Shown here one piece after another: positions 1 to 64,000 of a stretch of 64,000 nucleotides of DNA (its first letter is position 1; the number at the start of each line of letters is the position of its first letter). A program made the position numbers and the translations under genes. The stretch covers positions 1 to 64,000 of the forward strand of contig JYFJ02000643.1 of assembly GCA_000934665.2 (NCBI GenBank), in the 5' to 3' direction. Under the pieces are notes generated by a model. That model had not been told where the DNA came from. It searched no databases and was given only the letters and a program-made list of their open reading frames with translations. This DNA is from Catajapyx aquilonaris. Its lineage: Eukaryota.

Positions 1-524
1 GTAATGGTACACTTCGCGTGTGTGAGACTGTGGGGACCGACAAATGTCCCCACAATTGGAACTGGTCCCCACAGCTACAGTAAAACCACAGACTTCCATA
101 GGGTTCAATAGGCTACTTCGAATCTTACTTTGTAAACCCCATGGTGACCCAGTGTTAGTAAGTGGAGTTGTTCCCACTGTAGGTTCCCTCTGTGGCTCAC
201 CTTGCATCATAATCGCACCCCTGTGCACCCTGCCACTGACAAGTTGTCGAACCTATACACAAGAATGGAAACCAGTTTAATTTTGAATCATTCACTACTG
301 TAAGAAAGCATCTCAAGAAGAGTGTAGCGATAAGTCATAACTACTACTTCAACAAAGGAGGAGGGCACTCTAGATGAAAGTCTGGAGTGCAAACTTTGTC
401 CCTGGCATTACCTCTAATCCCTCTGGGATGCTGCTGGCCTTTGGGCTAGCAGACATATTCCTGGAATTCTCCCCTCCGCTGTGCCAGCAACGTGGGCCGC
501 CCGGCTCTCCGGCCCCTGCGCCGG

Positions 525-600
525 GCCTATTGCCTATTGTGTGCCTATTGTCGCCTTATGCGCCTATTGTTGCCTATTGTTGCCTTATGTGCCTATTGCC
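525..600. repeat. Short tandem repeat of ~7-11 bp units (GCCTATTGT-like) in a GC-rich patch
   Basis: gcctatt/gcctattgt/gccttatg units repeated about 8 times. Confidence 0.8.
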
Positions 601-1184
601 GATCGCACTTGAGCGCAGCCCGCCATATGCCGCCATCGCCGTACGTCCCGCAGGCCGGCAGCGCCGCCAGGCGGCTGGCCGGGAACTTCACGGCTGTCGA
701 CAGAAAGGATACCGGCTCCCAGGGCACGCATTACATGAGACTGGCGGGTATGCAGCGCTCTTGAGGGACACTCGGAGGGTAAAGCTGCTCCCTGGTACCT
801 GGTGGTCGGAGGGCGAACTAACTGCGTTTACAACCGATGATTGCCATACCCTGAGCCATTGCAATTTTTGGCAGTTGTGTCGTTATTTCCAGTTGTTTCC
901 GAGCTCATACAGGAGAGGACAAGGGAGAGCACCAGTCGAGACCCCAAGCACTACAGCTGTGGTGAAAGGTCAGACCAAAGAGAGAAAGACATCGTGCGAG
1001 TCTTCTCCTGGTCTGCCCGACTGACCACCGCTGTTGCTGCTTGGGTTTGCCTCGGTTTGAAAGGGATCGTGTCCACACGCGTTGCTTATTACGTGGTAAG
1101 TGATGAGCTGTTCAGTTACACTGGTCTTTTATTGAAGTGTCCGTATACTTCATTTTCACTTGCATTTACGATTTACCTAGAACT

Positions 1185-2267
1185 ATGGAAGGTGCTGCCG
1201 GTGGGGAATCCTCTGTGGCATGCAGGTATGTGCAGAGGCAGGAAATACACCTTGTTTGGACCATCGAACACTTCCAACAGAAGATGTTGATTGAGCAGCA
1301 GGACAACAATGAGGAGGAAATGATTCTGACAGCCCCAGTTCAACAAGTCGCCTTTGAAACTCATGCAGTCTCATGCCAATTGAAAGTTCGTTTCCCTTGC
1401 ATTAAAAATGGTGCATATCTAGAGAGACACAGCCTCTCCCTGCATCTTGATGTCGACCTTCCTAGCGAAGACCCAGACCTGATTACTGACGGGGGCCCAG
1501 TGACAATGAGAAGTGCAACTGGCCACGACTACACTTGCAAAGCTTCCCGCCTTTGGAACATAGTAGAGGGATTTACAGAGTTTATCTCCATGAATGAATT
1601 TATGTCACGGAGGGATGACCTGCTTCCAAATGGTACAATGACCATCATCTGCCAAGGGGAATTTGTATTGGATCTTGGCTGTCTCAAAATCCCTGAACCA
1701 AATTTCATGAGCAATATTGAAGGAATATTGCGGTCTGGTATGGGTAGTGATGCTGTTCTGGTCACTCAAGAGAAGGAGTTCCTGGTGCACAGGGTGGTCC
1801 TTCTGGCCCGAAGCCCTGTGTTTGCAGCCATGTTCAACCACGACACCACAGAGAAGAGGACAGGAAGGGTCGTCATTGAAGACATAGATCCTCCAGTTGT
1901 GGAAGCCATGATACGGTTCATCTACATAGACAAGAAACCTCCTAACCTGCCAGAGATAGCGGCCGATCTGATGGTGGCTGCGAGTAAGTACAACATAGTG
2001 AGACTCCAGAACATGTGCGAGCACCACCTGGCCAACACCCTTGACTTGGATGACGTCATGCCTCTCCTGGATTTAGCAATCCACCACAGTTGCCCCAAAC
2101 TGAAAGGGGCTTGCTCCACGTTTGCTGTGCTCAACTACCCTGCACTGAGGAAGTCTCCTTACTGGGAAAGGACCATGTTCCAGGAGTATCCGGATGCTTT
2201 GTATGAGGTGTTTGAGTGCATGCATGGAAAGGACAAAATTGACACTCATGCAGATAGAAACAGGTGA
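1185..2267 (+). CDS. SPOP/Roadkill-like MATH-BTB(-BACK) protein, unit 1; single coding exon, can stop at 2267 or splice at 2264 into unit 2
   Basis: MATH-like N-terminus (WTIEHF...DDLLPNGTMTIIC) and BTB motifs (SDAVLV, VHRVVLLARSPVFAAMF, IEDIDPPVVEAMIRFIY). 5'UTR intron 1096-1180 (GTAAGT...TAG); the spliced junction makes an in-frame TGA just before ATG 1185, fixing the start. Confidence 0.92.
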   Translation: MEGAAGGESSVACRYVQRQEIHLVWTIEHFQQKMLIEQQDNNEEEMILTAPVQQVAFETHAVSCQLKVRFPCIKNGAYLERHSLSLHLDVDLPSEDPDLITDGGPVTMRSATGHDYTCKASRLWNIVEGFTEFISMNEFMSRRDDLLPNGTMTIICQGEFVLDLGCLKIPEPNFMSNIEGILRSGMGSDAVLVTQEKEFLVHRVVLLARSPVFAAMFNHDTTEKRTGRVVIEDIDPPVVEAMIRFIYIDKKPPNLPEIAADLMVAASKYNIVRLQNMCEHHLANTLDLDDVMPLLDLAIHHSCPKLKGACSTFAVLNYPALRKSPYWERTMFQEYPDALYEVFECMHGKDKIDTHADRNR

Positions 2268-2574
2268 GTAGAGGTGCTAGGCAAAGGTGGGGTAAATACT
2301 GGGTAAATATACTGGAGGTAAGAAGAAGAAGTGATGACAAAGGTTATTCACAATGGCACTAATCTATCTATTATATTCACTCATTTGGCACAACTGATCC
2401 AGGCCAATACTCGATGGCTGCGAAAGGTCACTGCTACAAGCCTGAGACTTGCAGATTAGAACTAGGTTGCATTTGGGCCCCTCTTTGTACCCAAGCTGAT
2501 CCACTCCGCTAGGAAAAATATAAACTTTCACATCCAAATGTTGTGATACTTGAGCAGCTGGATTAAAATTTAAG

Positions 2575-3653
2575 GGGTCGAATTTTCGTCTTTTCGCTAG
2601 TAGTGCCTGTTCAGTACTGATTAGTTAGTAACTGCGTAGGCGCTTTTAGCGGTACTGTTTAAAGTGGAATTTTCGTCGTTCTATTAGCCGCTTTTTACAA
2701 ACCAGTACTGTATAGCCTAATCAGTGCTTAATAGTGACAATTGACAGTTGGCGCATGCACATAACAAGCCTTCCTGGCTTCCTGTATAAACAAGTGAAGG
2801 GAGAAGGCGATGATGGACAGTAATGCTACATTGATGAGTAGCCTATGGAGCAGGGTCGCGGGGCCGACGTGGGGCAGTATATCTGAGTCGTGATCTGGGT
2901 CATTTAATATTCCTTGTGCTGTGGGATTTTAGCCACGCAAGTCGGTATAATAGAGGCGGAAGATGTCGTGTGATCCCATGGTGCAGGATGTAAAAGATCG
3001 ACTGCTGACTTCACCAGTACAGGGTGTTCCAAGTTCGTGAGTCGTTTTATTTATAACTAATATCGCCCGATGTAGTTATCTTTTGTAGCTTGTTGCTCCC
3101 TGTTGCTGTTTCCCCAAATTTACTTCCAGGTATGGCAAACTTCTGGGGAGAGGTGATCCTTACAGGTATATTTAAGCAACAGCTATTTAAGTAACTGTTA
3201 TTTTTGCTCTCCGATGAGGGACCATCTGGGACGAGAGGTGCAACAAGCTACAAAAAATAACTACTTCAGGCGACATTAGTGATAAATAAAACAACCAACA
3301 AACCCTGTAGGCCTACTGTAATTATGCAGAGTGGCATAAAAAAGTGCTTGGATGCTGTATCACCCTGTATCTCATGAAGGGATCCAGAAGGGGGAGGTAG
3401 CGCCTCTGCACCCGTAAAACGCGTCGAACTCGACCTACAAGTCAAACAGTCGTCACCGTGTAGGCCATTTCTCATGTGACGAGGTGACTTAGAGACACCC
3501 TAAGGTGTCATTAACCTCACTTCTATTAACTACACAGTTCCATGTTTAGTAGTGCCTAATCAGAAGCACGGAAATTCCATCCGTCCTAAGATAATGGTCA
3601 GAACCTCTAAACAGTGACTAATAGTGGCTAATAGTAAGACGAAAATTCGGCCC
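2575..3653. mobile_element. Degenerate non-autonomous TIR element (PIF/Harbinger-like ends) with a nested MITE
   Basis: Left gggtcgaattttcgtctt (~2575) matches the reverse complement of aagacgaaaattcggccc (~3636-3653); no clean TSD seen. Confidence 0.5.
3020..3307. mobile_element. Tc1/mariner-type MITE, family A copy 1
   Basis: TA|CAGGGT...ACCCTG|TA, internal inverted repeat (gtagcttgttgc / gcaacaagctac); related copy at 48411-48642. Confidence 0.8.
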
Positions 3654-3962
3654 AAGGTTTCCAATAACATAAGCTTGCGCTCACTGTCATCTCTGCAAAT
3701 GAATTTGGCAGAAAAACACAAGAATACAAACAGGTTTGGACATGAACAAAGTTGTTGCAAAAACACATGCTGATCTATCTGAAAATAACTTTTACAGTAT
3801 AATAATGTAAAAATACTCTATGCTCTCACACGCAGGTCTTAATATGTACCAGTAAATGTGTAATCCAAAATATTTGTCTGCCTAATGTGGCTGTTTGTTG
3901 GTATCAAGCTGCTAATTTTTGGGAGTACTTTTGCATGGGTACAATTAAAAGTTATCAAAATG

Positions 3963-4526
3963 CAGTTGACTCCAGATATAACAGCCTGGGTTATAACATA
4001 CGCTCGGTTATGACGGACAAGAAAGGCCGATCCCTGCAAACTTCCATAAGGCCCCGTGTATTTTTACTCCTGATATAATGACAGACTCATTGTCACCTCA
4101 CCTGAGCTATAACTTACCATTTTAAGGCCCCCTTGAAGGGAAAATATGTTGTTTGTGATTATTCAAATACCTTTCCCACACACAGGAAAGCAGAGAATAC
4201 GGGAGGAGGGTGATTTAATAGCATCTGTGACTGATCTAAGATACTCAAAATCATTTTTTTTTGGTACATTTGGCAACAAGAGATGGCAGAAGAATATTAA
4301 TTACTTATTTTTTAGGTCCTGTCTGATTTACGGAAGAGCTAATATTGCATTCTTGTGGATCGTTTTATTAATAAAGCAGTAGTGTGCATTTTAAGCATGT
4401 GGAAAACACAAAACTTTGCATATTCTTTGCGAAAGTGGTCATTTGGTTATAATAGACCTCGGTTATATTATTATAACATACTTTTTTCCAAGTTCCCTTG
4501 AAGTCTGCTATGTCCGGAGTCCACTG
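3963..4526. mobile_element. pogo/Tigger-like MITE
   Basis: Left cagttgactccagatataacag vs reverse complement of right end cagtggactccggacatagcag; TA on the right flank, TG on the left. Confidence 0.65.
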
Positions 4527-5042
4527 TATTATCTGCTAGAGTACATGGACCCACTCATTACAAAGCCTGGAAAGTGGTTCTGTCACTGACCTGAGATGCC
4601 AATTGCTCCAATGGGCCATTGCTAATCGACAAATAGACTTACTTTGCAGTTTACAGAATTGATAATTTGGTTTGGCATAATGTTAGTTGATAATAATTCA
4701 CTGTAACTGTAAGTAACTGTAACAGTAGCTGCTAAGAAATAAGCAACTTTGTGCCAACAATAAGTCATGCCACTTCAACAATTATTTTGGATCACTGTGT
4801 ATACATGCTCATGGATGGTGAAGCAGAGATAAGTGTCAGGAGCTAATTTTGTCTCAGAAATTCAACCAACTTACACGGAGATGTTATTGTAAAGAAAATT
4901 AATCCATCATTGGTACATTCCGATCAGTGCGCCATCAAGGTGCCATCCAAAGTCAAATTGGAAGTTACTTCTTCGAAATGTCTGCACTTTTGCATAATGT
5001 TATCTGTCGCGAGCTATTCAATTAAGTTAAATTAGCAAAATC

Positions 5043-5395
5043 GGGGGAGGCCTGGTGGTGGAGATGGTAACGTCTCGGCGTGCTGTGTGAAAGGTCCCGG
5101 GTTCGTCCCCGCCCGGGAGTTCCCTTTCACCTGCATCAGCGAGGGTCTCTGACAACCTAGCCACCAGGGAGATTGCACATGACCCACACAATTATAGTGT
5201 CAACGCACTTGCACCTGTGTCTCCTCCCCACAAAAATTGTATCTCCGGCTTCTATCCCCACCTAACGTCCTTTCTCCCCTCCACCCGTGACTGAAGATAA
5301 AAGTGAATAAATTTTGTAAGAAAATATGGTGGTGCACCATCCCCCTAAGAGAGCCGAAGGCTCTAGCATGGTGTCGCTGAAAAAACTTTTAAAAA
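5043..5395 (+). mobile_element. tRNA-derived SINE-like element
   Basis: tRNA-like head with A-box-like tggtggagatgg and B-box-like gggttcgtccc; 3' stem-loop (caccat...agagcc-gaa-ggctct...atggtg) followed by an A-rich tail. Confidence 0.65.
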
Positions 5396-5430
5396 TGGGA
5401 AATCAGGCTTACTTTTATTTTTATTTTTAG

Positions 5431-6529
5431 AACAAAGGAAGTTACTGTGGAGGAGGATTCTTTGATGCTATATGAGCAGCGAGAGCAATTCCAGTTTGTG
5501 TGGACAATTGAAGACTTTGAAGAGAAGATGTCGAATGATGGGAAGGACAACAAGGAGCGGGAAAAGATCGTGACATCCCCAGCTCACCCAGTCGCCTTTG
5601 GGAGACATACAATAAGATGTCACTTGAAAGCTCAGATTCCATACCTCAAAAGTGATGTCTATCAGAAGCATGAACGCTTTTGCCTGTACCTTTACTACGA
5701 CCCTGATGACCATGGCCATGATGTGAATTCTCACTCCTACTCAATGACAATCAAGAGTGCAAGCGGTCCTGACTACACCGAGCATTTGCCTCCTGGTAAA
5801 GCTGTTTATTCTTCAGGTTACTTTCCACCATCATCATCAAGGAGATATTTCAAAACTATTTCCATGAATAAATTGAGGTCAAAGAGGGATGATTTGCTTC
5901 CAAGCAACACAATGACCATTATCTGCCAAGGGGAATTAGGCATGGATCTCAGAGAGTTCAAAGTCCATGAGCCTAATTTAATGTGCAATTTTGAAGGAAT
6001 ATTGCAGTCTGGTATGGGTAGCGATGCTGTTCTGGTATCTCAAGGGAAGGAGTTCCAGGTGCACAGGGTGGTCCTCCAGGCCCGAAGCCCTGTGTTTGAA
6101 ACCATGTTCAACCACGACACCACAGAGAAGACGACAGGAAGGGTCATCATTGAAGACATAGATCCGCCAGTTGTGGAAGCCATGATACGCTTCATCTACA
6201 CAGACGAGGAACCACCCAACATGCCAGAGATAGCCCCCGATCTGATGGTGGCTGCGGGAAGGTATGGCCTGGAGAGACTCCAGAAGATGTGTGAGGAAGA
6301 ATTGGCCAGTACCCTCAATGTGGATAATGTCATGCCTCGCCTGAGTTTATCAATCCGCCACAGCCGCCCTCGACTGAAAAGAGCCTGCTGCATCTTCACC
6401 CAGCTAAATTCCAACGAAATGAGGAAGGCTTCCTACTGGGGAAGGAACTTGGTCGAAGAGTTTCCAGAAACTGTGAAGGAGCTGTTAGACTGCCTGAAGA
6501 TTAGGCCTAATATTTATAATTCCAACTGA
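5431..6529 (+). CDS. SPOP-like MATH-BTB unit 2; probably the second coding exon of a fused gene, join(1185..2263,5431..6529), 725 aa
   Basis: Same MATH and BTB motifs; strong acceptor ttttatttttatttttag at 5430; the position matching unit 1's ATG reads AAG; phase matches the donor at 2264. Confidence 0.88.
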
Positions 6530-7244
6530 AGTTAAATTTTGATCCATTTTATATGTTGTGTTTCACAGAACTTTGTGCAATATAACCTTGGATGGAAAAA
6601 AAGTGATTTTTAAGACTTTTCATTCATGTTCCTCTGCTTGTTCAAAAAGGAAATCATAGCTTGGATTGATATGGTTTTCTTACGTGCTCCTCAATATGCG
6701 ATTTTTCATGGGAATTTAAATCAAGAGTTTACACAGGTGAAGATGATATGTACTTGGTAATAAAATGCCCTTTCTGATTAGCTGTTTTCATGCATGTCTG
6801 CGATCATTTCAATCAGCTGTCCGAGACCATTTTCATTCGACCACTTTCATTTTTCGTCTGTTCGAGTCTGATGGTAATTTTAGATTATTATCACTGAACA
6901 GCGTAACACTTATGCTGATCAATAATAATAATAATCACTTACGTTAGTGATGATCAACTGCTCTGGAACAATGAATGCATACGTTATTTCGGGGTCCGCG
7001 CAATTCTACTTCCAATTGAATTATTGCTTTAAAATGGCTTGAATTAAATTCGTTGAAATAATTCGTTAATTGCTGCAGTACATGAAATTAACAAGGAATC
7101 TTCCAACTTTTTAAGCTGAAATCTTATGTCAATGGTACACGAAGAACAATTTTTTGTAATTTAAACTGCCATCTCTGGCATCATTGCAGTAGGCCTGGAT
7201 GTTAAAAAAAAAAAACCTAAACAATGATTTTCTGGCCTAAATAA

Positions 7245-7395
7245 ATTATCCCAAAAACACTTCCTACGGAATTTTTTAAAAAAAGTAACAGCTAGGTGAC
7301 GGATAGAAATTACTTAAACAAGACGGGGCCGCGTAAGAGCTACACCATAAGGGTAAATGTAACCCAGAGGTCTTACTGCTCATTTTACGAAATAA
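7245..7395. mobile_element. Diverged solo arm of the foldback element at 31924-33094
   Basis: Shares attatc(c/a)caaaaac...cctacggaatt...cggatagaaat...gcgtaaga...taaatgtaacccagag with 31924-32080. Confidence 0.75.
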
Positions 7396-7804
7396 AATAA
7401 ATAGATGGTGTATGCAAATGTCGCTGCATCTAATGCATCTATATTATGTAACAAATTTAATCATTATATATGCTCATCTCAACCATACAGCCAATCAATC
7501 AACAATCACCAGCTTCTCAACCATTCAATTAACTTTTCTACAAACAAGCTCATGAAACAATGGATCGAACACTGGGAAATAGATGTAAGTCTATCACGTT
7601 CAAAAAGATTGTCGTCACTGTTTATTTGGGTATTAGGGTCTTTGTTTCTAAGCAACAGAACAATCACGATGGAAAACTGAAGAGAAGATGAACCAACACA
7701 CTTTTCAAGATTAAAGTATGAAAATTACCAGTTACAATAATTTACAGAGTGCCTGACTGCCTGCACTTGAATACAGCTTTAGCATAACTGTAACTATACA
7801 GCAT

Positions 7805-9030
7805 ATGAGCTCAGAGGTAAGTGCCATAACCGTAGTCTAAAAATACCCGTCTAATTTATTGGGACATGCCAAATACTTACGAAATATTGAGATTCTCTAA
7901 TCATCACTATTCATGAGTGCCCATCTTCACGAATTATTTAGACGGAATTTGGTCAGCACTGCAGAGGCATCATGACCAGCAGCAAGTTATATTCCTCCAC
8001 CTACATTAAGATAAAGCATTTTCACTTCGAGTGGACAATCAATGACTTCAGCATCCTGAAGCAAACAGGGTATCTGAATCACTTGAGGTCTGAACCATTT
8101 CGCATGAAAATCGGCGATGACAATACCACTTGGAGGATCGAGATTTGCTATCCTGGTTGGTCAGTAAACTACAGTGCCCCTGATCACCTTTCGTTCTATT
8201 TGAAGTACTACCCGTCGGAAACAGGCAAGAAACGATACATCATCAAGAATGACTATTACATATTGAAAAGCCAAGTAGGAAACGACTGCGCTAAGCATTC
8301 GACAAAGGCCACCATATATGAACGACACGGATTGGGATACCCCAAGTTCATCACGATGGAAAAACTGGAGTCGGAAAGGAGTGACTTTTTACCCAACGAC
8401 ACCATGACTCTCATCTGCAAAGGAGACATCATGACGGGGGTCGAAACTGGCCAGGCCATACCAACAGTGGCCGTAAAGGAGTCCAGGTTATCATTGGATT
8501 ATCAGCACTTGTTGGATTGTGGCGAAGGAAAGGACGCAACGTTGATTGCTGAAGGAAAGGAGGTACCGGTTCACAGGCTGGTTCTTCAAGCTCGCAGCCC
8601 GGTGTTTGAAGCCATGTTCACTCACGACACACTGGAGAAACAGGCAGGCAAAGTTGTCCTAAAAGACGTGGATCCTCCAGTTCTGGAAGCGATGGTGTGG
8701 TACATCTACACGGACCGGGAACCTCCGAACCTCCCAGAAGTAGCCACAGAACTGATGGTGGCAGCGGACAAGTACGACCTGACCAGACTCAAGACCATGT
8801 GCGAGAGACACCTGGCCGGTACCCTGAACGTGGACAACGTGATGTCTCGACTGAACTCGGCCATTTTGCACAACTGCCCCAAACTGATGGAAGTTTGCCT
8901 GATATTCGCGAAGCATCACTTGGAGAAACTGCGCAGGAGCCCCTCTTGGCCGAAAATATTTTTATTAGAAAGCTCTGAAGCCATGCTTGCCCTGTTGAAG
9001 CCAGAGTGCGGCACCACTGTAGCAACGTAA
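7805..9030 (+). CDS. SPOP-like MATH-BTB gene 3; likely join(7805..7816,7942..9030), main ORF 7972-9030
   Basis: MATH (FEWTINDFS, LSFYL, GLGYPKFI, FLPNDTMTLIC) and BTB (VHRLVLQARSPVFEAMF, AADKYDL). ATG AGC TCA GAG|GTAAGT at 7805-7822 is phase 0 and joins acceptor 7941 in frame. Confidence 0.9.
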
Positions 9031-9109
9031 ACCAATATACTGAATTTTTTGTGTCACATTAAAGAAACAAATTACTGTGTGCAAAGTAATTTTATAAACT
9101 CATTGGACT

Positions 9110-9856
9110 GTGTATTTAATTACTATGTCGCCTACCCTGTCGCAAGAAGTCATAAACTGCGTGACGGTACAGTACAGGAAAGTCTATCAGAAAGCTAACG
9201 TGACGGCCAGGGAGTTTCTGCACCCATCGACCATAAATCAAATAGTGACAGCTCAAGATATGTACACTTTCTGCCAGTCCGCTTCTATAGCATCATTCAG
9301 GTTCTTTTTGTAAGTTACAAGGAAATTCAGGCAGCGACTACAAAATTGAAGCAAAGGATGTCTTCAGCAGCTATCACAATCAGGGGCACGCTGCGATTTC
9401 ATAGATTCAGGCCAATCTCTGAAACGCAAATGACAGTGCACTTCCTGTCATCCAGCCAGGACTGTACAGGTGTGCAAGACTTCAATGGAGACATCAGAAG
9501 GGGGAACAGAAGAAGAACAGTGTCGTGTTGGTGATTTTGTCGCGTATGTTGTGACTGACCTTATTTGGGTTGAGCAGATCTCGGAAATATCTCCAGAGTT
9601 TGAGGACTACAACATCACCTTTATGCACAAGGAAGGTTCTAAATACCATTGTCCTCAGAAGGAGGATAGGTGTTGGGTGTCTGCCCATGACATTTTTTGC
9701 CCTGTCCAGTGCAAGTACAACACAATGACTGGAAACTACAATTTGCCTGCTGCTGATGCAGCAAAAATTGAACATTTCCAGAGGAGCCTTAATGCTGAAC
9801 CGTATAGTTGCTATACTGTTGAAGCCAAAGCAGTAGGCACTGGAACTGAAATCTAA
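9110..9856 (+). pseudogene. Degenerate C-terminal fragment of a DNA-transposon transposase (Sola2-like, tentative)
   Basis: Three broken frames giving NQIVTAQDMYTFC...FF, TIRGTLRFHRFRPIS and VGDFVAYV...YNITFM...PQKEDRCWV, a motif order I recognise from arthropod transposase C-termini; superfamily is inference. Confidence 0.5.
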
Positions 9857-10899
9857 TCGGAAACGCCCAGTGACATTAGAGTTCTGATGGAAGAGGTGAG
9901 AGAATATTGAGGGAGGGTGTAGAAAATATGGAAGCTGCCAGGCTAACTTTTATTAAATTGGCTTGCTAATACATACAGTAGTTGTAGACTTGTAGATCAT
10001 CTACACGGTGTATACAAATCTCCACACTTTCAGAACCACCAGCAGTCAACAAGACATTTGTTTGCATAAACTGGTGACAATTAGTTTAGACTAATAATAC
10101 CGATTTTAGTTCATTAGGGAAGGAAGGTGATGTCATATTAACTCGACACCAGGCATGTTTCCTGCTTGCCTTACTCCACAGTTCTACGAGGCATACTGTA
10201 AAATGTTATGTACTAGGATCATCAGAATTTCACTACTTTTCCAAGGAGATTATTTTATGGTTAGATTACCTAGAATTTTCAAAATGGGAGCTAACCATTT
10301 CGCATTTGATACCATTTCACATAATTATCATCCTCAAAATTCCTCGTCACATTACATTCACACCCTTTTTACTGTGAAAATTCATATTAATCATATTGAA
10401 AAAAAAACTGTCACAGTGAGTCAAGAAATATATTAGCCTGATTAAGAGACCAACAATTCTTATTTCTAATAAAATCACTATTTTTCATCATAACAGAGGA
10501 TTCTGTCACATTCAATTACATCCTTTATATTATGCAGCTATAAGAATGCATATATTATAAATAATATCAACAGTGAAGTATCCCTTATTTTAAAAATTGT
10601 CGTCATCATTTTCATACGCGCAAAATATATGCCTCGCAAAATCCTAATCTAAATTTTAACTGCACAACAATAATTCTTTATATTTGAGGGCAAGAACTAC
10701 ATGGCATTTCATTATCATGAAAATATCAATAACATCATCAAACTCTCAATTATTGCAACTTTATTGATATGAACCGTGCTTACTTTCTTGGCTATTTTTA
10801 CTACTCATTAACCCTTAAGACAGTAATACCATGGATCTGAGCAAAGTATCATGTGGTCTTTTGTGACCTCAGGTGGTATTTTAACTATAGTTGACCTCC

Positions 10900-11143
10900 T
10901 CGAAGTCATCCAAATGGGTGGTGAGGGCAGGTGAGTCAGGCGGAGGTTGGGCGAGAAGGGTGGGAAAACCCAAGAAAACCATCCCTGTCATTATGTTGAG
11001 TCGGGAGTTGATGCTACTTTTCCACTTCCTTCGTCCTTTCATCTTTAGGTGTCATTCTGGCAATAGTTTAGGTTTTCCAACCCTCCCCGTCTACCCCCCC
11101 CCCCCGACTAATCTGCTCTCCCCACCCACTTGGACGATTGCGA
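10900..11143. mobile_element. Old, diverged inverted-repeat (MITE-like) element
   Basis: tcgaagtcatccaaatgggtggtgagggcaggtgagtc vs reverse complement of the right arm tcgcaatcgtccaagtgggtggggagagcagattagtc; similarity continues inward. Confidence 0.65.
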
Positions 11144-11273
11144 ATTTTTAATCTTCACTTTTGCAAATAGAAAAGTAATATTGTCTGTTCACTTTCTTAT
11201 TGACTTTTAAAAGTCAATAAGAAAGTGAACAGACAATATTACTTTTCTATTTGCAAAAGTGAAGATTAAAAAT
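11144..11273. repeat. Perfect 130-bp palindrome (65-bp arms, no spacer)
   Basis: Checked base by base; centre tttt|aaaa at 11208/11209. Confidence 0.97.
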
Positions 11274-11579
11274 CACATTGGCCTAGCTTTGGGTTCTATC
11301 TGCACTAGTTTTGTTCATACAAAACCTACGGGAGGATTGAAACAATGTGTCTTTCGCATCCCTCACAATGGTCTTTCCCTAAGCATTCCCAATCTAAATC
11401 CGCATCAAGAGTGCCCCCGAGGAGTTCATAATAACTCAACATTGCAGATTACATGGTGGATCCAGATAACTGGAGGGTCTTAAGCACAAAAATTACATTT
11501 CTTTTTTGTGCGCTTTCATATGCTTTTTCAAATTTCTTAAGTCTGCAAATATCATCTTGCAAATAAGGGAACTGAATGG

Positions 11580-12430
11580 CTACTCCCCCGTGTGAATCCT
11601 CATATGCCTATTCAAATTCACTGACTGACTAAACCTTTTCTTGCAAATTGAGCAACTGAATGGCTTCTCCCCCGTGTGAATCCTCATATGCCTATTCAAA
11701 TTCACTGACTGACTAAACCTTTTCTTGCAAATTGAGCAACTGAATGGCTTCTCCCCCGTGTGAATCCTCATATGCCTATTCAAATTCACTGACTGACTAA
11801 ACCTTTTCTTGCAAATTGAGCAACTGAATGGCTTCTCCCCTGTGTGGGTCCTCGTGTGTGCATTCAATTGTTGTAACGTAGTAAACCTTTTCTTGCAGAT
11901 TGAGCAACTGAATGGCTTCTCCCCTGTGTGGGTCCTCATATGCCTATTCAAAGGTGCTGACTGACTAAACTTTCTCTTGCAAATTGAGCAACTGAATGGC
12001 TTCTCCCCTGTGTGGGTCCTCATATGTGTATTCAAATTTCTAAGGGAAGGGAATTTCTTCTTGCGGATCTGACAAACCTTCCCCTCCAAGTGCTTCCTTC
12101 TCTGCAAGTCTTGCTGGTTTCCATTCTTCACATTTTCTTGAGCATCATTTACCTAAAAAATGGGTATGAGCTCATCACATTTTTGAAATAAATGCAGGTG
12201 TAGGAACACGAAGAGTTCATGTTGGAACTCTCTAGGCCTGCCTTGCAATACCAATACCCCTGAATGCGTACAATTGACACCCTTGTTTTTAATATTCAAA
12301 GATGGAAAAATCCTCATAGTACCTCCCTCAGAGCACTTCTTTTGTGTATACATGCTCACACTCTTTGTTTCGCGTAGGCCTATTCATTCTCGCTAGGTAG
12401 CCAGTTGCCAAAATTTGGCACAAATTGTTA

Positions 12431-12487
<57 letters not shown>

Positions 12488-13922
12488 CTGCCTGGAAGAC
12501 ACTTGTAATTGTTTATACTTAATTATGCTAAATACCCTGACATGTGGGAATATCCATGGGGCAAGGAGTCAATACGAGGCAGGTTTGCTGGCGCCAAAAA
12601 GGCAATAAAAAGGCAATTAGAGCTAGTTCCAGCAAGGCATATCATACGGGTTAGAATCAATGTAAAAAGTAGCACCTTGCAACCCTCCAGCCTGAAAGGT
12701 CATGTCGATGGTGCTGGGAAAAACCAGGAAATTGGTAATTATAGATTACCAGGAAGATGCTCAGATGGACCTGACCCCACCCCAAATTCAGACAGTATTT
12801 AAGCAAGCCCGGATTTTAAAACCGGCAGATCGAGAGGGGGCAGCCCACCAGCCGAGATGATGGCCCAACGCATACTAACCAGGTAAGAATTTTCAATCGC
12901 AATATGTGATTTTAGAGGGAGCCGCTGAAGGCATGACCATAGAATAGTACACTGTAAAGATTAAGCCGTAGCAGCGGACATAAGTCTGAATTAGTATAAC
13001 GTCAGTACTGTGAATTAAAAGTTGATAACTTATATTGAATTTTACTCTGCATTCGAATTATTAACATGCCCCTCCGACCTATATTCCTATCCAACTTATA
13101 TTCAAACCGCGACAATTGACAATTGTTACATTGTCTCGTCTCTGTGCAAGAAACTACTATGGCAAAAAAAATCAGTGTATAATACATGACTGATAATAAT
13201 TAACCAAGTTTCATTTGCCATTGCCATTGAAATTGAAATTCCGAGGATTTTATTAGCACTTCTTGTGGACATTTGAAAGAAGATGAATCAAGAATTTAAA
13301 AATTGATTAGCACAACTCAATAAACAGGGATGATAAAACAAATAAATTGTCACTTTTTAGTTTCATAGGCCTACTATTAGGAACAACCTGCACTAAAAAT
13401 TAGTCAATAATCATGAGCAGACCCTGTGTTAAAACTGTCTGAATATTATATCTCTCTTGTCGCACAATTATTTCCGACACCATCGTGTGAACATGCACAA
13501 CCTGATTAATTATCTCACCTGGTTTTGCCTTCCAACGCCTCCATCACTTCCACCAGCTGCCTCTTCCCTGTCTGGTTCAGTGTCATCCCCATGCATGTCC
13601 CTGCTCTCCGCCTCTGCTGCTGGCCCGGGGTCACTTTCCTGACCGCTGTTGCCCTCCTCCTCCTCCCCTCCTCTGGCTCCACTTTGACCATCCTGACCCC
13701 TGAGGCATCTCTTCCTTTCCAACATTCCTTGACCTCCTCCTCCTCCTCCTCCTTCGTGAACCTGATTGTGAGCTGCACTGGTTCCTCCTCCTCCTCTGGC
13801 TCCACCTTGACCCTGTCCCACTTGGAGTGAGTGAAGCTGTGTGCCATCAGATCAATCCTCCTTTTGAAGACCTTGTCTGGACAGCATGGGCAGGGGAATC
13901 TTCCCAATTTCATCATCTCCAT
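11580..13922 (-). CDS. C2H2 (Kruppel-type) zinc-finger protein; coding exons 13922-13519 and 12152-11580, apparent 1-nt frameshift near 13665
   Basis: Six TGEKPF-linked fingers in the last exon (first one degenerate, CQIR); N-terminal finger [22 protein letters not shown] and VKVEP acidic repeats; donor CAG|GTGAGA at 13519/13518, acceptor ttttttag at 12153; upstream non-coding intron 14081-13971. Confidence 0.8.
12433..12485. repeat. (CT)n microsatellite
   Basis: Pure CT run inside the zinc-finger gene intron. Confidence 0.97.
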
Positions 13923-14660
13923 GGCTGCCTGGCTGGGATTGGTCTCTCTCCTCAAACTCTGCACCTTTGTCTGAAATAAGAAGAGTGAATGATATCATCA
14001 GTCTCGATCCCGTCTGATTCCGTCTCTTCATGCCCCCAACCACCTAACCAGACCAGGCTCCACACAGAATAATGTGCTCACCTTACAATTGTGGGCTGAC
14101 CCTAGTTCACACGTGACTTGGTGGTGAGCTGTACCACGGAATGAGGCAAGAGGCAGCTAGGCGACGCATGTCCAAGCATGCCAGCATGGGACTGGTTTTC
14201 TGCTCCCCTATAATGAGGCGCGCCACACGTGGCAACGCTGTGGCGCCGATCACGTGAGGGTGGTGCACCTGCGTCGCCCAGGTTGCGCAGTCGTCTGCGT
14301 TCTTATTTGCATTCGACTCTACAACACAGCGTGAGCGTGGGGCAAGACCTTGGGCAAGACCAGATAAGACTCTCCCCCAGTCCCAGTGCCTCCCTTAGCA
14401 AGAGGGGGAAGGAACTTTCACTTTTGTGCCCTGACCAGGAGGAAGTAATCCTTCTCCTTCCAATGAGTCTACATGGTTTTAACCCCCACCCCCCGGATAG
14501 GCGAAAAAGGATGAGTCAGCAGCAAGGGATACGCATGGAAAAACTGTAAAATAATGATGTTAGAAGCAAGCCATTTTGGGGAAAATAATGTTCTCTGCTG
14601 GACTCAAAGAAAGGTTTTCGTCCACAGCACACGAAATAATTATATTCCATCCATGAGGAG

Positions 14661-15703
14661 GGAGCCGCATGTAAAAACCATGTAACTCAAAATACGTGGT
14701 TTTTACTTGCATGCCTTCATTGGATTGCTCATGTCAAGAACTATCCCATGGTACAAACCACGTGTCTCTGACGTCATTTTTCACGAAGATACTGAACAGG
14801 AAAAACCATGTAACTCATAATATTGAAACGTCACGTCAAGTAAAATCCCTGTAAAGAGAGATACAAATATTGGAACAGTCACTTCCTCTTGGAAAAACCG
14901 TGTATGTGAAGGTAATATGCAGGATCATGTCTCCACAATATGCAATTCTAGATCGCACATAAGGGCAATTGTGATCGAATACAAAGACATTCTCAAGTTT
15001 CACAACCTATTTAAAGCCAAGAGAAATCTGCAGCTGAAAAATGTTCGTGTCCTGCAAGTGAGAAGGGGAAGTTACGACCTTCATGTGAAGTCCTTATACG
15101 AAGATGCAAATTTTGAGAAGTATACCCTTCTCACGAAGAAGTCAAAACAAAAAATTGATCCTGGACCTACCGAGTCGAACGATGCCACAGCAGTTGAGAA
15201 TGCATCTGGCTCAGCTGCAGCTGCTGTTGCAGCAGGTACAATAACTGAAATGGATACAATTACCAACAATTGGGACTCTTATCCCAGACTGTATGAGGCT
15301 ACTCCAAGAGGAGTCACAAAAAGAAAGAAATCTGCGCTGATGAAGCTAGCCCTAAGCCTCGACAACAGCCGGCGACTTTTTTTTTTGAGAATCTTCAAGT
15401 AGATGAAGAAGTCACGGACTTAGAAGTACATGTCGGTGATGCTCCAAATGAGACATTAACATAATTCTTCATCTTTCCCAGTATGTACACACACGGTCGA
15501 CAGAATGTCCCACATGGAGCCAGTGAATTTATTACTTTCTATAAATCCAGTAACCACATTTATTGATTCCAGGACGGTACACTGTATGATTGTGTGTAAC
15601 ATACTTACATAGTGGCTAATATTTATATTATCCGAAATACAGGAAATAAACGTTATTTATGCAGAATTGATGGTATGTTTTGCTGTTATTGCGAATAAAC
15701 ACG

Positions 15704-15762
<59 letters not shown>

Positions 15763-16309
15763 CTCTCTCTCTCACCATAATTCAGCTGCAGCAACATATG
15801 TACGTACTAATAATAATTAAGAACTAGGGAAAATAACGGGAAACCACCACATTATTTTCCTTAGTTCAGCGCCTACCTTCGTATGAAGATGGCACGATTA
15901 CGATTACTAATAATTACAAGGTTCTTGCCAAGTCTGAAGGGTTCATTATGAATAAGTACGTACAGTTACATGGTTCTGAGACTATGTCATGGTTGTATAA
16001 GTAATATGTAAGTAGAGTTACATTGTTTTAACAAAATACCACAGTTTCAATTAAAGTCTGTATATATAGTTGCGTGGTTTTTACTTGTGCCAATGTAACC
16101 ATGTAACTTGATTTCATTTAATGTGAATTTAACTAGGTGAATGATATTACATGTTATATGTTCAAAGAGTCTTACTGATATGGTACATTTAGTAAAAAAA
16201 AATTTGTCAGGTATGGCGTATGCCTAAGGAAATGGCAGATCACTAAACTTAGAAGCGCAATATCTCAAAATGGCAAAATCAGAGATACATGGTTTTTACA
16301 TGCGGCTCC
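14661..16309 (+). mobile_element. Internally deleted TIR transposon (Sola1-like, tentative) with transposase C-terminal remnant at 14917-15402
   Basis: 28-bp TIR ggagccgcatgtaaaaaccatgta(a/t)ctc at both ends; internal aaccatgtaac repeats in both orientations; remnant ends YPRLY...KRKKSALMKLAL...FF; flanks ggag/agag are an imperfect 4-bp TSD. Confidence 0.75.
15707..15773. repeat. (CT)n microsatellite
   Basis: CT run with one interruption. Confidence 0.97.
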
Positions 16310-16921
16310 AGAGGGAGTGTCAAACTGTCAATTAAGATCAGCGGTGCATGTGCTAATTGAAAGTGCGATTCTTTCGATTTTTGTGTATTTTCATCGTAAT
16401 TCGACCAACGCTAAGACGAATGGAGACAATGCCTTGTATGTCAGAACCGCGTCAGTCTCGTAATTTGTCCCCATAAGACGTCATATTTCAAAAATGGCCT
16501 CCCCATATACATACGAGTATACAGTACGTGTCATCCGTGTCATATTCGCACCAGGAAGAGGAACAGGACTACTGTCGGATTTTTTAAATACTGGCCCCTG
16601 TGTTTGACTTTAAATAACTCAAAGGAAAATGGTCCAAAAAATAACGTTACACATCGTTAGAAAGCTTGTTTAAATCTACGTAACACATAATTATGCGAGT
16701 TGATTACCTATCTTCATTGTGTAATTTTTATCAGAAGAAGAACACGGAAAAGTGTCATTTTTTGAGTAGTTGCCGAAGTTACGCCTCAAAATTAATTTTT
16801 TATGACACTTCTCGCAGGCCAAAAAATTCCCCCTGTGAACTCTGGACAGTGCAAATCCTTGTCTATCTAATGATGTATTTGAAACTTAGAAATCACCATT
16901 TGTGTAATCATAATTAAGTTA

Positions 16922-17250
16922 ATTGCACACCTCAGTTATCTCCGCCGTTTATAATCCGAATTACTTCGCGAATGTATGGACGGCAAGCCAGAAATGTGCG
17001 TGATATAATTACACCGTGCGTTATCACACTAAATATTTGAAAAAGTATTGTTGTAGTAAGTTTAATAGACAAGTACCCAGCCCGCATTCTGGCGGGAATA
17101 GACGGCGTGCGGCGATACTTTCAAATACGTTTAAAATTTTTAGTGTAATAAAGCACGGTGTAATTTTATCACGCACATTTCTGGCTTGTCGTCCATACAT
17201 TCGCGAAGTAATTCGGATTATAAACGGCCGAGATAACTGAGGTGTGCAAT
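16922..17250. mobile_element. Foldback/MITE with ~115-125 bp near-perfect arms
   Basis: attgcacacctcagttatctc...cacactaaa mirrored by tttagtgt...gagataactgaggtgtgcaat. Confidence 0.88.
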
Positions 17251-17869
17251 GCATGCTATTTCCTCAGTAATTAGCAAGTGAGAAAAAAGTAATGGATAAT
17301 ATACCTTACCTTATTGGCTTTCAAAGTGGCCTATTGCATAACATTCATCTATGTGTGTGCCCCGAAAAATAATTAAAATATGAATGTGGTGCACAGTACC
17401 GCACTTTCCCCGCGATATGGGGTAAGTGAGAGTGTGGAATTCTCTCAGAGTAACATACATTGCTTTGCATATAGGACTAGTGCTACAACGACACAAACTT
17501 CCTGTCAGTCTATATTTTCCGAATAAAAATATTCCGGGAAGTTCTTACAGGACGAACTTTTATTCATTGCTCCTCAGCAGGTTGGCTAACGGTACTGACA
17601 TTATCAGATTAAAATGCATTATGTGGAATTGCTTCCTACTTGAAAAGTGATACAAAATTTCGCTAATTTCCATCAGTGAATTTCTGGCCTATCCTGCGTA
17701 GGAAACCGCCATTCTACATGGTGTATTAGCACAATAGGCTCACAAAAATGGCCTTGAAGCATGTAAATCGGCCTTCATTACATCCCCAATATGTTGTCAC
17801 TCAACTCAAAGGCTAGAGGCTAAGTGAATATATATAAAAAAGTACAGTACCGTACTGTACCTCTGGGAA

Positions 17870-18005
17870 TGGGTCAGCTGGTCTACTTGTTAACACGTAA
17901 GAACCCCGACATTTTGATTGCGCTTGAATCAATCGCATGCTTTAGACTATGTATGAGACCTTCAGTCGTTCCATAGCCCGAGCATAGGACGTAAACCGGC
18001 GGATA
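17870..18005 (+). mobile_element. Possible 3' portion of a SINE
   Basis: cacgtaagaacccc followed ~80 nt later by ggacgtaaac resembles the core and tail of arthropod SINEs; recognition only. Confidence 0.3.
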
Positions 18006-18639
18006 TACTCAACATATTTATATGTATACTCCTTTATACTAATTATTATGATGTTCAAAATAGTGAAGCGTAAAGCTCGCGAATATGTGTATTTCAAATT
18101 AAAATTAATGTACATCAAATTACGCGAGTGTCAATACCCCGGTCGTTATACTCAGATAATATATTATGTTTCCAGCAAAATATATAAATATATTATCCAG
18201 ACAAGAATTCATTCCTCAGCTATAGATTTTGCCAATTTCTATTTACAGTGTAAAGTAGCCTACAAGTGCTGGGTGTAATTTTATTTAAACTGCAATATTA
18301 CTGGTTAAGACTGCTATAAAATACACCAACAAATCCATACATTTTCTCCAAAATATTACGACATTGAAGTACTGCTTTTATTTGAACAATTTTTCTGCAT
18401 CATTCAGCATCCTATAGTTCTATCGAATTCGGTGGTCTTGTATACGCACGATTTACGCACGATTTTAAAAAAAGACTCCTGCTTCTTCAATTACTTGTAT
18501 TGCTATTTCATCTCGTATGAACCTGAATAGAGTCCATCCAAAAAAGCCCAAGGTTGACAAGTTAACGAGGGTTACCGTGGTTCTATAGGCGACGAAAAGG
18601 GACAAGCAGTCTTCAGGTTATACTCAAGCATTGTGCATG

Positions 18640-19480
18640 GCCAGTACGTACTGTACATACGATGAAGCTCACGAACTCCGGATTCTTCGTCCTCCTCTAT
18701 TACCAAGCATGTGAATTCAATACATTAACACAATGCTTGAAATTCATGGACTTGGAAGGAAACTTTCAGTTCAAGCCATTTTCCGACTCTGTCTATGTGG
18801 GTCTGTGTGGGTTCGCGATCCCACAGTTTTGGAATGCTTTGGGCAAACTTTAGGACCACGAATCCAGCCGTGATCTGCTTAACATTTTCAAAAGATACGA
18901 GCTGGGTCACGTCCTGACGTCCAGCAGTAATTTTTGTCAGGATTTGATGGCATGGTATTTGACAAAATCGACACCAATTCGGTCTCAGAGTGTAATAATC
19001 AACATTCCTTCTTATGTCCATAACGTAGAAACTCAATGAATAATGATTATGGAAATTATTTCAATTTGCCGCAGTAAGTAATATTGCAATAATAATTGCA
19101 ACATCAGATAAGTGCATCAGTCCTTAATGACATCATACGATTTAACTGTGCATTTAAAGTCAAACATCATTTCTGAATCTGGTGTCTGGTGGTCATCAAT
19201 TTTGACTTCACGTTGAAGCACCAGCTGAGGATGCTGACCTGGACCAGATGTTAACAGACTATGGAGACTGGACCGCTCTCGCACGTCCTATGCAGAGAAG
19301 GGAGTCTCATATTATATCCGACTATACGTTCTCCGGCGATGCATTGGGTCTACGAGAGCGGTCTCTGCTGCAATGGACCTGTCCAGTCTGGAAACCAGCC
19401 TGGAAGTGTGAACTTGGTGCTGGATTGTCACCTGATGTATTCTGAATATATTCAAGTTCACTACCATTATATGCAGTAAT
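18640..19480 (+). pseudogene. Ancient, highly degraded IR last-exon relic
   Basis: LYIR, TLTQCLK, FMDLEGNFQFKPFSDS (vs FLDMAGNWPFARFTDT in the intact IRs) and later WVYESGL, in the same order as IR exon 3. Confidence 0.5.
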
Positions 19481-20368
19481 TTTAGCGTTTATTGAGTGTT
19501 ACATAATATGCACTTTATTTTATTGAATGAAAGAATCTTAAGTTAGTTTGGAATTCATTTCTATTGGCCTTGTCCTTGATCGATAAAACGCTGCCCTGAT
19601 CCAATTACGGCTGTAAAAGAATTATTCATGTGCAGTCGATAGGTGATGTCCTTTTCGATCTGGCTGCATGATCTCTAAAATCTCCGATTATACATTGTGA
19701 ATATTCGAATATTTATGGACATTTCCTCTTACTTGTTAGTTGGGTCTATATGACTATACAATGACTATACACAATCTCCTTAAATCTATTCATTTGATAG
19801 CATACCGGTATCTCTATAGTCAATGAATCATTTGGTTAGCTCTTTAACGGGATTGCTCGAGTATACTTGGCGACTTTGACTGTGTCTTACAAATCTTTGG
19901 AGGTGCCATGGCTGCATTGTCCATTCAGAAGGTTGTTTTCTGGCGGGGAAAAAACAAGCACTGAAAATGCACCCTTTGCTGTGCTGAAATATACGAATGC
20001 TGGGTCTGTCATTGACAATAGAAATTACTGAATTTTCAATGTCTGTCTTTCTTCACTTATCGTAACTATATGCACTTGGCGATATGCAAAGCATTGAGGA
20101 GATTTGACTGGTCCCGGCAGATCACATCTCTCATCAGAATTACTATCAATCAAACTAATCACTCTTATTAAATAATTATACCTCGGCATGCCTTCCAAAT
20201 TGACAGTCTCTCTCTAAGATACGAGTATATACGCCTAAATACTCTTTCCAGTCCACACAATAGTGCTCTGCTATTGTCTTTTGCAGTCAGTGTGTCGGGG
20301 ATCATATGTAGGCTATACTTTACGTTACTTTCTAATGTCAAAGAGGGTTCCTCTGCATTGATCACGTC

Positions 20369-22514
20369 ATGGAAGTTTTTGTCATTCTGTTAATTTTCTC
20401 CCACGTTTCCATACAATCATACGTTGGTGAAGTCGGAAGCGAGACATTGTCTGGCGAGATTAGTCTCATAGAACGGATTGAATCCCAGCTGGATGACTCG
20501 TGCCTGATTGCCTTTTCCCATGATTACGATCACCTTCCTCAAACACTGGATCAGCTAATTGGCAGATTTAATGAGAAAGAGCGTATGACGGTGCAAATTC
20601 GACTGTCACAGCCCAAAAGTGACACTGCTACTGAAGTGCCTTTCGATGGCTCCAATGTCAACCACACCTCACGAGTCACGTACTGGTTCGACTGGCTGCA
20701 TCTTCCCAGTGCCACCCATCACTCCAACTGCGCCTTGTTCGTCTTCTTCCTCCGTCACCAGAACTTGGAGTCACTGATCCAGACCACTGCAGCCAGTGTC
20801 CTCCTCAACACCCGTCTGCACCACTTCGTCTTCTTCTAGAGGGATGGAGGGGTGGAGAAGATACTTCAACACCCACACTCCAGGATGTTGAAGTAGGAAA
20901 CAAATTATTGCATTTTATAGCCTTGCTTCACATTTCAGTTTAAATTAAGTAATTAACGTTTTCTCATTATAATTCTTGTACAGGTATAAGCTCGTGGTGG
21001 AACAGGAAACATTATTGTTCTGGTCACTTTGTTTCTACTGTGACAATGGAGAATCGCAAATTGTTGCGATTAACCCCATCGCTTCAAATCTTGCAAATTA
21101 TTTCCCGGACTTTACACTTGACCTGCAAAATAAGACACTCCTTGGAATGACTCCCTTTGCCTTTAATACAGACCAAAATGACATTAAGAGGAAGTATTTT
21201 AACAGGAATCAGTTAAGCATTACGGATTTTTTGTACCTCGATTTAACCACGTACATGAACTGGAACCTTCAGCTGGAAGTATCTGAAAATGCTGTCTCAG
21301 TGGAGGCCAAAATGGACGACGGAACATGGGTTGGAATAGTGGGCGACGTTCTCTACGGAAGATGTGACTTCGGCGCCATCGCAGCTTTTTTCTCTCCTCC
21401 TCTAGAAGTTATAGATTACGGTTATCCCGGTTACATCGGCAGTATTTACTTTATCACTCGGAAAGAAAAAGTGTTAGAATCCTGGGATATGATCATTCGA
21501 CCCTACACCCAAGGAATGTGGCTTCTGACCGGACTCGCTTGTTTTGTGGGAAGCCTTCTCCTGTGGGCACTTTTGATGGCCTCAGTCAAGAAAGTCACGT
21601 CCCCATTTGAGAATGACCCTCCTCCTCCTCCTCTCTACCGGTACTCCCTGAATTACATCCTTCTGACCATAATCGAAGCAAGCCCGAACCTGGTCCCAAA
21701 ATCTGATTCATCCAGGATGTTCCTCTCTTTCTGGTGGGTGTTTGCGGTGGTCACATCATGCGGATACAAAGCCAAACTCATTGGATTTTTGACCAACCAG
21801 GATCATGAAACACTTCCCAAGTAAGTGAATAGTTTCTTGTGACCATGCTTTACCATAACCTGATTATGGAGCAGGGTGAGTGCATTTTCTCATAAATTGA
21901 AAACAGTTTTAAATCCTGACTCCTTTAACAGAAGTGTGGCTGAATTGACAAGGCGAGATGATTGGATGTGGGGGTGTCCTACATATCTCGCGCTGTACGC
22001 CCGAGTTCTACTGAGTGAATCCGATCAGGATTACCACCACAAGTATGCCGAAGAGTTGGAAACGAACGAGTCTTTCGATGAATGCCTTCAAAAAGCCATC
22101 GATGAAGACTACATGTGCTGTGGTGCTAGAGAACACTCGGCTAAAGCAGCCTCTGAATTCCTTGACATGGCTGGAAACTGGCCTTTTGCCCGTTTCACCG
22201 ACACTTCGACCACGTTTTACGCCAGCCTCATGTTAAACAAGCATGATGTGTTGCTGCCAAGGTTTGACTGCATAATTCTCAGAATGGAATCTTCTGGGCT
22301 ACTCGGCTACTACATTGATTACTTCGAAGTATGGACTTACATAAAACAGATCAAAAGAGCCAGGAAGACTCGTCTCTTGTGGCCAGAGCCTTCCATGGCC
22401 TTGAATTTCAAACAAATGAAGGGTTTGTTTTACGGTTTGTTCACATTCTGCGGCGTTGCTGTCATCGCGTTTGCTACTGAATTGCTTGTATTCTATTGCA
22501 AGTCCCCGCTTTGA
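20369..22514 (+). pseudogene. Divergent ionotropic receptor copy 1; exons 20369-20892, 20984-21820, 21932-22514; single in-frame TAG at 20837-20839
   Basis: Signal peptide, S1 (DGTWVGIVGDVLYGRCD), IIRPY before M1, SSRMFLSFWWVF, YKAKLIGFLT, S2 (ESSGLL), M3. Exon lengths 524/837/583 identical to intact copy 2. Confidence 0.85.
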
Positions 22515-23920
22515 GTTGAAGTCCCCTCTTTATGCTAATCATCACGATTTTAGTGTACCATATTCTCACACGACGTCTAAGTAAGTGATATTAATTTGTA
22601 AGTGACATCTAACAGTCACACAATATACTGTCATGCCCTTAGGACACTAATTTATCCCACGGGTATTGAATAACGGCATGGTATTTGAAGATATCTACTA
22701 TAATTCCTTATTCTCACTCATTCAGTGTAATAATCTCCATTCCTTTTATGCTGTATCGTAGGAACTCCATGCATAATTATCATGTAGCTTTTCTCACTTT
22801 TTATTCTCATTTAATGTTCCAATTTCAGTCTCAGATCATTTCATCTGTTAAGATTTTTTTAAAAGATTATAACAAAAACAAGAGACAACGATTGGAATAC
22901 CGAAGATTCATAAGTATAAGTACCAAGTAACACAAGCTAATGAGAAAATTTTGCAGGTTATGATCACATGGTATAATATTATTTCAATTATTATTTTAAC
23001 ATCACTACTCTTTGCTACAGTTGAACGTCAACCAAAACACCTGGCAATTTGTACTCTAAATTAGTTGTACGCAAAAATCTGCCTGAAATGTGTCACCTGA
23101 TTTATTCGGAAATTTAAATTCACTACCATGAAACTGTCGCTTATGTTGCAATGTAGCCGTTCTTTGAGTGTTACATTATGCACTGCATTTTTTGAATTAA
23201 AGAATCTTAAGTTTGTTTGGATGTTCATTTATTTTGGCCTTGCCCTTGATCGATAAAACCTTGACCTGTCCAATTACAAGATTTATAATATATTCATGTG
23301 CATTCGATATGTAATGCCTTTTTCAACCTGGATGCATGATCTCGAAAATCTCCGATTATAGATTGCGAATATTCGCATATTTATGGACATTTCCACTTAG
23401 TTGGGTCTATGGCTATACAATCTTCTTGAGTCTTTTATTTCATAGCATACCGGTATCTCCATAGTCATGAATCATTTGGTTAGCTCATTAACGGGAATGC
23501 TCGACTACTTGGCAACATTGACTGTGTGTTACAAATCTTTGGAGTCGCCATGGCTGCATTGTCCATTCAGAAGGTTGTTTTCTGGCGGGGAAAAAACAAG
23601 CACTGAAAATGCACCCTTTGCTGTGCTGAAATATATGAATGCGGGATCTGTCATTGACAATAGAAATTACTGAATTTTCAACGACTGCCTTTCTTCGCTT
23701 ATCGTAACTATGAATTTGGCGATATGCAAAGCATTGAGGAGATTTGACTGGTCCCGGCAGATCACATCTCTCATCAGAATTACTATCAATCAAACTAATC
23801 ACTCTTATTAAATACTTATACCTCGGCATGCCTTCGAAATTGACAGTCTCTCCAAGATACTACTATATAGGCCTAAATACTCCTTCCTGTCCACACAATA
23901 GTGCTCTGCTATTTTCTTTT

Positions 23921-24118
23921 GATTACTTCGATGTATGGACTTACATAAAACAAATCAACAGAGCCAGGAAGACTCGTCTCTTGTGGCCAGAGCCTTCCAT
24001 GGCTTTGAATTTCAAACAAATGAAGGGTTCGTTTTACGGTTTGTTCACATTCTGCGGCGTTGCTGTCATTGCGTTTGCTACTGAATTGTTTGTGTTCTAC
24101 TGCAAGTGCAAGTATTGA
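23921..24118 (+). pseudogene. IR deletion derivative: upstream region (~23160-23920) fused directly to the last ~65 codons of exon 3
   Basis: DYFDVWTYIKQ...FYCKCKY* begins right after sequence matching copy 1's upstream region (tagtgctctgctatt.tctttt). Confidence 0.92.
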
Positions 24119-25453
24119 AACCACCTCTTTATGTCAGTCATCACTCATCACGATTGTACCGTGTTGTATATACAATATGCCTTCAAGCATTTATGTAAAT
24201 GATATTTGCAAGTGACATCCAAAAGTAACACAATATACTCTCATGCACTTGGGGCATTGATCACACAGGTTTTGGTATGTAGCAACATTGTATATGAAGT
24301 GGGTGTGCCCCGTAAAAATACTTTTGGCTGTAACCTCTTAGCCATACACAGAAGTATGTGTTGTTGATACCCCAGTCCGGAGTATCATTTACTGAACCCA
24401 GTACTTAGCTCATGAGCTGACCAGACTAGTCGGTACTGCAATAATTACAGTTTCTGACAACCTGAATGTAGCCCATGCAAAAGGCCCATGGTTCCATAAC
24501 GCCGACGAAAAGGGAAAAACAGTGTCACCATTTATTTCTAGTTTGACGGAGACAAGCAGGGGAGTCTAAACTCTTGATGATGCATTGTGAAATTATTTAT
24601 TCCAATAGTCAAGTCCACTACTTTGTTATTTGCTAATGTTGGCGCTTATTGTTATTATGTAGTATCATACTGTATTTTCTTGAATAATTAAAGTATCTTA
24701 CGCTGTTGTAGCTTTTATTTTCTGCTGGCCTTGTCCGTGATTGACAGAGCCTTGTCTCTATTCCCATGCAGTCTGATTGGTTGATGTCCTTTTTTGACCG
24801 TTGTGCGTGATTTCACAAATTTACGATTATGAATTGTATCAGCAAATGTTTATGCTTTTCCCATGCCCATGCCCATGCCCATGACTGTATAACTTCCTTT
24901 CATCTAGTTTAATTATTGATAACAATTCTATATAGCCAACGAATCATTTGGTTTAAAACTTTTTAACATAATTGTTCTACTACTTGATGACTTTGGGCTG
25001 TTTGTTACAAACTGACATTTTGGAGTTGCCATGACTGCATTTTCTATTTCAAGAACCTCATTCTCTGGTCAAGAAAAACACTGAATATGTGCCCCTTTCC
25101 TCTGCTGGAATATATTAATCCAGGATTTGTCATTGACAAAATAATTGAAATTAATTTTTCATGACTGGCTTTCTTCACTTATCGTAACTGTACTTGGCCA
25201 TATGCAAAGAATTAAGTGGGTTAGACTGGTCCCGGAAGATCATATCTCTCATCAGATTTGCTATCAATCAAACTAATCACGCTCATTTAAAAATTATACC
25301 TTTGGATGACTTACAAATTGACCCTCTCTTCAAAATATAATCGCCTGAAAAAGCTTTTCAGTCCACACAATAGCTTTTTGCGATTGTCTCGTACAGTTCG
25401 TGTGTCGAGGGCTTTCTAAAGTCAAAGAGAGGGTCCACTGAATTGATCACACC

Positions 25454-27600
25454 ATGCAAGTGTTTGTCATTCTTTTAATTTTCCCCCATGTTTCGAAGCA
25501 ATCATACGTTGGTGAAATCGGAAGCGAGACATTGTCTGGCGAGATAAGTCTCATAGAATGGATTGAATCCCAGCTGGATGACACCTGCCTGATTGCCTTT
25601 TCCCATGATTACGATCACCTTCCTCAAACACTAGATCAGCTAATTGGCAGATTTAATGAGAAACAGCGGATGACAGTGCAGATTCGATTGTCACAGTCCA
25701 AAAGTAACACTGCTACTGAAGTACCCTTAGATAATGTCAATATCAACCACACCTCACCAGTGACATACTGGTTCGACTGGCTGCATCTTCCCAGTGCCAC
25801 CCATCACTCCAACTGCGCCTTGTTCGTCTTCTTCCTCCGTCACCAGAACTTGGAGTCACTGATCGAGACCACTGCAGCCAGTGTCCTCCTCAACACCCGT
25901 CTGCACCACTTCGTCATCTTCACCAGGGATGGAGGGGTGGAGGAGATACTCCTTCATCCACACTCCAAGATATTGAAGTAGGAAACAAATTATTGCATTT
26001 TATAGCCTCGCTTCACATTTCAGTTTAAATTAAGTAATTAACGTTTTCTCATTATAATTCCTGTTCAGGTATAAGCTCGTGGTGGAACAGGAAACATTCT
26101 TGTCGTGGTCGGTCTGTTTCTACTGCGACAATGGAGAATCGCAAATTGTTGCGATTAACCCCATCGCTTCAAATCTTACCAATTTTTTCCCGGACTTTAC
26201 ACTTGACCTGCACAATAAGACCCTCCTCGGAATGACTCCCTATGACTTTATGACAGACCAAAATGACATTAAGAGGAAGTATTTTAACAGGGATCTGTTA
26301 AGAATTACGGATCTGTTGTACCTCGATGTAACCACGTACATGAACTGGAACCTTCAGCTGGAAGTATCTGAAAATGCTGTCTCAGTGGAGGCCAAGATGG
26401 ACGACGGAACATGGGTTGGAATAGTGGGCGACGTTTTCTACGGAAGATGTGACTTCGGCGCTATCGCAGTTTTTTTCTCGCCTCCTCTTGAAGTAATAGA
26501 TTACGCTTATGCCTGTTACATCGACAGTTTTCACTTTATCACTCGGAAAGAAAAAGTGTTAGAATCCTGGGATATGATCATTCGACCCTACACCCAAGGA
26601 ATGTGGCTTCTAACAGGACTCGCTTGTTTTGTGGGAAGCCTTCTCCTGTGGGCACTTTTGATGGCCTCAGTCAACAAAGTCAAGTCCCCATTTGAGAATG
26701 ACCCTCCTCCTCCTCCTCTCTACCGGTACTCCCTGAATTACATCCTTCTGACCATAATCGAAGCAAGCCCGAACCTGGTCCCAAAATCTGATTCATCCAG
26801 GATGTTCCTCTCTTTCTGGTGGGTGTTTGCAGTGGTCATATCATGCGGATACAAAGCCAAACTCATTGGATTTTTGACCAACCCGGATCATGAAACACTT
26901 CCCAAGTAAGTGAATAGTTTCTTGTGACCATGCATTACCATAACCTGTCTAATGGAGCAAGGATAGTGCATTTTCTCATAAATTGACAACCGTTTTAAAT
27001 CCTGACTCCTTTAACAGAAGTGTGGCTGAATTGACAAGGCGAGATGATTGGATGTGGGGGTTGCCTACATATCTCGCGCTGTACGCCCGAGTTCTACTGA
27101 GTGAATCTGATCAGGATTACCACCACAAGTATGCCGAAGAGTTGGAAACGAACGAGTCTTTCGATGAATGCCTTCAAAAAGCCATCGATGAAGACTACAT
27201 GTGTGGTGGTGCTAGAGAGCAAACGACGGAAGCAGCCTCTGAATTCCTTGACATGGCTGGAAACTGGCCTTTCGCCCGTTTCACCGACACTTCGACCACG
27301 TTTTACGTCAGCTTCTTGTTTAACAAGCATGATGTGTTGCTGCCAAGGATTGACTGCATGCTTCTCAGAATTGAATCTTCTGGGCTACTCAGGTACTACA
27401 TTGATTACTTCGATGTATGGACTTACATAAAACAGATCAACAGAGCCAGGAAGACTCGTCTCTTGTGGCCAGAGCCTTCCATGGCCTTGAATTTCAAACA
27501 AATGAAGGGTTTGTTTTATGGTTTGTTCACATTCTGCGGCGTTGCTGTCATCGCGTTTGCTACTGAATTGCTTGTATTCTATTGCAAGTGCAAGTATTGA
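25454..27600 (+). CDS. Divergent ionotropic receptor copy 2, intact, 647 aa; exons 25454-25977, 26069-26905, 27018-27600
   Basis: Open spliced frame (1944 nt), GT-AG introns, iGluR/IR S1-M1-pore-M2-S2-M3 motifs. Confidence 0.92.
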
Positions 27601-29248
27601 AACCACCTCTTTATGCTAATCATCACTCATCACGATTGTACCGTATTGTACAATATGCCTTCAAGCATTTATGCAAATAATATTTGTAAGTGGCGTCCAA
27701 AAGTAACACTATATACTCTCATGCACTTGGGGCATTAATCCCACGGATATATAGGTACGGTATGTAGCAACCTTGTATATGGAGTGGTACTCTTTTGGCT
27801 GTAACCTCTTAGCCATACACAGAAATATGTGTTGTTGATACCCCAGTCCGGAGTATCATTAACTGAACCCAGTACTTAGCTCATGAGCTGACCAGACTAG
27901 TCGGTACTGCAATAATTGCAGTTTCTGACAACCTGAATGTAGCCCATGCAAAAGGCCCATGGTTCCATAACGGCGACGAAAAGGGACAAACAGTGTCACC
28001 ATTTATTTCTAGTTTGGAGACATGCAGGGGAGTCTAAACTTGATGATGCATTGCGACATTATTTATTCCAATAGTCAAGTGCACTACTTTGTTATTTGCT
28101 AATGTTGGCGCTTATTGTTATTATGTAGTATCTGACTGTATTTTCTTGAATAATTAAAGTATCTTACGCTGTTTTAGCTTTTATTTTCTGCTGGCCTTGT
28201 CCGTGATAGACAGATCCTTGTCTCTATTCCCATGCAGTCTGATTGGCTGATGTCCTTTTTTGACCGTGGTGCATGATTTCACAAATTTCCGATTATGAAT
28301 TGTATCAGCAAATTTTTATGGCGTTTCCCCCTTAGTTGAGTCCATGACTGTGCAACTTCCTTTCATCTAGTTTAATTATTATTGATAACAATTTTATATA
28401 GCCAACGAATCATTTGGTTTAAAACTTTTTAACATAGGGTGGCTCCATTTCAGATCAGCCAGTGAATAAAACAAGGTGTCAGGTCATAGTCATCATTTTT
28501 TTTTGAAAAAAAAAAATCTGTGAAACCCACGTCCAATTGAACTCTCATGGAGCTATCAGTTTTACCAAATTAAATTTAGTTATAGAGATATTAATATTTC
28601 TTTGAAGGGGTACCAAAATCACAATCACGCGAAGACGCACTTTTTCCCGCTTTTTCCAGTGCTTTCAATGAGTATATCTCGGGAACTGTTCTGAGAACCA
28701 ACATGAAATTTTAAACTCATGCGTTTGGAATAACACACTGCCATTTAATGCATAAATTTACCTCATTTAATGGTACAGTCACCTGCAAAAAAAATCACCA
28801 ATCTTGCATATTTTGGTCAAAATGCGCATATTTCGCAATTTATTACGCCGTCATGGTAAACGTGACGGATGTGCTGATTATATTTTGTGATATACTCGGT
28901 GACCCCCTCCAGGTTATAAAATAAAACCTTCGTTAGCTCCGCCTGTAGTTGAGATATGCGAGGTGAAAATATGGCAAAAAGCGAAAACATGCATATTTCA
29001 AAAATTATTTTCTCAAAAAAGCCATTTTTAATATTTTATTTTTATTTTTTATTTTACAAGGACGGACATGTTATAAAATTAACTGGTGTCAAAACCCGGT
29101 ATATATTTTTTATACGTGAGATACAAATTTTTGTATAGTCACAACTTTTGTAATTGTCCTACAAAATGCACAATTCAAATAAATATTTTCTCGAAGAAGC
29201 CATTTTAAATATGTTTATTTTATTTTATATTTTACAAAGACCGACATC

Positions 29249-29470
29249 TTATTGTAGGGACGATAGTCCCTATAAGTAAGATCCTCGTGCAAAAGCAACA
29301 ATGAAAATTTTCCTTGTCATTGGGAGGACGTTTTTCTGTCAAGCATATCTCAAAAACCGTTGCAAGTACAGCCTTCATATTTTGAACACGTATCCGGCCC
29401 GACGTGCTGCAGTGCCCGATCCCCTACACAAAAAACCCAAGGACGTAATAGAACCCCGAAATAAAATTAT
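29249..29470 (+). mobile_element. Possible Helentron/HINE (DINE-1-like) fragment
   Basis: Hairpin tagggac-gata-gtcccta, then taagtaagatcc and an atatctcaaaaaccgttgcaagtacagccttcatattttg core; right boundary uncertain. Confidence 0.4.
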
Positions 29471-29860
29471 AAGTTAATAATTTATTATGAGCAGCAATGC
29501 ATGCAACTGGAATCCGTGTGTGACAATAGTCACACATTATTTGGAATATTATTTTGTGTAAATATCATCTCTACACTTTATGCGGAATTACGTACGCTAA
29601 CTGCTTAAATAAATATGTGCTTCACCTTATTTTCATTACATTATTATTAAATAAACAATTCATTCATTCAACTTGTTATTATATTTCATTCAGTTTCCAC
29701 GGTATCCTCCTTAGGTCAACAGTTGAGTGACTCGATTATGACTTGTTGCCAACCATCAAATATTATTGAATTTGTCTTATATACGATAACTCTATCATGT
29801 TCGTATGAATTCCATTCGATCTTCGTGTCATCAGTCCTCCTGCACCCTTCAACCACTTAA

Positions 29861-30887
29861 GGTGGAAATGAAGCTAGAGTCACTCAATGAGAATTTTATG
29901 AAAAAAACATATGTTACACGGTTTTGTGTCCTCTTATCAATGGTGCAAAGAAAAATACACGTCACCATGCAAATTAGCGAACTAGAGGGCTCAGAAGTTC
30001 GCGATTTAACATGGGCCCTTATGGCAGAATTTTCAATAGTCCACAAAAAAATGATAAGCAAATGAGAATTTTAAAATTTAATGTGTAATATGTCGGGAAT
30101 TATATACTGATCGCAACCGCAAAAAGAAAAACCTACCTCACCATGCTCTTTCAATTTGTATTGCGGAAAAACGATCCGAAAATGATCCAGTGACGTCACA
30201 TTGCTCCACTCGAGTGAGGACGTGGCAACACAGCGTTGTTTACGGTAGCGTGATACGGTTGCATACGACCGCGAAATATGAGTACAAGTTAGTATGATGG
30301 TTTTTACAATGGCTCACACAGGATTTTCGTTTGGCGGGGGTCTTTGTCAGACGTCAGAACCGTTATATTAGTTTATATAGTTATAATTATAATATAATAA
30401 TCGAATGATTCGAATCCGCCCGGCAATGACGTCACATACTGCTACGCGATAATTGGCCCGGACATTTGCTGAGTTGCCGCTTCTATCTGTCACTCGCGTA
30501 CCAACTGAACGTGTTCCAAATCCGACACAAATGAAGAGCTACAGGCTCCCCTTTCGGAACTAAACTTTTAAAAATGCCATGACAAATTGGGACCTCGTAA
30601 TTACGACCGAATAAAATCGATTTCCATCAAAAATAACAAATATTAAGCACACCTCCGAATACCATGTTTAAGTTGGCAAGTGTGAAAATGGCGCCTGCGC
30701 ACAAGAACTTGCAGCCGGTAATAGGCCCATATTAAATCGAGTTTAAAACGCAGATTCGAATGGAATGCATAGGATTGAACAGCGTTTACTGCTGCATCGG
30801 TCGCGTATGTTTCCCTGATTTTAGCCCTTCTTATTAACATTCCAATTCTAGACTCTCATTTGATTAGCAAGTCGCTTCATTTCCACC
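29861..30887. mobile_element. Kolobok-like non-autonomous DNA transposon
   Basis: TTAA|GGTGGAAATGAAGC...GCTTCATTTCCACC|TTAA: 14-bp perfect TIR, RR...YY ends, TTAA TSD. Confidence 0.8.
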
Positions 30888-31834
30888 TTAAACTAACTAA
30901 ACTGAAACTATCTTGATTTTGGTAAGTTAATGCATTTATAATTCACGCAGGCTTCGTAAACCCCTGCGGGTCGTCCTTGCCGGTATACGTAGCCCAACCA
31001 GTATAAGACTTTGGTGATGCCCCCTTTCTCCTCCCGCTGATTCGAACGGCAACCACTTACCACATAGGCATACGACGCCCGTATGATATATGACTTTAGT
31101 GTTATTCTCACTCCCAATAACCGACTTTCTTCCCTTTCTCTCACCATCGTGTACCAGGATGATGAGAGAGGCCAAGATCTTATTTCTTGTCCCTGCAATA
31201 CTAGAGTAGTATTTTGAGGAGACTTGTGTCCACATGGGAAAGTGATTGAGTGAGCATGATGGGTATAGGACCCGAACAACGCGACTACCTCCACGTGGTG
31301 GGTCCTGGGTACAGCAGGGTAGCGAATAATCACTTCTAACCACCTTATACATTTGAGAACTTAGACAGATGTCATGAAGAAGGGACTTGTGATAACGAAA
31401 TTTGGTCAGAAAGAAATTAACCAAGCAACCAACTATAAGCAGCCATCTTTCACAAGATAAAACTAATCAGAAATCATCTCTCTCCTCTCAACTGTGTACG
31501 AACCTTAATAAAACCGACCAAGAAAATCTTCTCCCCGCCCAAGATGTAAGTATCCGATCCTCCCTCTATACCAGAGTTTCCCAAACTGTGCGCCACGAAG
31601 CTTCTCCAAGTGCTCCACGAAGAGGGTGGGGAGAAAAGGAATTCTTCAATAAGCTATATACCCATTTAAATCTCTCAGTAGCTGCCGTGACCTTGAACCC
31701 AAATTTTTTTCGCCTGCGGCGCCCTTTTGTCTCTCGCCTTCCCATTTACTAATTTGGCGCCCCCCCCCCCAGATTTTTTTTATGCTTACGCCGTCGATGA
31801 CGTTAGTGCTCCGTCACAAATATCTCTGCTGAAA

Positions 31835-31869
31835 AGTGCTCCGCGACTCAAAAAGTTTGGGAACCTCTG
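31835..31869. mobile_element. Solo hAT-like terminus
   Basis: ...aaaaagtttgggaacctctg; reverse complement CAGAGGTTCCCAAAC is a typical hAT end; partner end not found. Confidence 0.45.
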
Positions 31870-31923
31870 AGATCCTATGAGTATAACTGCATGTTCAGGT
31901 TGCTTTGTCAAAAAATAGCTGCA

Positions 31924-33094
31924 ATTATCACAAAAACTAATTCCCTACGGAATTGTAAAAAAAAGGAAAGTAAGATCCAAGTAACGGATAGAAATGACTG
32001 AAACAAGACTGGGCTGCGTAAGATCTTCAACCTTATGGATAAATGTAACCCAGAGATCTTACTTCCGCATTTTACACAATAATATATTAGATTTGTATCA
32101 TGGTGATGATCAAAGCGTCTTTGTCCATCAAGGTATAGTTGTGCAATTTGGGATTATTTAATGCTTATAATAATAATATAACATAATAATAAAATAATAA
32201 TATGATAATAAGAATAAACGATAAAAATAAAAAAATGTTATTAATTGGTTCATCGATTAGCTGAGTGGCTGGAAGGTTAAATGTTTCACATTATAATAAT
32301 TCACATATAATAATATAATATATAATATTATATAATATATGTAATATAATATGTAATATATAACATATAATAATGTAATTATATATTATATGTAATGTAT
32401 ATATGTAATGTATATATGTAATGTATATATATTATATGTAATGTATATATGTAATGTATATATATTATATGTAATTATGTAATATATAACATAATATAAT
32501 ATGTAATATATAACATAATATAATATGTAATATATAACATAATATAATATGTAATATATAACATATAATAATGTAATTATATATTATATGTAATGTATAT
32601 ATGTAATGTATATATATTATATGTAATTATGTAATATATAACATAATATAATATGTAATATATAACATAATATAATATGTAATATATAACATAATATAAT
32701 ATGTAATACAATATAATACACAATATTATTTTATTATAATAATATATAATATAATATAAATAAAATTATTATTTTAATAAGGATAAAGGATAAATATAAT
32801 CCTTAAATTAATTAATTAATTTGTTCATCGATTTACTGAGTAGCTTGAATGTTTAATGGTCCACAGATTGGCTTATTAGCATTAGGATGGCTGATGGACA
32901 AAGACGCTTTGATCATCAGCATGATACAAATCTAATTATTGTGTAAAATGCGGAAGTAAGATCTCTGGGTTACATTTATCCCTAAGGTTGAAGACCTTAC
33001 GCAGCCCAGTCTTGTTTCAGTCATTTCTATCCGTTACTTGGATCTTACTTTCCTTTTTTTTACAATTCCGTAGGGAATTAGTTTTTGTGATAAT
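31924..33094. mobile_element. Foldback element with ~205-bp inverted arms around an AT-rich satellite core
   Basis: 31924-32130 is the near-perfect reverse complement of ~32892-33094. Confidence 0.88.
32305..32765. repeat. AT-rich compound minisatellite (atataatatgtaatatataacata and tatgtaatgtata units)
   Basis: Directly visible tandem units. Confidence 0.95.
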
Positions 33095-34691
33095 AAAATT
33101 AAGTAGTGTCAAAACCCGGTATATATTTCTTATACGTGAGATATAAATTTTTGTAAAGTGACATCTTTGTGCTATACAATATACACACTTAAAATAAATA
33201 TTTTCTCGAAGAAGCCATTTTGAAAATTTAATAGTTATTTTTTGTATAACAAAGTAGCATGAGTTCGATTATAAAATTATATCAAAATTCGGTATATATT
33301 TGTATTCAGTGAGATACGATTTTTTTCACGGGGGTGATTTTTGTTTCTATGCAACAACATGCACATTTCAAAAATTAATATATGGAAAACGCAATTTTTA
33401 ATGTGCAATATTCTTTTATATTTTATAAAGGAAAGACCGGTTCTGTCATAAAATAATATAAAAACATGGTATAGATTCTTGATGATGCAAATTTATGAAA
33501 AGTGGTATTTTTGCTTTCGTTTAGTGTCTTTCAACATTCTTCCACCAGTTAATTGACACCAGTTAATTTTATAACATGTCCGTCCTTGTAAAATAAAAAA
33601 TAAAGATAAAAATATTAAAAATTGCTTTTTTGAGAAAATAATTTTTGAAATATGCATGTTTTCGCATGTTGCCATATTTTCACCTCGCATATCTCAACTA
33701 CAGGAGGAGCTAACGAAGGTTTTATTTTATAACCTGGAGGGGGTCACCGAGTATATCACAAAATATAATCAGCACAACCGTCACGTTTACCATGACGGCG
33801 TAATAAATTGCGAAATATGCGCATTTTGACCAAAATATGCAAGACTGGTGATTTTTTTTGCAGGTGACTGTACCATTAAATGAGGTAAATTTATGCATTA
33901 AATGACAGTGTGTTATTCCAAACGCATGAGTTTAAAATTTCATGTTGGTTCTCAGAACAGTTCCCGAGATATACTCATTGAAAGCAATGGAAAAAGCGGG
34001 AAAAAGTGCGTCTTCGCGTGATTGTGATTTTGGTACCCCTTCAAAGAAATATTAATATCTCGATAACTAAATTTAATCTGGTAAAACTGATAGCTCCATG
34101 AGAGTTCAATTGGACGTGGGTTTCACAGATTTTTTTTTTCAAAAAAAAATGATGACTATGACCTGACACCTTGTTTTATTCACTGGCTGATCTGAAATGG
34201 AACCACCCCATAATTGTTCTACTACTTGATGACTTGATGACTTTGGGCTGTTTGTTACAAACTGACATTTTGGAGTTGCCATGACTGCATTTTCTATTTC
34301 AAGAAGCTCGTTCTCTGGTCAAGAAACTAAACACTGAAAATATGCCCCTTTCCTCTGCTGGAATATATTAATCCAGGATTTGTCACTGACAAAATAATTG
34401 AAATTAATTTTTCATGACTGGCTTTCTTCACTTATCGAAACTGTACTTGGCGATATGCATAGATTGGTCCCGGCAGATCACATCTCTCATCAGATTTGCT
34501 ATCAATCAAACTAATCACCCTCATTTAAAAATTATACCTTTGGATGACTTACAAATAGACTATCTCTTCAAAATATATACGCCTAAAAAAGCTTTTCAGT
34601 CCACACAATAGCTTTTTGCGATTGTCTCGTACAGTTCGTGTGTCGAGGGCTTTCTAAAGTCAAAGAGAGGGTCCACTGAATTGATCACACC

Positions 34692-36843
34692 ATGCAAGTG
34701 TTTGTCATTCTTTTAATTTTCCCCCATGTTTCGAAACAATCATACGTTGGTGAAATCGGAAGCGAGACATTGTCTGGCGAGATAAGTCTCATAGAATGGA
34801 TTGAATCCCAGCTGGATGACACCTGCCTGATTGCCTTTGCCCATGATTACGATCACCTTCCTCAAACACTGGATCAGCTAATTGGCAGATTTAATGAGAA
34901 AGAGCGTATGACGGTGCAGATTCGATTGTCACAGTCCAAAAGTAACACTGCTACTGAAGTACCCTTAGATAATGTCAATGTCAACCACACCTCACCAGTG
35001 ACATACTGGTTCGACTGGCTGCATCTTCCCAGTGCCACCCATCACTCCAACTGCGCCTTGTTCGTCTTCTTCCTCCGTCACCAGAACTTGGAGTCACTGA
35101 TCCAGACCACTGCAGCCAGTGTCCTCCTCAACACCCGTCTGCACCACTTCGTCTTCTTCACCAGGGATGGAGGGGTGGAGGAGATACTGCAGCATCCACA
35201 CTCGAGGATTTTGAAGTAAGAAACAATCATTGTATCTAACAGCTACACTTCACATTTTAGTTTAAATTAATTAACGTTCCCTCCTTATAATTCCTGTACA
35301 GATATAAGCTCGTGGTGCAACAGGAAACATTATTGTCGTGGTCGGTCTGTTTCTACTGTGACAATGGAGAGCCGCAAATTGTTGGGATTGACCCCACCGC
35401 TTCAAACCTCACGGATATATTCCCGGACTTCACACTTGACCTGCACAATAAGACCCTCCTCGGAATGACTCCATTTGCCTTTATTACAGACCCAAATGAA
35501 GCCATGAGGAAGTACATTAACAGAGATCAGTTAATATTTCCGGATTTTGTGTACCTCGATATAACAACGTACATGAACATGAATGTTCAGCTGGAAGTGT
35601 CGGAAACTGCTGTCTCAGTGGAAGCCAAGATGGACGACGGAACATGGGTTGGAATAGTGGGCGATGTTCTCTACGGAAGGTGTGATTTTGGAGCCATCGC
35701 AGTATTTTTCTCTCCTCCTCTAGAAGTTATAGATTACGGTTATGCCGGTTACATCGGCAGTTTTTATTTTATCTCTCGTAAAGAAAAAGTATTAGAATCC
35801 TGGGATATGATCATTCGACCCTACACCAAAGGAATGTGGCTTCTGACCGGACTCGCTTGTTTTGTGGGAAGCCTTCTCCTGTGGGCACTTTTGATGGCCT
35901 CAGTCAAGAAAGTCAAGTCCCCATTTGAGAATGACCCTCCTCCTCCTCCTCTCTACCGGTACTCCCTGAATTACATCCTCCTGACCATAATCGAAGCAAG
36001 CCCGAACCTGGTCCCAAGATCTGATTCGTCCAGAATGTTCCTGTCCTTCTGGTGGGTGTTTGCAGTGGTCATAACATGCGGATACAAAGCCAAACTCATT
36101 GGATTTTTGGCCAACCCGGATCATGAGACACTTCCCAAGTAAGTGAGGAGTGTCTTGTTGCCATTGATTTATCAAATCCTGACTCTATAATGGAGCAGGG
36201 GAAATGGGAAAGTGCATTTGCTTAAAAGTTGCAAACAGTAACTGTGACTCTTTATTTCACCAGAAGTGTGGCTGAATTGACAAGGAGAGAAGAATGGAAA
36301 TGGGGGTGTCCGACGTATCATGCATTGTACGCCCGAGTTCTGCTGAGCGAATCAGCACAGGATTACCACCACAAGTATGCCGACGAGTTAGAAACGGCTG
36401 AATCCTTCGATGAATGCCTTCAAAAAGCCATCGATGAAGACTACATGTGCGGTGGTGCCAGAGAGCACTCGGCTGAAGCAGCCTCTGAATTCCTGGACAT
36501 GGCTGGAAACTGGCCTTTTGCCCGTTTCGGCGACACTTCCACCAAGTATTATGGCAGCCTCATGTTAAACAAGCATGATGTGTTGCTGCCAAGGATTGAC
36601 TGCCTGATTCTCCGAATGGGATCTGCTGGGCTGCTCAGGTACTACATTGATTACTTCGATATATGGACTTACATAAGACAGATCAACAGAGCCAGGAAGA
36701 CTCGTCTCTTGTGGCCAGAACCTTCCATGGTCTTGAATTTCAAGCAAATGAAGGGTTTGTTTTATGGTTTGTTCACTTTATGCGGATTTGCTGTAGTCGT
36801 GTTCATTATTGAATGGCTTGTGTTTTATTGTAAGTGCAAGTAA
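34692..36843 (+). CDS. Divergent ionotropic receptor copy 3, intact, 646 aa; exons 34692-35215, 35302-36138, 36264-36843
   Basis: Open spliced frame (1941 nt); same motifs and intron positions as copy 2. Confidence 0.92.
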
Positions 36844-38759
36844 TATTGAAAAACTGCTTATTTAATTCTTCAATCATTGTGAAATGTTTGCACCATAGTC
36901 CTTTGCATATCGTGCAATGTGTGAAATTTACGTGAATGTGATTCATAAGAGACATCCAAAACTCGATACAATGTTCAAACCTTCAAAGTGATCCGTATTT
37001 GCTTCTTTTCCGACTATTGTGAATACAGTATTTATTTTCACTAAGCCGCTTAATTTTGGACAATTACTTTAATCATTATCAAAAGTAGGCCTACTGTATA
37101 TTTATGATTACCAATTTTTGCACAGTATAATGGTACCAATCCGGCGCAATTTTGCCACAATTTTGGCTCCAATATTTCTTTAGCGTAGGGGCAATATAAG
37201 TATACGTAGTATTCTATAATCATGCTTAGAAAAATGGACTTTAGCACACCGTATATAGATTCAATGAAATATTCCTTTACTCCATTGCTGACCAAAACAT
37301 TCCCTTAAATATTTCAGCCTCATTCACTAAATGACTTCAGTAAGCCTTCATTCAAAATTATTTTCAGACGAAAATCTGTCATCCTAAATGAAGGAAAAGT
37401 AGGAGTAACTGACAACTATACATAATAGCAACAGAAAAATGTACCGGATGAAAACACAGAACAACCTGCAAACACATGATAAATAAATAAATAATAATAA
37501 TTTTGCCTTACGTGTAAACAGTAAACACATTCATTACGAAAATGCTTCCATAAAAAAGCGGCTGAAATAAATTACCTATTTCGCCAAGAATATCTAGATG
37601 AAATCGAACCAATAAAATATGCATGAATATGAACCCAAAGAAAAACAGACTGAAAATCGAAAGTCGAATCGTCAATAATTTCTCGTTCCAATTTGTCTTT
37701 TATATGGATTACATTATTCCAAAATTATATCTAACACTTTACAAACCCTAAATTAAATACAGTGACGCCAGTTACGCGGTCCAAAAGCGTAATCTTAGAA
37801 TCGCCGAATTTAACGATTCGTGTAAAGTTAGACTACCTTTTGGACGAAAAGACAAAAATGGCTCCACCATTTCAAGAGACATTGTCACGAAATGTTGCTT
37901 CAGTTTCTTTATGAGACGCGTGCAGTAAAAAAACATGAATGTACCATTTATTAATCCCGATAGACCACAACATATTGCCCTATGATAGTACAAATGCTTA
38001 GGCTATGCAAACGTTCAATAATCTCAAATACGTATGCGGCATATCACAAACAGAACGTCAATCATCATTGATTCATCTATCATCAAGAAGTAGCTCGGGC
38101 TGCTTATTTACAATGGCCTTGGCCATGGATCAACGAAAGTCAGCATCGTTCCAATAAAAGTATTGATTAAATGGTATATTAGCTGGTGTATTTTTCGAAA
38201 TAAAATTTATGCTTTCTGTATTTGTCGTAATAGTCCCACCTGCTAGTCAGCGGCTGTCCTATGATTCAATAAAATATAAGTGCTCTAATTCAAAGTTGCA
38301 CAGTGTACCTCTTCAACATATGTTGTAGACTAATCACATAAATTATGTTTGACTTTATAGTTGAATAGACTGTGTTTCTTATAGTATTTTACAGGTGCTA
38401 CAAGCGTCAGAGAAACTACATAATATTTTTAATGGTACCCAAATCTGATAAGATGCTTATGGAATTGCAGTTTTTGTATATGCTACAGAATATGCGATAT
38501 CCAAAGTGGATTCGACTGGCCCTGGTAGATCACGTATCCTATCCGACTTCCGTCAATCAAACTAATCATCATTGCAAGGAAATTATACCTCTGCATGGGT
38601 TACAAATGGCCTACCATTCCTGGATTGATTGAATGTGCTTAAGATCGCTTTCCGTCCCGACGATAGCTCTCTGCGATTGTCTCGTACAGTTAGCGTCTCG
38701 AGGGTCATAAGTACTGTACTGTCTAAAGTCAGAGAGAGCTCCACTGAAATGATCACATT

Positions 38760-41700
38760 ATGGAAGTGATTGTCGTTCTGTTCATTTTCTCCTGTGTATT
38801 GACACAATCATACTTTGGTGAAGTCAGAAGGGAGACATTGCATGGAGATATTAGTCTCATAGAAGGGTTCGAATCGCAGCTTGATGACTCCTGCCTCGTT
38901 GCCTTTGCCCATGATTACGATCATCTTCCACTAACACTGGATCAGCTAATTGGCAGATTTAATGAGAAACAGCGTATGACAGTGCAAATTCGACTGTCAC
39001 AGTCCAAAAGTAACACTGCTACTGAAGTGCCCTTCGATGACCCCAATGTCAACCACACCTCGCCAGTCACGTACTGGTTCGACTGGTTGCATCTTCCCAG
39101 TGCCACCCATCACTCCAACTGCGCCTTGTTCGTCTTCTTCCTCCGTCACCAGAACTTCGAATCACTAATCGAGACCACTGCAGCCAGTGTCCTTCTCAAC
39201 ACAAGGATGCATCACTTCGTGTTCTTCACCAGGGATGGAGGGGTGGAGGAAATACTTCTTCATCCACACTCGAGGATATTGAAGTAAGAAACAAATCTTG
39301 CATTTTATAGCCTCGCTTCACATTTCAGTTAATTAATGAACGCTTTCTCATTATAATTCCTGTACAGATATAAGCTCGTGGTGGAACAGGAAACATTCTT
39401 GTCGTGGTCGGTCTGTTTCTACTGTGACAATGGAGAGCAGCAAATTGTTGGGATTGACCCCACCGCTTCAAACCTCACGGATATATTCCCGGACTTCACA
39501 CTTGACCTTCACAATAAGACCCTCCTCGGAATGACTCCCTTTGCCTTTGTTACAGACCAGAATGAAGTTAAGAGAAGGTATTTTAACAGGGAACAAATAG
39601 CATTTTCGGATTTTGTGTACCTCGATATAACAACGTACATGAACATGAACGTTCAGCTGGAAGTGTCGGAAACTGCTGTCTCAGTGGAGGCCAAGTTGGA
39701 CGACGGAACATGGGTTGGAATAGTGGGCGACGTTCTCTATACGGAAGGTGTGATTTTGGAGCCATCGCAGTTTTTTTCTCGCCTCCTCTTGAAGTAATAG
39801 ATTACACTTATCCCGGTTACATCTCCAGTTTTTATTTTATCTCTCGTAAAGAAAAAGTATTAGAGGCCTGGGATGTGAACATTCGACCTTACACGCAAGG
39901 AATGTGGCTTCTGACCGGCATCGCTTGTCTGATCGGAAGCCTTGTTCTATGGGCACTTCTGTTGGTCACAATCAAGAAAGCCCAATCCCCATTTGAGACA
40001 CAGCACCCTCCTCCACTGTATCCATACTCTGTCAAGTACATCCTTCTGACTGTCATTGAAGCAAGCCCGAACCTGGTTCCAAGATCTGATTCGTCCAGGA
40101 TGTTCCTGTCTTTTTGGTGGGTGTTTTCGGTGGTCATAACATGTAGATACAAAGCCAAACTCGTTGGCTTTTTGGCCAACCCGGATTATGAAACACTTCC
40201 CAAGTAAGTAAACCCTTAACCTCGTTAAGCATACCGTGACACTTAGCCTATATTATAGACAGCTATAGTATAGCTGCAGAGCCATCTGGTTTATCGTTTT
40301 TTGCTACTGCGCTCCATTAATATAAGTTTTTCATCGGCAGTAAAGTAGATGTGAACAATGAAATAGGCAATACCCGGAAATAACACTATCTAGTCCAGTT
40401 TGGATCCAAATAACTCTAACAGAGTGTATATGTTAGTCCCAACATTATTTTCTAACTGAAGGAACCGTTGCTAGACTGGCTAGGTAGCAAGGCACAAGGG
40501 GGTAACCACTTCGGTACTCCGGTGTACACCTGCGAGTGGTACTCCCTGGTTCTCCTCAGCAGGTACCTCACTCTTTATTACTCCTTGGTACTCCTTGAAT
40601 TTGGTACTCCAGTGTACACTTTTCAGTCGAGTGATTATACCCCCTTGGGACATTGGAATCACTCCTCTTATGATAGTTCCTTGAAAATAAACAGAGCATC
40701 ATCAAATGTTAAGTATTTCAACCATTTGCCAAACATCAATGGGGAGACAATGGGGAGATTTATTTCCAGAATCTAAGTTACATGGCATATAGTGGGAAAC
40801 AGGAAACTGCCACAACGAGTTATGGGCGTCTTCTAGAGCCGTATACTCATCCAGGTCACTCGCAATCGACACGGCGAAATGACGTAGGTCGATCGAGTGG
40901 GAGGTGCCGGGACCTCGATGGTGTTGGCTGTATCGCTGTCGTGATGTCGGTACCTGCGGGTAGTATCGATCGTGATTTCAGTAGCTGCCGGAAGGCCAAT
41001 CACACACACGAAACTTTCCCGCCGGCTGCATTCACCATCTACAAGTCGCACTCAACACCAAAAAACTTGCCGACTAGAATTGCCGAGTGCAGGCCGGGTG
41101 GATGATATCGTCACCAGAAAACAACGAACGATCGCCCGATCGGCAGTAACCGAGTTCGAAAGGCGGAGTCAACCGCATTCGAGGTGTCATCCCCCTGGCC
41201 TCACCCGCCGGCCAATCCAGGGCAGGAGGAGGAGAATTGGCGACGTCATTTTGACGTCAATCGACTTTGTCGATTGCGAGTGACCTGGATGAGTATACGG
41301 CCGCTGAACCAGCCGTCCCGGCACGAAATTCGCGTCCTGACGTTTAAGTTTAGCCCAAGAAAGCGTTCTGGCATTTTTAAAATAGCATTTCGGGGTCTGG
41401 CCGTTTCATTAAAACGGCCATTCTGCGGAATGGATGGCTTGAAAATGAGCATTCAGCAGAATCTACCAATGAAATTATTCCACTTTCTCAGAAGTTTCAA
41501 ACTGTATAACGTAGTATACTCCTTTAACAGATGTGTGGCTGAATTGGCAATGCGAGAAGGATGGAAGTGGGGATGTCCGACATTCCACGCACTGTACATC
41601 CGAGTTCTGCTGAGCGAATCCGACCAGGATTACCACCACAAGTATGCCGAAGAGTTGGAAACGACCGAGTCCTTCGATGAGTGCCTTCAGAAAGCCATCG

Positions 41701-42113
41701 AGGAAGACTACATGTGCGGTGGTGCCAGAGAGCACTCGGCTGAAGCAGCCTCTGAATTCCTGGACATGGCTGGAAACTGGCCTTTTTCCCGTTTCGCCGA
41801 CACTTCCACCAAGTTTTGCGCAGGTCTATTGTTTAACAAGCATGATGTTTTGCTGCCAAGGTTTAACTGTCTGGCTCTCCGATTGGAGTCTGCTGGACTA
41901 CTCGGGTACTACAGTAATTACTTCGACGTATGGACATACATCAGACAGATCAACAAAGCCAGGAAGACTCGTCTCTTGTGGCCAGAGCCATCCATGGCCT
42001 TGAATTTCAAGCAAATGAAGGGTTTGTTTTACGGTTTGTTCATATTTTGCGGCGTTGCTATTGTCGTGTTCGCTACTGAAGTGCTCGTATTCTACTGCAA
42101 GTGCATGTCCTGA
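38760..42113 (+). pseudogene. Divergent ionotropic receptor copy 4; exons 38760-39283, 39368-40203, 41531-42113; 2-nt (TA) frameshift at ~39738-39741
   Basis: ctc TA TA c gga vs ctc tac gga in paralogues; ORF split into 39378-39797 and 39710-40207; intron 2 expanded to 1.3 kb. Confidence 0.85.
40838..41301. mobile_element. MITE (PIF/Harbinger-like ends) in intron 2 of IR copy 4
   Basis: 33-bp perfect TIR gccgtatactcatccaggtcactcgcaatcgac; GC-rich interior; TSD not clean. Confidence 0.85.
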
Positions 42114-44627
42114 TGAAACCGACTGTTTATCTCAATCCTCACTATGCGATTGTCCCATTTTCCTTTTCCCTCCGTAATAAGTGACATTTTGTAAGCGCGC
42201 TCACGAAATATCAGACATTATTATTTATTATTAATGAAAATATTATTATTAAAATGTTAAAATAATCAATCCTTGTGAAGGTTTGCTCTGCATGATTGAA
42301 GCTTCTGGAAGAAGGGATCCTCGGGACTAGTTGTTTGCGGCGTACATAAGAAACATCGAATAAGACAATGACTGATTTGGTTTTATTTGTCAAGTTTCCG
42401 AGTCCCACTGTCTATTGCCATTTGCTAGTATATCAATGCTCCATAAAAAGAAAAATGATTTATAAAATATCAATATTCCTACGTATATTGAGTCAATGCA
42501 ATAATTATCATTATTTTACTAATTAATTTCATTAAATATGCTCAGTGCATCAGGTACGCACTCATGCTAAATTATGTAATAATTTGAATATTTCGCTCTA
42601 CCTGAAAAAAATTTTGGAGGTGCCGACCACACCGTACATCATTTTAATTTTTAAATAATATTTTTTCCGACATTAGAAATTCATTAATATCGTTCACATC
42701 ATAAAAGAGATTTACATGTAATGGGCGCAGTCATGAGTACGTATAGAAGACATCGCAATGTTTGTAACTAAGACTTTAGCTAAAGTCCAAATTCCATAAT
42801 TTGATGAGCAATATCTAGATGAAATCGAGGCAATAAAATTTGCCTGAATTTGAACCGGAGAAAGAAACAGATAGCATGATGACAAAAGCATAGAACTGGC
42901 AATTATTGCTCGTTACAGTTTCAAAGGTTTAAAATATGTACAGCCAAATTCCAGTTCAAGTTAGCATAAATTTTTTAGAACTCGGGAGTTACTTTTTGAT
43001 AAAAATAATGAGAACGTGTAACATGAAATGAAGGTCACGCACTCAGTCCTCTCCTATATCCCTGGATTTGCCATTTCATGCTTGCTCTATAAACCATAAT
43101 CGTTCAATACCTATTTCCTTATTGTATCAGTTCCAAGAGCAATGTCAATTACAGATAAAAGTTCTAGACTGGTGACCTGCAATACTGGCCTTGACCTTGA
43201 TCGACTAAAGTTTCTTCGTCTACTTAAAATATTGACTCAGTTTTCTGACAACTACTGAGGCAATGTAATCTGTGGATTAGTTCGACATCTGGGAAACTCA
43301 TGTTAATCAGTCATGATCGATTAAGTTTTAGGTTCTGACATATTTTATTGTTATATCCCGTAGTTAGCTCAACATTAAGACTCGTAGAGTAACCAGGTGT
43401 ACAGTGGGCTACGTCGGAGCACTTCCTCTCTATTGTTCTAACAAATCTAACAGCAATAATCTAGCATGAAAATGGGAACATATAAATCATTAACTTTCAG
43501 CAAGGTTTTCTTGCAAAAGTTATTCCAGTTTCTCTCTATGGCAGGGCATAATTTATTCAACCCTACTTGAGTGCTGTTAATTTTGATTCTAGATTTTAAG
43601 CGCTAATCCTCGTTTCTTACCAGGCGCTTAGTTCCCATTAGTAGCGCTTTGGAAGAGGTTACATATATAGAGTACACCGAGTGTGCTCTATTGAACAGCC
43701 CATTCCAATCAAGTGTCTAATCATTAGATATCTAAGCATCACATATATTAGACTCTATTGCTGACGTTCATACTTCTAGAAATATACGTAACTGGTTACT
43801 AAACTTGAGGTTCACACAGTATTTTCAAGTAAAATAATGATTATTAAACATTGTAGAATATGACTCTGACGCCAAGTTCATTTTGATACAATATTTCTCA
43901 ATGTGTATGCTGTAGCCTACATTATGATGATGTCGATTTCTGAAGTAGGCCTAATTAATGCTTAATCCTTATCAGCTTTGTGGTGCATCGGTGACAGGGC
44001 ATCAATAGCTAGATAAGTGTCACGTTGCGGTTGATAGGGCCTATAAAACTCGATACCAAGTCATAGCCTGTCACTTATTTAAGCTTGAAAAATCACCTAC
44101 TTTATATCGGACTACATAAAAGCGCATTGTAAAAATCATGTCAAAATGTCAGTTATTACGACACGACATAAATTACCATTTTATTAATTTTCATGCGCTC
44201 TATGCCGTGGCTTTATTCCCTTGATCGTCGGTGGCTCAAAATCAATTTTTACATAGACATACGTACTCTTCCACGACTATTGAAACCAGCGTCTGCCATC
44301 TAGGCACGAAGTACAAAACCCATCTGATAGATGTCGCTTGAATCATCGCGATGTTTCAATACTGTACTCAGTGTACTGTACAAACACATTTAATAACATT
44401 TCCTAACCGATTTTCCGCAATGTATTTTAACTTAAATGAGTTATAACGTGACATTAAAGCCCCCACATACGCATTTGGTGCGTGGGGGCTGTAAGCAGGA
44501 AACCGCGGTTGGTTGCCCTTGATGTGTGGTTGCTGCCCTTGATGTGTAATCACGACACAAGCACGAAAAGCCAAGGATAAGAGCAGTGGGTACGCAGCCA
44601 GTGCGATAATACTGCCAGTGAAGAGCA

Positions 44628-47600
44628 ATGGAATTGTCGTTGCTGACAGTTTACCTCCTGGTGACAGCGGCTTTCCTATGGATGGTTTTCAAGAGAGTCA
44701 GGTCTTCCAGAAGGAGGTACCTTCTGAGCAAGATATACACTCCGCCTGCCTGGCCGATTTTGGGCACAAAGCTCAACCTGCTCCTGAGCAGTGAAGGTAA
44801 GTCGTACTCATTATTGAATGACACCGTCCAGTTGGTCACAAGAGATTGAGTGAATTCCGTCCTCTGATAGATTTGCTCAAGCAATTTCTGGATCTGCACG
44901 ATTTGTCCCAGCCAATTACAAGGATCAAGGTGCTTGGACGACCTCATATGATCATGCTTTACAGGCCCGAATATATTGAGGTAATTGCAATAATTATTAT
45001 GACTAATGCAGCCTGTCAATGTGTAGCTTGTTTTTTCAGGTGCTACTGTCTAGTAAGAAACACATAGACAAGAGCCTGGATTACAAGTTTCTGATGCCAT
45101 GGCTTGGAACCGGCCTGTTAACTAGCACTGGTAAGATTATCCTTTTACTGATTATTCTATCACTGTCATACAGCTTGAAAAAAATTTTAAAACCATATTT
45201 TGTTAGAGTATTTACGTGTACAAGTTTTTAAAAAAGTCCCCGTTAGATCAGTTGTTTTTATTAAAAGCAATTCACTCTTCTCCGAAGTAAGATAAGATAA
45301 AAGAACAAACAAACAAGCATAACAACGACAATATTGGAGATGTAAATTGGAACTTTCAAAAATTGAATTATGTAAAATAAAATATTGGAGTAGTTACCTT
45401 CACTGCCCATACTGCAGGTGTGCATTAGTACATTTGGCTTTTTGAGTTATTGGCATTGTGAAGAGTGCTTTTGAAACTAGGAAGATATACGACGGATGTA
45501 CAGTAAAGAGCATGAGGATGGTACCATTATTTGAACAGGATCGAAGTGGTTCAAGAGACGCAAGATGTTGACACCTGCCTTCCACTTCCGTATACTGGAG
45601 AACTTTATTGACGTGTTTAACGAACAGGCAAAAATCATGGTCAGCAACTTGAGGAAAGAGGTGAATGGTCCTGGGTTTAACCTGGTGACATACATCACTC
45701 ACTGCGCGTTGGACATAATATGCGGTAAGTAAACTAAATAAATACGATAAATTATTTCCACTATAATGGCTGTATTTTCCAGCGAATGTTATATCAAACT
45801 GAACCACTGGTTTTGAACTATGTGATAAAATCACAACGAGCATTGTTTAACACTTTCACTGCACGTACAGTATAATAATTAGAGGAATAATAAATGCCAT
45901 ATTAAGTTGCGATTCATTCTGACGCTGGCTATTCAAAAACATCACCTGTGGGATCTAGTGTCCACAGCTGAATAATTCATTTACTTGTATTATAAATCAC
46001 AGTGCTGTATGACATCCCTATAATTTGTAGTACTACTGTATAACCTTCACATGTTAATTTCTCTAGATAATAAAGATGTTTTCTCATAATTCGATTTGAC
46101 GCAATTGAAGATATAGAAAATGGCTAATATTCACCTTCATTTTGTCAGAAACGGCCATGGGACGATCAGTCAAGGCCCAGTCCAATTCCAGCTCAGATTA
46201 CGTTCAGGCTGTGTACGAGTGAGTGTTTCTCTAACCCTCCCCCCAAAATCAGCAGTCAGACCCTCAAACCATGCCGACTAGAATACCAATTCCTCACAAA
46301 TTTGGTTAGGATAGGAAACATCGTCACATCGCGTCGAGTGCGACCCTGGCTCTCGCCCGACTGGATTTTCTACCTGAGCAATGCTGGAAGATCATTCTCC
46401 AAATGTCTCCAGATCCTCCACGGATTCACAAACAAGGTAAATATAATCATAGAAAAGTTAAGACGAAAAAGAGATTTCATCTAAAATAATTGCAGTTGCA
46501 TAGAGCACTGTCCGAAACATTTTTTGGGGTATATAATACTGCAGAATACATACATGACTGGCTCGATCTATATGTTTTCATTTGCTCACGTCAAACTATT
46601 CACCACAAAGCTGTATACATTTTAGCTTCTACTAACATCCTTGATGAAGTGTTTAACCAAACAGCGTCTTTAGATCTTCAGGAGCCAAAATTGCATTACT
46701 TCGAATTAAAGGGTCTCAAAAGTATAGTTGCTGTGTTTGATTGGAAGTCAAGCCCATTCCCTTCGGAATCACATGCGCTCTTGTAATTATCTAAATGCGG
46801 GCTAAAGTTTAGAAGTCAAATACAGCAGGGCATCATGATGGTTTGAGTTCAACAGATGTCCAATTACTCTGCAATATTATTCAAGCCTGGCGTTACTGCT
46901 GTGTTAGTTTGGCTGTTTTGTTAGTGGAGTCGTAATGAATTCCCTTTCGTGACGCAATAGCTCGTTTTGATGGAAAGTTATTTCATTAAAACATCAATCT
47001 GTTAATTAAAGTAACACATTGCAATCGGGCCAGATTCTAACAAGGTTGGTGGAATTAATAATAACAACAATAATTACACTGCTTGATTGAGCAATTCCAG
47101 TCATCTGGAGGGTAATTATATGTACATAGCTTGATGTCATTTAGAACGAAAATTCTGACATAAAATTCAACCTATTATGTGCCAGACTTTTGAGTCACCC
47201 TGTACATTACTAAGAATATTATGCCTGAATGAAAATCATCGATATTTTAACACAATTTCAGGTAATTCAAGAACGAAAACTGGTGATGGAAATGGCCAGC
47301 AGTGAGACAGATGACAACATTGACGTCACCACCGGTAAGTCTAAGTGAATTTATTCGACCCGCATAAAACTTGACGTCTCCAACGAAATTCTCTCTCTCT
47401 CTCTCTCTCTCTGCCTTCCGCTTGAAGGCAAGAAACGCCCCAAGGCTTTTCTGGATCTTCTTCTGACGGTGGCTAAGGAAGATGGAACATTAACTGACGA
47501 CGATATTCGCGAAGAAGTTGACACCTTCATGTTCGAAGTATGTGATGATGATCAGGATGTTAGCAAAAAATTTTGCCAGTACAATTCATTATTTTTTGAT

Positions 47601-49339
47601 TAATTGTTTTGCTAAACATTGGAATACTGTATTAGGAAATATTGCACAATGGTCCATATTTTTCAAATTTTGACAACAATAATGTAAGATTCTAGTGCAA
47701 TCCGGTCATAATATCACAGCTGTCTTTACATACCGGTACATTATTACATGTCCAGCACATTCCTGATCGACTGGACCCACAATTTCCTTATGACAAAAAT
47801 CCCTGCCCCCAAGGCCAGCATCACAAATCCAGACGTCTCATATAAATTCCTTCCCTTTGACAATAACAGGGCCACGACACAACATCCATGAGCATGAGCT
47901 GGTGCCTCTATCTATTGGGATGCAACCCCGAGCATCAGGTACTTATCGAATCGATTGAAATACATGTGTACCATTGTGAGCGAGACTCGTTTTTCTCTCG
48001 ATATAAAAAAAGGCCAAGGTGCAAGAAGAATTGGACTCCATATTTGGAGATTCGGCCAGACCTGCGACCTCATCCGACCTGGCAGAGATGAAGTACCTGG
48101 AAATGTGCATAAAAGAAGGGCTTAGGTTGTATCCAATAGTGCCGTTCGTGGCTCGACATCTCACTGAAGAGCTGGAACTGGGTAAAGAACCGGTCTAAAT
48201 CCTCTTATGTACTTCAAAGAAGCAGTGAAATCTGTGTGGGTTACAGCAAGACCTTTAGCACCATTCAATCATTTTGATTGTAACTAATCGTAACTTACAG
48301 CTTTGTAAGCGAAAAGAAATCGAAATTTGGGAAGAGAATTAGTAGATGGCGCACACTGCTTCCTTTCGAAATATTCTAGCGGCACGACATGACGTAAGCC
48401 TTGTAATATACAGGATGTTCCAAGTTCGTGGGGCCTTTTCCCTTTTATAGTAGTTATATAGTTATAGAAAATTTAGCTCAAAGCTGTTATTTTTTATGTA
48501 GCTTGTTGTGCCCCTAACTACATTAGACCACCTGATAGTACTGAGGCACTTGGATCGGGGCACAACAAGCTACACAAAAATAACTACTTCGGACAATATC
48601 AGTGATAACAATAAACTACCCACACGAACTTATAACACCCTGTAGAGTGACTTTCATAGTATTTTTTTACCACGTTAACTAGATGGATTCACGATACCAG
48701 AAGACGTGACTGTTGTGGTGGAATCACTCCTACTTCATCGTGATCCAAAAACTTTTCCTGATCCGGAAGTGTTCAATCCAGAGCGATTCTTACCAAACGA
48801 AGCCCGTCATCCCTTTGCATACATCCCATTTTCAGCCGGACCACGCAACTGCATCGGTAAGTTTTCCCTTGAAAAATTTCGTGCCATTGCTTGGTTCCAA
48901 AAGCAGAATTAAACTCTAAATATGCTGGGGAAGGCCCAGAGGCTCTTTGAAATTACTAGGCAAACATTACGCATCCCTCCCCCTGAGCGTCTCTCTTTGA
49001 AACTACGCTACACTGCGAACTGCCGTCATATTCAGCCTGCATTCCTTAACTCTAGTTTCCGGATTCAGAATGGACGATATAACCCTCGCGAATTGATGGG
49101 CTTGGCATCCGGGAATTTGTGTACGTGCCACTCGACTGCACCGCTTGAATGCTTCCTGTTTTCCAGGCCAGAAGTTCGCAATGATGGAGGAGAAAGTGGT
49201 GCTGTCCACGTTCCTCAGAAACTATCGGATTAGATCTTTGCAGAAGCCTAAAGAACTGATTCTGGTCAGTGATTTGGTCCTACGCTCCAAGAATGGCATC
49301 GATGTGACAATAGAGGCCAGAAATGTAAAGGATATGTAA
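44628..49339 (+). CDS. Cytochrome P450, CYP4 clan, 506 aa, 12 exons: 44628-44796, 44871-44980, 45040-45130, 45539-45724, 46149-46218, 46310-46436, 47262-47334, 47428-47537, 47870-47938, 48013-48181, 48683-48856, 49167-49339
   Basis: [29 protein letters not shown]4 signature [22 protein letters not shown] (ExxR), PERF, heme loop [11 protein letters not shown]; exons sum to 1521 nt in frame. Confidence 0.95.
47391..47412. repeat. (CT)n microsatellite forming the polypyrimidine tract of CYP intron 7
   Basis: CT run ending 15 nt before the acceptor at 47427. Confidence 0.9.
48411..48642. mobile_element. Tc1/mariner-type MITE, family A copy 2, in CYP intron 10
   Basis: TA|CAGGATGTTCCAAGTTCGTG...CACGAACTTATAACACCCTG|TA; homologous to 3020-3307. 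Confidence 0.85.
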
Positions 49340-49699
49340 TAAAACTTGTGACAAGTTTTTTTTGTGGTGTCAAAAGGGACCAAGTTTTGTACAGAAACTC
49401 TCGACTATACCCCTGACCTTGAGTTCAAGAGCAAATATAGACTCAGCGGAACCTGCATTCAATAGCTGGAAAATATGGAGCCTTTCCCACCCAACCAAAA
49501 AGAGGAGATTCAGCATTCAGCATCCACAACTTTTGGTCCAAAACCTTTCCCCTCTTCGCTGAACGCATTCTATGGACCGGATGATGCCTCTCAAAAGACG
49601 GGAAAGGAGTACCTTCTAAAGGCCACATCAGCTCTCGTGTTGGAGAACTATTGAAAACTGCATTTCGAAGGCGACACTCAAGGAAATGGGCGCAATCAG

Positions 49700-50020
49700 T
49701 CTAGGCCTCGAGCTAGGCCTACCTAGGCCTAGCATAAATACTAAGCCATGGTTTTTCTTATATTTTAACTGAAGATTATAAGAGCTAACTGTAGTTTAAT
49801 ATCCGTTTAAACAATGTACTATTGAATTAGTATTTAACTGTCAGCTAAATATGTCTAGGCCTTGCTCTCTTGACTGAGCTAGGCCTAGCATAAATACTGA
49901 ACATGGCGTGTAATTGATTCCTACTTTTTCATATCTTTTAACTAAAGATAACTATAGTTCAATATCAGTTTTAGCAAACACTGAAGTTAGTCTGTAACGG
50001 TCAGTGCCTAGGCCTAGCTC
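49700..50020. repeat. Diverged tandem duplication of ~155-bp units containing ctaggcctag palindromes
   Basis: ctaggcctagcataaatact at ~49723 and ~49879 with similar downstream sequence. Confidence 0.7.
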
Positions 50021-50754
50021 TTTTCACTGGGAGAGCCCACATCCGGGCCTGTTATTCATGAAAATGGGTGCACCCAAAGCCTCTGAGTAGTTCATTCAAA
50101 CTTTCCGAAACTCAGGGGTGTGCATAAATTATCTCTGGCGACCCCCAGCGACTCGACGAATTTCACATCCAGCAGGGCTACCATTATTTAGAGGGAGTGA
50201 CGGCGTAGCTTTTGTATCTACTGTAAGGGCTAGGGGTCCATGCTACTTTATAATTTGGTGCAACTTTTCGGCTCAGGATAATCCTTACTGGGCTGTCAAC
50301 ACTGTTTGCAAAGCGCTGATGTTTTTGCCTTGATTGATAAAACTGCCAGATTAGTGTCAAGGATTACAAGTATATTCTCTTCGTTTTTCAAATTGATCTG
50401 TTGACTAAATAAGTTCTGTTCAGTGTTCGAGTCGGTTGTATTCAGCGCAATTGCAATTTGGGTAATTGTTTCAACATTCTTTCCACGTGTGGCTATACAA
50501 ACAGCTCCATATAATGACCTAGCTGATTGCTACACATGTTTGTCGGAGCAGCACGATTTCGTGAATCATATTCCTTTAGTAGAGCATAGTTTTTTTATCG
50601 GTCGGTTCTAAGGTCAGTCAGCTACTGCATAATCCGCATTAGAGATTATGTAACCTCGCTGATAATAATTCAAATGGGAAATTGCAGATTATATGTAAAC
50701 TTGCTTGTTATTAACCGAGAAGTTTCCTTGGAGGGTTTAGATCAACGTGAAGTT

Positions 50755-53576
50755 ATGATCGGGCAAGTTTGGAGCTGGTTTTATCAGGCGATCGGAGTTT
50801 CAGCGTTAATTTCAGTGCTGGTGTGGACATGTCTTTATTTGTACTCGCACACAGTATGGTATCAGAGATCAATGAAAATACCACAGCCAATAGGACTACC
50901 TTGGATTGGGTGCATACCATATGTAATCAACGTTAACATTGACGGTACGTAATTGCTACATCAGTTGTTACACCATAACAGTAATCCTACATATGAATAT
51001 GTTTTTCTGTCCGAGCAGAAGTTCGTGACCTGATCTGGTGCCTTTCTAAATGCGGTGAAAGACACCAAATTGGAGCCATTCGGATTGGACCTCGATACTT
51101 TGTGGCCCTCTGTTCTGCCGAAGCTGTCGAGGTAATAGCTTCTTTTGCCAATAATAATAATAATTGTTCACAGGAGTACTACATGCTAGTTGAAACGAAA
51201 AATATGAAGACGCACTTGTCATTTTTTTTGGACATATGGATGTCAAAAAGGTCACATCAATTGTAAATTGAGTTCGCAACTCATCAATTTGACTTTTACC
51301 TACACTTTAAAATGATTAGAGTAATACAGTATGTAGTACAATATTGGTATAGTAGACTTTATTGCGATTAGCAAAATGCACGATTAATATTTCAGGCACT
51401 TCTGAGCAGCAAAGAATTTATCGAGAAAAGCAAGGAATACAAATTCCTTCATCCATGGCTTGGAGAAGGACTGCTAACAAGTACTAGTAAGTAGTACACT
51501 TTTACATTTTCGCACAAGTGGCAAGCCATAATTATTACCCTAAGATATAGGAAATTTGTCACCAACAGCTAGTCAACAGTATTAGCCTACAACTAACAGA
51601 GAACTGGACTATAAAGTCTATCGGAGAAAAGCCATACTTATACTATGTTTTATACTTTGTACTTAGCAGCTAATAGGTCACTGACAGTGTTATCTCACTG
51701 CTTCCTATAATATTGTTGCTGAAAATTACTCTGGACTTAAATCCGCCTTGAGATAAAATTGCGTTAATATAATAATTTCAGGTTCCAAGTGGTTTCAGAG
51801 GAGAAAGATGTTGACTCCTGCATTTCACTTCAAAATTCTGGAAGACTTCATGGACGTCTTTAACGAGCAGAGTCGCGTGATGGTGCAAAGCCTTCAGAAA
51901 GAAGTTGGACGACCAGAATTCAACATAGTACCGTACGGTACCTTGGCCACTTTAGACATCATATGCGGTACCGTGACACTTTTCTTGCACATTAACATGC
52001 GCTGTAACATTACATTTTGGCGCAGAGACTGCTATGGGACAATGTATCGCAGCCCAATCCCAGCAAGACTCAGAATACGTCAAGGCCATTTATAGGTATG
52101 GGGGGAAAAAACATATATTCTATATAGTCTATACTACAGTATGTGGTGAAAAAATAGTTACAATATTCTTCTCTTGATCTGTTGGTTCCAGAATCAGCAA
52201 ACTTATCCAGTATCGACAGGCCCGACCGTGGATACATCCAGATTGGATCTACAGCCTCACATCTTGGGGAAGAGAGCAGAAGAATTGTCTTCAAATACTA
52301 CATGGATTCACCAAAAAGGTCAGAGTTGTCCGAAGCACTCTGGAGAATTATTTTCTAAATTTTGTTTTTTTTTGAAGCAGGTTGTCCAGGACAGAGTGAA
52401 AGAACGTGCTGCAAAAAGAGCGTCCAAAACGGATGAATTCAATCATAACGATGTTTCTGACAATGGTAACGGGTATATATTTCTTTTGTCGGTTGTCTAT
52501 TTAAAAGGTGCGATTTCAGATGGGAGGAAGCGACGACTTGCATTCCTGGATCTGCTAATTAAACAGTCTGAAAATAACAGTCAATTTACTGAGAAGGACA
52601 TGTGTGAGGAAGTTGACACTTTCATGTTCGAAGTAAGTTAAATTACAACTGATATTATAAGAGGTCAGGATATGTGATCATCATGTATCATGAGTTCAGT
52701 TGAATAACATGTTGATTCCTTTCTCTGGGTCAGGGTCACGACACTACAGCTGTCGCCTTCTGCTGGTGCCTCTATTTTCTTGGAATGATGACCGAATGTC
52801 AGGTATTGACCTGGAGTACATGACAACTAACCCTATAAAACATTATAGTACATGTCATTGCCACTGTGTACACTTATTTCCCAACCGTGTTTCTCAATAA
52901 TTGAAATTTTTCACTGCAGGATAAAGTTGCGGAGGAACTTCACGACATATTTGGAGAATCGGATCGTCCGGTCACATCTTCTGACCTGACCCAAATGAAG
53001 TATCTAGAAATGTGCCTGAAGGAAGCCCTGCGACTAACACCAAGTGTACCAATTTTTGGTCGAATTGTCAAGAAGGAGGTTCAAATACGTACGTCCTAGT
53101 ATTGCTACTTTAATCTGTCATTGTTGCTGTCATTGTTTTCCTTGTTCAAATCAGTGGACACCGTTATTCCGGCTGGTACATCAGTAGCGGTTGTTCCGCC
53201 TTTGCTTCATCAGGACAAGAGGATGTTCCCTCGCCCAGAGATATTCAATCCGGATAATTTTCTACCGGACAGAGTGCAACGACGTCATCCGTATGCGTAC
53301 GTACCGTTCAGCGCCGGGCCTAGAAATTGCATAGGTACAATATAACTAGCGGGTAAAAATATATACTTAAAATAATAATATCTGTTCCCCCCGCATTCTA
53401 TAGGCCAGCGTTTTGCACTGATGGAGGAAAAGGTGCTGTTGTCCACATTTCTGCGGAAATACCGGATTGAAGCATTGGATCATCCGGAGGACATTGTAGC
53501 CTTGACGGACTTGATCTTTCGACCGAAGGATGGACTTCGAATGCGGATCTATCCTAGGACACATCGCACACAATGA
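50755..53576 (+). CDS. Cytochrome P450, CYP4 clan, 521 aa, 12 exons: 50755-50944, 51019-51131, 51396-51486, 51782-51967, 52026-52095, 52192-52318, 52381-52465, 52520-52632, 52734-52802, 52920-53088, 53155-53334, 53404-53576
   Basis: [56 protein letters not shown]; 1566 nt in frame; intron positions match the upstream paralogue. Confidence 0.95.
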
Positions 53577-53623
53577 AGTGCATGATGCAACTATTGCAAA
53601 CTATAGAGTTAAGACACTGCGCA

Positions 53624-53670
53624 GGGTGAGAATTACAAGGTTGTAACTTACAACCTTGTAATTCTCACCC
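53624..53670. repeat. Perfect hairpin, 23-bp arms with a 1-nt spacer
   Basis: gggtgagaattacaaggttgtaa-c-ttacaaccttgtaattctcaccc. Confidence 0.95.
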
Positions 53671-53712
53671 CGCGACTGCTCCAGCTGTCGGACAATCTTT
53701 TGTACGTAAATA

Positions 53713-54120
53713 GAGTGGTGCCTCATACTACTTCGAACTCAATTAGTTCCAGGAGGACGTTCCAACTCGGAATATATTGTTCAAAGTCCGAATCAGTTTT
53801 CCTAATACGAAATAATGGAAAGTGAATTAATCCGTTCCCAGACCTTCTTGGCTTGGGAGTCCATTATGCATTATTCCATTATGCATAACTAAACACACCA
53901 AAAAATAAACCGATAAAAGTACTGAAAAGTGAAAACAAACTAGATGCTTTCACAGCGAGAGCAAAAGACGACTTGGGCGCACAACAGATTGCGTTTACGC
54001 AGCGAGCGCATTTTTCACTACCCGCGCAGTTTGAACTTATAGAAGCATTGTTCCAACTACGATATTTCTCTCGGATTTAGGATTCGAACTCTGGAACGTT
54101 CAAAGTACGAGGTTCTAGTG
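53713..54120. mobile_element. Degenerate Tigger/pogo-like MITE
   Basis: TA flanks; left gagtggtgcctcatactacttcgaac vs right reverse complement cactagaacctcgtactttgaac; internal ttc(g/c)aact repeats. Confidence 0.5.
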
Positions 54121-56035
54121 TAATAATATGATAAGCTGACATGAAAAATATTATTCATATTAATGATCAAAAAATATAAAGGATACATTATAACTATTTC
54201 GAGTAGTCTGCTTCTACATTTTCAGATGTCTTGAAAATGACACCGTCACATGATGTTATTAAAATTTCAATAATGCATTATTTAATTTATTTTGACGACT
54301 CCAAGGATGGTTTTGAGAAGCGTGGGCAAAGGATTTCCCCATCAGTTATTAACAATATCCTTTCCTGTTGAAAGAGCATCCAATTAGCAGCACCTTCTCC
54401 GCTACATGTTGGTATTATCCTGTTACTAGGTAACTGTACATCAAAAGATACGATTCAAAGAGGGCGTGTCTATACAGCATCACATTTCCCTAACTTTTTA
54501 TAAGCAAGGCACCAGTGCCTATACATGTGCCACAAATCCATAACTGAGCAGGTTTTCATGAAAACGTTAAAATTTCTTAGCAGGGAAACAAATATTTATG
54601 CGCGATAAATTCTGAATCCATTACGCAGAGTTTCATAATAATTCGGAAAAATATTATTGTGAAACACCATTTGGATATGAACTGCAACAGCAATCTTATT
54701 TGATGTCCTATTTAAGTACGACGCACTTTATAAAGCAGAAGTCCATTACGTAATGGAAATCTCCATTATTGTCTTTTTTGACGACTGTGCCAGGTACACA
54801 CCTGTCAAAGCTCACATAGAATAAGCTTAGAAAGAAATGGCAGGTAACGACGAGACATCTCCTTCCTATAAAGCTTGAAAGCGTCTTCCTTCTTTCTGTG
54901 TGAGAATCGGCCAACGAAAGGCCTTCCGACTGACTTTTTTGTTGTTGTTCCTCTGCACCAAAAAAAAAAACCTTCATGGTCTTACTATGAGACACCCTAT
55001 GGCTTCAGCATCAAGGCTAGCTGAAGCAGGATTTCCAGAAATCCCACATCAAAAGGAGCACCAACAGCACAAAGCATTGCTCTGCTCTGCCAGATTTTTC
55101 TTCTACCCATCTCTTTTTCCCTATAAGCCCAAGTTGTCCAGGACAGACTCAAAGGTGCGCAGGACAAAAGGGGACGTCCTCTATTCGCTCCAGATATAAT
55201 GAACAAGGTCTCGTTTTCAATCTGCTCCTTAAAAAATACTCAAAATCCCAGCACTCTCATATGGCAGAACAGCGGTTTGCACTTATACCTGGCAAGCTTC
55301 AAAAAAAAGTATCAGGTTTGAAGCACTGGACCTGATCCTAGTGATACAAAAAAAGTTCCAAAATTTTACAGGATACCTGCCAGTTAGTTTGCGAAAATGT
55401 GAGGCAGCATGTCCCCTCTCATCAAGGACTATAATTACTTTATTAGCGGCGGAGAGGATTTAATGGGTCCCACTAATTGCAGGATGATGGACGCAGCAAT
55501 TTTTTTTGTCACCTGATATTGCCAGTTGCTCCAATTAAATGCGGAAAATAGCTAAACAGCTATTGAAAAGTAGCAGCGAAGACGATTTTTATAAACAGCT
55601 CAAATTTAACAAAATTTGGGTACTGGTCGCTGTTGTCGAACCTTGTTTTTGAATGTTTTCTACGCCGCAAATGGCCCAGCTCATTACGAGCAATTGCGTA
55701 ACAAAGCCACCCGAGAAGCTAATGGGTAACGGGGGCTTTGTTAGCTGCTCAGGTTCTGATGGGGGATGGGGCCTCAAACGAGAGACCATCAAATCAGATC
55801 TTTGTCGCACGAATAATTGCCTCATTAGCCTTACAGAAGAACGACCACCAGGATTGGACCAAGGTTTTTGAGTTACTATTTCAGAATGCTCATAATTGAT
55901 TTTTAGTGTAGTACCATCGCAATTGTTTTGCTGGTAACAACAAGAATACAAAAATTAGACGCTCAGTATTGTTAATCCTGGGCAACAAAATCGTAGCCCT
56001 ATTGTTAACCCTATGCAACACAACTATTGTTAACC

Positions 56036-56420
56036 CTATAGTGTATAGCAAAGCAGGGAGCATAATATTACACTACATAAGAGGCGCAAACATTCGATTT
56101 CCGTGTCTCTCTGTTTGGGGCGTTGCCAAGGCTGGCGGCATCTTGAAGTGTGGGGAACGCCAACGAGGTATAAATAGGGTACAGGCAAAATAGGGTCCCC
56201 CATCTTTGATTCGCGCGTGTTCTTGCCGTGTAGTTGCCATGGCCGCCAAAACCATCAAAGATGGCGGACCCTATTTTTGCCTGTACCCTATTTATACCTC
56301 GTTGGCGTTCCCCACACTTCAAGATGGCCGCCAGCCTTGGCAACGGCCCCAAACAGAGAGACGCGAACATCAAAGGCGCCGACAGAAGTTTTGCGCCTCT
56401 ATATGCTCTCTGCCCTATAG
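56036..56420. mobile_element. Foldback element (~130-bp core arms) set within a tattgttaaccctaggcaac-type repeat
   Basis: ~56105-56210 is the near-perfect reverse complement of ~56254-56362; flanking repeat units at ~55967, 56000, 56026 and 56431. Confidence 0.85.
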
Positions 56421-56504
56421 GCATCAAACATATTGTTAACCCTAGGCAACAAAATTTTGCCCAATGATTTTTAGGAGCTTAGAATGACGTCACATGTCAA
56501 TTTC

Positions 56505-56832
56505 GCTTTCCTGGTTAGTTTAGTAACTAGACGCTAGTGTTTTCGTCCGTGTCCGTGAGTCCGTGAAGTCGTTGATTTGAAGCGATAAAACGTGCGGAAG
56601 GCACAGGTATCGCTTTCGACCCAAATTCCCGTCGACAAAGTGTCCGATAATTTGCCGAAAGCGATCCCTCCCGAGTAAGTTAGCCACAAATCCGGATAAT
56701 TACGGGGTTGGGGAAAAGGGAGGGGATGTTCCGGAGCTCCCCCACCCCGTAAAACCAGGGACACCTGACGACGCTAACGGATATTCCGGTTGAAAGCCTA
56801 TTGTGGCGAAGCCTAACGGGTCTCGCGATAGC
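56505..56832 (+). mobile_element. Possible non-autonomous Helitron/Helentron-like element
   Basis: gtccgt micro-repeats near the 5' end and a ggcgaagcc...cggg...tag 3' motif; recognition only. Confidence 0.3.
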
Positions 56833-59800
56833 AATAATTGAGCGATTGTCTGGGATGATAAAATGGAAGACGTTTGCTATACATTGTTGTGTTGAGCGGA
56901 CTACAGGGTGGTACAGTAAATTGTTGCTTCAGGTTTGTATTTACGGTTTATAGTTGACATAAAAAAGTGATTTTCAGGATCCCAGTATCGGTTGGCTTAA
57001 TGTACCGTATTACCATGAAGCGGTTTGTTATACGGTTGAACCGGTGCAATGTAATAAAACCGGATTAATTTTGAGTGAGGAAGGACCAACGGGGTGGTGT
57101 CAGATTATTATTCCACCAGTGCTCAGCTTTAATCAAAACATTATCATAATTTCCGTTGACATCACAAAAATTCTGGGCGTATATAGTCGACTAATACCAG
57201 TTTTAGATGCTTATTGCGTCCCATTTCTGCTCCATTTCTTTCTCTTTCGTATAATATACCACCTGCAAAAGCAGCCAGCAAAAGCGATTAATTATTGGTG
57301 AAGGCAGTTTCGAAATTCAGTTGTGAACGTGAGCTGCGTTTGATGAACTTCCACTTAACAGTTGAAGAAAAAGCATTTTCGGGAGAGGTGAAGTGCCACA
57401 CTTGCCAGAATCGACGTTTGCTTCAAGAGAAATGGTTTTGTATCGAGCACTCCGGCCACTCCCCCTTTTTGGTCTCGGATTCATCGGAAATTTCTCACAA
57501 CTTCTGCGCTTCCACTTTCCGTCGGTTCCAACACTTTGATTCAAACTCAGGTTCAGATAATGAGCTAACTCGTTAATATCACACCCGCACTTATTGGAGC
57601 AGTGAACTGACATCAGCTTACATAATGGTCATATCAGTCAAATTTAAAATAAAAAATTTTCCCCATAAAATTCAGTTTCTGACTGTAATGTGGCCAGTAA
57701 GCGGATTAGAGAAACGCAATTTAAATTACTTCATGACCTGTAATAAGCAGTAAATTCAGGCAGATACGCCAGGTTCCGACATACACAAAGTGCTCCAAAC
57801 TCGTAAGCAAATGCTCTTAGCCCAGACCCTAATTACTTGCCGGCTAACTTACGAGGATTTCCATAACTACGGGAACAGTCACTTTCAAACAGGGCTTCTA
57901 TAGTCCTGCCAGCCTGTTGTTCCACTTTCAAAATCTAGGAAGAGGTTGCTACTATTCTAGGAAGCCTAATTGAAAGCCTGAAGGGAAGTTCAGTTAGGCA
58001 TACATGTTACAGTACGTGGCTCACTTACCAAATAAACAGCCAGATTTTTCCTCTTAAATGACTACTGTAATTGTGGCTACCATTATTGTCCTTACCTTAG
58101 TTGGCATAGGAAATTGTAAAGGAATCCCAAGAGATACCTAATTGGTTTTGGAAAGGCTTTGATGAACTTTATGCCAACATCTGTAACTACATATTGGGTG
58201 CCAAAAGGTGCTGCAGGAGAATCATATTTTTTGACCACTTTTTTTTTGCTCCAATCATCACATTAGCGTAGCACATTACGTCTCGACTGATTTATGCGAT
58301 GTCATTAGCCGCCACTCTCTCACCTAACATTACAGCAGAGTCACCTACCCGGACAAGTTTGCAGTCCGGATCAAAGGGATGAGTTATGGACTTCGAGCCC
58401 TTAACGCCCTGCTAAGCCACAGATTAATGGTTCCGGATGACCTGTTGGATAACATGTCTTTTTCGGCGAGAAATGTCTCCTTACACTTTTCAGCAAATCC
58501 TGGAAATTTAATCACGTTCCTAGACACTCACGCTCGGGGAAAAAAACACAAGGTGAAAAGTGTGCAGAGGTCCGTAATTAAAAGGTCTGGACGTCCAACT
58601 TTTTGCCAAACTGTTTGATTGAATCAACCGGAGTCCAGACCGCGACCCGGACAATTCCTAGGGATGTCAGAGACCATTGAAATTTTTTTTATTTCCCCTG
58701 GTCGTCATTGGATCAAGCTGCCCTTGGCAACTTCCCATATTTTCATGCCCATGTAGGTTTGCGGACGGTTTTTTTTAAAGGACCGGATTTATAGTTTCAG
58801 GGATTTTTTTACTGTTGAAAAATAGCATGGATGTTGGTGATCAGTAGAACAGATAATTAGCAAATTTCTGCCTGAAGTAAATAAGAGAAAATTTTGCAAC
58901 AGATAATTTCCTGATTACAAACCCAACTTAATGCATTACTTCCTGTCCTTGTTTTTGGAAGCCGTTGTTACTAAAAGGTTCATCAGTAAGCACAAAAAAA
59001 AAGAAGCGATGTCTGCTCTACGCCGATGGCTGTCTACAGTTTTAAAAAAAGTAATCAATCACGAGTTTTCCCGATGTATTGACTGTTCTTCACTCGGCGA
59101 GCAAACACGCCTTTCTTCCTTGCATTTTAAATCCCTACGGCCTACTTCTACGACTTCTATGCCAGACATCTACGCTTCAATTTGTTTAAAAATTTGGGAA
59201 CTACGGGCCATTACTTAACACATTTCAGTTTTTTCCCCAGGCTTGTCATCCGAACTGTGGAAAAATCTCTGACTTTGGACGAAATTAAAATCATTACCAT
59301 TAAAAATATTTTGTTATTTTAATGTGTGTGTATAACAAGTAGTTCATGCTCTCTGGTATAATTTATGGTAGGCCTACCTGGTAACCTGGTATGGTATTTA
59401 ATATTTATTTGTATTTACATCTTACCTACAGGGTGTCCAAATGTTAAGCTAATTGTTCTTTTTACACAATACCTGACAATATGTCCCTTTTAGTAAGTAC
59501 AGAGTGTAGTAGACCCACTTGCCACGTTCCTATTAATCAGGATGCGACCCTGCAGGCGATGCATAATTGCTCATGACATCACAGTGGGTGGGAAAGTTTC
59601 GGTGAGTGGAAAGGGTGGGTACCCGAACCCAAAGCAACCTATATACATACTGATGGGTGCCGTGCAGTGAAATGCAGCTTCGAGAACTGGTGGAAGCATC
59701 CAGTGAGGAGCAAGCAAAACCATCGATCCCTGGTACTATAGCTTGCGTCGAGCCAAAACCGAGTTGGATTGACGCCGACGGTAATAGAATTTTCGCAGGC

Positions 59801-62800
59801 ACGGAAGCAACACCCAAGCTAAAGGATATAATCTGGCGGATCCAACAAAGAGACCAAACTTCCAACAAATTTTTTGGGGGAAATAATCGAGGCATGACGC
59901 AACATTACATTCAAATGATTGGAATGCAAAAAAACCAACACATGTGCAATTACGTAATAGATCAGTAGGTAAAAATAGTTTACGACTGACATGCTTTTAG
60001 TCCTTCCAGTGTATTGGGTCCCAAAAGGAGCGTGACTACTCCAAGGATGCCTTTTCCAGCTTTTATTCCTAGCTGTTCGAGACGGAAACAGAGTAAGTAA
60101 TACCCTTAAGAGCCGATTCCAACACTTAACACACTCAAACTTTGGGGGCTCATAAAAAAGGGTGATTCCATTTTCTTCTTCTAAAGATAAGAAGTTTTGG
60201 GAGCTTAAGATTTGTTTTTGAGCGACAATCCAGCAGTACGAGATGCGCGTGTATGGCGCCAGATAAGACGATGTCTTTACTGGAAAACACATTTTGGCCA
60301 CTTCTGAAAGGCCTTGACATCTAGACGACTCAATATCAACATTTTAGTGTAATAATATCAGAAATAAGACGTATAGTATTTAACATCTATAACTTAGTTA
60401 AATAAACTGCTAATTTTAACAATATATGGGCATTTCAAAAATGATAAATGAATCGATATTGCATCAATATATCGAAAAATCGAACTTACGTGACCTTCAA
60501 AGGTCATCTTTAAAAGCGTATTCTGAACCAGTAACAATGTAAGCTAATCATTTTGGCCTTGGCAAACTAAGCTTCCACTTCGAAAATAATTAAAACTAGA
60601 GCTATGCCCTCTCATTTCAATTACTCTTTGAAACTGGATGAAAAAAAACGCTCGGAGATGAGCCCTCCTAGCTTTATTTTTGTAACTGAAAAAAAGCAAG
60701 TGCTTTTTTGAAAATTAGCTCTTTGTCCATCCATGCCAGATAATTACAGCAGTGTTGCAAATGCGACTTGCAACGCTTCAAATGCGTAGTAATCATTCAC
60801 TTTTTTTATAGACACTCTTGCCCCGGGGTCTCACTCCTCGTTTTATTTTATAAATTATGTCAACACTACTGGTGCGCACGTTTTGTGGAGAAATTTACTG
60901 CCGAGCAATGCAATATAATACCGGTGCGGTGGTGAAAGCGATGTGCCGCTGCATGAAATGCTGTTTTTATGTGCGCATTATTTCAACAGGTGATAACCAA
61001 ACGGCCCAAACATTACAAGTCTATAAAACTAGGAACATGCGTATTTACTTTATAGACGTGGATGTTCTCCTATTTGTTCTGTATATTTATTTTCCAATGG
61101 GTCTAGTTTTGCACGCAATTGATTGCACTGATTGACTTGTAGTAGTGATTTTATGTTGATTTAAGCTGCTATATTCAAATCAACAGAAAATCACTACAAG
61201 TAAATATCTGATATTTCACTAACTTTCAGATAATTCAAAATACAAATATGCAATTTTTCTTCAATTAAAATTAATCACATGGACAGAAAATTGTCTCAAA
61301 TATTAGCTTTAATATACAAAATTAAAAGGGAATAACAATATTAAAAATATATACTGAATAATAATATAAAAATGTGACATTGCTAGAAAATTCATTGCAA
61401 GTCTTAAACGATTTTTGAAGAAAATAACCCCCACTCACACGAGGATAAAACCAACCGAATGGAACTTGAAAGACGTCCTCTTACACAATTATTATTTACT
61501 AAAGAAAAAGGGCTGCAATTATTTCGGGGCTAACCGTTAGTTACCTGCCATTTTTAACGGCCACCAAACTGCGCCGGCAATGTGCGGTCTTATGCCAGAA
61601 AGTTATGGAGGTTATAAATCTCTGTCCAGCCCCCCATGAAACAGGACACCCAGATGACATTGGACGTACTTGAACATTTCCCCCATCCTCAAACCCACAG
61701 CTACAAAATGCCCTGTATTTAATGCTCGGGCCATTTTCTTGTCGCCTGGTTTGCAACGAGTCCCCCCCCTTTTGTAGCACACAGGAACGTAACGATCGGG
61801 ATGCCTTCACATTGACAGATAATATAGGATGTGGAGATGTACAGTACAAAGAGAATGTTACCGCTCACCGGAAACCTATACAAGTGCCTGGAGTTACGTT
61901 TTCCCAAGCCAAAGCCATTTGCAGCCGCTTGTTATTTTAGCTTGGCTTTTGGCTAGATTTCAGAGGGGGTTATTCACAGTGTTGAAGATCCTACCTTTTT
62001 GGCGGGTGTAGCACAAACTGTGGTAATGAGTAGACTCGGTTATACCGCAGTAAGTTATTCATAGTATGGCATCAGCTCACAAACCAGTATTGTAATTATG
62101 CGCAGTATTTCAGCGAATGGCAACGTTGTACTGTACGTGCCGTTTGAATATTCCCATGAGATATTCAGAATGTGTGTAGAGAGGTCTCTTCATCTCGTTA
62201 ACATGCAGCAGAAATGGACATTGCCATCATTAGCGGATTAAAAATCTATGACATTTAATGTGCGGTACGGGGGAATAAAAATTACGCGACGTGATGTGTG
62301 GGAGTTATTATAAAGCAATGTAAGGGATCCATACTGCATCGATTTTTTTGGGGAGAAGTAATGACCAAAATAGTGAGCACGTACTGTGATAATGCGAATA
62401 TTATTGTCCCATAGGACACCAAAAATTAAAATGTGAATTTAATATGACCACTGCCAGTTGTGAAAGTGATTTGTCATCATATGGTTTTGTAGCAAGATTG
62501 AATAAACTGTGTCATATCTGAAGTTAGGCAATACCAGGTTCATGATGACATTCGAATGTAATATTGCATTTCAAAAATAAAATCTTGTTTAATGTCTTCA
62601 GAAAAAGTGACACGTATAATATTGCCCTGTATCATTTTCAGCGAAGAAAATGAGTTAAAAATGTAGTTTAACCAATAACATTTGATGGGAGTTTAGAGTG
62701 AATGATGACTCCTGACTTAGCAATATCTCAACATGCTAAGTATTTTATAGACTTGCATAATTTCACGCTCTTAATTAAATATTTGAATATGTGCTTAAAT

Positions 62801-64000
62801 TTTTTATTTAAAATGCAACAACACCTGCTTAGGGCAGAAGTAAAATGGAAAATCTTTCATCCTATAAGAAAGCTCCTTTGCATGTTTCTGCTTTTCGGAC
62901 TGGCCTGAAAAGTTATAATCCGGCTCCCCATTATTTCTCTATTTATTTTGAATACATACAACTCACATGCAGATTGTAAATTACATTACTCACATTATTC
63001 TCAAAATTTTAACATGTTCGCAAAATAACAGCTACGTCGCACTTGTTGGCTGCAACAAAAAAAATCCCTTTTTCTGTCTCACCTTCGTTACTTCGTTAAC
63101 TGGATTAATGTATTCATTTCATGGCGCATTTCGAAAAACTAGCTAAAATTTGCTACCTCACCGCCCTTGCCTCATGATTAATGAGCAGAGAGCCCGGGTC
63201 GCAATTGTTGGACCGTGAAATCATCTCCCACCAGACTGACTTGATTAAAAAGAAAGGCAGACCAGTGAAGAAAACATCTGCGATATGCACATTTTTTTCC
63301 CCCTCCTTGGTTAACAAAAAAAAAAAAGCTAGTGACAGATTCCTACCGTCCTTTCAATTACCGAGATCCGTTTTTCATTGTTGCCCAGTTTTTGTGGCGT
63401 GTGTTCTGGTTGTATCAGGTGGAATGGAATGGGTTTAGAAGAAGAAAAAAAAAAAAGAGTGATTGGCCAGCAGCTAACAAAAGGAAACTTTCGCTAATTG
63501 GAGGGACAGGCCTCAAAATGAACTTTTATTTCCGCTCAATTTACCAGTTTCCAAGTGAAGCCACAAGATAAATCCAGAGTTAGCCCTGGAGTAAACAGGG
63601 GTTTATCCTTGCGATAATATGAAGAAGAAAAAAGTCGAACAGATTGACACAGTGTTATCTTTGAATGATTGGGTTGTAAGAAATCTACTTTTTTCCGTAA
63701 AATGACTGTTAAAATTTATCCACTATAAGTAAAGCAATACAGAGAAAAATTCAATCATTATTTTTCGACAACTCAACTCCAAAAGTGACGGTAAAAATCC
63801 GGAACAAGAAAATCCTACAAAACTTGGCTTGATGCGTTATAGACACTAGCGATAAAAACTTTTCTTTTTTAAAAAATATCTTTCTTCCAATAATGTAACC
63901 CAATCCTGTGCTCGATAATTCGATCGGGGTTTTAATTAAAGTTGATACTTCAGTGTTATAGTAGATCAGTGCATGATTTACACTTAATAACTCTTTACCT

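Follow-up and report, generated by a model that had tools for sequence, protein, structure and literature searches.

SPOP-type adaptors act as dimers and higher oligomers, and therefore the substrates brought together on a single Cul3 scaffold depend on which partners pair. The BTB dimers of SPOP have already been solved as structures. The immunoglobulin mu heavy chain has a secreted and a membrane form: one of its coding exons carries a donor close to its end, and competition between this donor and the exon's own end yields a short or a long protein. Single chains with two BTB domains are described for RhoBTB2, which works with Cul3 (PMC3946479), for S. pombe Btb3p, whose Cul3 binding requires both BTB domains, and for the BTB-ankyrin proteins (PMC1257465); all of these are without MATH, and their BTB pairs are old and divergent and not recent duplicates of a whole adaptor. 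Under the rules given for conjoined genes, or cis-SAGe, the partners lie on the same strand with less than 30 kb between them, and the join skips the first exon of the downstream gene to land on its second (PMC4450057). A two-MATH, two-BTB protein of 655 aa, Os2M2B1 (LOC_Os11g41260.1), is listed as a prediction in rice (PMC4923191), and further predicted proteins of this kind come from wheat, wasps and a pseudoscorpion. The double architecture is thus already predicted elsewhere, and the premise of the first-pass annotation that one MATH and one BTB hold throughout the SPOP family is incomplete, because predictions with two of each domain exist in several lineages.

The window analysed here, a stretch of 64,000 nt from Catajapyx aquilonaris, carries three paralogous units on its + strand, which we call U1, U2 and U3. 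Exon U1 (1181..2263), assigned as MATH-BTB-BACK from its ORF, Pfam, AF2 and Foldseek, has its coding sequence from ATG 1185 and gives 360 aa when the TGA at 2265-2267 is read (ORF 1185-2267). It is preceded by a leader intron of 85 nt (1096..1180), whose acceptor ends 4 nt before the ATG, and by a putative non-coding leader exon (900..1095, with 900 as a nominal 5' limit) with the donor GTG/GTAAGT, its G at 1096. This putative leader exon falls within the sole GC-rich and CpG-rich stretch upstream of U1 (GC 0.60 and CpG o/e 0.94 at 601-900). The coding part of exon U2 (5431..6529), also MATH-BTB-BACK, carries AAG (5435-5437) at the position of the ATG of U1, its first ATG at 5465 and its stop at 6527-6529; the first AATAAA past this stop, a candidate poly(A) signal, follows after 230 nt (6759..6764). 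U3 (7972..9030) is a MATH-BTB-BACK ORF with its own ATG and a leader intron of 125 nt (7817..7941) behind the donor GAG/GTAAGT. In the tree U3 is sister to U1 plus U2, and we regard U1 and U2 as sister tandem duplicates of an SPOP-like MATH-BTB-BACK gene. U3 serves as an internal control, being an unlinked unit. U3, the leader exon and leader intron of U1 and the repeats between U1 and U2 go beyond what the first-pass annotation had listed.

Models and profile matches identify the units as SPOP-like MATH-BTB-BACK proteins. Pfam detects BTB in U1, U2 and U3 (E 7.1e-23, 3.4e-24 and 4.8e-23), and MATH_2 in U3 (2.6e-15). At E<=0.01 it does not detect MATH in U1 or U2, where the MATH fold rests on the models, with an AF2 beta-sandwich at about residues 15-170, and on the SPOP matches. 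BACK_BPM_SPOP stays below the curated cut-off in all three (22.7, 18.6 and 20.7 bits in U1, U2 and U3 vs 27.4), and the C-terminal 3-box/BACK is seen as modelled helices to about residue 351, aligning with SPOP to residue 349. The U1 model has a pLDDT of 87.2, with residues 357-360 below 50; that of U2 has 84.9, with residues 1-10, which precede its ATG, disordered (pLDDT <50) and a first strand at 15-26. Foldseek aligns the U1 model to full-length SPOP over about 354 columns (E 4.5e-24), and a profile of the three units matches SPOP residues 21-349 at E 1.4e-46. Like the MATH-BTB-BACK adaptors of Cul3 ligases (SPOP, SPOPL, Roadkill (HIB) and plant BPM), each unit thus matches full-length human SPOP, with an identity of about 25% for U1. 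The best database relatives of U1 and U2 are 30-40% identical, and no close relative was found in the databases. Unlike SPOP-type adaptors, the units here belong to a lineage-specific tandem set that evolves fast (dN/dS about 0.6); they have one coding exon each and possibly lie two to a chain.

The stop codon of U1 is embedded in a consensus donor, CAG/GTGAGT, at 2261..2269 (+), as the first-pass annotation had it. The string AGGTGAGT begins at 2262, which places the G of the GT at 2264, and with the C at 2261 the site matches MAG/GTRAGT at 9/9 positions. The donor at 2264 ranks first among 572 GT sites on the + strand of positions 1-10200, and the next two consensus donors behind it are the leader donors of U3 (rank 2/572) and U1; AGGTRAGT occurs four times on the + strand of the 64 kb. 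These ranks come from a crude matrix applied to that strand and interval. From the base frequencies of the window, a TGA stop would fall within a perfect 9-mer donor by chance at about 3.4e-4, which suggests more than chance expects. At the other end, the putative intron closes at 5430 behind a T-rich polypyrimidine tract (5409..5430, 16/19 pyrimidines), and this strong acceptor ranks 1/140 among the acceptor-like sites in 1-10200, ahead of the acceptors that close the short U1 and U3 leader introns (ranks 12 and 13). Much of this high rank is due to a simple T-rich repeat.

The two sites are compatible in frame. Exon U1 ends at 2263 in phase 2 after 1079 nt, and its join to 5431 adds 1096 nt to give 725 codons, or 2178 nt including the stop. 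The starts of the two units are homologous (tag/a act ATG gaa in U1 vs tag/a aca AAG gaa in U2), so that the ancestral ATG is gone from U2, while 5432-5464 is open and shares its frame with both ATG 5465 and the stop codon (6527-6529). At the U1-U2 junction a donor on the stop goes together with a next unit that has no ATG, and at U2-U3 neither is present; since U2 is without a terminal donor and U3 has retained an ATG as well as a leader intron, the pairing of donor and ATG loss holds at both junctions. The reading of U1 and U2 as one tandem gene, put forward in the first-pass annotation, is supported in part: the signals, the lost ATG and the frame suit a two-module gene, but a separate U2 from ATG 5465 would be viable. 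On balance we lean towards a fused U1-U2 mRNA being made, with U1 and U2 as one transcription unit.

The arrangement resembles a conjoined gene in that U1 and U2 are same-strand (+) neighbours, 3,167 nt and hence less than 30 kb apart, and in that the candidate join would enter the downstream unit at its second exon. Unlike conjoined genes, the two partners here are paralogous members of a single family, and the donor overlaps a stop codon and does not lie in the penultimate exon. The apparent loss of the U2 start codon means that the link may be obligatory and not occasional. The candidate joining intron measures 3.2 kb, against 85 and 125 nt for the evident introns of U1 and U3.

It is possible, if somewhat doubtful, that U1 and U2 are instead separate genes. 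U1 would then stop at its TGA and be polyadenylated in the spacer, and U2 would have its own unrecognised promoter and leader exon inside 2268-5430, be spliced to 5430 and be translated from ATG 5465, with the donor at 2264 idle or yielding rare, inconsequential read-through chimeras. From ATG 5465 U2 sheds only 11 disordered residues and the first MATH strand begins three residues further on; the MATH domain is therefore complete and an independent U2 viable. Position -3 is A for the ATG of both U1 and U3 and T for the ATG at 5465, which has C at +4. Because the acceptor at 5430 is a homologue of those that end the U1 and U3 leader introns, it needs no fresh explanation. AATAAA is absent for 1 kb past the U1 stop (first at 3285), and the ATTAAA present at 2562 could terminate a separate U1 mRNA. 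CpG o/e also climbs, to 0.83 at 4801-5100.

As to a leader exon for U2, the region upstream of it contains no consensus leader donor like those lying 85 and 125 nt before the acceptors of U1 and U3, respectively, and no copy of the leader or promoter DNA of either unit. This absence is weak evidence, because the leader regions of U1 and U3 do not align with each other either. A donor-like TTT/GTAAGA does lie at 5316, 115 nt before the U2 acceptor and so at a spacing like that of the U1 and U3 leader introns, but it is poor (rank 117/572) and the DNA just 5' of it is repeat-like and not exon-like: a SINE-like block, read by eye, occupies 5044..5315 (+) and ends in a T run directly before the site. 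ARAGORN finds no tRNA in this block, and it has no Rfam match and no second copy in the window. Separate genes would moreover require several coincidences jointly, namely the best donor in 10 kb sitting on the stop (itself rare, if perfect, as calculated above), the lost ATG, the in-frame join and the best acceptor in 10 kb.

The interval between donor and acceptor (2264..5430, +), a putative intron of 3,167 nt or an intergenic spacer if U1 and U2 are separate, contains no ORF of >=100 aa, no Rfam match and no homology to the flanks of U1 or U3. It holds a MITE-like inverted-repeat element (2575..3655) with outer repeats at 2667-2695 and 3620-3648 (I2) and a nested hairpin at 3033-3303 formed by repeats at 3033-3099 and 3237-3303 (I1); a partial copy related to this element is found at 48530-48644. 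The U1 donor might also be real and join an acceptor nearer than 5430, with U2 as a separate gene. The best such site, at 4315, has 13/19 pyrimidines and would add a largely hydrophobic tail of 22 residues, with the frame closing at a stop at 4380 beside an AATAAA at 4370, within 55 nt of the acceptor. We consider this improbable: the site was picked from ten acceptor-like sites tried, any AT-rich 3 kb yields such candidates, the region has no homology to the 3' flanks of U2 or U3, and the lost ATG and in-frame register of U2 would be left unexplained.

The loss of the U2 start codon could also mark U2 as a copy that is silent or in decay, with neither start codon nor promoter left, in which case the match of splice signals would be without consequence. 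The unrecognisable leader and the high dN/dS between U1 and U2 (about 0.6, and 0.47 in the BTB domain) would fit such decay. Against it, the ORFs of U1 and U2 are both intact at a dS of 0.54, with the frame of U2 still open over 365 codons, the family-invariant BTB residues are retained in U2, and its model is confident, as the pLDDT given above indicates; a decaying U2 is in our view very improbable.

In the fused gene that we favour, the order would be a promoter, a leader exon without coding sequence (up to 1095), the 85-nt leader intron, exon U1 (1181-2263), the 3,167-nt intron (2264-5430), inside which repeats were gained, and exon U2 (from 5431, its poly(A) signal lying at about 6759). 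Use of the CAG/GTGAGT donor would splice out the TGA of U1, the split codon and the first base of exon U2 would form an arginine codon, and reading would run via 11 codons of the former U2 start region into U2, giving a (MATH-BTB-BACK)x2 protein of 725 aa. The linker between the modules would comprise about 24 residues, disordered in both models. The two BTB domains may pair intramolecularly and so offer two different MATH domains to a single Cul3 scaffold. Retention of the intron would let the TGA stop translation and leave the ordinary 360-aa U1, and since exon U1 has both an acceptor and a donor it could be skipped, giving U2 alone from ATG 5465. The analysis itself shows the anatomy of the sequence, the folds and a predicted BTB-BTB interface; splice use, the proportions of the products, intramolecular pairing and the binding of Cul3 and substrates are what we infer from the locus. 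A regulated splice-or-stop switch is pure conjecture, and in this the locus differs from immunoglobulin mu; the long form here would, besides, add an entire second protein copy.

The first-pass annotation had envisaged a pseudo-heterodimer with an intramolecular BTB-BTB interface, and complex prediction bears on the interface. U1 with U2 scores 0.65 in model confidence vs 0.00 for the best control, with BTB facing BTB, although this may show mere likeness, because SPOP BTB dimers are among the solved structures. The mark of the U1-U2 pair is reached by 51/78 solved complexes and 2/108 mismatched pairs; its runs share at least 64% of contacts, with a partner pLDDT of at least 72. The predicted interface is compatible with the pseudo-heterodimer idea and silent on the tethering of the chains. 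If tethered, two diverged copies would be hard-wired in one chain, which would fix the composition and stoichiometry of the heterodimer and possibly couple two substrate specificities, and the stop inside the donor would allow the plain monomer from the same locus too. With the splice unused, what remains is a lineage-specific MATH-BTB cluster of the ordinary kind.

Besides the rice protein, two-module models include those of wheat and Aegilops (709-723 aa), the 'SPOPL' proteins of Cordylochernes scorpioides (668-725 aa), Planococcus citri XP_065209892.1 and Phymastichus coffea XP_058788785.1. Compared as protein models only, they have a (MATH-BTB-BACK)x2 architecture and a length similar to the U1-U2 join, but their identity to U1 and U2 is only about 30%. 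All 8 of the two-module proteins submitted to Pfam show two BTB stretches, while two MATH_2 appear in four (P0029, P0085, P0023 and P0028) and two BACK_BPM_SPOP in four (P0029, P0190, P0028 and P0055). All are gene models, and no bench study of them was found in the literature. Neighbouring genes in other proteomes can be merged into double-length models; the Planococcus citri model retains the Met of its second module and has an odd linker.

In the tree, the modules of the Planococcus and Copidosoma proteins are sister within the protein, like U1 and U2, which points to repeated local origins. One could go further and propose that a single unit here gives three adaptors by RNA processing (U1 by retention, U2 by skipping and ATG 5465, tethered U1-U2 by inclusion and splicing), that this design has arisen repeatedly in this genome and in other arthropods, and that it is a general route from tandem duplicates of an obligate-dimer adaptor to single-chain heterodimers whose stoichiometry is fixed at 1:1 and whose two substrate-binding domains differ; taken as a whole, we think this unlikely. 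If the fusion is real and recurrent, it would show how a fast-evolving ubiquitin-ligase family can, in a simple way, gain a new domain architecture by tandem duplication, and the double-length MATH-BTB models of plants and arthropods would merit treatment as possible real proteins and not as annotation merges.

Among the 11 two-module proteins of Cordylochernes scorpioides, the first modules all fall in one clade (11/11, SH-aLRT 95) and nine of the 11 second modules in another (95), which suggests that in this family the pairs duplicate as units. In the five distinct lineages of these proteins, the second modules have no Met in the 40 to 90 residues read per lineage ahead of the second MATH, and in two of the five this stretch extends to the domain.

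Three paralogous SPOP-like genes, U1, U2 and U3, lie on the + strand within the first 9 kb of the window, and in each of them the coding sequence is confined to one exon. U1 extends from its ATG at 1185 to a TGA at 2265-2267 (+ strand, 360 aa) and U3 from its ATG at 7972 to a stop codon at 9028-9030 (+ strand, 352 aa), and U2 occupies an open frame at 5393-6529 (+ strand) whose first ATG is found at 5465, giving 354 aa when counted from there. According to a Pfam analysis of U1, U2 and U3, all three contain a BTB domain (E 1e-23 or better), MATH_2 is recognised in U3 only (2.6e-15) and BACK_BPM_SPOP stays under its cut-off in each. Despite this partial detection, the MATH-BTB-BACK build predicted for the three proteins is clear, because a profile made from U1, U2 and U3 gives a full-length match to human SPOP (E 1.4e-46, SPOP residues 21-349), and because the AlphaFold models and their PDB matches agree with it. 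The U1 model (pLDDT 87.2, 34-row alignment) consists of an N-terminal beta-sandwich, a BTB domain and C-terminal helices, and its top PDB matches are full-length SPOP chains (E 4.5e-24, about 354 columns, about 25% identity); the U2 model has the same fold (pLDDT 84.9). U1 and U2 are sisters in the tree (SH-aLRT 99) and U3 is sister to the pair (99), and the set therefore represents a local tandem expansion. A word-index protein search with U2 at near lengths returned 17 distant matches, the best being 35-41% identical. With U1 at longer lengths it returned none at E≤0.001 among 1,883 candidates, which reflects a limit of sensitivity, since an exhaustive profile search did find relatives.

As the first-pass annotation had observed, the stop codon of U1 is embedded in a consensus donor: AGGTGAGT starts at 2262 and is preceded by C at 2261, which yields CAG|GTGAGT with the G of GT at 2264 and TGA at 2265-2267. 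Exon U1 closes in phase 2. A strong acceptor, a T-rich tract ending in tag at 5430, is located directly 5' of the coding exon of U2, and the ancestral start codon has been lost there, U2 having a, aca, AAG, gaa where U1 has a, act, ATG, gaa. Nucleotides 5432-5464 form an open frame in register with ATG 5465. When 2263 is joined to 5431, an arginine codon arises at the junction and the frame continues unbroken to 6527 for 725 codons, so that the sequence features described in that annotation were all found again.

By our own calculation from the base frequencies of the window, a TGA stop would be expected within a perfect nine-base donor with a chance of about 3.4e-4. The 64-kb window carries four AGGTRAGT motifs on the + strand, and GGTRAGT is present there 12 times, compared to three on the - strand; within the first 10 kb GGTRAGT is confined to three sites, the U1 leader donor, the donor embedded in the stop and the U3 leader donor. 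In 1-10200 we scored all 572 GT positions with a crude log-odds matrix, suited to ranking only, and 140 acceptor-like sites by pyrimidine content. Position 2264 ranks first among the donors, followed by the U3 leader donor (second) and the U1 leader donor (sixth). The acceptor at 5430 is also first, a rank partly owed to a simple T-rich repeat; those of the U1 and U3 leader introns take 12th and 13th place. The donor and acceptor proposed for the join therefore outrank every other splice-like site of the region. U2 ends without a donor and the next unit, U3, retains its ATG and leader, and therefore the pairing of a stop inside a donor with loss of the next unit's ATG holds true at both junctions in the window. 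The splice-signal pattern of U1 and U2 is real and goes beyond chance.

The first-pass annotation interpreted this pattern as a fused U1-U2 transcript encoding a single-chain (MATH-BTB)x2 adaptor, which is plausible although unproven; we put the chance of such a transcript slightly above even. Alternatively, U1 and U2 could be separate genes, with U2 translated from ATG 5465 behind an unrecognised leader. This would be viable, as the MATH domain is whole from that ATG, but it would require the donor over the stop, the missing ATG, the matching frame and a strong acceptor to have come together by coincidence, and we regard it as rather unlikely. The leader of U1 has a donor, GTG|GTAAGT, at 1096 (+ strand) and an 85-nt intron that ends 4 nt before the ATG. 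The layout is the same in U3, with GAG|GTAAGT at 7817 (+ strand) and an intron of 125 nt whose 3' end lies 30 nt from the ATG. U2 has the homologous acceptor without a comparable upstream donor, the sole candidate at a similar distance being TTT|GTAAGA at 5316, ranked 117th of the 572. This candidate is situated directly 3' of a 270-nt block (5044-5315) that was read by eye as SINE-like. Because ARAGORN found no tRNA in 1-10000, Rfam gave no matches at E≤0.1 in 2268-5430, and the block folds no better than shuffles (z -0.25), with no second copy found, this likeness is a visual one.

Upstream of U1 the DNA is GC- and CpG-rich (GC 0.60 and CpG o/e 0.94 at 601-900), and the CpG/GC profile indicates a clear promoter island for neither U2 nor U3. 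The start codons of U1 and U3 have A at -3, and around ATG 5465 of U2 position -3 is T and position +4 is C. Comparison of the leader exons, leader introns and 3' flanks of the three genes gave no scores above shuffles; the absence of U1- or U3-like flanking DNA around U2 is weak evidence, because the flanks of U1 and U3 are also unlike each other. Downstream of the U1 stop the first AATAAA is at 3285 and one ATTAAA is at 2562, and an AATAAA follows the U2 stop at +230. The U1 donor could also be paired with a nearer acceptor. Among ten tried, the one at 4315 is outstanding, since it adds 22 residues and closes at 4380, beside an AATAAA at 4370; it leaves the features of U2 unexplained, and we consider this pairing improbable. 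The 22-codon, mostly hydrophobic frame at 4316-4382 is in phase with the U1 donor and could represent an alternative terminal exon of U1. The interval between U1 and U2 also harbours a MITE-like element built on inverted repeats, some 1.1 kb long (2575-3655), with a nested hairpin of 67-nt arms and a partial related copy at 48530-48644 (73-82% identity).

Overall, U1 and U2 are separated by a dS of 0.54 and a dN of 0.34 (Nei-Gojobori counts), with values of 0.74 and 0.45 in the MATH region and of 0.27 and 0.13 in the BTB domain. Either gene conversion in the BTB half or faster divergence of the MATH half could account for this contrast. The BTB halves (1583-2064 and 5857-6338) share 85-86% DNA identity. 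Judged by its sequence, U2 is evidently under selection and hence expressed in some form, since a frame of 365 codons is still open at a dS of 0.54. That U2 is decaying is very improbable in our view, given the open frame, although a dN/dS of about 0.6 between U1 and U2 would leave room for relaxed constraint. The MATH-BTB family is known for fast evolution, and so high a ratio fits this.

Could the two modules pair within one chain? In the U1 model the helices reach to about residue 351, and the pLDDT of the last four residues is below 50; in the U2 model, read from the 11 codons before the ATG, the first 10 residues likewise stay below 50, and residue 15 is where the first MATH strand starts. 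Because the tail of U1 and the pre-ATG residues of U2 are of low pLDDT in both models, a polar linker some 24 residues long would connect the modules of the fused chain. The complex prediction for U1 with U2 scored 0.65, compared to 0.00 for the best control, with contacts running from BTB to BTB, contact agreement of at least 64% between runs and a partner pLDDT of at least 72; the score mark is reached by 51 of 78 solved complexes and by 2 of 108 mismatched pairs. As solved SPOP BTB dimers exist, the score shows likeness to them, and it is blind to whether the pair is tethered or free. A regulated splice-or-stop switch, also put forward in the first-pass annotation, would be a further supposition stacked on the fused transcript. 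Moreover, the gene layout would permit a third product absent from that reading, namely U2 alone through skipping of exon U1.

The exhaustive profile search yielded 24,727 relatives at E≤0.001. At least two BTB-containing stretches occur in 56 among the best 150 relatives and cluster members, a ranking biased towards double proteins, each of which contributes two scores. Two-module MATH-BTB models, as sought by profile search and Pfam, are present in several species: Cordylochernes scorpioides (13 models of 668-725 aa), Planococcus citri (XP_065209892.1), Phymastichus coffea (XP_058788785.1), Copidosoma floridanum (XP_023246686.1), and wheat, Aegilops, barley, Leersia and Urochloa. Pfam identified two BTB stretches in all eight double proteins analysed, two MATH_2 domains in four and two BACK_BPM_SPOP domains in four. 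Other species thus already have predicted proteins of the (MATH-BTB)x2 architecture, and none of the two-module relatives is closer to U1 or U2 than about 30-40% identity. Human conjoined genes, in which same-strand neighbours are joined onto the second exon of the downstream gene, are well described (PMC4450057). In our literature search no publication connected MATH-BTB genes with conjoined or read-through transcripts, and none dealt with a two-module MATH-BTB protein or with neighbouring MATH-BTB units linked through a donor over the stop.

In the tree, one clade (SH-aLRT 95) unites all 11 first modules of one Cordylochernes scorpioides group and another (95) nine of the 11 second modules, and therefore the pair multiplied as a unit. 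In the five distinct lineages of this species, no Met occurs in the stretch inspected ahead of the second MATH domain (40-90 residues each, two of the five reaching the domain). Comparison of these sequences (P0021-P0030 and P0168-P0174) suggests a real, multiplying two-module gene. The Planococcus model, unlike that of the pseudoscorpion, keeps the second-module Met after an odd linker, as in a merged or read-through model. P0018, the top profile match, is a spider model of repeated BTB segments and was judged no parallel. P0026 and P0180-P0184 (Schistocerca and others) are conserved proteins of about 766 aa that the profile matched in two BTB-containing stretches. Another double-BTB architecture is seen in P0027 (777 aa), where two BTB domains are interleaved with ankyrin repeats (Pfam, one relative tested).

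Elsewhere in the window, four tandem copies of a multi-exon gene occupy 20336-42113 on the + strand. Pfam assigns Lig_chan (ligand-gated ion channel, 3.1e-10) to the largest exon tested, which belongs to the first copy, and by its sequence the array looks like one of ionotropic-receptor-like genes; the fourth copy appears disrupted at about 39.3-41.5 kb. An exon at 11580-12152 on the - strand encodes C2H2 zinc fingers (zf-C2H2 5.5e-39), five or more of them nearly identical and in tandem, and the 2-kb stretch at 32001-34000 has a GC content of 0.25, compared to a window mean of about 0.41.
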